Assembly (NCBI RefSeq): GCF_964213995.1
Contig: NC_135808.1
Span: forward strand, 35,650,001-35,714,000
Source: Mustelus asterias
Lineage: Eukaryota
Length of the DNA: 64,000 nt
Direction of reading: 5' to 3'
In this document: in pieces, positions 1 through 64,000 of the stretch
How positions within the stretch are numbered: the stretch's first letter is position 1
Layout: every line of letters starts with the position of its first letter
Program-made: the position numbers and the translations under genes
Notes under the pieces: model-generated
The model's input: the letters and a program-made list of their open reading frames with translations, nothing else
The model's database searches: none
What the model was told of the DNA's origin: nothing

Positions 1-405
1 AAGATTGAGCAGGCAAACACTCTTTTCCATAGAACAGAAAAGGCTGATGGGACATCATAGAAATATTTGAAGTGATGAATTATAAGGTTAAGAATTAGAG
101 GGAAAATTGAGAGAAGCTGTTTCCATTTGTGGGAGAACATAAAACTAGGGACCAAAAATATAAGATGGTCAATAACAAATCTAATGAGGAATTCAGGAGA
201 AACTTATTTCCTAAGAAAATGATTGGAATGTGGAACTTGCTCCACATGGAATGTTTGAGGCAAATAGTTGTGATGTATTTGATGGGAAGCCAAGTAAGTA
301 GATGAGGGAGAAAAGAATAGAAGGATCTGCTGATAGGGTGAGATAAAATAGGTAGGGAGAAAACTCATGTGGGGCATAAGCACCAGTAGAAAGCAGATGG
401 GCCAA
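1..405 (+). mobile_element. Old CR1-type LINE 3' fragment
   Basis: Decayed CR1 ORF2 C-terminal motifs (LFPFVGE..TR, FRRN.F) followed by a CR1-like 3' UTR. Confidence 0.6.
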
Positions 406-410
406 ATAAG

Positions 411-3400
411 ACCATAAGACATAGGAGCAGAATTAGGCCACTCAGCCCATCGAGTCTGCTCCACCATTCAATCATAGCTGATATTTTTATCATCCCCATT
501 CTCCTGCCTTTTCCGCATAACCCCTGATCCCCTTATTAATCAAGAATCTGTCTATCTCTGTCTTAAAGACACTCAATGACCTGGCCTCCACAGCCTTCTG
601 CGGCAAAGAGTTCCACAGACTCACCACTCTCTGGCTGAAGAAATTCCTCCTCATATCTGTTTTAAAGGGACGTCTCTTTAGCCTGAAGTTGTGCCCTCTG
701 GTTCTAGTTTTTCCTACTAGTGGAAACATCCTACCCACATCCACTCTATCCAGGCCTCGCAGTATCCTGCAAGTTTCAATAAGATCCCCCCTCATCCTTC
801 TAAACTCCAACAAGTACAGACCCAGAGTCCTCAACCGTCCCTCATACGACAAGCTCTTCATTCCGGGGATCATTCTTGTGAACCTCCTCTGGACCCTTTC
901 CAAGGCCAGCACATCCTTCCTTAGGTATGTGGCCCAAAACTGCTCACAGTACTCCAAATGGAGTCTGACCAGAGCCCTACACAGCCTCGGAAGTACATCC
1001 CTGCTCTTGTATTCTAGCCCTCTTGACATGAATGCTAACATTGCATTTGCCTTCCTAACTGCCGACTGAACCTGCACGTTAACCTTAAGAGAATCTTGAA
1101 CAATGACTCCCAAGTCCCTTTGTGTTTCTGATTTCCTAAGCATTTTCCCATTTAGAAAAAAGTCTATGCCTCCATTCCTCCTTCCAAGGTGCATAACCTC
1201 ACACTTTTCCACATTGTATTCCATCTGCCACTTCTTTGCCCACTCTCCTAACCTGTCCAAGTCCTTCTGCAGCTCCCCTGCTTCCTCACTACTACCTGTC
1301 CCTCTACCTATCTTTGTATCATCTGCAAACTTAGCAACAGTGCCTTCAGTTCCTTCCTCCAAATCGTTAATGTATATTCTGAAAAGTTGTGGTCCCAGCA
1401 CTGACCCCTGAGGCACACCACTAGTCACCTGCTGCCATCCTGAAAAATACCCCTTTATCCCCACTCTCTGCCTTCTGCCAGTCAGCCAATCCTCTATCCA
1501 TGCCAGGATCTTACCTTTAACACCATGGGCACTTAACTTATTTAACAGTCTCCTATGCGTCACCTTGTCAAAGGCCTTCTGGAAATCTAAATAAATCACA
1601 TCCACTGACTCTCCTTTATCTAACTTCCTTGTTACCTCCTCAAAGAACTCTAACAGATTTGTCAGATATGACCTCCCCTTGACAAAGCCGTGCTGACTTA
1701 GTCCTCCTTTATCATCCACTTCCAAGTACTCTGCGATCTCATCTCTAATAATGGGCTTTAACATCTTGCCAATGACTGAAGTCAGGCTAACCGGCCTATA
1801 TTTCCCATCTGCTGCCTCCCTCCCTTCTTAAACAGCAGTGTTACATTAGCTACTTTCCAGTCCTCTGGTACCCTCCCTGCCTCCAGTGATGCCTGAAAGA
1901 TCACCACCAATGCCTCCACAATTTCCTCAGCTATCTCTTTTAGAAACCTGGAATGTAGTCCATCCGGTTCAGGTGATTTATCCATCTTCGGTTTCCCCAG
2001 AACCTTCTCCTTAGTGATGGCCACTACACTCACCTGTGCCCCCTGACTCTCCTGGATCTCTGGCATCCCACTGGTGTCTTTCATCAGGAAGACTGATGCA
2101 AAGTAACTATTCAGTTCCTCTGCCATTGCTTTGTTTCCTATTATTACTTCTCCAGTCTCATTTTCCAGTGGTCCAATGGCTATTTTTGCCTCTCTGTTAC
2201 CTTTCATATATTAAAAAAACTCTTCCTATCTTCTTTTATATTACTAGCTAGCTTACACTCATATTTCATCTTCTCCCCCCTTATTGCTTTTTTAGTTGTC
2301 CTCTGCTCGCTTTTAAAGGCTTCCCAATCCTCTGGCTTCCCACTCATCCTTGCCACTTTGTATGCTTTTTCTTTTGCTTTTATGCTGTCCTTGACTTCCC
2401 TCGTCAGCCATGGATGCCTCATCCTCCCCTTAGCATGTTTCCTCCTCCTTGGGATGAATCTCTGTTGTGCCTTCTGAATAACTTTCAAAAACTCCTGCCA
2501 TTGCTGTTCCACTGTCTTCCCTGCTAGGCTCCCTTTCCAATCAACCCTGGCCAGCTCCTCCCTCATGCCTTTGTAGTTATCTTTATTTAATTGTAATACT
2601 GTTATGTCTGATTCCAGCTTCTCCCTCTCAAACTGCAGCGTAAATTCTATCATATTGTGGTCACTGCTCCCGAAGGGTTCCTTCACCTTAAGTTCTCTAA
2701 TCAAGTCTGCCTCATTACACATCACCAAATCCAGAATTGCCTGTTCCCTAGTAGGCTCTGTCACAAGCTGCTCCAAAAACCATCTCTTAGACATTCCACA
2801 AATTCATTTTCTTGGGATCCACTACCTACCTGATTTTCCCAGTCCACCTGCATATTGAAGTCCCCCATGATTATTGTAACATTGCCTTTTCTATCTCCTG
2901 ATTTATTTTCTGCCCCACATCCTGACTACTGATAGGGGGCCTGTACATAACTCCCATCAGGGTCTTTATTCCTTTGCGATTCCTCAACTCTACCCACAGA
3001 GATTCTATGCCTTCTGATCCTATATCACTTCTTGCTATCGATTTAACTTCATTCCTTACTAACAATGCAACCCCACCCCATTTTCCCATCTGCCTGTCCT
3101 TCTGATAGGACACGTATTTAGATCAGAGCCCTGATCCCCTTGCAGCCACGTCTCTGTGATGCCCACAACATCGTAGTGGCCAATTTCAATGTGCACAGCA
3201 AGCTCATTTACCTTGTTCCGTATACTGCGCGCATTTAGGTACAACACCCTCAGTCCTGCATTGACCACCTCCATTCTCATACTTGTCACCTTTTGTTGCT
3301 CTGCTTGAGGTTAGATTCCTGCCACCTTCTATACTCTCTGTTCTATTATGTGGTATGGAAACTTTACTAACCTCTCCTGAGCCCTCAGCTCCATTAACCT

Positions 3401-3500
3401 GCACTTCTACCCTCTCCTTTAACTTTGATTTTCTAATTCTCCATACAAGTGAACTCTCTACCCCACTATTTAGTTTAAAGCCCTATCTACGGCCGTAGTT
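411..3500 (-). mobile_element. CR1 LINE (HER1-like), near-complete ORF2 broken by frameshifts
   Basis: APE motifs YLNARSIRNK / GITETWL / SDHNMI (ORFs 3059-3289, 2871-3113, 2204-2794); RT motifs [27 protein letters not shown] (ORF 490-1764); short-repeat tail accataagaccataagac at 411. Confidence 0.95.
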
Positions 3501-3539
3501 ATATGGTCTGATTCAGTGCTTTAAAAACTGGAATCAAAA

Positions 3540-3632
3540 TTTTATAAATGCGAGGAGTACTCAGCAGGTCAGGCAACATCTCTGGAGGGAAACAGAGTTA
3601 ACATTTCAGCTCGAGATGATCTTTCAGCAGAA
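3540..3632 (-). mobile_element. Decayed Penelope-type terminal repeat of a second family, with degenerate hammerhead core
   Basis: Minus strand reads CTGCTGA-AAGATCATCTCGAGCT-GAAATGTTAAC, resembling CUGAUGA..GAAACGUU. Confidence 0.45.
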
Positions 3633-3789
3633 ACTAGGTCTGATATCAAGTGGCTTTTTTATTGTCAGAGCGCAACCTCCACTCACCAAGTCTGACACCT
3701 CTCCCTCACCAGCCCCTCACACTCCTGATTCTCCCAGCTAATGCTACCCACAGCAGCATATCTGACCACCCCTCCACCACTCATACAAG

Positions 3790-4280
3790 CGTATGAATTA
3801 GAAGTAGGCCACTCAGCCCTTTGTGCCTGCTTCACCATTCAATAAGATCATTTCCGTTTCTCTCCAATAACCTTTTATTCCTGATCAAGAATCTATCACT
3901 GCCATAAAAATATTCACCACATTCTAAGAGAAAAAAATCATTTTCATCTCCATCTTAAATAGGTGACCCCTTTTTAAACCAGGGCCCCTAATTCTAGATT
4001 GTCCAACAAGAGGAAACATCCTCTCCACATCCACCCTGTTAAGACCCCTCAGGATCCAGTATGCTTCAATTAAGTCACCTCTCACGCTTGTAAACTCTAC
4101 TGGGTACAAGCCTAGCCTGTCCAACCTTTCCTCATTACACGAGCTACCCATTCTAAATGTTACACTAGTAAACCTTCTCCGAACTGCTTCTAACACATTT
4201 ATATCTTTCCTTAAAAAAGGAGACCAGTACTGTACACAATACCCAGATGTGGTCTCACTGATGCCCTGTATAACTAAATT
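3790..4280 (-). mobile_element. CR1 LINE 3' fragment
   Basis: ORF 3924-4196 (RRRFT..RGDLIEAY..VDVERMFPLVG). Confidence 0.85.
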
Positions 4281-4479
4281 ATAACTGGCCTCACAGTAAA
4301 TGGTAGCATTCCAAATTACACAGCAGAGAGGTAATCAGGAGACTTCTGGGATAATTGGTAAATTTTATTTCCTCAGAATTGGTCACCCTGGAGTTAACAT
4401 CTGAATCACAGTTTCTCCCACAGCACAGAGTAAGCCCAAGTCACAGTGTTACTCCTCAAGCACCGGGTGAATCCTAGAG

Positions 4480-5236
4480 TCATGATGTGGAGATGCCGGC
4501 GTTGGACTGGGGTAAACACAGTAAGTAGTCTAACAACACCAGGTTAATGTCCAACAGGTTTATTTGGTAGCAAACATAAGGCATAACTATAGGGTTCATG
4601 GTGGGAGATATAGGAAGGATGTCCGAGGTAGGTTTTTTATTCAGAGAGTGGTTGGGGTGTGGAATGGACTGCCTGCAGGGATAGTGGAGTCAGACACTTT
4701 AGGAACATTTAAGAAGCTATTGGATAGGCACATGGAGCACTTCAGGATGATAGGGAGGAAATAGCTTGATCTGGGTTTCAGACAAAGCTCGGCACAACAA
4801 CGTGGGCCGAAGGGCCTGTTCTGTGCTGTATTGTTCTATGTTCTATGTTCTTTCAAACGCCACTAGCTTTCGGAGCGCTGCTGGACGGCCTCAACCGGGA
4901 TCTTGGGTTCATGTCACACTATCTGTAACTCCCACAACTTGCCTGGACTTGCAAAATCTCACTGGCTGTCCTGTCTGGAGATAATACACGTCTTTTTAAC
5001 CTGTGCTAATGCTCCCTCCACTCACATTGTCTGTACCTTTAAGACATGATTAGCTGTAAAGACTCGCATTCCATTCATTATTCGGTAAATTGAGATTGTG
5101 TCTTTATATGCCCTGTTTACTGGGTATGAGCAGATCTCCCACTCACCTGACGAAGGAGCAGTGCTCCGAAAGCTAGTGGCGTTTGCTACCAAATAAACCT
5201 GTTGGACTTTAACCTGGTGTTGTTAGACTCCTTACT
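4480..5236. mobile_element. Penelope-derived fold-back element with hammerhead motif and a nested CR1 3' end (~4575-4850)
   Basis: 13-bp TSD GTGAATCCTAGAG (4467-4479 / 5237-5249); inverted termini ACACCAGGTTAA..CCAACAGGTTTATTTGGTAGC; GIY-YIG C-terminal remnant GLNRDLGFMSHYL. Confidence 0.85.
5144..5178 (+). ncRNA. Minimal type I hammerhead ribozyme motif
   Basis: CAC-CTGACGA-A-GGAGC agt GCTCC-GAAA-GC-TA-GTG: catalytic core, stem II, stem I (CAC/GTG), palindromic AGCT stem III. Confidence 0.75.
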
Positions 5237-5389
5237 GTGAATCCTAGAGCACAGACACACTCCCAAAATCACTTCCTACATCTGAGTTTTACTCCCTAAT
5301 TCATGTTATTAATCCCAAAGACACAGAATTACTTCTCAAACAATGGTTTAATCTTCACTGCCAATCCCTTTCTCTCTCCAGTGTCTCTC

Positions 5390-5548
5390 TTTTACCAGGG
5401 GAACAGCAGTTGCAATAAGTGAGGTTTTATTCAGATGGGACAATGACAAGTTTAAATCCCCACCTGATCTGCTGCTCAAAGTCGCCTCCGTTTCACCGGT
5501 CAGTTTCCCAAGCTTTAGGAAACTCATGTTACTCCAGAAATATTAGGA
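5390..5548 (+). repeat. Cassette-associated repeat module (copy 1 of 6)
   Basis: Homologous to 9797-9948(-), 18395-18730(+), 42345-42550(+), 43456-43790(-), 50746-51090(-). Confidence 0.85.
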
Positions 5549-5617
5549 TTGGCTGTGAGAGACTTCAATCAGAGAGCCCACCCACTCTGCCCATTCTCTC
5601 CTCTTCCTCTTTCACAG

Positions 5618-5660
5618 CTGCTTCACTTCCTGTAGGGACTGAAAACCAAGCGAGGAGATG
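5618..5660 (+). other. Predicted 43-nt leader exon of ZNF unit A
   Basis: Pyrimidine tract + CAG acceptor; ends ATG|GTGAGT; same boundaries at 18799-18841(+) and 50635-50677(-). Confidence 0.55.
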
Positions 5661-7058
5661 GTGAGTGAAGGAGCAGAATTTATAATAATTACATTGCATA
5701 ATCTCCACACTAATGTTCAGGCAGTCTGACTATCCTGTGGGGAATCAGATGTGGAAATGCCCCTTATGCTGTGTGAGAAGATCCAGCTGAGAGACCTGTT
5801 TACTCGGTGCTTTGTGCTGAGCTGTTTGATTGGAGCTGTGTGTTGGATATTGAGTGTGTTTATTGGAAGCATTTCCCTTCTGATTTACTCATCTTTTTAA
5901 CCTGTGAGTTTTGTTGATGGATCATTGCTGAATATGAGAAGGTGAGGTGTAATTATCTGAGAGGGGCAGAAACACATTTATTGAAATGTCTTTTAATGCC
6001 TTCTTTAAATATTTTACCTGAAGGCCTCGACATTTCCCAAAAGCCTGGGCTTGGATTTGATCATTTTGTCCAGTGCTGTGTCTGATAGCTGAATTTGGGA
6101 TGTGCAGTCTGAGTGTGGTGTATCTAATTTCCCAGGATAAACCAGAACCCTTCAATCAGCTACACTGAAACAATATTTTCCTTTAGCTTCTAGCACTTTC
6201 TGCCCAGTGTGTTTTCTTCAAATAATTTGGGTAAACCAGGGGAGAAATTTCAAAATCCCCATTAAATTAACATTTCTCCTGGGTGTTATATTAAACACAT
6301 AGTCCAAGGATCTTCACCAGCTTGAGCTCATTGTGAATTGATAGCCTGTTTTACACTCCACCTGACTGTCTTTTCCATTGCCCTTATGGTGCCTGGGAAG
6401 ATGGGGGTCTGGGTGGAGAAAAGAAAGTAGTCACATTGTCTGCTCCTGATCACCATCCACCATCGCTATTGGAAACAAGAGGGTGTGTGACAGTCAATTG
6501 AGGAAAAATAATGGACTTGTATCTGATTTCCCATACCAGGGAATAGCAGTCCAGCACTCACTGTGGAACAGTCTCTAACTGAGGAGTCAGCCCCTTCAAC
6601 ATTGGAGGAGAGGGAGTTGGAGGAAATCATGTTTCCTTTTCCTGTTTTACAGAAGGATTGCACCGTACTACACCAGAGAATACAGAGAGGATAGACACCA
6701 CAGATAATTCCTGACCATCACCCAAGGAACAATTACACGACTGTGGGAAGACATCCAGTCGCTTCACATCATTGCTCAACACAGAGAAGGTTGGGCAGTG
6801 AAACCATTATCTGGAAATTGGTCGGCTCAGGGGAGCTTTTACATATCATCAGATTTGAGATCGCTCAGTGGTGTGGAACTTTCCATCAGAACCAACCTCT
6901 CCAAAAGTTTGGCTTTGAGTGATTATTCAGGGTAAGTAGGTGAGAGGTGAGAGTTTCAATCATTCATCGAGCCTCATGAATCACTGACTCATTCCTACAG
7001 GTGAGAGGCTATTCAAGTGTGAAGTGTGTGAGGAGGGCTCCACAGGCTCATCAGATCT

Positions 7059-7378
7059 GGGTGGCATGGTGGCACAGTGGTTAGCACTGCTGCCTCACAG
7101 CGCCAGGGGCCCAGGTTCGATTCCTGGCTTCACTGATTCCAGGGTCACTGTCTGTGTGAAGTTCGCACGTTACCCCGTGTCTGCATGGGTTTCCTCCGAG
7201 TGCTCCAGTTTTCTCCCACACTCCGAAAGATGTGCTGGTTAGGTGCATTGGCCATGCTAAATTCTCCCTCAGTGTACCCGAACAGGCGCCGGAATGTGGC
7301 GACTGGGGGATTTTCACAGTAACTTCATTACAGTGTGAATGTAAGCCTACTTGTGACTAATAAATAAACTTTACTTTA
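7059..7378 (+). mobile_element. HE1-like tRNA-derived V-SINE in the ZNF-A leader
   Basis: A box TGGCACAGTGG, B box GGTTCGATTCC, V-SINE core TGGGTTTCCTCC; 7-bp TSD CAGATCT. Confidence 0.9.
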
Positions 7379-7540
7379 CAGATCTCCAAAAATACATGGT
7401 GCATCTATAGCAACCATTGTTAACACAAGGTCATCTTCATGGACGAAACAGTGTGAGATCTGTGATAAATTTTTTGTGACATCTTCCAGCCTTCTGATAC
7501 ACCAGAGGATTCACACAGGTGAGAACTGTTCCAATGTGAG

Positions 7541-8812
7541 GTGTGTGAGGCAACATTCACCAATTCCTCCAATCTGCTGAGACACCAGAGGATTCACTCG
7601 GGAGAGAAGCTATTCTCTTGTGATATGTGTGACAAATCATTCTCTCAGTCATCACATCTTCTTGAGCACCAACGCGTTCACACAGGAGAGAAACCATTCA
7701 CGTGTGAGGTTTGCAACAAGTCATTCACACGGTCATCAGACTTCCATGTTCACCAACGCATTCACACCGGGGAGAAACCATTCACATGTGAGGTTTGCGA
7801 CAAAGCATTCTCCGATTCATCAGCCCTCCGCGAACATCGACGCATTCACACAGGGAGTGTGAATGAAAGGGAGAAACCATTCACATGTAAGGCATGTGAT
7901 AAATCATTCTTGTGGTCATCAGACCTCTGTGTCCATCAACGCATTCACACGGGGGAGAAACCTTTCACCTGTGAAGTGTGTGACAAATCATTCCCACAGT
8001 CATCGACCCTCTGGATACACCACCACATTCACACAGGAAAGAATCCATTCCAATGTCAAGTGTGCAACAAATCATTCTCACAGTTATCAAAACACCTGCT
8101 CCATCAGACAGTCCACACAGTTGGAAAACTATACAAATGTGAGATGTGTGGCAAAGACTTCAGGCAGTTATCAAAGCTCATGGTTCATCAGCGGATCCAC
8201 ACAGGGGAGAAACCATTCACATGTGAGGTGTGTGACAAATCATTCTCACAGTCATCCACCCTCCACAATCACCAACGCATTCACACAGGAGAGAAACCGT
8301 TCATATGTGAAGTGTGCGACAAATCATTCTCAGATTCATCAGCCCTCCGAGGACACCGACGCATTCATACAGGTGAGAAACCATTCACATGTGAGGTGTG
8401 TGGCAAATCATTCTCGCGGTCCTCAGAGCTCCGTGTCCACCAACGTATTCACACTGGGGAGAAACCATTCACGTGTCAGTTGTGTGGCAAATCATTCTCA
8501 CGGTCGACAGAGCTCCATGCCCACCATCGCATTCATACCGGGGAGAGACCATTCAAGTGTGAGGTGTGTGACAAAGCTTTTGCACAGTTATCAAAGCTCC
8601 TGATCCATCAGAGGATTCACACAGGGGAGAAACCATTCATGTGCAAATTGTGTGGCAAATCATTCTCGCAGTCATCGAGCCGACGTAGACACCAACGCAT
8701 TCACACAGGAGAGAAACCATTCACATGCGAGGTGTGTGACAAATCATTCTCACAGTCTCAAATCCTCCGCACACACCAACGCATTCACACGGAGATAGTT
8801 GTTCAAGTATGA
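7541..8812 (+). CDS. Tandem C2H2 zinc-finger protein A (15 fingers in open frame; start uncertain, possibly pseudogenising)
   Basis: CxxC-12-HxxxH repeats with TGEKPF linkers; the ATG equivalent to that of paralogs (7439) reads MDETV*; first in-frame ATG is 7625. Confidence 0.75.
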
Positions 8813-9119
8813 GTTAGCTGACAAAGCTTTGCAAAGTTTTCAGAGCTCCTGGTCCATCAGACAGTTCAGTTGAAGTGCGAGGTGTGTAGTCACCAGAGCT
8901 CCCCCGTCAGAGGATCCACACTGGTCAGTAACCATTCATGTGTAAGGTTTGCATTAAAATTTTCTTGACTTTGCACTGTGAAATATCAGTTCTGTAATAA
9001 AGCCTTCAGATAGTTGTCGGACATCCTGGGACATCACTGAACCCACATGGGAACTATCTAACTAAGGTTTTACCAATTGGTTATCAGAGTGTGAATCTCT
9101 ACACAAGCTCACAGTAAAG

Positions 9120-9550
9120 GATGTTCAGTGTTATTGGGCCAGAACAAGAAGCAGCTTTCATTTGCATCAAACAACTGGTGATGACAACGTTAGTGCTGAG
9201 GTACTATGATGTCAATGATGAAGTTACCCTGCAGTGAGATCCCAGTGAAACAGGACTTGGAGCAACATTCATGCAGCAAAGACAACCAGTTGTGTTTGTA
9301 TCCAGAGTATTAGCACAAACTGAACAGTCCATACACGGATTGAGAAAGGGTGCCTGGATATTGTCTTTTCTTGTGAGTATTTCAACCAATACCTGTTTGG
9401 AAGAGAGAAAGTGATGGTAGAGTCTGACCACAAGTCACTTCAAAGCATCTTTCTCAATCCGCTTCTATCTGCTCCAAAACATTTACAAAGGATTTTACTT
9501 TGTTTGCAGAGATATCATTTGGAGGTGAAGACCTAAACACTTGAAAGATT
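9120..9550 (+). mobile_element. Ty3/Gypsy pol (RT connection / RNase H) remnant
   Basis: Decayed YYDVNDEVTLQ..GLGATFMQ..QPVVFVSR..ESDHKSLQSIF; paralogous to 22240, 32750, 42550. Confidence 0.8.
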
Positions 9551-10117
9551 AAATGTACAATTTGCATGTGAGGAGAGACGAGAGCAAAGGGTTTTATAGT
9601 GTAAGTGTGATACTTTTCTTTATGGACTATTTATGTGGAGTAACTTATAAACAAAAAGTGGTTGTTTGGATAAATCCCTTTGTACGCTGTGGATCCCATA
9701 TTAACGTGACAACTGAGGTCAACATATATAAATAAAGATTTGAAGGCAGTAACCATCTTACACAGCATGTGGAACATGGTTTAAAATTCAAATTACTCCA
9801 AATATTTCTGGAGTAACATGAGTTTCCTGAAGCTTGGGAAACTGACCGGTGAAACGGAGGCGACTTTGAGCAACAGATCAGGTGGGAATTTAAACTTGTC
9901 ATTGCCCCATCTGAATAAAACCTTACTTATTGCAGCTGCTGTCCCAGTGGGCAATGACATTTTGTCATTGGGGCTGATGGTGTGAGTTTATGACCCAGAT
10001 GGTGATATATGACAGCCCTGCCTTGTCCAGTCCTCATGTGAGGTTCAACGCCCCTTGACTCCAATTTTGGAGACTGAACACCACCTTTCCTGGAATGTCC
10101 TGGTCCATTTACTTCTT

Positions 10118-11237
10118 AGAAGTCTCACAACACCAGGTTAAAGTCATAGAAATCATAGATTTTTATCATAGAAATCATAGAAACCCTACAGTGCAGAAGG
10201 AGGCCATTCGGCCCATCGAGTCTGCACCGACCACAATCCCACCCAGGCCCTACCCCCACATATTTACCCGCTAATCCCTCTAACCTACGCATCTCAGGAC
10301 TCTAAGGGGCAATTTTTTTTTTAACCTGGCCAATCAACCTAACCCGCACATGTTTGGACTGTGGGAGGAAACCGGAGCACCCAGAGGAAACCCACGCAGA
10401 CACGAGGAGAATGTGCAAACTCCACACAGACAGTGACCCGAGCCGGGAATCGAACCCGGGACCCTGGAGCTGTGAAGCAGCAGTGCTAACCACTGTGTTA
10501 CCGTGCCGCCTGTAGTCCAACAGGTTTATTTGGCAGCACTAGCTTTCGGAGCCCCAAGCCCCTTCTTCAGTGAGGACTCGTGTTCACAAACAGCATATAA
10601 AGACACAAACACAATTTACAAGATAATGGGTGGAATGCGAGTCTTTACAGGTAATCAAGTCTGAAAGGTACAGACAATGTGAGTGGAGAGAGGGTTAAGC
10701 ACAGGTTAAAGAGATGTGTATTGTCTCCAGCCAGGACAGTTTGTGAGATTTTGCAAGTCCAGGCAAGTCGTGGGGGTTACAGGTAGTGTGACATGAACCC
10801 AAGATCCTGGTTGAGGCCATCCTCATGTGTGTGGAACTTGGCTATCAGTCTCTGCTCAGCGATTCTGCGTTGTGTGTCATGAAGGCCACCTTGGAGAATG
10901 CTTACCCGAAGATCAGAGGCTGAATGCCCGTGACTGCTGAAGTGTTCCCCGATTGGAAGGGAACACTCCTGCCTGGTGATTGTTGAACGGTGTTCATTCA
11001 TTCATTCATTGTCGTAGCGTCTGCATGGTTTCCCCAATGTACCATGCCTCAGGACATCCTTTCCTGCAGCGTATCAGGTAGACAACGTTGGCCGAGTTGC
11101 AAGAGTATGTACCGTGTACCTGGTGGATGGTGTTCTCACGTGAGATGATGGCATCCGTGTCGATGATCCAGCATGTCTTGCAGAGGTTGCTGAGGCAGGG
11201 TTATGTGATGTCGTGGTCACTGTTCTCCTGAAGGCTG
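10118..11237 (-). mobile_element. Penelope element 3' part: GIY-YIG endonuclease and terminal repeat with hammerhead motif (10537-10572)
   Basis: NVVYLIRCRKGCPEAWYIGET and EHFSSHGH..AEQRLIAKF..GLNQDLG; minus strand CTGAAGA-A-GGGGC..GCTCC-GAAAGCTA. Confidence 0.88.
10145..10510 (-). mobile_element. HE1-like V-SINE nested in Penelope
   Basis: Full tRNA head, V core and TTCTATGA-type tail. Confidence 0.92.
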
Positions 11238-13359
11238 TAAAGACTTGTATTCCTATTACAGTCTGGACCTTGTTTGAGTGATGTTGCTCAGCGTACAATA
11301 GACCAGGATGATTGTGACCATTCTCTCTCTCTGGAGAATACTGTGATCCACTTTAAGATGTAGCCAGTACCTGAAACAGATATCAGGGCATCCTTTTGAA
11401 AGGGTACCGAAATCAGAATTAAGAGACAGGCTGCCCCCCCACCGCTGCCTCCCTGCCACAATGGGCATTGGGACCAACACCTTCCTCCCCCCCCCCCCCG
11501 CCCACCCCCAATCTATCCACCAATAATCTCTTCCCCTTGCCCCCATTCATCATTGCTGGCAATTCCCCATTCCATATCCTCTCCCTGTCTGCTGAATCTG
11601 CCCCTTGGCACTGCCAGGTTGGCACAGCCAGGGTACTAGGGCACTGCCCTGCCATGTCCCTGACCAGCTGGGGACTACACAGGCATCCGCACCCACAGGC
11701 ACTATCATCTCGACTGTTGGAGTGCAGTAGTGGTTCCTGCTGGTGTGCCATTACACTGGCGGGGGAATATCTGATGTCCCTAGAAGATATGCATTATGCT
11801 ATTTAACCATGTTTAAATGCATTCAAATTGATAGTTATCAGCTTCTTGCCCTAGCTTGACATGAACCTAGTTACGTCACCAGCAGGGTGGGGTGGGGAAG
11901 ATCTCATTATATGACCTCGCCGGCGCAAAACCCATTATGGCCCTCTCGCAAGAGTTAGCATCCATAACAGGATTTGTGACTACGGCAAACGGGCCCAGAA
12001 GATTGTGGTCACTACCTCTGTGCTGGACTTTGAAGCTGTACAGGTAGGACTTTCATTTGAGAGAGCATGATGGGACTTTAGTGCCTCATTGATAGTATCT
12101 CCAAACTACCACAGCTTCTGAGCTTAGTAGGTGCAAGAAAGAGATTTCAAAATGGTTTCTTGTCGCATAACCTTTTCCCATGATTTCAGAAAGGTTTGTC
12201 TATCCAGAGAGTGCAGAGTTTTAGCTGATCTGGTGACGGATGACCAGAAACGTAAAATCTTCAACCCTTTGGACTTAAGAGTGATCAACCAGGAAGGAAA
12301 AGAGTAAACGTAATTGGTGAACGAGGGTCTAGACCTTGGATATGAGGGATTGACATCGACAGAAGCATTGTGGTGAATGGACATTGTGGTCAGAGGGGGC
12401 GGGGGGGGGGGGGGGTGCGTGTGCGCACGTGCATGGGGTCTCAGGAGTGGGTATGGGGCAGAATCAGACCCTGCTTTAGGAGGTGATGTGACTTATAGAC
12501 AGATCCTCTTCAGGTGATGGGTGTTTGACTAACACCATGGGTAATGTTTGTACTCTCCTTTCTGAGAGGATTACAATCCTGAGTATGAGGAGGGAGTGGG
12601 GGGTGAGTCTCTCCCTCAGCCCATACATCAATGTATAACGATATGATATGTTCACCTTTCATTCTTCTAAGATTCATTTCGTATTCAGGAAAAGATCTTG
12701 AGGTTGTTGTTTATCTGCTGTTTTATCGATCTTCTGTATAGATTTATATCTTAGAAATTCACTTTTTCAACTTAACCCAAACTCTGAGTTGTCAGCATAG
12801 TGTGTTCCTATTCACTGAAACACGAGCCTACAGTAAGAGCCCTGTATAGAATATATTGGTCAATTGGGCTGGTATACTTTCTCCATTAATGAATTTATAA
12901 TTTCCAGTTCACAGGAAGCATGATGTTTCCCTAAGAAAAGAAGAACTGAATTTATATAAATAACTTCATGAATGCAGCACATTTGAAAACACCTAAACAA
13001 ACCGTTTTTTGAAGCGTAGTTTGGAAACATGGCAGACAATTTGTGCATAGGACGATCCCAAAATGTGATAATGTCCAGAAAATCTGTTTTTGTGACATTT
13101 TATTGCAGTATCCATTTTGGCCGGGACATCCTGGATTTTAGCTAAGGGGGCGGCGAAAGGTTATTGAAAGGCGGAGCAGTCGCCAGGGGACTAATGGCTG
13201 ACTCATGCTCCTAATTCATATGTTCATATAACTCCCCTGTTCTTCAACAATATAGTGTCATTGGACCTCCTACATTCACCTGAGAGGGCAAATGAGGGCC
13301 TTGATTTAACTCATCTGAAAGATGTTACCTCGGACAATGCAGCACTCCCTCAGTGGGGG

Positions 13360-13545
13360 TCGGTATGCTCAGTTGCCTGATGGCTGGTTTGTGATGCAGA
13401 AGGACGGCAACAGCACAGGTTCAATTCCCATACTGGCCAAGGTTATTCGTGAAGGCCGCCTTCTCAACCGTACCTCTTGCCTGAGGTGTGGTAACCCTCA
13501 AGTTAAATCACCACCAGCCTATGGTCATCTGGGACTTTGGCGAAT
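13360..13545 (+). mobile_element. tRNA-derived SINE of a second family (related copies ~32855-33045 and ~43090-43210 on minus)
   Basis: GCTCAGTTG..GGTTCAATTCC head and shared TGAGGTGTGGTAACCCTCAAGTTAAATCACCA body. Confidence 0.55.
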
Positions 13546-13922
13546 TGACCATTACCTTACTCCCTCAGTACTGCACTGCAGTGTCAGCCTCTGCTCAAGT
13601 CTCTGGAGCGAAATTTGAACCCACAACACACTTCGACACGGGAGTGCTAACTAAACCACGGCTGACAATAACTTAGAATATTTCTGTTGTCTTAGATTCA
13701 GTTTTTAAGGAGTTAAGTTCCAAGGCTGTGTACGGGATGCTTCTCCGCCTGTAAACTGGCAGCCTGAAAGCTTGATTTGATTTAAAGTGGTAACTGGTTG
13801 GAGCTGCAGGTGTCAGTGTTGTCTTTATGTTTGGGTTCCTGAGGCTGTGAAAAGTGATAAAGTCCCTGGTGTCAGCTGCAATGGACATTTTAAGGGATTG
13901 TCTTCAATCAGTACTGCTGATT

Positions 13923-14292
13923 GGGCGGCACGGTAGCACAGTAGGGCGGCACGGTAGCACAGTGGTTAGCACTGCTGCTTCACAGCTCCAGGGACCTGGG
14001 TTCGATTCCCGGCTTGGGTCACTGTCTGTGTGGAGTTTGCACATTCTCCCTGTGTCTGCGTGGGTTTCCTCCGGGTGCTCTGGTTTCCTCCCACAGTCCA
14101 AAGATGTGCGGGTTAGGTTGATTGGCCATGCTAAAATTGCCCCTTAGTGTCCTGGGATGCGTGGATTAGAGGGATTAGCGGGTAAAATATGTAGGGATAT
14201 GGGGGTAGGGCCTGGGTGGGATTGTGGTCGGTGCAGACTCGATGGGCTGAATGGCCTCTTTCTGCACTGTAGGGTTTCTATGATTCTATGAT
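13923..14292 (+). mobile_element. HE1-like V-SINE with duplicated ~21-nt head
   Basis: GGGCGGCACGGTAGCACAGT occurs twice, then a canonical body and TTCTATGA tail. Confidence 0.92.
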
Positions 14293-15729
14293 TAACCATT
14301 CTGCTTTCATTCACTCATGAAAGTCCTATTGTTTAGGCACAGTCTGTCTTGAATAAACCAGTTTACCCAGGAAAGCTCAGTGAGGTTGTTGAGCTTGTTT
14401 CCAAATCCCTCCATGGCCTCTCCCCTCCCTATCCCTGTAATCTCTTGCACTCCTCAGTGCTGCACTGGAGAGTCGACCAGGATTTTTTGTGCTCAAGTCC
14501 TGGAGTGGGACTTGAACCCACAACCCTCTGACTCAGAGACCAAGATTGTGGGTTCAAGTCCAACTCCAGATGGATTATTCCATGAACATGGATTAAAGTT
14601 GTTGTCAGGGTCACACGAATAATTCCTCAGACTCTGGGCTCCCTGTACAAACCGCCACCCAGCATTTATTGAAATACAAACATGTTGTAAAATGAGTGAA
14701 GAAATTATCCTGTAGATGCATTTATCATGAAGTCAATCAGATCACAATGTACCACCCTTAAATAAAACTGCTTCAGAGTATGAAACTACTTGACAAATAT
14801 GCAACAACCAAACACACACGGATTGGGATCGAGAGTTTACATTAGTTTGTGCCATTTTTGTCTGCATAATTTGGCTGAAATTGACCATATCAGAAAATTT
14901 AAATGCAAGTTAAATATGAAGTGTACAAAGAACAGGACAACAGATAACAGGCACTTTGGCCCACCAAATCTGTGCCGACACATGATGCCTTTCTAATCTA
15001 AAGACCTTTTGCCTCTACATGGTCCGTATCACTTTATTCCCTTCCCATTCATGTATCTGTCAAGATGCTTCTTAAACATTGCTATTCCATCTGCTTCTAC
15101 CGCCTCATCTGGCATCGCTTTTCAAGCACTTGCCAATCTCTGGATTAAAAACTTGGCTCTCACAACTCCCTCCAACTTTTCCCCTTTCAGTGGAAACATC
15201 CTCTCCACGTCCACTCTATCCAGGCCTTGCAGTATCTTGTAAGCTTCAATAAGATCTCCCCCTCATCCTTCTAAACTCCCAACGAGTACAGACCCAGTCC
15301 CTGAGTGAGTGTCACCGGGCGGAGTGACTGAGGGTGCATGTTTTACCGGGTTGTGAACACCAAACGCAAGAGTGTGAATTTAAGTCTAAATCAAGACAAA
15401 AGATTGGAGGCAACCAGATTTCTCAACTGTGGGCTTTTAAAAAAAACAGATTAATGTTTAGTTCACTTCATTGGAAGAGAGCTGGACAGAGGGTGGTGGG
15501 TGCCTGGAACTCACTGCCAGGGGAGGTAGTGGAAGCAGATACAATAGTGAGTTTTAAGAGGCATCTGAACAAATACATGAATAAGATGGGAATAGAAGGA
15601 TCTGGTCCCTGGATGAGTAGGGCGTTTTAGTTCAGTTGGGCAGCATGGTCGGTGCAGGCTTGGAGGGCCAAAGGGCCTGTTCCTGTGCTGTAATTTTCTT
15701 TGTTCTTTTACCTTAAACCTATGTCCCCC

Positions 15730-16887
15730 AGTAAGGCATTTGACAAAGTCCCACATGGCAGGTTGGTTAAGAAGGTTAAGGCTCATGGGATACAAGGAGA
15801 AGTGGCTAGATGGGTGGAGAACTGGCTTGGCCATAGGAGACAGAGGGTAGTGGTCGAAGGGTCTTTTTCCGGCTGGAGGTCTGTGACCAGTGGTGTTCTG
15901 CAGGGCTCTGTACTGGGACCTCTGCTATTTGTGATATATATAAATGATTTGGAAGAAGGTGCAACCGGTGTAATCAGCAAGTTTGCGGATGACACGAAGA
16001 TGGCTGGACTTGCGGATAGCGAAGAGCATTGTCGGGCAATACAGCAGGATATAGATAGGCTGGAAAATTGGGCGGAGAGGTGGCAGATGGAGTTTAATCC
16101 GGATAAATGCGAAGTGATGCATTTTGGAAGAAATAATGTAGGGAGGAGTTATACAATAAATGGCAGAGTCATCAGGAGTATAGAAACACAGAGGGACCTA
16201 GGTGTGCAAGTCCACAAATCCTTGAAGGTGGCAACACAGGTGGAGAAGGTGGTGAAGAAGGCATATGGTATGCTTGCCTTTATAGGACGGGGTATAGAGT
16301 ATAAAAGCTGGAGTCTGATGATGCAGCTGTATAGAACGCTGGTTAGGCCACATTTGGAGTACTGCGTCCAGTTCTGGTCGCCGCACTACCAGAAGGACGT
16401 GGAGGCGTTAGAGAGAGTGCAGAGAAGGTTTACCAGGATGTTGCCTGGTATGGAGGGTCTTAGCTATGAGGAGAGATTGGGTAAACTGGGGTTGTTCTCC
16501 CTGGAAAGACGGAGAATGAGGGGAGATCTAATAGAGGTGTACAAGATTATGAAGGGGATAGATAGGGTGAACGGTGGGAAGCTTTTTCCCAGATCAGAAG
16601 TGACGTTCACAAGGGGTCACGGGCTCAAGGTGAGAGGGGCGAAGTGTAACTCAGATATTAGAGGGATGTTTTTTACACAGAGAGTGGTGGGGGCCTGGAA
16701 TGCGCTGCCAAGTAGGGTGGTGGAGGCAGGCACGCTGACATCGTTTAAGACTTACCTGGATAGTCACATGAGCAGCCTGGGAATGCAGGGATACAAACGA
16801 TTGGTCTAGTTGGACTAAGGAGCGGCACAGGCTTGGAGGGTCGAAGGGCCTGTTTCCTGTGCTGTACTGTTCTTTGTTCTTTGTTCT
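15730..16887 (+). mobile_element. Young 5'-truncated CR1 LINE (RT C-terminal part open)
   Basis: ORF to 16809 with KAFDKV, QGSVLGP, FADD; TTCTTTG-repeat tail; preceded by smaller CR1 scraps at 14925-15710. Confidence 0.95.
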
Positions 16888-16969
16888 AAGAAGTCTCAGA
16901 ACACCAGGTTAAAGACAAACATGTTTATTTGGAATCATGAGCTTTCAGAGCGCTATTCCAAGAATATTA

Positions 16970-17920
16970 ACATACCCTTTGCTAGACTCATCATCAACCA
17001 TGTCCTTCTCCTTTGTGAATACCGATGCAAAGTATTTGTTAAGGACCTCATCCACTTCCTCCAGCTCCACACATAAATTCCCTCCTTTGTCCTTGAGTGG
17101 ACCTACCCTTCCCCTAGTTACCCTCTTGCTCCTTTATATACATGTAAAATACCTTGGGATTTTCCTTAATCCTGTTTGTCAAAGACATTTCATGGGCTCC
17201 TTTTAGCCTCCTAACTCCTTGTTTAATTTCTTTCCTGCTTTCTATATATTCTTCACTGTCTGTCTTCAGTTTCCAAAACCTTACTTATGCCTCCTTTTTC
17301 TTATTGACTAAGGTCACAATTTCTCTTCACCCAAGGTTCCCAAATCTTGCCATCCTTGTCCTTCATTTTCACATGAACATGCTGGTCCTCAACTCTAATC
17401 AACTGGCCTTTAAAAGATTCCCACATGACATGTGGATTTACCCTCAAACAGCTGCCTGCAATCTACATTCCCCAGTTCCTGCCTAATATTGTCATAGTTA
17501 GCCTTCCTCCAGTTTAGTACTTTCACCTGAGGTCTACTCTTATCCTGATCCATAAATAACTTAAAACTTACGGAATTATGGTCACTGTTTCCAAACTGCT
17601 CCCCCCCTCCCTCCTCCCTCCCTCCCCTCCTTTGATAACCTGGCGAGGCTTATTTCCCAATACCAGGCGTAATATGGCTCCTTCCAGAGTTGGACTATTT
17701 ACATATTGCTTCAAGAAACCTGCCTGGACACACCTAACAAATCCCCTGCCAATTAAGCCCCTGGCATGAAGGGAGTCCCAGTCAAATAAGGGAAGTTACA
17801 ATCACCCACCATAACAACTCTGCTGTTTTAAATTTTTCCATAATCTGTCCACATATCTCTGTCTCCGGCTGGCTGTTGGGAAGGCTCTAGTCCAACCCCA
17901 TCAGAGTGATTTCACCATTC
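16970..17920 (-). mobile_element. Decayed CR1 ORF2 (endonuclease / linker region)
   Basis: Minus-strand YFASVFTKEKD and VMVGDCNFP-like motifs with many stops. Confidence 0.75.
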
Positions 17921-19071
17921 CTAAAATCATATATTGAACTTTTGTGATCTTTAACACTGATTTGTTAAACATCACCCAGGAGGCGATTCCCAAATGGGAA
18001 TGAGAGTGGTGAGTTTCTGCCGATTGCACCTGCTTGAGGCGGCTCTTCAAATTACACTCAGGATTTTTGGGTGTTCAGGCACGAACAATCTGGGGCAGGA
18101 CATTCCTGGGAAAGGAAAATGAACTGGGACATCCCAGGAGAGGTAAACGGATCAGGACAGCTCAGGAGAATAACCTGAAGAGCTGAATAAGTCTCAGAAT
18201 TTGGAGCTGAGGAAGGCTGAACCTCTACAGCAGGCGAGCCCTGGGCAGGGTAGGACTGTAAGATATCAAACCATGGGGCATCTACTCACACTGAGCCTCA
18301 GCACACTCCCTGAATCAACAAGAAATCCCAGGAATAGAGGAACTCCTCAGTTACTGGGTCAATTTCCCCTCTCTGGGTCTCCCTCTCTCTCCTGTCCATG
18401 TGCTGATCCCACCACTGCACATCATCACTGCCTTGGATGCTGTGGATCTTCCTCTTCTGATCTGCTGTCAAACACATCCGAGGCGACACATCCCACACTG
18501 ATGTCAGTTTGAAAGCCTCCGAGGATGAAGAATGCGATTCCCACACTAGAAATCTCTGTCAAACATTTACCAGGGGAACTGAGACAGCAGCTGCAATAAG
18601 TGAGGTTTTATTCAGATGGGACAATGACAAGTTTAAATCTCCACCTGATCTGCTGCTCAAAGTCGCCTCCGTTTCACTGGTCAGTTTCCCAAACTTCTGG
18701 AAACTCATGTTACTCCAGAAATATTTGGATTGGCTGTGAGAGACGTCAATCAGAGAGCCCACCCACTCTGCCCATTCCCTCCTCTTCCTCTTTCACAGCT
18801 GCTTCACTTCCTGTAGGGACTGAAAACCAAGTGAGGAGATGGTGAGTGAAGGAGCAGAATTTATAATAATTACATTGCATAATATCCACACTAATGTTCA
18901 GGCAGTCTGACTATCCTGTGGGGAATCAGGTGTGGAAATGTCCCTTATGCTGTGTGAGAAGATCCAGCTGAAAGACCTGTTTACTCGGTGCTTTGTGCTG
19001 AGCTGTTTGATTGGAGCTGTGTGTTGGATATTGAGTGTGTTGATGGGAAGCATTTCCCTTCTGATTTACAG

Positions 19072-19110
19072 GCTGAGTTTTGTTGATGGATCATTACTGA
19101 ATATGAGAAG
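19072..19110 (+). other. Predicted 39-nt leader exon of ZNF unit B
   Basis: TTTCCCTTCTGATTTACAG acceptor, AAG|GTGAG donor; same boundaries at 52985-53023(+) and 50366-50404(-). Confidence 0.55.
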
Positions 19111-19564
19111 GTGAGCTGTAATTATCTGGGAGTGGCTAGCACTTCCTGCCCAGTATGTTTTCTTCAAATGATTTGGGAAAATAAGGGGGAATTAATATTT
19201 CTGCTGATTGAAAAAGGACTTGCATCTGATCCCCACACAGGGCAATAGCAGACTGGCACTTACTGTGAAACAGTCTGTAACTGAGGAGTTAGTCCCGTCA
19301 GCAAAGGAGGAGAGGGAGTTGGAGGAAATCATGTTTCCTTTTCCTGTTTTACAGAAGGATTGCACCATACTACACCAGAGAATACAGAGAGGATAGACAC
19401 CACAGATAGATCCTGACCATCACCCAAGGAAGAACTGTACAAGTGTGGGAAGACATCCAGTCCCTTCCCAGCATTGCTCAAGGTTGGTCAGTGAAACCAT
19501 CATCTGGAAATCGATCGGGTCAGGGGTATGGATCTGTTGAGCAACTGTTAACACAAGACGCTCC

Positions 19565-20332
19565 ATGGAAGTGAAACCATTTAAGTGTGATATGTGCGGT
19601 AAAGCCTTTGTGACATCTACCGTACTCTTAAGACATCAGAGGAAGCACACAGGAGAGAAACCCTTTAAGTGTGAGGTTTGTGAGTTGGCTTTCACCCAAT
19701 CTTCTCAGCTCCTGAGGCACAGGAAGATTCACACTGGGGAGAAACCATTCACATGTGAGGTGTGCAACAAATCATTCTCACAGTCGTGTAGCCTCCGCAG
19801 ACACCAACGTACTCACACAGGGGAGAAGCCATTTATCTGCGAGGTGTGCGATAAATCATTTTCCCAATCATCAACCCTCTGCATCCACCAACGCATTCAC
19901 ACTGGGGAAAAACCATTCAAGTGTCATGTGTGTGATAAAGCCTTTACACAATCGTCAAAACTCCTGCTCCATCAGAGAGTCCACACAGGGGTAAAACCAT
20001 TCAAGTGTGAGGTTTGTAACCAATCATTCTTGTCATCATCAACTCTCCGCTCACATCAACGCATTCACACTGGAGAGAAACCATTTGCCTGTGAGACATG
20101 TGACAAATCATTCTCTCAGTTATCGACACTCCGTGTACACCGACGCACTCACACAGGAGAGAAACCTTTCAAATGTGAGGTGTGTGACAAATCATTCTCA
20201 GGATCATCACACCTCCGTGTGCATGAACGCATTCACAAAATGGAGAAACCATTCAAGTGTGAGGTGTGTAACAAATCATTCTCGGAGTCATCAAAACTGC
20301 TGCTCCATCAGAGGATTCACACAGGGGAGTAA
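19565..20332 (+). CDS. Tandem C2H2 zinc-finger protein B (9 fingers, 255 aa)
   Basis: Intact ORF from ccATGG (MEVKPF); canonical TGEKPF linkers; no N-terminal domain. Confidence 0.9.
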   Translation: MEVKPFKCDMCGKAFVTSTVLLRHQRKHTGEKPFKCEVCELAFTQSSQLLRHRKIHTGEKPFTCEVCNKSFSQSCSLRRHQRTHTGEKPFICEVCDKSFSQSSTLCIHQRIHTGEKPFKCHVCDKAFTQSSKLLLHQRVHTGVKPFKCEVCNQSFLSSSTLRSHQRIHTGEKPFACETCDKSFSQLSTLRVHRRTHTGEKPFKCEVCDKSFSGSSHLRVHERIHKMEKPFKCEVCNKSFSESSKLLLHQRIHTGE

Positions 20333-20496
20333 GTCAACAGGAATGAGAATTGCAATGAAACCTTCTTGATGTCTTTGACTCTCTTGGGACGCCAGAGGAT
20401 TCACAGAGGAGAGGAACTCCTCAGGTGTGAGGTGTGTGACGAGGCTCTCACACAGCACATATGCTGCTCCATAAACACTCTCACATGGGAGAAACT

Positions 20497-22095
20497 GGGT
20501 GCTGGGAAAATTGGTGGGATTGAAGGCAGATAAATTTCCAGGGCCTGATAATCTACATCCCCAAGTACTTAAGGAAGTGGCTTTAGAAATAGTGGATGCA
20601 TTGCTGGTCATTTTCCCAGATTCTATAGACTCTGGAACAGTCCCTGCAGATTGGAGGGTAGTTAATGTCACTCCAATATTCAAAAAGGGAGGTAGAGAGA
20701 AAACAAGGAATTATAGACCAGTAAGCCTAACATCGGTACTGGGGAATATTCTTGAATCCATTATCAAGGACTTTATAGCGGAGCATTTAGAAAGCAGTGC
20801 CAGGATTAGAAGAGTCAGGATTATGAAGGGGAAATCATGCTTGACAAATCTGTTGGAATTCCTTGAAGATGTAATGAGTAGAGTTGACAAGGGGGGCCAG
20901 TCGATGTGGTATATTTGGACTTTCAGAAAGTGTTTGAAAAAATCCTGCATAAGAGATTATCATGCAAGATTAAAATGCATGGGATTGGGGGAAGTGTATT
21001 GAGATGGATAGAAAACTGGTTGGCAGAGAGGAAACAAAGAGTAGGAATGAATGGGTCCTTTTCAAATTGTCAGGCAGTAACTAGTGGGGTGCCATAGGGA
21101 TTGGTGCTGGGACCCCAGCTACTCACAGCATATATTAATGATTTGGATGAGAGAACATAATGTAACATCGCAAAGTTTGCAGATGATACCAAGTTGGGTG
21201 GGAGGGTGAACTGTGACGAGGATGCAAAGATCCTTCAGCATGATCTGGACAGGTTGGGTGAGTGGGCAAATCAATGACAGATGCAGTATAATTAGGATAA
21301 ATGTGAGATTATTCACTTTGGAAGCAAAAACAAGAAGGCAGATGACTACAAGACTGGCTGTAAATTGGGAGAGGGGAGTGTTCAGCGGGACTTGGGTGTC
21401 CTTGTGCACCAGTCGCTGAAGGTAAGCATGCAGGTGCAGGAGGCAAATGGTATATTGGCCTTCATTGTGAGAGGTTTTGAATACAGGGGCAGGGATGTGT
21501 TGTTGCAATTATACAGGGCCTTGGTGAGGCCACACCTAGAGTATTGTGTGCAGTTTTGGTCTCTTTTTCTGAGGAAGGATGTTCTTGCTTTCGCGGAAGT
21601 GCAGTGAAAGTTTACCAGATTGATTCTAGGGATGACGGGACTGATCTATGAGGAGAGATTGACTAGGTTAGGATTGTTTTCGCTGGAGTTCAGACGAATG
21701 AGGGGCAAATCTCTTATAAGAGACTTATAAAATTCTAACAGGACTAAACCGGGTAGATGCAGGAAGGATATTCCCGATGATAGGGGAGTCCAGAACCAGG
21801 GGGGGTCGCAGTCTTAGGATTCGGGGAAGACCATTTAGGATGGAGGTGAGAAGACATTTCTTCACCCAAAGAGTGGTGAGCCTGTGGAATTCATTACCTC
21901 AGGAAGTAGTTGATGCCGAAACATTAAATATATTCAAGAGGCAGCTAGATATAGCACTTGAGGCAAATGGGATGAAAGGTTATGGGGACAAAGCAGGATT
22001 AGGCTATTGAGTTGGGCAATCAGCTATGAGCGTAATGAATGGCGGAGCAGGCGCGAAGGGGAAAATGGCCTCCTCCTCCTCCTATCTTCCATGTA
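20497..22095 (+). mobile_element. Decayed CR1 LINE inserted into vestigial fingers 3' of ZNF-B
   Basis: [32 protein letters not shown] across frameshifts; splits a GEK/PYCCEFCNK remnant. Confidence 0.92.
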
Positions 22096-22239
22096 AACCC
22101 TATTGCTGTGAGTTCTGTAATAAAGAACCCAGTTGTTGGATCTTCTGGAACAATCAGTGAATCCTGTGGGGAACAACGTGACAAAATTCTTGTTGATCTG
22201 TTGTCAGAATGTGAATCTCTTACACAAGCTGACTGCAAA

Positions 22240-23470
22240 GGATGTTCAGTGGTATTGAGGCACAGAACAAGAAGCAGTTTTCACTCACATCAAACAACTA
22301 GTGATGACAACGCCAGTGCTGAAGGTACTATGATGTCAGTGATGAAGTTACCCTGCAGTGAGATGCCAGTGAAACAGGACTCGGAGCAACCGTCATGCAG
22401 CAAGGAGAGCCAGTTGTGTTTGTACCCAGAGCATTAACACAAACTGATCAATGGCATCTTGTACAAGGGACTGTGGGCATTATCCCTCGAGATGAGAAAA
22501 GAAATGCTGAAGCATAAAGCAATGGAGTCTAGTCTGAGGAAGGAAAGAGAAATGCTCTATTGGTTAAACATGAGTAATGAAATTAAGAACAACATCAGCC
22601 AGTGAAGTTCTTGTAGTAAACATCAAGCTAAGACAAAGCTGTTCATGACTCATTACATCCTAAGCAGACCATGGATGAAGCTTGGAGTAGATCTTTTCAC
22701 TCTCACTGGAACTGATTATCTCATCAAAATCAACTAATGTTCAGACTACTGGGAGTCAGACCAGCTGATGTCAACAACTACCAGTGAGATTGTAGAATAC
22801 CTGAAAACACACTTCAGTTGTCCTGGCATTCCTGACATTGTGATGAGTGACAATGGCCTTCAATTCACAAATGAAAAATTCAGACACTTGATGAGTGATT
22901 CGGAAATTAGCACTACTCATCATCTCCACACTATCCACAGTCAAATGGAAAGGCTGGACCAGTGATGAACATTACTAAAGGCATCATCAAAGAATCAACT
23001 GGATCCAGCACAGTACAAAGGAATCTTAGAGTGGAGAAACAGGCATACTCCAGGCATGACAAGTTGTCCAGTCCAGTGACTAATAACATGCTGCACCCAG
23101 ACCCACTCTTCCAACAGCTAAAAAATGACTGAGGCCAGATATAACAACAGGAGTGAGTGACAAGATCAAAGTGAAAAGTCGGAAAGACAAATTTCGCTTT
23201 GCTAAAGCTGCAGCATCATTGCCTGAGTTGAGAGTTGGAGAGTCGGTCAGAGAGCAAACATTCAATAAACTCAACAAAAATCAACTCATGGGACAACTCG
23301 GGCCCTGTATAGAGAAGTTGTCAGCTTGATTGTGTACGGTGAAAATGAACAACCAGATCAATTATTGCAACCGCAGACATCTATGTGTGACAAGAGAAGC
23401 TGTTCCTTCACAGCAGACAGCTGATGAGGCAGATCTAATTTCACCAACTGATCAAGGAACCAAGGTCAGC
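22240..23470 (+). mobile_element. Ty3/Gypsy pol remnant (RNase H start + integrase)
   Basis: RPWMKLGVDLF, GIPDIVMSDNGLQF, SSPHYPQSNGKA integrase core motifs with stops. Confidence 0.85.
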
Positions 23471-23754
23471 CGCTCCCCAGTATCATACCGCAATGTAATA
23501 GCGGTGTGAATTGTTCACCTCACACTCTTCCAGGATTCACTTCATATTCAAAGAAAGATCTTGAGTCTTTTTCAAATGCTTTGTTATTTTGATTGATTCA
23601 GAGTTTGGTGTAAGCTGAATATTATGTTGTTGTTTGTCTGATGTTTTATCAATCTTCTGTATAGATTTATAACACAATAAATTTATTTTTTAAACTTAAA
23701 GCAAACCACCTAATTTGTCTGTATGGTGTGGTCCTATACACTGAAATGCTCAGG

Positions 23755-24078
23755 AGCGGCATGGTGGCACAGTGGTTAGCACTACAGCCTCACAGTGCTA
23801 GGGACTTGGGTCCAATTCCTGCCTTGGGTGTCTGTCTGTGTGGAGGTTGCACATTCTCCCCGTGTTCTGCATGGGTTTCCTCGGGGTGCTCCAGTTTCCT
23901 CCCACAATTCAAAGATTTGCAGGTTCGGTGGAATGTTAAATTTCCCCTTTGTGTCCAAAGATGTGTAAATTAGGGGGATTGTCAGAATAAATGCATGGAG
24001 TTCCAGGGATGGGCCTGGTTAAGATGTCGGAGATTTGGTGCAGACCGAATGGCCTCTTTCTACACTGTAAAGATTCTC
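23755..24078 (+). mobile_element. Older HE1-like V-SINE
   Basis: Diverged tRNA head and V core. Confidence 0.8.
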
Positions 24079-24499
24079 TGAGCTTACAGTAAGAGTCCTG
24101 GACACAATATATTGGTCAGTGTCACTGGGGGCTGGTATACTTTCTCCATCAATGGGTTTAGAATTTCCAGTTCATAGGAAGCTTAATGTTTCCCTAAGAA
24201 AGAAAGACTTGCATTTATATGTGAACTTTGATTAACTTGGTTTCTGAAAGCATTTTACAGCCAATTAAGTGTTTCGAAAGTGTAGTCACTGTTGTAATGT
24301 AGGAAATGTGGCAGCCAATTAGTGCACAGCAAGCTCCCACAAACAGCAGTATGACAATGACCAGATCTATTTTTGTGACATTGATTGCAGGATCCATTTT
24401 GACCAGGACATCTGGGATAACTCCCCAGCTCTTCTACAACATAGTGTCATGGGATCTTTTATATTCACCAGATGGCAGACAGAGCCTTGGTTTAACTCC

Positions 24500-24900
24500 G
24501 TTAGAAGAATGAGGGGGGATCTTATTGAAACTTACAGGATACTGCGAGGCCTGGTTAAAGTGGATGTGGAGAGGATGTTTTCACTAGTAGGAAAAAATAG
24601 AACTAGGGGGTGCAACCTCAGACTAAGAGGGACGATCCTTTAGAACAGAGATGAGGAGGAATTTCTTCAGCCAGAGAGTGGTGAATCTGTGGAATTCCTT
24701 GCCGTAGAAGGCTGTGCAGACCAGGTCATTGAGTGTCTTTAAGACAGAGATAGATAGGTTCTTGATTAATAAGGGGATCAGGGGTTATGGGGAAAAGGCA
24801 GGAGAATGGGGATGAGAAAAGTATCAGCCATGATTGAATGGCGGAGCAGACTCGATGGGCCGAGTGGTCTAATTCTCCTCCAATGTCTTATGGTCTTATA
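24500..24900 (+). mobile_element. CR1 3' end (same subfamily as 411-3500)
   Basis: RRMRGDLIETYRILRG and tail TGTCTTATGGTCTTAT. Confidence 0.9.
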
Positions 24901-25259
24901 ACTAATCTGAAAGATGGTATCTCTGATAGTGCAGCACTCCATCATTACTGCATTGGAGTATCAGCCTTAGTGCTCAAGTCTCTGAAGTGAGACTTGAACC
25001 CACAACTTTCTGACTCAGAGACGTGAGTGCTAACTAAGCCACGGCTGACAATAACATATAATGTTTCTGTTGTATTAGATTCCGTTTTTAAGTCGTTAAG
25101 TCCCAAGGCTGTGTGCAGAATGCTTTTGCCCTACAAACTGGCAGCCTGAAAGTTTGATTTGATTTAAAGTGGTAATTAGTCCCTGATGTCAGCTGGAATG
25201 GACATCTTAAGGGATTGTCTTCAATCATTACTGCTGAGTAAACAATGTTGTCCCATTAT

Positions 25260-25893
25260 TTAAGAAGGGTAGCAAGGATAACTAAGGGTAATTATAGGTC
25301 GGTGAGCTTGACGTCAGTGATAGTGAAATTGTTGGGGAAGATTTTTAGGAATAGGATCTATTCATATTTGGAACAGAATGGTCTTGTTAGCGACATATGG
25401 CATGGTTTTGTACGAGGGAGGTCATGTCTCACTAATTTAATTGAGTTTTTTGAGGAGGTGACAAAAATGATTGACAAGAGAAGGGCCATGGATGTTGTCT
25501 ACATGGACTTTAGTAAAGCATGTGACAAGGTCCCTCATGGCAGACTGGTGCAAAAGATTAAATCTCACAGGATCAGGAGTGAACTAGCGAGATGGATTCA
25601 GAACTGGCTTGGACACAGCCAGTTGGAAGGGGCTTGGAGCTCCGAAAGCTTGTGTGGCTTTTGCTACCAAATAAACCTGTTGGACTTTAACCTGGTGTTG
25701 TTAAACTTCTTACTGTGTTGGACACAGAAGACAGAGGGTAGCGATGGAAGGGTGTTTTTCTAAATGGAAGTCTATAACTAGTGGTGTTCCGTAGGGATCA
25801 GTGCTGAGACCTCTGCTGTTTGTAATATATATAAATGACTTGGAAGAAAACGTAGCTGGTCTGATTAGCAAGTTTGCGGGTGATACTAAGATT
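25260..25893 (+). mobile_element. CR1 RT fragment containing a ~100-bp Penelope terminal insert (25619-25717)
   Basis: NYRSVSLTS, HGFVRGRSCLTNL; insert flanked by 10-bp TSD TTGGACACAG. Confidence 0.88.
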
Positions 25894-26630
25894 GATGTGG
25901 AGATGCCGGCATTGGACTGGGGTGGGCACAGTAAGAAGTCTCACAACATCAGGTTATGCGGTTGTTTGAAGGCAAATAGTGGGGGTGTGGTGATGGCCTT
26001 GGCGAGATGTTCATGTTCATCGATGACATGTTGAAGGCTCTGAAGAAGATGTCATAGCTTCTCCTCTCTGGGGAAGTACTGGAGGACAAAGGGTACTCTG
26101 TTGGCCGTGTCTCATGTTTTTTGCTGTGGCGCGTCAGAACTGTCGATCGATGAGTCGAGTGCCATATCCTGTTCTTACAAGGGCGTCTTTCAGCATCTGT
26201 AGGTGACTGTTGCATTCCTCCTCATCTGAGCAGATCCTGTGTATACGGAGGGCTTGTCCGTAGGGGATGGCTTCTTTAACATGTTTAGGGTGGAAGCTGG
26301 AGAAGTGGAGCATCATGAGATTATCCGTGGGCTTGCGGTACAGTGAAGTGCTGAGGTGACCGTCCTTGATGGAGATGCGTGTGTCCAAGAATGCAACTGA
26401 TTCTGGGGAGTAGTCCATGGTGAGTCTGATGGTAGGATAGAACTTGTTGATGTCATCATATAGTTGTTTCAGTGATTCTTCGCCGTGAGTCCAAAGGAAG
26501 AAAATGTCATCGATGTATCTAGTGCATAGTGTCGGTTGAAGGTCCTGTGCGGTGAAGAGGTCTTGTTCGAAACTTTGCATGAAGATCGGTTGAAGGTTTG
26601 AAGATGCACAGGTTCGAACAAGACCTCTTT
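25894..26630 (-). mobile_element. Penelope RT fragment plus terminal sequence
   Basis: ORF 26134-26580 with RYIDDIF, FLD, YRKPT, HPKHVKEAIPYGQALRIHRICS. Confidence 0.9.
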
Positions 26631-28384
26631 TGGTGCAGTCGGTGTGAATCCCAGACTGGGATAGACTGAGTGCTGCTAGGGAGGGCAGGACCGAGAAAAG
26701 GGATGCTTCTAATGGGTTCCCTCAGGGGTACAGTTCCTGTAGAGCTGTCTCAGGGAGCTGCTGACCTGGAAAACATCAATCTCAATGGAGAAACACTGCA
26801 AAGAGTGTTGAGGCAGCACATTCAAACATAAACCTCAGTCCCCAGGCACCCTTTTCAATTTTATTTCAGCCCTGACATTTCATCCCATCCTGGATCGAGA
26901 TTGAAGCTGAAATATAAAGACTACCTAGCCAATCGGTCCACCTGCCAACTGTGGTGCGCAATGACAATGGGACACACACACAACGACATGGAGTGATAGC
27001 CTGCACTTCCAGGTTGGACACTCACCTGAGCAAAGTAAAAATCTGCCATGAAATAGTTTTGAACTTGGTCGCTGTTGTAATATAGGAAATGTGGCAGTCT
27101 ATATGTACATAGCAAGATCCCAACAGTAATGTGATAATGACCAGATGATCTATTTTTTAGTGATGTTTGTTGAGGGATCGTTATCCCTGTGGAGACTGAA
27201 AACTTTTAAAAGATATTTGAATTCCCATGGCAGAGTTTTATGTCCCTTTGCCGGCGGATTTATAGGTATGGGGGATTATCATAAAATTTCTTGGATGGTC
27301 TTCCCTTTGGATTCCTACCCACCACAATATCTCCGCAATTTTATGCTTCTCCATGCGAGATCTTGCCTGGGCCCCTGCTCCAAATGAAGCCTTTAAGTGG
27401 CTAATTATTGACCACGTTAGAGGGCCTCTCCCAATTCAGCCTCAAATTTGAGGCTGGCAAGAGAAGTTCAGAGGTTGGGGGTAGGGGGGTTGTCTACAAA
27501 TGAACAGTTTCTCCATCACCTGCCACATTTTAACTTTGGGCACCTGTGCCACCCTCACCCAACAGAAGGTCCAATCCCTGCAGTTCCACCATCCTCCACT
27601 GGCCTTTCCAACCCACACCCTCCTAGGCCTCCACACCCTGAGATCTCCAAAACTCACCAGGTCCTGGATTCCTGAGACTTGGATTCTTGGGACCAACATG
27701 ATTGAGAATGGAGGTGTTGATGGAGCTGCCTTCTCCTGTTACTGAACTGCATATCCACAATTCTCAACAATTTGTGGGATGTTGTCCACTGATCCCAGCA
27801 TCTCCATCGACTGGTTTGATGATATTCGTGGAATGAGGGCTGTGCCGGGCTGTGAGATTGTGGTGAATACAATCCTGCTGCTGCTTTTGGCTCACTGGAT
27901 CTCATGGATACCCAGTTTTGGGATCTGTCCTTAGTCTACTTCCCCAGTGATGATTAACATGGTGAAGTACTCACTCATCAGCTGGGAGGGGAGTGGTAGT
28001 TTTCCTTGAACTTGACCTGAAGCCAGGAGACTCCATGGAGTCAACTTTGAGGACTTCACATGCGAATGGGATGCGACATTCCCAGGGATGGCGAGGGAGG
28101 AGTCTGGAATGTTTCCAGATTGATACGATTCAGTGAGTATCACTGCTACTTGACCAGTCTGTGGGGCAGTTCTCCTCACTCAGGGACTTGTCCTCAGACC
28201 TTGGCAAGAGACACTTTACAGATTTCACTGGGCTGAGATTGTCCAGATCTCTCTGATTTTCCTCTTATTATTGGACTTTGTCATGATTGTTTATCATTGT
28301 TTGCTGGGCCACTTCAAAGGGCAGTTCAGAATCAACCATGTGTGGGACTGGAGTTACATGTAGCTCAGACCTGGCAGTTGTCGT

Positions 28385-28738
28385 GGGCGGCACGGTAGCA
28401 CAGTGGTTAGCACTGCTGCTTCACAGCTCCAGGGTCCCGGGTTCGATTCCCGGCTCGGGTCACTGTCTGTGTGGAGTTTGCACATTCTCCTCGTGTCTGC
28501 ATGGGTTTCCTCCGGGTGCTCCGGTTTCCTCCCACAGTCCAAAGATGTGCGGGTTAGGCTGATTGGCCAGGTTAAAAATTGCCCCTTAGAGTCCTGAGAT
28601 GCGTAGGTTAGCGGGATTAGCGGGTAAATATGTGGGGGTAGGGGTAGGGCCTGGGTGCGATTGTGGTCGGTGCAGACTCGATGGGCCGAATGGCCTCCTT
28701 CTGCACTGTAGGGTTTCTATGGTTTCTATGGTTCTATG
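28385..28738 (+). mobile_element. HE1-like V-SINE
   Basis: Complete head, core and TTCTATGG tail. Confidence 0.92.
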
Positions 28739-29302
28739 GTTGTAGCAGGTTCCCTTCCCTGAAAGACAAAGGGCAAGATTCTAGGGGCTCCCAGTTGCGT
28801 GTTTCCCGCCAGAAAGCGGTGGTGCGTTGTTTGCTGGCAGCGGGATTCTCTGGTTCCGCCGCTGTAAACAGGAATTCCCATTGACATCACCCCACGCCGA
28901 TGGAAAACCTGCGGGTGGAGGTCCACTGCCAGTGGACCGGAGAATCCCACTGGCGTGAAGGGCAAGAGAATTCTGGCCAATATTTCGATTTTAGGACAAC
29001 TTGAAAGTTTTCATGTTCTTATTTTGATTCTATTTCATACATTACAAAATTTATTAAATTCAGTTTCACAACATGGCATAGAGATAAATAACATAGATGC
29101 CTTTAAGAGTAAACTAGATAAGCATTTGAGGGAGAAAAGAACAGAAGGATATTCTGATAGGGTGAGATGAAGAGGGTGAGAGGAGGCTCATGTGTAGCAT
29201 TAACACCAGAATGGACCAATTGGGCCGAATACCCTGTTTCTGCACTGTAATTCTATGTATGTAACTTTCTGTGGTTGGATTTGAACTCTCAATCTTTCCA
29301 CT

Positions 29303-29339
29303 CCATCTGACGAAGGAGCAGTGCTCCGAAAGCTTATGG
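29303..29339 (+). ncRNA. Minimal hammerhead ribozyme motif in a short Penelope terminal fragment (~29295-29395)
   Basis: CCAT-CTGACGA-A-GGAGC agt GCTCC-GAAA-GC-TT-ATGG. Confidence 0.75.
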
Positions 29340-30558
29340 TATTTGCTACCAAATAAACCTGTTGGACTTTAACCTGGTGTTGTGAGACTTCTTACGTTGT
29401 TAACCCAACACCATAGGAATTCAGCTGCAATACCTGGCAGAACATCTATTGAAATGTCTTTTAATGTCTTCTTTCAAGATTTGAACTTAAGATCTCGGAC
29501 TTTCCCAAAAGCCTGGGCTTGGATTTGATCGTTTTGCCCAGTGTTGTGTCTGATAGCTGAATTTGGGCTGTGCAGTCTAAGTGAGTGCAGTGTATCTAAT
29601 TTCCCAGGATAAACAGAACCCTTCAATCAGCTACACTGGAGCAGTATTTTCCTTAGTTTTTAGCATGTCCTGCCCACCGTGTTTTTTCAAATAATTTTGG
29701 AGAAAATTGAATGAACATTTTTCCTGAGTTTTTTTGATAGTAAACACTTACTCGAAGAGTAAAACTGGTCTTTGCCATCACAATTCGAACTCATAGTGAA
29801 TTGACTGCCCAATGTTTTGCACTTCGCCCAACTGTCTTTTCCATTGCCCTCACATTGCCTGGGAACTGGGGATCTGGCTGAAGGAAAGAAAGGAGCCCCA
29901 TTGTCTGCTCCTGGTCACTATCCAACGACCCTGCTGGAAACAGAGGGTGTGTGACAATCAAGTGAGGAAAAAGAAAGGACTTGCATCTGATTAGCCACAC
30001 AGTGGAATGGCAGACTGGCACTCAATGTGGAACAGTCTCTAACTGAGGAGTCAGCCCCTTCAGCAAAGGAGGAGAACTTGTTGGGGGAAGTAACATTTCC
30101 TTTTCATTGCAACGTACTAAACCAGAGAATACAGAGAGGATAAACACCACTGGTAGATCCTGGTCATCACCCAAGGAACAACTTCACAACTGTGGGGAGA
30201 CACCCAGTCCCTTCACAGCATTGCTCAACACAGAGAAGGTTGGGCGGTGAAACTATCATCTAGAAATCGGTCGGGTCAGGGGAGCTTTTCATATCATCAG
30301 ATCTGAAACTGGTCAGTGGTGGGAACCTTCATTCAGAAGCAACCTTTCTGAAGGATTGGCTGTGAGTGATCGGTCGGGGTGAGGCTGGGAAGAAGTGTGA
30401 GTGGTGAGAGCTTCAATCATTCATCAATTCTCATGAACCAGTGACTCATTCCTATCGGTGAGAAGTTGATCAAGTGTGCGGTAGGTTCTTCTGCATTATA
30501 GGGTCTCCTAACACAGAAACTGCATCTGTTACAACCACTATTAACACAACGGCAGCTA

Positions 30559-31800
30559 CATAGAACACCATTCAAGTGTGAGGTTTGTGATAAAGATTTT
30601 ATGACAGATTCACATGTGGGAGAAATGCTTCAGGTGTGATGTTTGTGAGAAACCTTTCACTCAACCCTCCCATCCTCTATTGCACCAGAGGAGCCACACA
30701 GGTGAGGAACCCTTCAAATACAAAATGTGTGACAAATCATTCTCAGATTCATCGACTCTCTGTAAACACCAACGCATTCACACGGGAGAAATCTTTCACA
30801 TGTGGGATATGTGACAAATGTTTCTCATGGTTATCGATCCTCCACAGACATCAGCGCATTCACACAGGAGAGAAGCCTTTTCCTTGCGAGGAACATGACA
30901 AAACATATTCGGCCTCATCGGCCCCCCCGCATGCACCAGCGCACAGGAGAGAAACCCTTCGTGTGTAAGGCGTGTGACAAAGCATTCTCAAAGTCATCAA
31001 ACCTTGGCACACATCAACGTATTCACATGGGGAAAACCACGTTTTGTGACAAATCATTCTCTGAATCATCTGCCCTTTGTGCCCACCAACACGTTCACAC
31101 AGGGGAGAAGCCATTCACATGCGAGATTAGTGGCAAATCATTCTCGCAATCATTGCACCTCCGCAACACCAACGCACTCACACAGGAAAGAAACCATTCA
31201 CCTGTGAGGTGTGTGACCATCATACTCAAAGTCATCCACCCTCTTTATACACCCAACACATTCACACCGGGGAGAAACACTTCACATGTGAGGCATGTGA
31301 CAAATCATTCTTAGACTCATCAAAATTACTGCTCCATCAACAGATCCATACTGGGGAGAAACCATTCATGTATGGAGCGTGCAACGAATCATTTTCATGG
31401 TCATCCGACCTGCGCAGGCATCAACACATTCACACTGGGGAGAAACCATTCATGTGCAAAGGCTGCGATGAATCATTCTCAAGTTCATGGAACCTCCTGC
31501 TTCATCAGACAATCCACAGAGGGGAGTAATTCTTCAAGTGAGTTTTCTGATGAAGCACCAGTGGATTTATACAGAGGAGAAACTCTTCATTTGTGATGTT
31601 TGTGAGAAGGTTTTCATGCACACCTCTGCTTTCCTGAGGCACTGGTGGATTACTGCTAATGAGAAACCATTGAGCTGTGAGGTAGGTGTGTGATAAGGTT
31701 TTCACATAGTCGGTGTATCTCCTGGTCCAACAACACACTCACAAGGGGAGAAACCTGATCAGTATGAGTTCCAGAATACGGCTTTTACACACGGAAGAAT
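30559..31800 (+). pseudogene. C2H2 ZNF pseudogene C
   Basis: About a dozen degenerate fingers in shifting frames; start ATG mutated to ATA; upstream splice acceptor deleted. Confidence 0.88.
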
Positions 31801-31841
31801 TCAGTTACTGCAACACTTGTGAACCAACAAGGAAACTGCCT

Positions 31842-32702
31842 TGTAGGAGCTTTTTCAGAGACCTAAGTATTATGCTGGCTTTTATTCAGGAGGTTTCTCT
31901 TTATTGATTACTGCTCAGCAAATATAAAGAACTCACGGAGACAGTAAATTCTGGTTGAAGACGTACTTTATTTTGCCCAGGCCTGGTCCACAAGTGGGAG
32001 AAATGAATTGTCATAGCACAAGTTATTCTAAATTGCGTTATCAGCAGTACATTATAATTTTCCCAAAATCATCTGTCCGCCTCTTTTACTCATCCTAGCC
32101 GGATGAGCCAATAACTTTAGTATAAGATGTTATTGGCCAAGGTTGGCCAATAACATCCTATTCTCTGGCAGCATGAGAATTCATTGGTCTGTAGAATCCG
32201 AAATCTCCCGCCCACTGTCTCTGAGCAACCCCAATTACGTTGGTCGTAGAGTTCAAAGATTCCTTTCCCACTTTCCCTTTGCAACTTCAATGACCTAAGT
32301 CATAGAGTTCAAGAGTTCTTTTCCCACTGTCTATAAGCAATCCCTTATCGGAAGAAACTGAGTTATTCTACTGTCTCGGAAACTTGTACTTTCTATAAGC
32401 CGTACTGATAAAAACTGTGCTCTGTGGTTGTATTGTTCTTAGAGAATGTGGTTAGTCTTACTCAACTTTTATCCCATTATGCCTTGGGTAGTCTGTGGTT
32501 AGCCAAAGTGTACATTTTAATACAGAATATATAAAAACACATTTTAAAATTCTCTAACAATGGTTATATGTGTTTCTGTGCAAAACAGTACCTTTTTAAC
32601 TCCTGGCACTTTGTGTTTTTTCCATACTATATTCATTTCTAAATGAGTCTACCCTGATTTATTAGTCTTTTCAGTACCAAATTATCCTAAATCCCTCTAA
32701 CA
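31842..32702. mobile_element. Probable solo LTR
   Basis: TG...CA ends; 5-bp flanks TGCCT/TACCT; paralogous cassettes A and B lack the insert; internal short direct repeats. Confidence 0.65.
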
Positions 32703-32749
32703 TACCTAAACAAATTCTTGCCCAATCTGTCAAAGTGTGAATCTCGGCA

Positions 32750-33250
32750 CATGCTCACTGCAAAGGATGTTACCGGGGCACAGAACAAGAAGCAGCTTTC
32801 ACTCACATCAAACAACTAATGATGACAACACCAGTGCTGAGGTACTAAAGGTAAAGTCACCATCGTACCAGATGGGGAGAGCTGACTGTGGTAATTTAAC
32901 CTTAGGATCACAACACCTCACATGAGGGGCAATGGCAAGAAGGTGGGGCTTTCATAAATAACCTCCGCTGGTGCGAGAATTGAACCCATACTGTTGCTGT
33001 CACTCTGTATCACAAGTCAGCCATCCAGCCAACTGAGCTAACCAACACCACTATGGTGTCAATGATAAAGTCACCCTGCAATGAGTCACCATTGAAACTG
33101 AGCTTGGAGCAACCCTCATGCAGCAAGGACAGCCAGTTGTGTTTGTATCCAGCACATTAACACAAACTGAACGACAATATGCACAGATTTGGGAGAAAAA
33201 GTGATGGTAGAGTCTGACCACAAACCACTTCAAAGCATCTTTCTCAAAGG
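32750..33250 (+). mobile_element. Gypsy RNase H remnant, interrupted by a SINE
   Basis: ELGATLMQQGQPVVFVS..LTQTERQYAQI..ESDHKPLQSIF. Confidence 0.75.
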
Positions 33251-34104
33251 ATAGAAACAGCAGAATTTTAGCTGACGTGAGGTTTCTGGAGGGTGGGAGA
33301 TGGGAAGCTGGACAGGACAACATTGGAATGATCCAGTCTAGTCTAGAAGCAATAACAGCATGGATGAGGATTTCAATAGCAGATGGACTAGTGTGGATGT
33401 GGGTGGGGGTGTTGGAAATGAGCGATGTTACAGAGGTGAAAGTAGGTGATGTTTGTGATGAAGAGGGTATGGGGTCAGAAGCTTAGCTGGAGGTTGAAGA
33501 GGATTGCACTGACCAATTGTTGAAGGTGAGAGGGCAAGCAAGAGAAACTTAATGAAGGTAGAAACTGGAGTCATCCCTTGATCCTCGGCACCATAGAATC
33601 CTACAGTGCAGAAGGAAGCCATTCAGCCCATCGAGTCTAAACTGACCCCATGCGTAGGGTTGTGGCCCTATCCCCACAACCCTACGCTTTTACCCAAGCT
33701 AGTCCCCCTTACTCTAAGGAGCAATTAAGCCTGGCCAATCCACCTAACCCGCACATCTTTGGGAGTTAATCCAAAATGACTACACCTGTATTTTGCGGCA
33801 ACCTCTTCTGGCTAAGGTGATCTAATTCCAATAGCTTAACTCATCTTTGCTAAAGTGCACTTCTAAATCTTGATCTGGAAATAGGTCATACAGCGAGCAA
33901 GTGTTTTTCAAGCTGAATGCCACATTATTTAGAACGCAGAAAAAAAACACACAACAAAAAAAACAAAGCTAGCTAAACAAGCTAATTGAAACAGTACTGA
34001 ATGCTTTTCCATTCAATTAGATCATGGCTGATCCATATCTTAACTCTATCTACCTGCCTTGGCTATGTAACCCTGAATCCCCTTGTCTACCAATAAACGT
34101 TTCA

Positions 34105-34750
34105 ACAAAGAACAAAGAAAATTACAGCACAGGAACAGGCCCTTCGGCCCTCCAAGCCTGCACCGACCCTGCTGCCCGACTGAACTAAAACCCCCTCCCC
34201 TTCCGGGGACCGTATCCCTCTATTCCCATCCTATTCATGTATTTGTCAAGGTGCCCCTTAAAAGTCACTACCGTATCCGCTTCCACTACCTCCCCCGGCA
34301 ACGAGTTCCAGGCACCCACTATTCTCTGTGTAAAAAATCTGCCTCGGTTTCAGTTTTGAAATTTTAAATTGACCCCCAGCCTCAGCAGATTTTTGTGGGG
34401 AGAGTTCCAGATTTCCAGTCCCCTTTTTGTGAAGAAGTGTTTGCTGACATCACCCCTGAATAGTCTAGCTCTAATTTTAATGCTCTGTCCCATTGTTCTG
34501 GACTCTCCCACCAGTTTCTCTCCAACTAATCTTATCAGCTCTTATCTATCTTGAATGTCTCAATTAGCTTACCCCTTAATTTTCTACATTCAAGGGAACG
34601 CAAGCTCCATCTATACAACCTGTCCTCATAATTTAACCCTTTTAGCCTCAGCAACATTCTGGTGAATCTACGCTGCACTCCCTCCAAGGCCAATATATCC
34701 TTCCTGAGGTGCTGAGCCCAGAACTGAACATAATTCTCCAGAAAGGGTCT
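34105..34750 (-). mobile_element. Two CR1 3' fragments
   Basis: AAAGAAC tail at 34105; ENYVQFWAQHLRKDILALEGVQRRFTRM in ORF 34535-34873. Confidence 0.8.
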
Positions 34751-36592
34751 ATATAGAGTATAACTTCCACAAGGACATAATTGTTTTTTTGGGGGGGAGA
34801 AGTTGTGGGTTATCTTTTCTCTTCTGGATTTTCCTGGAGTAATGAGCAGTTTGACAGAGGAAAGCAGGACCACTAGTGCTTGATGTGGTCCAGTCAGATC
34901 TAGCGATGGATGGATAAACCAGCTGTGTACCAGATATACTTAAATCTTCACCCCGAAGGAGATTTACCGGAATGGAAGAGAATAAAGGGAAATTTGGGGA
35001 CAAGAATGTAGAAGGTGAATATGAGAGAATGGTTAAACCAGATTGATGGCTACAGAAGCATTGTGCTGAATGGAGGGTCAAAGGGCAGAGAGTTGGGAAT
35101 TAGAAAGTGCTGTCCAACTCACCTGTGGGAAGAGTGTCTTCCAGGAGTGGAAACTGATTGGTCCATGGACTCATGTGACCACTGGCTCTCTGTAACCATT
35201 GGTGGGTTTGTATGATGGAACCAAGCTCCATCCTCTGTCACTAAAGTTCAGTGCCATTTCTGACCATTGGAATTGGGAGCCTGACTAAAGCACAGAGAAT
35301 TTAAAGAAATTTCCGTCTGTCATATTCGAGAAAGTTTCCCCTGATTTGTGTGTGTTAGTAAAGTGAGCCAGCTCTCAGGAGTGGGTATGGGATAGAATCA
35401 GACCCTGCTTTAGTTGGTGATTATAGAATTATAGACAGATCGTCTTCAGGTGACGGGTGTTTGACTGATACTATGGGTAATGTTTGTACTCTCCTGTCTG
35501 GGAGGACTACTATCCTGAGTATGGTGAGGGAGTGGGGGTGAGTCTCTACAGACATGAGTTCCCTCAGCCCATCATACCTCAATATAATAACTGTGATATG
35601 TTCACCTTACACTCTTCTAAGATTCATTTCATGTTCTGGGAAAGATCTTGAATCATTTTCACATGGTTTGTTATTTTGGTTGATTCAAATTTTGGAGTAA
35701 GCTCAATATTGTGTTGTTGTTTTCATCAATCTTCTGTATAGATTTATAACTCACAACAAACTCACATTGTAGGTTGAATCCAGCTACCTAAGTCAGCTTG
35801 GTGTCTCCCTAATCACTGAAACAATCAGCAGTGATTATTATTAATATTCTATTTGACCCGGAGATGGGTTTCCAATTGCAAATCCGTACCATCACAAACA
35901 CTGCCATCACCGTTACATTCCAGACTCTTCCTCTGTCTCTGTTAATTTGCTGCTGAAATCCTCATCAAAACCTTTATTACTTCTGGTATTGGCAATTCAA
36001 ACCACTCCTCACTGGATCCCCACATTCTATCCTCCATAAACATGGGGCCATCTCTCTTACCCCTCTGCTCGCTGTCCACATTACCTCCCAGTCAACCAAA
36101 AACTCCATGTTAAAACTTTCATCTGTGTTTTCAAATCCCTCAATGGCCTTGTCGCTCTCTATCTCTAGAATCTCCTCTAGCCCCACAGCACTCTGAGATA
36201 TCTACGCTCCTCTTCAGCATCCCCAATTTTAATATCTCCACCAATGGTGACTGTGCCTCAGCTGCAGAAGTGATATGTTCTGACATTCTCACTGCAAACC
36301 TGTCCCTCTCTCCCTCATCCTTCAGCTACAGAGGTTATAAGATCAGGAATTCTCTCCATTAACCTCCTGCCTCCCTCTCACCCTTCAGCTGCAGAGGTAA
36401 TAAGTTCAGGAAGTCTCTGTAATCCTCTCTGTGTCATCCTCCTCCTTTCAGACAATCCTTAAAACCCACATCTTTGAACAACTTTTATTATCTGGCCAAG
36501 TACCATCCAAGATTATGGAGTAAATATCCCCGATAAACTTTGGAACATTGGAAGAGGAGGAAGCCATTCAGCCCCTCAAACCTGTTCAATTA

Positions 36593-38282
36593 AAGAACAA
36601 AGAACAAAGAACAGTACAGCACAGGAAACAGGCCCTTCGGCCCTCCAAGCCTGTGCCGCTCCTTGGTCCAACTAGACCAATCGTTTGTATCCCTCCATTC
36701 CCAGGCTGCTCATGTGACTATCCAGGTAAGTCTTAAACGATGTCAGCGTGCCTGCCTCCACCACCCTACTTGGCAGCGCATTCCAGGCCCCCACCACCCT
36801 CTGTGTAAAAAACGTCCCTCTGATGTCTGAGTTATACTTCGCCCCTCTCAGCTTGAGCTCGTGACCCCTCATGATCGTCACCTCCGACCTGGGAAAAAGC
36901 TTCCCACTGTTCACCCTATCTATCCCCTTCATAATCTTGTACACCTCTATCAGATCTCCCCTCATTCTCCGTCTTTCCAAGGAGAACAACCCCAGTCTAC
37001 CCAATCTCTCCTCATAGCTAAGACCCTCCATACCAGGCAACATCCTGGTAAACCTTCTCTGCACTCTCTCCAATGCCTCCATGTCCTTCTGGTAGTGCGG
37101 CGACCAGAACTGGACGCAGTACTCCAAATGCGGCCTAACCAGCGTTCTATACAGCTGCATCATCAGACTCCAGCTTTTATACTCTATACCCCGTCCTATA
37201 AAGGCAAGCATACCATATGCCTTCTTCACCACCTTCTCCACCTGTGTTGCCACCTTCAAGGATTTGTGGACTTGCACACCTAGGTCCCTCTGTGTTTCTA
37301 TACTCCTGATGACTCTGCCATTTATTGCATAACTCCTCCCTACATTATTTCTTCCAAAATGCATCACTTCGCATTTATCCGGATTAAATTCCATCTGCCA
37401 CCTCTCCGCCCAATTTTCCAGCCTATCTATATCCTGCTGTATTGCCCGACAATGCTCTTCGCTATCCGCAATTCCAGCCATCTTTGTGTCATCCGCAAAC
37501 TTGCTGATTACACCAGTTACACCTTCTTCCAAATCATTTATATATATCACAAATAGCAGAGGTCCCAGTACAGAGCCCTGCGGAACACCACTGGTCACAG
37601 ACCTCCAGCCGGAAAAAGACCCTTCGACCACTACCCTCTGTCTCCTATGGCCAAGCCAGTTCTCCACCCATCGAGCCACTTCTCCTTGTATCCCATGAGC
37701 CTTAACCTTCTTAACCAACCTGCCATGTGGGACTTTGTCAAATGCCTTACTGAAATCCATATAGACGACATCCACGGCCCTTCCTTCATCAACCGTTTTT
37801 GTCACTTCCTCAAAAAACTCCACCAAATTTGTAAGGCACGACCTCCCTCTTACAAAACCATGCTGTCTGTCACTAATGAGATTGTTCCGTTCTAAATGCA
37901 CATACATCCTGTCTCTAAGAATCCTCTCCAACAACTTCCCTACCACGGACGTCAAGCTCACCGGCCTATAATTTCCTGGGTTATCCCTGCTACCCTTCTT
38001 AAACAACGGGACCACATTCGCTATCCTCCAATCCTCAGGGACCTCACCCGTGTCCAAAGAAGCGACAAAGATTTCCGTCAGAGGCCCAGCAATTTCCTCT
38101 CTCGTCTCCCTGAGCAGTCGAGGATAGATGCCATCAGGCCCTGGGGCTTTGTCAGTTTTAATGTTCCCTAAAAAACCTAACACTTCCTCTCTCGTAATGG
38201 AGATTTTCTCTAACGGGTCAACACCTCCCTCCGAGACACTCCCGGTTAACACGCCCCTCTCCTTCGTGAATACCGATGCAAA
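36593..38282 (-). mobile_element. Young 5'-truncated CR1 LINE with an uninterrupted RT domain (526-aa ORF)
   Basis: ORF 36672-38252 with [39 protein letters not shown]; AAAGAAC-repeat tail. Confidence 0.96.
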
Positions 38283-38693
38283 TTAGATTATGTCTGATTT
38301 GTGTATTAACCTGATCCACCCCACTTGGTTTCCATTTTCCTCAATCCCCTTCCTCACATAAATCTCAATCTAATTTTACATATTATCAGTTGACGTTTCA
38401 AAGTAGTGACTGTGTTGGGGTGTTGGATAAACTGAAGACGGGAGATAAAGGGACTGTATTTGCCTGGAAAGTGGAGGTGATATTGTTCCCTGAGTGTTGG
38501 GATGGTGCATAGCTTGAGAGAAACATTGCATTGTTTTGTGTCAGTGGAAAGCCAGTGACAGAGTAAGAACGGGACTGAACAGGAACTGCCCAGATTGGCT
38601 GAGAAGTTATACAGAAAGTTCCCTGATTGTCACAGAATGTGACAATGTCTAGAGAAGGAGATTTGATCATTGTCACTGGACCAAACTTTACTC

Positions 38694-38766
38694 CAGCCCA
38701 GATGGGACTTCAACCCATACTCCCTGGCTTAGGAGGCCAGTGCCTTATCCATTAGGCCACTGGGGC
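38694..38766 (-). tRNA. tRNA-Arg(CCT), probably a pseudogene
   Basis: GCCCCAGTGGCCTAATGGATAAGGCACTGGCCTCCTAAGCCAGGGAGTATGGGTTGAAGTCCCATCTGGGCTG closely matches vertebrate tRNA-Arg-CCT; T-loop TTCGA changed to TTGAA, one acceptor-stem mismatch, no oligo-T terminator. Confidence 0.8.
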
Positions 38767-39372
38767 TGTAAAAGATGGGAGGTTTGGTGATTGGAACTTT
38801 GAACCTCTGTCTTGATGTTAACACTGCCAAATTTGATGCCATTTTGTGGGCCAGCCCTTTCTTTTCATCAACAACTAGATTGGATCAATTCCAAACATTC
38901 CAGGAATGAACTGATAGGGTCAGGATTTGGTTTATGTCTGTCAGCAATTAATGCTGGGTAAATATAGATTGTATGTGAGAAGCAACTGTCTTTCCAGAAG
39001 TTTCCTTGTTTGTCCTGACTCAAAGTTTCCCAGTGATTTCCCAACCCAGATTCCCAGCCACCTCCTTGATCTCGCTGCCTTACCTAGTCTCACTACTCTC
39101 ATCATATCAATCACAGAGGAGACCATCTCTGATCACGTCATATATTACTCAGCAGCCACACCCCCTCCCATATTACAGCTCCACCTCCTTCTGTATCTGT
39201 CTCCAGAATAAACTATCCACTAACAACTGCACTTTCCAAATCCCAACAGTCTCGGCCTTTGGGCCTCTGTTCATCACAACATTTCTGCAGCTACTGATTT
39301 ACTCACCCTCACCTGAGATGTCTGAGTCCCCAATAAAACCATTCCCAGTCTCACACTGGCCCTTTCCCCAGG

Positions 39373-40132
39373 ATGTGGAGATGCCGGCGTTGGACTGGGG
39401 TAAACACAGTAAAAAGTCTCACAACACCAGGTTAAAGTCCAACAGGTTTATTTGGTAGCAAAAGCCACTAGCTTTCGGAGCGCTGCTCCTTCGTCAGGTG
39501 AGTGGGAGTTCTATTCACAAACAGCAAACAGGGCATATAAAGGGCATAAAGATGTGTGCAGAACTTGGCTATCAGTTTCTGCTCAGCAACTCCGCGCTGT
39601 CGTGTGGTGTGAAGGCCGCCTTGGAGAACGCTTACCCGAAGATCACAGGTCGAATGCCCGTGACCGCTGAAGTGTTCCCCAACAGGAAGAGAACACTCTT
39701 GCCTGGTGATTGTCGAGTGGTGTTCATTCATCCGTTGTTGTAGCGTCTGCATGGTCTCCCCAATGTACCATGCACACACATGAGGACGGCCTCAACCAGG
39801 ATCTTGGGTTCATGTCACACTATCTGTAACCCCCACGACTTGCCTGGACTTGCAAAATCTCACTAACTGTCCTGTCTGGAGACAATACACATCTCTTTAA
39901 CCTGTGCTTAATGCTCTCTCCACTCACATTGTCTGTACCTTGAAGACTTGATTACCTCTAGAGACTCGCATTCCAATCATTATTTTGTAAATTGAGTTTG
40001 TGTCTTTAAATGCCCTGTCTGTGAATAGAACTCCCACTCAGCTGACGAAGGGGCAGCGCTCCGAAAGCTAGTGGCTTTTGCTACCAAATAAACCTGTTGG
40101 ACTTTAACCTGGTGTTGTGAGACTTCTTACTG
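39373..40132. mobile_element. Penelope fold-back element with GIY-YIG remnant and two hammerhead motifs (39466-39500 minus; 40039-40073 plus)
   Basis: AWYIGETMQTLQQRMNEH on minus; inverted terminal repeats; TSD CCTTTCCC(C/T)AGG. Confidence 0.88.
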
Positions 40133-40159
40133 CCTTTCCCTAGGTGCAGACTTCATATC

Positions 40160-41630
40160 ATAGAACATAGAACAGTACAGCACAGAACAGGCCCTTCGGC
40201 CCACGATGTTGTGCCGAGCTTTATCTGAAACCAAGATCAAGCTATCCCACTCCCTATCATCCTGGTGTGCTCCATGTGCCTATCCAATAACTGCTTAAAT
40301 GTTCCTAAAGTATCTGACTCCACTATCACTGCAGGCAGTCCATTCCACACCCCAACCACTCTCTGCGTAAAGAACCTACCTCTGATATCCTTCCTATATC
40401 TCCCACCACGAACCCTATAGTTATGCCCCCTTGTAATAGCTCCATCCACCCGAGGAAATAGTCTTTGAACGTTCACTCTATCTATCCCCTTCATCATTTT
40501 ATAAACCTCTATTAAGTCTCCCCTCAGCCTCCTCCGCTCCAGAGAGAACAGCCCTAGCTCCCTCAACCTTTCCTCATAAGACCTACCCTCCAAACCAGGC
40601 AGCATCCTGGTAAATCTCCTTTGCACTCTTTCCAGCGCTTCCACATCCTTCTTATAGTGAGGTGACCAGAACTGCACACAATATTCCAAATGTGGTCTCA
40701 CCAAGATCCTGTACAGTTGCAGCATAACCCCACGACTCTTAAAACTCCAACCCCCTGTTAATAAAAGCTAACACACTATCGGCCTTCTTCACAGTTCTAT
40801 CCACTTGAGTGGCAACATTTAGAGATCTGTGGATATGGACCCCAAGATCTCTCTGTTCCTCCACAGTCTTCAGAACCCTACCTTTGACCCTGTAATCCAC
40901 ATTTAAATTAGTCCTACCAAAATGAATCACCTCACATTTATCAGGGTTAAACTCCATTTGCCATTTTTCAGCCCAGCTTTGCATCCTATCTATGTCTCTT
41001 TACAGCCTACAACAGCCCTCCACCTCGTCCACTACTCCACCAATCTTGGTGTCATCAGCAAATTTACTGATCCACCCTTCAGCCCCCTCCTCTAAGTCAT
41101 TAATAAAAATCACAAAGAGCAGAGGACCAAGCACTGATCCCTGCGGCACTCCGCTAGCAACCTGCCTCCAATCTGAAAATTTTCCATCCACCACCACCCT
41201 CTGTCTTCGATCCGACAGCCAGTTACCTATCCAATCGGCCAACTTTCCCTCTATCCCACACCTCCTCACTTTCATCATAAGCCGACCATGGGGGACGTTA
41301 TCAAACGCCTTACTAAAATCCATGTATATGACATCAACTGCCCTACCTTCATCAACACACTTAGTTACCTCCTCAAAAAATTCAATCAAATTTGTGAGGC
41401 ACGACTTGCCCTTCATGAATCCGTGCTGACTATCCCGGATTAATCCGCATCTTTCTAAACGGTCGTAAATCCCATCCCCAAGGACCTTTTCCATCAATTT
41501 ACCAACCACCGAAGTAAGACTAACCGGTCTATAATTACCAGGGTCATTCCTATTCCCTTTCTTAAACAGAGGAACAACATTCGCCACTCTCCAGTCCTCT
41601 GGCATCATCCCCGTGGACAGTGAGGACTCC
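40160..41630 (-). mobile_element. CR1 LINE 3' half with frameshifts
   Basis: ORFs 41000-41698, 40739-40984, 40237-40725; ATAGAAC tail. Confidence 0.94.
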
Positions 41631-42024
41631 GTTAAGTCCCTTAAGACCAAGAGAGGCAGATTTGAACGTTTCTGGCGTACAACTGGTTTACCATCCACTG
41701 CCAGTGGATATCCGGGGACAGTTTAGATGGACTTGACTCTGTATCTAACCCATGCTGGACCTTCTCTGAGAGTATTTGATGGGGCAGTGTCAACATGGAG
41801 AAGTTATTCCATCCTCATTTTGAATATGGAGAAGTTATTCCTTCACATTCATATCCCAGTGTTTTTTAAATGTGATGAGGGTTCCTGCCTCTATCAGCCT
41901 TTCAGACAGTAAGTTCCAGACCTCCACCGTCCTCTGGGTGAAAAGTTACTCAACTCCTCTCTCCTTCCATCAATGATTTTAAATCTCTGCTCCCTGGTTA
42001 TTGACTGCTCTGCTCAGGGAAATA

Positions 42025-42335
42025 AGATTGAAACAATCCCATCAGCTGCCTCTACCACTTCCCTCCCTTTCACTAGCCCACCTGGACAAACTTCTATTAA
42101 TGCCCCCATCTGCCCATGCCCTGTACTAACATCTTTCTCTAGTTTCTCTCCTATCTCCCCATATGCCCTCTCTGAGCTCATCTTGTCCATGAGACCTACC
42201 ACCTGTTCTCTCGATCCTATTCTCACCAAACTGCTGATCACCCAACTTCTCCTCCTCGTCCCCATGATAGCTGATGCCGATCATGGTTCTCTCTCTTCAG
42301 ATGTTGTCTCTTTCAAATCTGCTGTTCTCACCCTC
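42025..42335 (+). mobile_element. L2-type LINE ORF2 fragment
   Basis: FSSFSPIS..LILSMRPTTCSLDPI.TKLL..FKSAV. Confidence 0.7.
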
Positions 42336-42549
42336 TTACAGTTGTAAAGTCTCCAAGGATGAAGAATACTATTCCCACACTAGAAATCTGTCAAACATTT
42401 ACCAGGGGAACTGAGAGAGCAGCTGGAATAAGTGAGGTTGTATTCAGATGGGACAATGACAAGTTTAAATCCCCACCTGATCTGCTGCTCAAAGTCACCT
42501 CTGTTTCACCGGTCAGTTTCCCAAGCTTCAGAAAACATGTGTTGCTCCA

Positions 42550-42840
42550 GATGCCAGGGAAACAGAACTTGGAGCAACCCTCATGCAGCAAGGACAACCA
42601 GTTGTTTGTATCCAGAGCATCAACACAAATTGAACGATGCTATGCACAGATTGGGAAAAAATGTCTGGATGCTGTCTTTACTTGTGGTCATTTCAACAAA
42701 TTTGGAGAGAGGGAAAGTGATGTGATGTTACAGTCTGACTACAAAACACTTCAAAGCATCTTTCTCAAACTGCTTCTATCTGCTCCAATGCGTTTATAAT
42801 TTACAGAGATATTATTCGGAAGTGAAGAACTGAACATTTT
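42550..42840 (+). mobile_element. Gypsy RNase H remnant
   Basis: FVSRASTQIERCYAQIGKKCL..QSDYKTLQSIFLKLLLSAP. Confidence 0.75.
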
Positions 42841-45800
42841 ACAGATTATAGTGGGTATTCTCCAGCCTCCCAGCCATGTGTTTCTTGGTGGCGGGAGGAG
42901 GTATGCTGTTCGCTCGCGTCAGGATTCTCTGGTCCTGCCATTGTCAATGGGATTTCCCAATCACTCCATGATGTTGCAAAACCCGCAGGAGACGGTGCGC
43001 TGCTAGCGGAACCAGAGAATCCCGCCAGAGTGAATGGCCAAATATTCCCTCCAGCATGTGTATGTAGGAAGAGACAAAATAAAAAGGTAAAGTCGCCATA
43101 GTCCCAGATGACCATAGGCAGCTCTCCTGTTTGAGGGGAAGAGCTGACTGGTGGAGATTTAACCTGAGGGTCACCACATCTCAGGCGAGGGACAAGGTTA
43201 AGATGTTATGGCCTTCATGAGTAACATCAGATAAAATAGGAACACTAAAAAGAACAGTTTTTGTTTGTGTGATAATTTTCTTTCTGAACTATTTATGTGG
43301 AGTAACTTGTAAACACGAAGAAGTTTGGTTAAATCCCTTTGTACACTGTGGATCCCATATTAACGTGACCTCTGATGTTGTCATATGTAAATAAAGTTTG
43401 AGGGCAGCAACCATTTTACACATTACATGGAACGTTGTTTATAATTCAAATTGCCCCAAATATTTCTTGATTAACCCGTGTTTCCTGAAGCTTGGGAAAC
43501 TGACCGGTGAAACAGAGGTGACTTTGAGCAGCAGATCAGGAGGGGATTTAAACTTGTCATTGCCCCATCTGAATAAAACCTCTCTTACTGCAGCGGCTGT
43601 CTCCATTCCCCTGGTAAATGTTTGACAGTGATTCCATGTGGGAAGAGCATTCTTCATCCTCAGAGGCTTTCAAGCTGACATCAGTGTGGGATGTGTAGCC
43701 TGGGATGTGTTTGACAGCAGATCAGAAGAGGACGATCCACAGCATCCAAGACAGTGATGATGTGCAGTGGTAGGATCCGCACATGCACAGAAGAGAGAGG
43801 AGCTGAGGACAGCACAAGTGCAAAGGAGAGGGGGTGCAGGAGAGAGGAGCACAGGAAGGATAGGAAGACAGAGACGAGACACAGAAGGGAGGGGATAAAG
43901 AAGAGAGGGTACACAGTTCCGGTGTCCTGCTGTGACTCCAGGAGTGATTTGGGGAGCAACTGTGACTTAGAGATTGACTCTGTGTCTGTGGGAGTGTCTG
44001 TGACTGGGAGATGGACTCTGTGATTGTGGGAGTGTAACTCTGAAACTGTGGATTTTCAGACAGTAGATGATTGTTGAAAGGAGATCTTGTCGTGCAGTGG
44101 GTAGACTCTCTGCCTCTGAGCCAAAGCTCTGGGTTCAAGTCCCACTTGAAGCCCTCTTGGCCAAGGAAGGTGTGTTCATAACAGGGCAAAATAAGTTGTA
44201 AATGAACTTGTAAATCCTTCCAACACACACTAAAGACAAGCGGTAAGAATGGAAGAGAAAGAAATTTGAGCCGCTACTATCACCATTCATAGCTCCAGGC
44301 TCTAACATGCTATAAAAGTGTATGTTGCCACAGCAACTCGGACTCCCTGGGAGGCCTGTTGACTCAGTTGGCTGGACAGCTGGACTGGATCACATTGGTG
44401 CCAATGGCACGGGGTTCAATCCCCGTTCCAGCTGAGGTGGATTTGGAATCTGCCCCCTTGCTATTCCTGTGATGAGAGCTCGTGGCAATGTGGGTCAGAG
44501 CTGCCTCTGGCAGAGAACTCAAGAAGAAGATGGTTGCTCTGGAGCGTGGTTCTATTTGAGTCAGTGGGATTTAGGGTGTTTGTGTTTTTGATCGATGTGG
44601 GGATCCTCTATCAGTACCAAGTCTGCAGGTTGTTCCTCACCCCTGGAGTTTACCCACTTTTCTCCGTCAGTTTCACTTCTCCTGACACTCGGGACCTTAG
44701 TGTCTTTCACAACTTCAGGAACCCAGACACAAAGACAACACGGACATCTGCAGCTCCAACTAGTTACCACTAAGTCAAATCAAACTTTCAGGCTGCTAGT
44801 TTGCAGGGAGGAAAGCATTCTGTACACAGCCTTGAAATTTAACCCTTAGAAACTGAATCTAACACAACAGAAATATTACAAGTCAGCCGTTGTTTACTTC
44901 GCACACTCAGAGTCAGAAGGTTCTGGATTCAAGTGACATATTACAACACTGACTACACTTTAAAAATATCATTGTTGACTATAAAGTGATTTCGGATGAT
45001 TTCAGTTCTTCTTCAGGGAAATGTTCTGCTACCTGTGAATTGGAAATTTAAAGCCAATTGATGGAAGAAGTATACCAGCCCACAGTGACATTGACCACTA
45101 TACTATGTACAGTGTAGTGTATAGTGGACTCTTACCGTTGGCTCCTGAGCGTTTCAAGGAATAGGTATACACCATGCTGACAAATCAGGTAGTTTGGGTT
45201 CAGCTTCAAAACATTACTGTATTATGAGATGTAAATCTATACAGAAGATTCATAAAATAGCAGAAAAACAGCAACACAATATTCAGTCAAAACAACTACC
45301 TGAAGAAGATCTGTCTATAATTCACATCACAAACTAAAGCAGGGTCTGATACCCACTCCTGAGAGCTGGCTTACTTTATGAACAAACACAACCACTTACA
45401 TCAGGAGAAAGTCTCTCAGAATATCACAGACAGACGTTTCTTTAAAATCTCCGTTATTTTGTCAGGTTCCCAATTCTGATGGTCAGAAATTATACCAAAT
45501 TGAGCTTGTTTCCATCACATAACCCCATGGACTGATCCATTTCCATTTCTGGAAGACACTTCCCCCAGGTGAGTTGGACAGTGCTTTCTAATTTCCAACT
45601 CTCTGCCCCTTTAACCCTTCATTCACCCACAATGCACCTGTAGCCGTCAATGTAGTTTAACCACTCCCTCATATCCACCTTCTACACCCTTGTTCCAAAA
45701 ATTACCTTTACTTCCTTCCTGGTTGATGTCCCTGCTTCTCAAATTCAAGAGGTTGAAGAAATGAGTGTGATTGGTGCACAACTGGTTTAGCCATTCATCA

Positions 45801-46015
45801 CCAGATCTGACTGGACCACATCAAGCACTCATGGTCCTGCTTTCCACTGTCAAAGCTGCTCATTACTCCAGGACCATCCTAAAGAGAAAAGATAACCCAC
45901 AACTTCTCCACCCCAAAACCAGCTGTGTCCTTGTGAAAGTTATGTTCCAGCTGCACAGAACTCAGGAAGGATATATTGTCCTTGGAGGGAGTGCAGCGCA
46001 GATTCACCAGAGCGT

Positions 46016-46298
46016 CACAGTGCTTAGCACTGCCACCTCACAGCACCACGGACGCAGGTTCAATTCCTGGCTTGGGTCACTGTCTGTGCGGAGTCTGCAC
46101 GTTCTCCCCGTGTCTGCGTGGGTTTCCTCCGGTTGCCTACCACAGTCCAAAAGACTTGCTGCTAGGGTGCATTGGCCATGCTAAATTCTCCATCAGTGTA
46201 CCCGAACAGGTGCCGAAGTGTGGAGACAAGGGGATTTTCACAACAACTTCATTACAGTCTTATCGTAAGCCAACTTGTGACACTAATAAATAAACTTT
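46016..46298 (+). mobile_element. HE1-like V-SINE nested in an old CR1 fragment (45960-46710)
   Basis: V core; tail AATAAATAAACTTT as in the 7059 copy; flanked by EGVQRRFTR and MFLGLK CR1 pieces. Confidence 0.85.
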
Positions 46299-47043
46299 AA
46301 ACAGAATGTTCCTGGGGCTAAAAGAGTTAAACTATGAGGACAGGTTGTACAGACAGAGCTTGCGTTCCCTTGAATGTTAAGGGTTAATCTAATTGAGGTG
46401 TTTAAAATGATTAAACAAGTTGCAAGAGTAGTTCGAGAGAAACTATTCCTCTGGTGGGAGAGTCCAGAACAAGAGGACAGAGCATTTAAATTAGAGCGAG
46501 GCTGTTCAGAGGTGATGTTAGCAAACACTTCTTCACAAAAAAGGAATTGGAAATCTGGAACTCTCTCCCCACAAAAATCTGCTAAGTCTGGGGGTAAATT
46601 GAAAATTTCAAAACTGAGATTGATAGATTTATTGTTAGACAAGGGGATTAAGGGTTACAGAGCTAAGGAAGGTAGGAAAGAGTCAAGATACGGATCAGCC
46701 ATGATCTAACAGCTCAAGGGATGACTCCAGTTCCTACATTCCTTAAATTTCTCTCGATTGCCCTCTCCAGTCTCATCTCAAACAACAATTGGTCAGTGTC
46801 ATTCTCTTCAACTTCCAGCTGAGCTTCCGACTTCATACCTTCTCCATCACAAAGATCACCTACTTCCCCCTCTGTAACATCGTCCATTTCCAACACCCCT
46901 GCATTAGTCTATCTGCTGTAGGAATCGTCATCCATGCTGATGTGTGAAGTCTTTATCAGACACCTTGCACTGAAAGATCCTTTCCTCAGTGTGGATGTTA
47001 GTGTTTCATAAGCATTGCTGACTGCGTGAGGTTATCACATGCC

Positions 47044-48144
47044 TCAATTGGATTCCCCACTGTTTGCTGAATGAATACGATGCTGGTCCAACATGTGAGA
47101 TGATTGTTCAAAGTCCTTAGTATGCATCTCCCCTGTATGAATGCGCCGATGACTCATCAGGCCTGATATCCGCGTAAAGTCCTTATTACACACCTCACAC
47201 TTGAACGGCTTCTCCCCAGTGTGAAGGCGTTGGTGTTCACGGAGGTTTGATGACTGGGAGAATGATTTCTTACACACTTCACAGGTGAATGGCTTCTCCC
47301 CAGTGTGAGTGCGTTGGTGAACACGAAAGTGAGATGAGCGAGAGAATGATTTGTTGCAGACTTCACACTTGAATGGTTTCTCCCCGGTGTGAATACGTCG
47401 GTGTTGTGCGAGCGCTGATGAACAAGTGAAGTCTCGATCACACAACTCACACCTGAAGGGATTTCCCCCTGTGTGAACGCTCTGGTGTATCAGGAACCTC
47501 GTAGATGTTGGGAAAGCTTTATCACAAAATTCACATTTGAAGGGTTTCTCCCCTGTGTGGATTGTCTGATGGACCTGGAGGTTCGATAACTGTGTAAAAG
47601 CTTTCGCGCACACATCACAACGGAACAGCTTCTCCCCTGTGTGAGTGCGTTGGTGCACACGAAAGTGCGATGAGCGAGAGAATGATTTATCACACAACTT
47701 GCAGGTGAATGGTTTCTCCCCAGTGTGAGTGCGTCGGTGTTGCATGAGCGCTGATGACTGTGTGAAGGCTCGGTCACACAATTCACACCTGAAAGGTTTC
47801 TCCCCTGTGTGAACACTCTGGTGCATCAGGAATCCTGTCGATGTTGGGAAAGCTTTATCACAAAACTCACACTTGAAGGGTTTCTCCCCTGTGTGGATTG
47901 TCTGATGGACCTGGAGGTTCAATAACTGTCTGAAAGCTTTCTCACACACGTCACAACGAAACAGCTTCTCCCCTGTGTGAATGCGTTTGTGTCTGTGAAG
48001 ATGCGATGACTGCGAGAATGATTTATCACACACCGTACACGTAAATGGTTTCTCTCCAGTGTGAGTGCGTTGGTGGATTCGAAAGTGGGATGAGCGCGAG
48101 AATGATTTGTCACACAACTCACACTTCAATAGTTTCTCTTCCAT
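47044..48144 (-). CDS. Tandem C2H2 zinc-finger protein D (12 fingers + 1 degenerate, 366 aa)
   Basis: Intact ORF from aaaATGG (MEEKLL); TGEKPF/TGEKLF linkers. Confidence 0.9.
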   Translation of the reverse strand: MEEKLLKCELCDKSFSRSSHFRIHQRTHTGEKPFTCTVCDKSFSQSSHLHRHKRIHTGEKLFRCDVCEKAFRQLLNLQVHQTIHTGEKPFKCEFCDKAFPTSTGFLMHQSVHTGEKPFRCELCDRAFTQSSALMQHRRTHTGEKPFTCKLCDKSFSRSSHFRVHQRTHTGEKLFRCDVCAKAFTQLSNLQVHQTIHTGEKPFKCEFCDKAFPTSTRFLIHQSVHTGGNPFRCELCDRDFTCSSALAQHRRIHTGEKPFKCEVCNKSFSRSSHFRVHQRTHTGEKPFTCEVCKKSFSQSSNLREHQRLHTGEKPFKCEVCNKDFTRISGLMSHRRIHTGEMHTKDFEQSSHMLDQHRIHSANSGESN

Positions 48145-49277
48145 TTTGCTGGCTTTGTGTTACAGATGATACAGCTGATCCTGTTGAGCACACCTCACAC
48201 ATTAACAGCCTCTCACCTGTAGGAATGAGTCACTGGTTCATGAGTCTCGATGAATGATTGAAGCTCTCATCACACTTGGAGTTCACTCACGCTTCTTCCC
48301 AGCCTCACCCTGACTGATCACCCACAGCCGAAACTTTGAAAAGGTTGGTTCTGATTGGTTGCTTCCACACCACTGATCAGTTTCAGATTTGATGATATGT
48401 CAAAGCTCCCCTGGCCCGACCGATTTCCTGATGATGGTTTCACTGCCCAACTTCAGCGTTGAGCAATGCTGTTTAGGAACTGGATGTCTCCCCACAGTTG
48501 TGCAGTTGTTTCTTGGGTGATGGTCAGGATCTATCTGCGGTGTCTATTCTCTCTGTATTCTCTGGTGCTATCCTTCTGTAAAACAGGAAAAGGAAACATG
48601 ATTTCATCCAACTCCCTCTTCTCCTTTGCTGAAGAGGCTGACTCCTCAGTTAAAGACTGTTCCACAGTGAGTGCCAGTCTGCTATTCCCCCATGTGGGGA
48701 TCAGATACAAGTCCTTTCTTTTTCTTCACTTGATTGTCACACACCCTCTGTTTCTAGCAGGGACCCTGGATAGTGACCAGGAGCAGACGACGTGGTTACT
48801 TTCCATCCTCCATCCAGAACCCCATCTGCCAGGCGCTGTGATGTCAATGGAAAAGACAGTCAGGAGGAGTATAAAATGGGCTAACATTTCACTATGAATC
48901 CACGTCACAGAATGTTTCAACCTGAACACTTCCCAGTCTACTCCCTCACCATTCCTGGGAATGTCCCATCCCACTGGTAGATGGGGAAGTTCTCAATATT
49001 GACTCAATGGAGTCTCATGGCTTCATGTCAAACACATTCAAGGAAAACTACCACTTCCCTCCCAGCTGATGAGTGAATACTTCACCCTGTTAATCATCAC
49101 TGGGGAAGTAGACAAAGGTCAGATCCCAAAACTGGGTATCCATGCAGTGAGCCATCAGCAACAGCAGGATTGTATTCACCACAATCTCAGTCCGAACGGA
49201 GCACAGCCCTCATTCCATGATTGTCAGCAAACCAGTAGAGAGACATGTCAGGAGCAGCACTGGGTATACTTTAGAGT

Positions 49278-49530
49278 AGTCATGATGTGGAGATGCCGGC
49301 GTTGGACTGGGGTAAACACAGTAAGAAGTTTAACAACACCAGGTTAAAGTCCAACAGGTTTATTTGGTAGCAAAAGCCACACAAGCTTTCGGAGCTGCAA
49401 GCCCCTTCTTCAGGTGAAGAAGCCCCTTCTTCACCTGAAGAAGGGGCTTGCAGCTCCGAAAGCTTGTGTGGCTTTTGCTACCAAATAAACCTGTTGGACT
49501 TTAACCTGGTGTTGTTAAACTTCTTACTGT
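49278..49530. mobile_element. 253-bp Penelope-derived palindromic mini-element with a hammerhead motif on each strand
   Basis: 107-bp perfect inverted arms (49316-49422 / 49426-49532); 14-bp TSD GTATACTTTAGAGT; motifs at 49380-49416(-) and 49432-49468(+). Confidence 0.9.
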
Positions 49531-49662
49531 GTATACTTTAGAGTCCAGGTTTGAACCTCGTGAAGATTATTATTGAATCTGCATCTACCACCCTATCACA
49601 CAGTGCATTCCAAATCCTAAACACTTGTCACTGTCTAAAAAGTTTTTTAAAGTTTATTTTAA

Positions 49663-49946
49663 AAGTAAAGTTTATTCATTAGTCACAAGTAAGGCTTACA
49701 TTAACACTGCAATGAAGTTACTGTGAAATCCCCCTAGTCACCACACGCCGACGCCTGTTCGGGTCAATGTACCTAACCAGCATGTATTTCAGACTGTGGG
49801 AGGAAACCGGAGCACTTGGAGGAAACCCACGGAAACACAGGGAGAACATGCAAACTCCACACAGACTGTGACCCAAGCTGGGAATCGAACCCAGGTCCCT
49901 GACACTGTGAAGCAGCAGTGCTAACCACTATGCTACTGTGCCACCC
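49663..49946 (-). mobile_element. HE1-like V-SINE
   Basis: Reverse-complement head and V core. Confidence 0.88.
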
Positions 49947-51273
49947 TCAAATCACCTCTGATTTGTGTTGCCAATCATCTTTTATGTATAAACTCTAGTT
50001 ATGAACTATCTGCCAATGGGAACAGTATCTATTTACTCTTGTACTTCATGATTTTAAGTATTTCTAACAAATCACCTCCTCGCCTTCTCTGCTCTCAGGG
50101 AAACAATTCCAGCTTCTCTAGTCTATCCACGTAACCGTAATCCTTCAATCCTGGACCATTCTTGTAAAACTCTTGTACTCTCTCAAAAATTCAAAGAAAG
50201 GGCAGTGAAACATCTTGGAGAAATTTGAAAAGACAGAAAGCAGCAATAAATGACATTAATGGTCCACGGGATAATAACCTGATCCCAACACACACATAGA
50301 ATTCAACAATAGGAAATCAGTAAGAATCCTCAGACACTCTGCCCTCCCAGATAATTACACCTCACCTTCTCATATTCGTTAATGACCCAGCAACAAAACT
50401 CATCCTGTAAATCAGAAGGGAAATGCTTCCAATAAACACACTCAATATCCAACACACAGCTCCAATCAAACAGCTCAGCACAAAGTACCAGGTAAACAGG
50501 CCTCTCAGCTGGATCTTCTCACACAGCATAAGAGGCATTTCCACACCTGATTCCCCACAGGATAGTCAGACTGCCTGAACATTAGTGTGGATATTATGCA
50601 ATGTAATTATTATAAATTCTGCTCCTTCACTCACCATCTCCTCACTTGGTTTTCAGTCCCTACAGGAAGTGAAGCAGCTGTGAAAGAGGAAGAGGAGGGA
50701 ATGGGCAGAGTGGGTGGGCTCTCTGATTGACGTCTCTCACAGCCAATCCAAATATTTCTGGAGTAACGTGAGTTTCCTGAAGCTTGGGGAACTGACCGGT
50801 GAAACGGAGGCGACTTTGAGCAGCAGATCAGGTGGGGATTTAAACTCGTCATTGTCCCATCTGAATAAAATCTCACTTATTCCAGCTGTTGTCTCAGTTC
50901 CCCTGGTAAATGTTTGACAGAGATTTCCAGTGTGGGGATAGCATTCTTCATCTCGGAGGCTTTCAAACTGACAACATCAGTGTGGGATGTGTAGCCTGGG
51001 ATGTGTTTGACAGCAGATCAGAAGAGGAAGGCCCACAGCATCCAAGGCAGTGATGATGTGCAGTGGTGGGATCAGCACATGGACAGGAGAGAGTGACATG
51101 GGAGGGTGGAACTCAAAAGAGAGCGAGGAATCTGAGCCAGTGTTTGGGGAGTGATTCCTCCTGCAACTCTTCTGTGTGCAACTCTGTTCAGTCAGTGGGA
51201 CTGCTGCAACAAAATAGAAAAACGCTGGAAAGTCTCAGTCAGTCTGACAGCATCTGTGGAGAGAGTTTTAAAA

Positions 51274-51846
51274 TTTTTTTAAATTCCAATTCAATCAAAT
51301 CAAGTCCAATTCAGACTCTCAACAAGTTGCGACATTCCCGATCCAAGCTGACAAGACAGGGCTCTCACCTCCTGTCTTGGGCTTGATCTACATGATCCAA
51401 GCTGATTAGAATAGGAATAGCTCCTCCTCCAAGGCTTGATCTAATTTGCATCTTAGCCAAAAGGCCGAAATGCCACTTTTAAAAATTGCTTCAAATGAAG
51501 CCAAAATGTAACCGAATGACTTCACCAAGCACAGCATGTCGACAGCCTTTTGGCTAAGATCAAGTGTAGTATCGACATGCTGTGCTTGGTTGAAGTCATT
51601 CGGTTACATCTTAGCTTCATTTGAAGCAATTTTTAAAAGCGGCATCTCGGCCTTTTGGCTAAGATGCAAATGAGATCAAGCCTTGGAGGAGGTGCAATGC
51701 CTACTCCAATCAGCTTGGATCGTGTAGATCAGGCCCACGACAGGAGGTGAGAGCCCTGTCTTGTCAGCTTGGATCGGGAATATCTCAACTTGTTGAGACT
51801 CTGAATTGGACTTGATTTGATTGAATTGGAATAAAAACAAAAAAAA
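51274..51846. repeat. Fold-back of two ~270-bp A-tailed retro-element ends around a U2 snRNA fragment
   Basis: Arms ~51274-51542 and 51572-51846 are imperfect reverse complements with outward A/T-rich tails. Confidence 0.85.
51545..51573 (+). ncRNA. U2 snRNA fragment (nt 12-40), not a full gene
   Basis: GCCTTTTGGCTAAGATCAAGTGTAGTATC is identical to the conserved vertebrate U2 5' region and includes the branch-point recognition sequence GTAGTA. Confidence 0.9.
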
Positions 51847-51920
51847 GAGTAGAGTAGAGTGGACTTTTTCCTCTTCAGTTGTATACAGAGAATCTCCAGC
51901 AATGGTGAATCTTCCCACCG

Positions 51921-52390
51921 GAAGAGTTTTAACAACACCAGGTTAAAGTCCAACAGGTTTATTTGGTAGCAAATGCCATTAGCTTTTGGAGCGCTGCTCC
52001 TTCGTCAGATGGAGTGGATATCTGCTCTCAAACAGGGCACAGAGACACAAAATCAAGTTACAGAATACTGGTTAGAATGCGAATCTCGACAACCAACCAG
52101 GTCTTAAAGATACAATGTGAGTGGAAGAGGAGAACTATGTGTTCCACTCACATTGTCTGTATCTTTAAGACTTGGTTGGCTGTAGAGATTCACATCCTAA
52201 TCAGTATTCTGTAACTTGATTTTGTGTCTCTGTGCCCTGTTTGAGAGCAGATTTCCACTCCATCTGACGAAGGAGCAGCGCTCCGAAAGCTAATGGCATT
52301 TGCTACCAAATAAACCTGTTGGACTTTAACCTGGTGTTGTTAAAACTCTTACTGTGTTTACCCCAGTCCAACGCCGGCATCTCCACATCA
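51921..52390. mobile_element. Penelope-derived fold-back element with hammerhead motifs (52260-52296 plus, intact; 51976-52012 minus, core mutated)
   Basis: ~200-bp inverted arms; 14-bp TSD GAATCTTCCCACCG (51907-51920 / 52391-52404). Confidence 0.9.
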
Positions 52391-52399
52391 GAATCTTCC

Positions 52400-52915
52400 C
52401 ACCGCCATCGCTCTGGTTCCTACCAAGGGTCAATCTCTGCTTTTCAATTCGATTCAGCCGCTCGGGGCTCGCGCTTCCTCACATTCCAACTCCCGAACGC
52501 TGGGAGACAACCGCCGCTGCGCGCGGCAGAACTACAACTCCCATCAGGCACCGCGGGCTGGCTCTCTCTCTCTCTCCCTGATTCCATAGTGCCGCTCCTC
52601 ACTGCGCAAGCCCGGGAAATAAAAGGCTTTTGCGACCAAAGAACCCTGTTGGACTTTAACCTGGTGTTGTTGAATTTCTTACTGTGTTTACCCCAGTCCA
52701 ACACCGGCATCTCTACATCAAGCCCGGGACCACAATGCAGCATGGGTGATGTTGTTCCGACCGGGTGAGAGTCTGCCTGGAAAGCGGCTGCGCAGAACTG
52801 GGCGGAGCGCAGGATCTCATGTGACTGGCCCCCAGGAATGATTGGCATGTCCCCTGTGGGCGGGACTATTCTCGCTGCACAAGTGGCTGTGAGAGCCGTC
52901 AATCAGAGCGCTGAG
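52400..52915. promoter_or_regulatory. CpG island / probable bidirectional promoter of ZNF-D and ZNF-E
   Basis: Most CpG-dense non-TE stretch in the window; ZNF143(Staf)/THAP11-type motif ACTACAACTCCCATCAGGCACCGCG (52531-52555), a degenerate inverted copy (52731-52755), GC boxes, CCAAT (ATTGG) and E-box CATGTG. Confidence 0.7.
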
Positions 52916-53289
52916 CTGTTTGATTGGAGCTGTGTGTTGGGTATTGAGTGTGTTTATTGGAAGCATTTCCCTTCTGATTTACAGGCTGAGTTTTGTTGAT
53001 GGTTCATTACTGAATATGAGAAGGTGAGGTGTAATTATCTGGAAGGGGCAGAGACACATTTATTGAAATGTTTTTTAATGTCTTCTTTAAAGATTTTACC
53101 TGAAGGCCTCGGCTTTTCCCAAAAGCCTGGGCTTGGATTTGATACTTTTGCCCAGTGCTGTGTCTGATAGCTGAATTTGGGATGTGCAGTCTGAGTGAGT
53201 GCAGTGTATCTAATTTCCCAGGATAAACCAGAATCCTTCAATCAGCTGCACTGAAGCAATATTTTCCTTAGCTTCTAGCATTTCTCGCC

Positions 53290-54190
53290 TAGTTTATTTT
53301 AGTTGTGCAGTAATCACCAAGCCAGTTAATAGTTTCCGCAGTGGTTAAATGGAGCTTTCTGAGCCTTTGGCTGAATTTTGTCAGGGGGCAGTCTTCAGTG
53401 ATGTGGGTCATTGATTGGGGTGCACCACAGCTGTCCTGGTCCCCTGCAAGGGCCCATTTGTGCTGATTTGCTGCTCAAAGGCCTTGGTCTGGTAGAAACG
53501 GTTGCGGAGTGCCCAATGTTGGCGTGGCAGATTGAAATTCTGGGTGGGTGGACTGAGGCATATGTGATGAATTTTTAATCGTGGCCTGTTGGTTCCATTT
53601 CTGCTGCCATAGGGTTTCTGCTGTTATTCCTTGGCACTGTGGTCTTAGCCATACAGAATTGAGAGATGTGGGACAAGCAGCAGGTGGTTTGATAACATCC
53701 TTGTGCAGTGGCAGGCTGATGTTGATGTAGACCTTCTGCTGGAGCTTTCGTGTTGCACCCTCCCTCCTTGTAAGGGGTGGGATGTTGCTCAGTACAGGGA
53801 GTGAGGGGAGGTGATTAGAGGGTACCTGAGATGATACACATTTTTGTGTTGAGCTGAGTATCTACGAGACTGGTGTGAGATGAGTTGCATCAAACTGGTG
53901 CACAGTACTCTGCAGTCGAGTAGACTGTGAAAAGAGCTGATGTCCTTAACGTTTGAACATCTACACTCTATGAAGAACCAGCGAGTTTGTCAAGGAGGTT
54001 GTTTCACGTTTTGATTTTTGCTGGAGTCTTGCTCAGATATTTTTTGTCTGTAAGTGTTCAGTCAAGGGAAACACCAATATAAACGGGATGTTGTTGGTGG
54101 TTCAGTCTCTTACCATTCAAGGAGATGTTGAATTTCCTCTTGGGGCTGGCATTGTGGAGGTGGAATATACCTGAATCTGTCTTGTTGCTG
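53290..54190 (-). mobile_element. Ingi/Vingi-like (I-group) LINE 3' fragment
   Basis: Minus strand YIGVSLD*TLT..NNLLDKLAGSS*..LRTSAL..YSTAEYCAPV, LPVLSNIPP, CGAPQSMTHITEDCP. Confidence 0.7.
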
Positions 54191-54287
54191 CTTTTCCTGT
54201 CCAGTGTTTTTTCTTCAAATAAATTTGGAAAACCAGGGGAGAAATTTCAAATTTTCAATTGAATTAACATTTCTCCTGACATCCAGG

Positions 54288-54629
54288 AGATCATAGAAAC
54301 CCTACAGTACAGAAAGAGGCCATTCGGCCCATCGAGTCTGCACCGACCACAATCCCACCCAGACCCTACCCCCATATCCCTACATATTTACCCACCAATC
54401 CCTCTAACCTACACATCCTAGGACACTATGGGCAATTTTAGCATGGCCAATCAACCTAACCCGCACATCTTTGGACTGTGGGAGGAAACCGGAGCACCCG
54501 GAGGAAACCCACGCAGACACGAGGAGAACGTGCAAACTCCACGCACACAGTGACCCAAGCCAGGAATCGAACCCAGGTCCCTGGAGCTGTGAAGCAGCAG
54601 TGCTAACCACTGTGCTACCGTGCCGCCCC
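54288..54629 (-). mobile_element. HE1-like V-SINE
   Basis: Complete, little-diverged head, core and tail. Confidence 0.92.
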
Positions 54630-55378
54630 CTCCAAGGGTAAAACTGCTCTTTGCCAGTATTGCTGCCGCTCATAGTGAATGGATAGCCTGTTTTACACTC
54701 CGCTGACTGTCTTTTCTATTGACCTCACAGTGCCCGGGAAGATGGGGTTTTGGGTGGAGGAAAGAAAGTAGCCATGTTTTCTGCTCCTGGTCACTGTCAA
54801 GTGTCCTTGCTGGAAACAGAGGGTGAGTGACAGTTACGTGAGGAAAAAGAAAGGATTTGTATCTGATCCCCCACACAAGGGAATACTGACATAGTGGAAT
54901 CATCTACAACGGAGGTGTCAGACCTTTCAGTAAAGGAAACACGGGAGTTGGAGGAAATCATGTTTCCTTTCCTGTTTTACAGAAGGATTTCACTCTACTG
55001 CACGAGAGAATACAAAGAGGATAGACACTGCAGATAAATCCTGACCATCGCCCAGTGAACAACTGCACAACTGAGAAGATATCCAGTCCCTTCACTGCAT
55101 TGCTCAACACAGAGAAGGTTGGGCAGTGAAACCATCATCTGGAAATCCATCAGAACAAATCTTTCAGAAGGTTCAGCTGTGGGTGATCAGTCAGGGTGAG
55201 GTTGGGAAGAATTGGCCTCCAAGTGTGCTGAGAAGTTCAATCATTCATCAAGCCTCATGAACCACTGACTCATTCAGATGAGAGGCTATCCAAGTGTGTG
55301 GACTTCTCCACAGGATCATGCAATCTCCTAACACACAAGGTGTACATGTTGCATAACTGGCAACACAAAGACAGCCAC

Positions 55379-56230
55379 ATGGAAGACAAACCATTCAAGT
55401 GCGAAGTGTGTGACAGAGCTTTCACACAGTCATCGACGCTTGTGAATCACCGACGCATTCACACTGGGGAAAAACCATTTAAATGTGAGGTGTGTAACAA
55501 GGATTTTACACAGTTATCAGGTCTGGTGAATCACCAGCCCATTCACACAGGAGAGAAGCCATTCACCTGTGAGGTGTGCAACAAATCATTCTCGCAGTCA
55601 TCGACCCTCCTCGTGCACCAACGCATTCACACAGGCGAGAAACCATTCCGGTGCAAAGTGTGTATGAAATCATTCTCACGATCATCGCACTTGCGCAGAC
55701 ATGAACGCACTCACACTGGAGAGAAACCATTTACATGTGAGGTGTGTGATAAACCATTCTCATCATCATCAGATCTCCACAGGCACCAACGTATTCACAC
55801 AGGGGAGAAACGATACACATGTGAGGTGTGTAACAAATCATTCTTATCATCATCGGATCTCCGCACACACCAACGCATTCACACAGGGGAGAAGCCGTTC
55901 ACATGCGAGGTGTGTGAGAAATCATTCTCTGACTCATCAAATCTCCGCATACACCAACGCATTCACACAGGGGAGAAACCATTCAAGTGCAATGTGTGTG
56001 TGAAATCATTCTCTGACTCGTCAAGACTCCTGCTCCATCAGAGAATTCACACAGGGGAGAAACCATTCATGTGTGAGGTGTGCAACAAATCATTCTCTGT
56101 GTCATCGAGCCTCCGTGTGCATCAACGTGTTCACACAGGGGAGAAACCATTCATGTGTGATGTGTGCAACAAATCATTCTCTCAATCATGGAACCTCCAC
56201 GTCCATCAGAGGACCCACAAAGTCAAGTAA
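55379..56230 (+). CDS. Tandem C2H2 zinc-finger protein E (10 fingers, 283 aa)
   Basis: ATG at 55379 (MEDKPF) is positionally equivalent to the starts of B and D; intact ORF. Confidence 0.9.
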   Translation: MEDKPFKCEVCDRAFTQSSTLVNHRRIHTGEKPFKCEVCNKDFTQLSGLVNHQPIHTGEKPFTCEVCNKSFSQSSTLLVHQRIHTGEKPFRCKVCMKSFSRSSHLRRHERTHTGEKPFTCEVCDKPFSSSSDLHRHQRIHTGEKRYTCEVCNKSFLSSSDLRTHQRIHTGEKPFTCEVCEKSFSDSSNLRIHQRIHTGEKPFKCNVCVKSFSDSSRLLLHQRIHTGEKPFMCEVCNKSFSVSSSLRVHQRVHTGEKPFMCDVCNKSFSQSWNLHVHQRTHKVK

Positions 56231-56882
56231 CCATTGAATGTTGAGGTTTGTGATGAACCTTTTGTGACATCTTTGACGCTCCTGGGACACTAGAAGATTC
56301 ACAGCTGCGATGTTTGTGGTTGGCCGTTACCTAGTGCTCTGGTTTTCTGAAGCAGCAGTGGGTACACATGGGTGAGAAACCATTCAGCTGTTGGGGTGTG
56401 ACAAGACTGTCTCATAGTCAGTGTATCTCCTGCTCCATCAACACAGGGGAGAAACCCCATTGGTGTGAATTCTGTGGCCCTGAATTCAGACACATGACAA
56501 ATGATTGGGAAATTCAGCGCGACACATCATTTCCACACTGCTGCCTTTGCATTTGACTGGCGACAATGAAAATTTACAAAAGACTCATTAAAAAGTCAAG
56601 TGGATCCATCACAGACTTTTAAAAATATTTCATTCACAAGATGTGGGAGTCGCTGGCTTGGCCAGAATTTATTTCACATCCCTAATCGCACTTGAGAAAG
56701 TGTTGGTAAGCTGCCGCCTTGAACCGCTACACCCATGGTGCTGTTAGGTGGGAGTTTCAGGATTTTGACCCAGTGACATGAGGGAACGGCGATATATTTA
56801 CAGGTGCTGGTGTTCTCGTGTATTAGTTGCTTTTGAGTATTGGTCATGGATTTGGAAGGTGCAATCTAAGGAACCTTGGTGA

Positions 56883-57020
56883 GTCCATACAGTGGAGTGC
56901 AGTGTGTCCATACAGTGGAGTGCAGTGTGTCCATACAGTGGAGTGCAGTGTGTCCATACAGTGGAGTGCAGTGTGTCCATACAGTGGAGTGCAGTGTGTC
57001 CATACAGTGGAGTGCAGTGT
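56883..57020. repeat. Minisatellite, 6 perfect copies of 23 bp
   Basis: (GTCCATACAGTGGAGTGCAGTGT)x6. Confidence 0.95.
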
Positions 57021-58031
57021 ATCTAATTCCCCAGGATAAACCAGAGCACTTCAATCAGCTACACTGAAGCAATATTTTTCTTGACTTCTAGCACTTCCTG
57101 CCCAGTGTGTTTTCTTCAAATAATTCTGGAAACAAGAGAAGAAATTTCAAAATCTCCATTGAATTAACATTTTTTCCTGATTGTTTTTTATATTAAACAC
57201 ATTCTCAAAGGGTAAAACTGGTCTTCGCCAGCAAGACTCGAGCTCATAGTGAATTGATAGCCCTTTTTACACTCTGCCTGACTGTCTTTTCCATTGCTCT
57301 CAGAGTACCAGGGAAGATGGCGATCTAGAAAGTAGCCATGTTGTCTGCTCCTGGTCACTATCTGGTGTTCCTGTTGAAAAAAGAGGGTATGACAGTCAAG
57401 TGAGGAACAGGAAAGGACTTTCCCTCGGGAATAGCCTTAGCTTAATAATAAACTTAAAAATAAACCTAAAAAAAAAAACAGCATCTGCTCGCAGTGGTGA
57501 ATGTCCTCTATGCAGACCACAGGAGAGAGGTGCGCAGGAGCAGTACCGTCCAGCATTGGAGCATACGCAGTGATAGTGATGCTGAGTCTCTTGTCTCTGA
57601 GTCTTGATTGGCACTCACTGTGGAACTGAGGAGTCAGCCCCTTCCACAAAGGAGGAGAGGAAATTGAAGAAAGTTAAATTTCCTTTTCCCGTTTTGCACT
57701 ACTACACTGAAGAATAGAGAGAGGATAGATACTGCAGATAGATCCTGACCATCACCCAGTGAACAATTGCACAACTGTGGGAAGACATCCAGTCCCTTCA
57801 CAGCATTGCTCAGCACAGAGAAGGTTGGGCAGTGAAACCATGATCTGGAAATCGATTGGGTCGGGGAGCTTCAGATCTGAAACTGGTTAGTGGTATGGAA
57901 CCTTCCATCAGAACCAACTTTTCTGAAGGTTTGGGTGTGAGTGCTCGGTCAGGGTGAGGCTGGGAAGAAGTGTGAATGAACACGAAGTGTGGTGAGAGCT
58001 TCAATCATTTATCGAGTCTCATGAACCACTG

Positions 58032-59092
58032 ATGGATAGAAAACTGGCTTGGCCACAGGAGACAGAGGGTAACAGTCGAAGGGTCTTTTTCCGGCTGGAG
58101 GTCTGTGACCAGTGGTGTTCCGCAGGGCTCTGTACTGGAACCTCTGCTATTTGTGATATATATATATGATTTGGAAGAAGGTATAACTGGTGTTATCAGC
58201 AAGTTTGCGGATGACACAAAGATAGCTGGACTTGCGGATAGCGATGAACATTGTCGGACAATACAGCAGGATATAGATAGGCTGGAAAATTGGGCGGAGA
58301 AATGGCAGATGGAATTTAATCCAGATAAATGCGAAGTGATGCATTTTGGAAGAACTAATGTAGGGGGAGTTATACAATAAATGGCAGAGCCATCAAGAGT
58401 ATAGAAACACAGAGGGACCTCGGTGTGCAAGTCCACAAATCCTTGAAGGTGGCAGCACAGGTGAAGAAGGCATATGGTATGCTTGCCTTTATAGGACGGG
58501 GTATAGAGTATAAAAGCTGGAGTCTGATGTTGCAGCTGTATAGAACGCTGGTTAGGCAACATTTGGAGTACTGCATCCAGTTCTGGTCGCCGCACTACCA
58601 GAAGGATGTGGAGGCTTTAGAGAGAGTGCAGAGAGGTTTACCAGGATGTTGCCTGGTATGGAGGGTCTTAGCTTTGAGGAGAGATTGGGTAAACTGAGCT
58701 TGTTCTCCCTGGAAAGACGGAGAATGAGGGGAGACCTAATAGAGGTGTCCAAAATTATGAAGGGTATAGATAGGGTGAACAGTGGGAAGCTTTTTCCCAG
58801 GTCGGAGGTGACGATCACGGGGGGTCACGGGCTCAAAGTGAGAGGGGCGAGGTATAACTCAGATATCAGAGGGATGTTTTTTACACAGAGTGGTGGGGGC
58901 CTGGAATGCGCTGACAATTAGGGTGGTGGAGGCAGACACGCTGGCATCATTTAAGACTTACCTGGATAGTCACATGAGCAGTCTGGGAATACAAGGAGGG
59001 ATACAAACGAATGGTCTAGTTGGACCAATGAGCGGCACAGGCTTGGAGGGCCGAAGGGCCTGTTTCCTGTGCTGTACTGTTCTTTGTTCTTT
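58032..59092 (+). mobile_element. CR1 3' part (same subfamily as 15730 and 36593) inserted in the ZNF-F leader
   Basis: [21 protein letters not shown] with frameshifts; TTCTTTG tail. Confidence 0.94.
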
Positions 59093-59198
59093 GACTCATT
59101 CCTACAGGTGAGAGACTGTTCAAGTGTGAGGTGGTCTCCGCAGACTCGTATGAACTTGTAACACACAAAGTGTACCTGTCATTTCAGGAGAGCAGCCA

Positions 59199-59870
59199 CA
59201 TGGAAGGGAAATAATCAAACTTTTAGATTTACTGACACATTCACACTGTGGAGAAGCCATTCAGGAGTGAGGTGTGTGACAAGTCATTCTCGCAGTCATC
59301 AAAGCTTTGTGTATATCACCACATTTACGCAGGAGAGAAACCATTCGAGTGTAAACTGCGAGACACGTCATTCTCGCAGTCATTGAACCTCTGTGAACAC
59401 CAATGTTTTCATACAGGACAGAAACAGGATGTGTAAACTACCTGCAGATCCACACTGGGGAGAAACTATTCGGGGTGAGTGTGTGACAAGACTATCACAG
59501 TCAGCCTATCGCCTGATCCATCAACACACTTGCACAGGAGAGAAACCCTATCAGTGTGAGTTCTGTAAAAGAGTTGTTGAACCTCCTGGAACATCAGTGA
59601 ACCCACGTGGGAGATGAAATATTCCAGTATGATGTGTGTTGGGATTTTTCCACCTTCTCCTCTCTTGCTAAATATCAGCATCTCTACACGGAACTGGAGC
59701 AGAGTCATCTTGCAAGGTGTGCAAATCATTCTGACTTCTGGACAGACACCAATGCATAAAACACGGGTGAAACCAGTCGTGTGACAAATCATTCTCAGGC
59801 TAATCAAACCTGCATTACACTGAGAGTTGTCTGTGTCGTTTACCCTCCAGTGCTCACACAGGGGAGCTGT
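59199..59870 (+). pseudogene. C2H2 ZNF pseudogene F
   Basis: ccacATGG start followed by a few degenerate, frameshifted fingers; upstream acceptor deleted. Confidence 0.8.
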
Positions 59871-59949
59871 CCTTCCAAAGCACTGTCTGTTTCCAACCTC
59901 TCCCACAATCAGTTCCATCGTTTCAAGAAGGCTAACTTAACCTTTGACC

Positions 59950-60205
59950 AGATCTCCAAACATCACCATGTATTAGCAGACAGTGAAAAGTATTCAGACA
60001 GAGTATACCATTCATAGAGCAGGAAACAAGAGAGTGCAGAATGTAGTGTTACAGTTATAGCTAGGGTATAGAGAAAGATCAACTTAATGCAGGGTAGGTC
60101 CATTCAAAAGTCTGATGGCAGCAGGGAAGAAGCTGTTCTTGAGTTGGTTGGTACGGGACCTCAGACGTTTGTATCTTTTTCCTGATGGAAGAAGGTAGAA
60201 GAGAG
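59950..60205 (-). mobile_element. Rex1/Babar-type LINE 3' end
   Basis: LFYLLPSGKRYKRLRSRTNQLKNSFFPAAIRLLN. Confidence 0.8.
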
Positions 60206-60207
60206 AA

Positions 60208-61179
60208 TGATTCTCAACCTTTTCCTTTATGTGGACCTTCATTGTCATCAAAAGCTTTTGCGGACCACAATGTATGCAAGCCATTTTAAAGATTTTTTTA
60301 CATAACCTATGGCTGATGGGAATCAAATGTGTGTATCAACGGGTATGAAAAATGCAGCAGTTTCTAATAGTTTATGATACACACTCTCAAATACATTGCA
60401 CCATCACAGCACATTTACCTGCAGTAGGCCTACCAGTGGAAACAGATAACACTTACCTAATGAGAAGGCCAATGTTGTTTCACAGACATCAAACACTGGA
60501 TGTCAGATTCCAGGGATGACCATCTCAATCAGAGATCTGGTTCAATGTTAAGTTTATTCTGATATTTGGCCTTCAATGCAACAAGTCTTGAAAATTCAGT
60601 TTTGTAAAGGTAGGTTGTAGGAAAAAACGTCAAACTTTACTGCCTTGTCGGACAGTTCCGGGTATTCTGAGGCAACTTTAAGCAAGGAGTAAGTCTGATA
60701 GTTCTGAGAAAAATCCAACTTTAAAGCACTGTCACAGGACAGTTCCACAAGGCTGTCTTGTTCTCTCAAGGTCAGCTTGCGAGGATGTTATCATCAAGGC
60801 TCCCAAAGGGATTTTGTATCCAGTTGAACTTTGTGTCAGGAACAGGGAAGTTCTTGCGAAGCTGTGTTTTCAAACTTTGCAGTGCTCTCTGATGTCATGT
60901 TTTACCCTGTATGGAAACTGCATGTCCTGCATGGCCAAAATATCTGACAGATTCGCAAATGAGCCACAATTTGATTTACCAATTTGTTTGGCCCACATCT
61001 CTCTTGATCATCACTTCTATTTTGCCCTGCACATAAAAAATTGTCACTAATTCTGCAATAAAATCATTGCTTACGGTTATCCGCAGATTAGGAATCGCTG
61101 TTTGACTGCTCGGGGTTGATAATTTTGCAAAAGATTTTGATGACAATCTAATGGTCCACATAAAGGTTGAGAACCACTG
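60208..61179 (-). mobile_element. Internally deleted hAT (Charlie/Buster-like) DNA transposon
   Basis: TIR CAGTGGTTCTCAACC at 61179 end, eroded copy at 60208, extended subterminal inverted repeat; minus-strand LKVASEYPELSDKAV..PTTYL..FSRLVALKAKYQNKLNIEPDL. Confidence 0.8.
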
Positions 61180-64000
61180 GTCTATTTGCTGTTGATATCC
61201 TCATTCATGCTGTTGTTGCTTCCAGACCAGACTGGCCCATTCCAATGTTCTCCTATCCAGCTTCTCATCTCCCACCCTCCAGAAACTTCAGGTCAGCTAA
61301 AACTCTGCAGTCCCTATTCTGACTCACACACATTTCACCCCTGGGGTCCCTGACCTACACTGGTTCCCAGTCCCCCAGTTTAAAATTCTCATGCTTCAGT
61401 ACAAATTGTTCCATGGCCTCACGCCATCTCCCTCACGTCTCTACACTCTCCCAATTCTGGCTTTTAGTAACTCACTAATTCTGTAATAAAATTATTGCTT
61501 AAGGTTATCTGCAGATTGGGAATCGCTGTTTGACTGCCCGGGGTTGATAATTTTGCATGGATTGACGCTGAACTCTATTGGGTCCTTTCATCAATATCTG
61601 CAAACTCTGAAAATGATGAGTCAATTGACCAGATTTAGTTTCTGTTGGAGGTGGAATTTGTGGCCCAAAGCTCTTGGGAATTGTGGCTGCTGTGGCCAGT
61701 TCTGGACGTTGCTTTTAGCTCATTCTCTTTTGACCTTTTGAACGGATTTTCCCATTGAATCCAAGCCACTAAGAATTCGAGCAAAGGGTCCACGTTGGGT
61801 GGTTTGCCATGAGATTTATCTATTTACTTGAGGTGACTTTCTCCAGCTGAAATTTGGAAATCAATCTGTCATTTAATCCAACATTTCTTTTGCCCTCAGA
61901 GATTTCCATTAGCATAGGCACCTCATGCCCTTATGCAATCTTCACATTTGATCCGATGAGTGATCAACAGTGCTGAGGAAGTTGAGCTGTGACTCATTGC
62001 TTACCTGTTGGAGGTAATAAACTAGAAGTCTATCTGCCTCGGGGACTTGGTGGCCACTGATGCATCTTCAGCCATGCTCGTTTCTTTATCACCAAAAGAG
62101 CTGTGCAGTTCTTGCCTCTATTCTCCAACGTTATTGCCAATTTCAGGAACAATTTCTTCAGTCAGGTCAAATCTCTTTGTAGTTACATCCTCTGCGCTGT
62201 GCAACATCCCACCGGCAGCACAACTCAAGTCACATAACCTGTTGTCTGGCACTGCAGTGAAGCTGTGCACACCTCCCCATCCATTTATCATTCATCCCTT
62301 TTGAATCCGATAGCGTGGTTTAGTTTTCTCATGTCCCTTAGTCCCAAGAGACAGTTAGCAGTGCCACTAAAGGCCGGCTCAGTGCTGCAGCCAGAGGAGC
62401 AACCTCCATCTGTGGGAACACAAGAGCAGGGCTTTGTAGCTCCTCCTGCAGAACTAGATGTGTACGGATAAGCAACGGCATGATATCTGGGCATGATGGT
62501 GTCTCAGCACTTGTCAGGGCCAAGCTTATTCTGGTATCTTTCATAATACTTATCGTATTTCTTAAGCCTGTAGTAGAAATCTTTTCTATCTGTCCTGCTG
62601 AACTTCTTCAGTAACAGAATCTTTTAGACAGTCTCTCCTTGTCACACAGCACCAAGTATGCTGAATGCGTTAGCAACCTTTTTATTCACCTCACTTTCAT
62701 GTAACTTTATTTCTTCAAAAAAGTAGTTATCAATACAAGATCCCACCGGCAGCAAAACTCAAATCACATAACGGGTTGTCTGGTGCTGCAATGAAGCTCT
62801 GCGCACCTCCTCTCCATTTATCATTCATTCCTTATGAATTAGATAGTGTGGTTTCAGTTTGCTTGTGTCCCTTGGACTCCGAGAGGCAGCCAGCAGTGGC
62901 ACTAAAGACTGGCTAAAGAGGACACGACTACAAAGAGATCTGACGTGACCAAAGAAGTTGTTCCTGAAATTGGCAACACTATTGAATAGAAGCGGGAGCT
63001 GCAAATTATACATAATTGCATTTTTTCCCCTCCGGACCACCTTTAGTATCTTTCATTCACTCATGAAAGAGCTGTGCCTAAACAATAAAACTAACAGTCT
63101 GTCAGGAACAAAAGTTGAGGAATAACCCAGTCTTTCCAGGAAAGCTCAATGTTGATTTTAGTGATGTTTATAAGTTTGTTTTCAAATCCCTCCATGGCCT
63201 TTTCCCTCCCTATCTCTATAACCTCTTCCACCCCTCAGTGGAATGTCAGCCAGGATTTTGTGTGCTCAAGTCCTGGAGTGGGACTTGAACCCACAACCCT
63301 CTGACTCAAGAGTCCAAAGCTGTGGGTTCAAGTTCAACTCCAGATGGATTATTCCATGAACATGGATTAAAGTTGTTGTCAGGGTCACACAGGGTCAGAC
63401 TCTGGGCACTCTGGACAAACCCCACCCACCATTTATTAAAAAACGTTAAAATGAGTGAAGAAACATTAAAATGAGTGGATGTTTACACATGTATCGATCA
63501 TGAAGTCAATCAGATCACACTTAAATAAAATTGTTTCCACTGGTCACCGACTTTGTTTCAATGTTTGTATGAAAAAAACTCTGACAAAGATACAACAACC
63601 ACAAATGCAAAAGTTGAGATCAAGTTTACACTCATTAATGTCAGTTTTGTCAGTGTAATTGGCTGAAATTGACTATCTGGAATTTTAAATGTAAGTAAAA
63701 CTAAATATTCCTGATCTTAAACAACACTCAGGGAGCTGGTACCAACCACAGAAATGACCACGGCCCCAGATAGGAATAATGAGAGTGGTGAGTGCCGATT
63801 GCACCTGTTTGAGGCGGCTCTTCAAACTACACTCCGGGTCTTTGGGCGTTCAGGCACCAACAGTCTGTCATAGCCATGTTTCCGGTCTACATGCTGTGAC
63901 CAGCAATTATTTTAGCAAAATACAGGTCAACAGATAATAGATTATTTCTATTGTGTCATGTGAGCAGGAGAAAAAGTTAACATGGTTTAATATAATCATA

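Follow-up and report, generated by a model that had tools for sequence, protein, structure and literature searches.

A fold-back in Mustelus asterias built from two copies of a U2-headed retroposon that shares its target with Keno

The window analysed here, a 64,000-nucleotide stretch of Mustelus asterias DNA (contig NC_135808.1, positions 35,650,001 to 35,714,000), contains a long fold-back at 51274-51846, the loop of which displays the branch-point recognition sequence of U2 small nuclear RNA (snRNA). This raises the question of what the two arms are, how they came to lie head-to-head, and whether the structure serves the zinc-finger gene beside which it stands.

The arms and the family to which they belong

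The two arms (Table 1) are 92.6% alike over 270 alignment columns, both start at nucleotide (nt) 39 of the family described below, and each ends in an A-rich tail, which confirms the preliminary description of two ~270-bp A-tailed copies placed head-to-head with the same start. The predicted folding energy of the whole fold-back is -469 kcal/mol, whereas shuffled sequences average -153 (z -48). Between the arms, positions 51545-51573 correspond to U2 nt 12-40 and are identical (29/29) to the same genome's own U2 genes; an Rfam scan of the window returned the U2 match at the fold-back below threshold (34.3 bits; cut-off 46). Matches of the palindromes to Rfam microRNA families were judged to be chance.

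The arm returned 2,199 first-look candidates in the genome of 3.68 Gb, and the exact tail motif occurs at least 2,304 times genome-wide (reversed control, 0); the exact young-type head-body junction was counted 559 times. Counting copies that begin with the U2 head at one junction had been proposed as a check, and 30/30 top matches have the head at an identical junction; among 30 copies sampled by position, 27 begin within U2 nt 1-25 and 7 are of the young type. Target-site duplications were detected in 51/125 copies, whereas three shuffled pairings yielded 1 each. The consensus is 299 nt long, non-coding and poly(A)-tailed, and several subfamilies, each with a fixed loop, can be distinguished. 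Tandem copies are common, with a family tail lying at most 80 nt upstream in 21/133 copies. The family is amplified as a unit with subfamilies, rather than being a sum of chimeric retrocopies, and both arms are copies of this dispersed ~300-nt U2-headed, poly(A)-tailed retroposon of the SINEU kind. The top matches, the position-picked copies and the tail motifs together bear out the earlier proposal of a short U2-headed non-autonomous element. As the U2 head occurs at one junction across the family, the loop of the fold-back is the ordinary head of the right copy; the assignment of the spacer to U2 nt 12-40 thus holds, but the "spacer" is the right copy's own family-wide head. Likewise, the internal U2 echo described for each arm was found in both, but is a property of the family and is predicted to form a closed U2 stem I. 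In four copies (L209, L212, L217 and L219), an extra U2 fragment stands ahead of a remnant, a few bases long, of the U2 upstream flank, an arrangement like the 5' additions described for SINEU-2.

Table 1. Positions of the fold-back parts, of nearby modules and of copies with clustered changes (window positions unless a locus is named).
Feature	Position	Strand	Remark
Zinc-finger ORF	47047..48159	-	
Leader module	50620..50770		promoter-like
Fragment housing the left copy	51207..51265	+	presumably a Penelope-like repeat; same spot carries three more copies (L048, L049, L161)
Left copy, inferred host	51274..51542	-	family nt 39-299 and A tail, without U2 head; 95.8% to young consensus
Left copy's internal U2 echo	51450..51468	-	U2 nt 9-27
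Left copy's anti-head	51510..51537	-	family nt 44-72; + strand reading resembles U2 target
Recurrent cut of 13 other dimers, projected here	51536/51537		within left copy's anti-head
Host sequence beyond predicted cut, 6 nt	51537..51542	+	slot of target-site duplication in other dimers (inferred by analogy)
Right copy's U2 head, the fold-back loop	51545..51571	+	U2 nt 12-38, branch-point recognition sequence included
Right copy, inferred insert	51572..51846	+	body nt 39-299 and A tail; head included, 97.2% to young consensus
Right copy's anti-head	51577..51605	+	predicted U2-head pairing in monomer RNA; folds computed on other copies
Right copy's internal U2 echo	51642..51665	+	23/24 match to U2 nt 4-27; predicted closed stem I
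Short repetitive filler, 15 nt	51847..51861	+	expected place of host's displaced head; ~10 bp of paralogs also missing
Promoter-like module	52385..52600		
CpG island	near 52500..52800		
Copies with A-to-G clusters	L152:1228-1543; L138:1602-1904; L106:1219-1529; L117:937-1263		sense-strand changes

In the available part of Kojima 2015 (PMC4494074), SINEU-1 is a crocodilian family with Mariner-N4_AMi as its target, and the transcription of such promoter-less snRNA-headed SINEs is left open; there and in the available parts of two later papers, SINEU is given for crocodilians only. Like SINEU elements, the family here has a U1/U2-derived head, a length below 500 nt, no coding capacity, poly(A), target-site duplications and a target preference shared with a Tx1 element. 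The likeness to SINEU-1 as described there is one of design and extends to the short U2-derived head, the internal snRNA piece, the poly(A), the lack of a detectable LINE-derived tail, tandem insertion, and a target common to a Tx1 family. In contrast to that description of SINEU-1, the family here targets U2 nt 38/39 itself, has copies at +1 of U2 genes, carries an anti-head after the head, and nests in antisense within its own copies.

A target shared with Keno

Keno is presented in the available parts of two papers (PMC4640811, PMC4494074) as a U2-specific element of the Tx1 clade with an APE endonuclease. A Tx1 element encoding a CCHC ORF1, an APE endonuclease and a reverse transcriptase lies in the U2 array of this genome and is followed by U2 nt 39 onward. 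In the array stretch L043 (G000:C24:44815000-44824500), the Keno domains comprise Pfam PF03372, which exceeds the cut-off, PF00078, which stays below it on a broken ORF, and PF13966, the assignment to Keno being tree-free and based on these domains and the 3' flank. The unit of L043 is 8,035 bp long, consists of a U2 gene plus a broken Keno, and is repeated ~16 times in tandem, as judged by the spacing of U2 matches. ORF2 is broken in the Keno copies of three array stretches, where an intact ORF2 was not found. Utopia was rejected as the driver, as the U2-inserted element found carries an APE domain, whereas a restriction-like endonuclease would be expected.

U2 nt 39 onward also lies directly 3' of eight family copies, two of them within the Keno-bearing array region, and in L166 one family copy has inserted into the head of another at nt 38/39. 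The family inserts at U2 nt 38/39, a target shared with Keno, and the tie to Keno in the preliminary description is borne out by the Tx1 element of the U2 array and the eight copies, all followed by the same U2 sequence. We infer that the Keno (Tx1) enzyme mobilises the family. Besides the 3' flank, the two have in common that the local Keno also begins with its own U2 piece and a short complementary stretch (predicted hairpin in L043, z -2.4). The arms differ from Keno in being non-coding and not of Keno sequence, and most family copies lie outside U2 genes. The suggestion of a Keno tail did not hold, as only the U2 pieces align between the arm and the L043 Keno, the one Keno family compared. 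The last ~15 nt of older family tails are loosely like the Keno tail, and a Tx1 tail lies immediately upstream in 5/133 family copies; yet it is scarcely credible that the arm is nothing but the 3' end of a Keno element truncated at random, given this lack of alignment and the 5' structure fixed in 27/30 copies.

A search for family copies with the final bases of U2 upstream DNA in front of them returned 12 matches, all of older types. Four of them carry 235-400 nt of upstream flank, one in the main array (L218) and three at a variant U2 (L208, L211 and L215), while L214 carries 32 nt and the seven others 5-12 nt. The variant U2 at these three loci, a putative gene, is 84-90% like the main gene. 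Masters of the family are inferred to be transcribed from U2 promoters; since copies with upstream flank stand at U2 +1 and dispersed copies retain the last bases of that flank, such a borrowed promoter is directly testable. No young-subfamily copy stands at U2 +1 among the 12 matches, so that the source of this subfamily was not found. The variant U2, with an upstream flank of its own, forms short arrays on several contigs (L185, L189, L191, L208, L211 and L215), often targeted by both the family and Keno.

Masking, self-targeting and the origin of the dimer

In predicted folds of monomer RNA, that of the consensus included, head nt 11-39 form a duplex with body nt 44-72 in which the branch-recognition sequence is buried; the fold of an older-copy monomer has a z of -6.4. 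Head and anti-head align in one gap-free register with 16 Watson-Crick, 9 G-U, 0 A-C and 4 other pairs, and across 36 distinct sequences 95.3% of cells are paired, with a variable loop length. As a neutral inverted duplication would yield G-U and A-C pairs equally often, the ratio of 9 to 0 (p 0.004) is evidence for masking. A covariation test found two-sided change in 1/25 pairs and a score not above the column shuffle; few two-sided changes are expected because the U2 side is fixed, and covariation alone gives masking no support. The first 30 nt of the body, the anti-head, are predicted to hide the U2 branch-recognition sequence in monomer RNA.

Traces of double-stranded RNA may also be found in the substitutions. 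Among 106 copies, sense-strand A-to-G changes outnumber T-to-C (176 vs 93, p 8e-12), and a slight excess persists when the seven richest copies are removed (91 vs 81, p 0.03). Strand-specific clusters of 13-24 A-to-G changes each occur in 4/106 copies (Table 1), two of which have many sites in common and may not be independent. The clustered changes are confined to the 5' 205 nt, and some fall in stretches unpaired in the monomer fold. By 5' neighbour base, the changed A follows U in 16/28, A in 28/55, G in 13/43 and C in 9/65; this fits the ADAR preference in part only, with depletion after G not significant (p 0.59). Overall, the A-to-G excess points to editing of double-stranded RNA ahead of reverse transcription.

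The preliminary description proposed testing whether inverted dimers are recurrent. When exact young head-to-head junctions were sought, with at most 30 nt between the copies, this locus alone was returned. A wider junction search (gap 45-75, both subfamily spellings), which covers insertions near the loop and cannot return this locus because of a 1-nt deletion here, found 15 other head-to-head loci (control, 0), establishing the recurrence. In 13 of the 15, the host's head lies past the poly(A) of the insert, with 0-15 nt duplicated, and in all 13 the insert is antisense and the cut falls at the same base, in the host's 5' hairpin loop. The other two are L196, a more complex nest in which the host head is also kept, and L205, a 5' inversion of a single copy; single-RNA 5' inversions are known in the family from L132 and L205.

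At the recurrent cut, the host's antisense strand reads AAGTGCAGCA followed by TC and matches U2 at 8 of the 10 bases before, and at 2 after, the Keno site, making the anti-head a target mimic on the opposite strand. The masking stretch therefore likely creates a self-target. All 13 clear hosts belong to older subfamilies, and neither junction search returned a second young-subfamily host. In the left copy, which is young, the mimic is weaker (6/10 before and 1/2 after the cut); the rarity of young hosts among dimers may also reflect less time to be hit. A joint reading of these data is put forward tentatively, as possible rather than probable: the RNA mask over the working end of U2 would be a second Keno target in DNA, leading to head-to-head homing and ADAR-edited duplexes, and the youngest subfamily would have escaped through Watson-Crick to G-U changes that kept the RNA mask while eroding the DNA mimic. 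What is new here is the likely self-targeting by way of the masking strand. The literature listings and abstract openings covered contained no report of self-targeting and no shark U2-headed SINE. Self-targeting of this kind would explain a recurrent source of long inverted repeats, and the naturally occurring variants of the Keno target that it supplies would help to map endonuclease specificity.

For the dimer in the window, nested insertion, in which the right copy entered the left copy at its 5' hairpin loop and the host head was then deleted, is probably the correct explanation. RNA from masters at U2 promoters would be moved by the Keno (Tx1) enzyme; since head and anti-head are reverse complements, the DNA strand opposite the anti-head resembles the Keno target, and cleavage there would make a new copy land backwards and head-to-head. 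The right copy would thus have inserted in antisense into the left copy, whose displaced head would later have been deleted. The inner end of the left copy lies 6 nt beyond the recurrent cut, consistent with a duplication, and the arms differ in their tails and in subfamily marks (160T/163A, found in 16-17/64 young copies, and 166T, in 11/64), indicating that they derive from two sources. A host head is absent after the right poly(A), whereas 14/15 other loci show one (13 clear, 1 complex), so that nesting must assume one extra deletion; on the right flank, ~10 bp present in paralogous modules are gone. Also weighing against this account are the older subfamilies of all 13 clear hosts, the weaker mimic of the left copy, the scarcity of two-sided changes in the stem, the absence of young copies among the U2 +1 matches and the broken ORF2 of the Keno copies.

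A single event, in which two family RNAs (or one tandem-dimer RNA) were primed at both ends of one staggered break and the cDNAs joined head-to-head, would need no such deletion and ranks next, although it is rather unlikely. It would leave no host head, and would account for a 4-5 bp repeat that flanks the whole dimer and for flanks readable as one Penelope-like fragment; single-RNA 5' inversions and frequent tandem copies in the family are also in its favour. Yet a like arrangement is seen in 0/15 other dimers, only chance would place a truncation at nt 39 within 6 nt of the recurrent cut, and L166 and L117, which also start at nt 38-44, are nested cases. Duplication of one copy by fold-back DNA synthesis, with the arms then diverging or being converted by other copies, is more improbable still: head and anti-head do form a quasi-palindrome and a rare variant at nt 68 is present in both arms, but the arms differ in common subfamily marks and tails, and the flanks are without duplication. 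The nt-68 variant occurs at 14 sites genome-wide, 6 of them within the zinc-finger cluster of C8, and two more rare variants, found in 0/64 young copies, are shared with the copy in L144. This suggests conversion; under nested insertion, nt 68 requires either conversion or coincidence. The copy in L144 (G000:C8:36860716 region) lies in a paralogous zinc-finger promoter and has rare variants in common with both arms. A single blunt insertion is a less likely origin in the light of the dimer survey.

L1-type twin priming and ADAR-edited inverted SINE pairs serve as comparison systems. The fold-back resembles these in head-to-head geometry and long predicted duplex, and its family in the A-to-G clusters of some copies, but each arm has its own poly(A) and a different source, and 13/15 other dimers are site-specific nested insertions. 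Inversion of a single RNA by twin priming, which leaves one poly(A) and non-overlapping parts, was rejected, as the fold-back has two tails and fully overlapping arms.

The zinc-finger gene and neighbouring features

The fold-back lies between the zinc-finger ORF and the CpG island, and was described earlier as standing in a first intron downstream of a CpG-island start. This placement is unconfirmed. The leader module, with motifs that we take to be CCAAT-, CRE- and ETS-like, is 94-99% conserved in 11/15 paralogous stretches, while a CpG module is found within 6 kb of the leader in only 1/15, so that the minus-strand zinc-finger gene may start downstream of the fold-back. Arguing against such a start are an acceptor-like site at ~50679 inside the leader module and the same head-to-head layout kept in three paralogs (L089, L090 and L103). 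RNA contigs from four runs of other or unidentified organisms were compared with 49900-51270; in one run, contig ends lie loosely at the 50635 donor. They contain no canonical splice joint in this region and give almost no cover at 51096-51187, and favour neither position of the start. Both promoter-like modules in Table 1 are copied across the C8 zinc-finger cluster, with 114 first-look candidates for the one at 52385-52600.

The preliminary description also raised the possibility of a U2 small nuclear ribonucleoprotein (snRNP) decoy or splicing modulator, for which no support was obtained. In a transcript of the dimer, if one is made, a sequence predicted to be hidden in monomer RNA would lie exposed. 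The predicted fold leaves ~15 nt of U2-complementary sequence unpaired, and the CpG island upstream contains a donor-like site. However, every family copy carries the anti-U2 string on its antisense strand, the insert is young (3-4% from consensus) and occurs at this site in 0/14 paralogous CpG promoter modules, fold-backs arise through a repeated accident of insertion, the gene may start downstream, and no paper on such a decoy is among the literature listed, as far as the available parts of these sources go. It is therefore highly improbable that the fold-back is kept as a decoy tuning the splicing of the zinc-finger gene. The dimer is better seen as a probable by-product; the locus is an atypical example of the dimer pattern, with no support for a regulator role and of modest value alone.

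Two more fold-backs, at 51916-52356 (91% alike) and 49312-49536 (98% alike), consist of a repeat different from the U2-headed family, which we take to be Penelope-like with a hammerhead-like core. The former has a 13-bp duplication on its flanks, and the paralogous modules lack it. Finally, a tRNA-like sequence at 38694-38766 on the minus strand scores 57 bits, over the Rfam cut-off.
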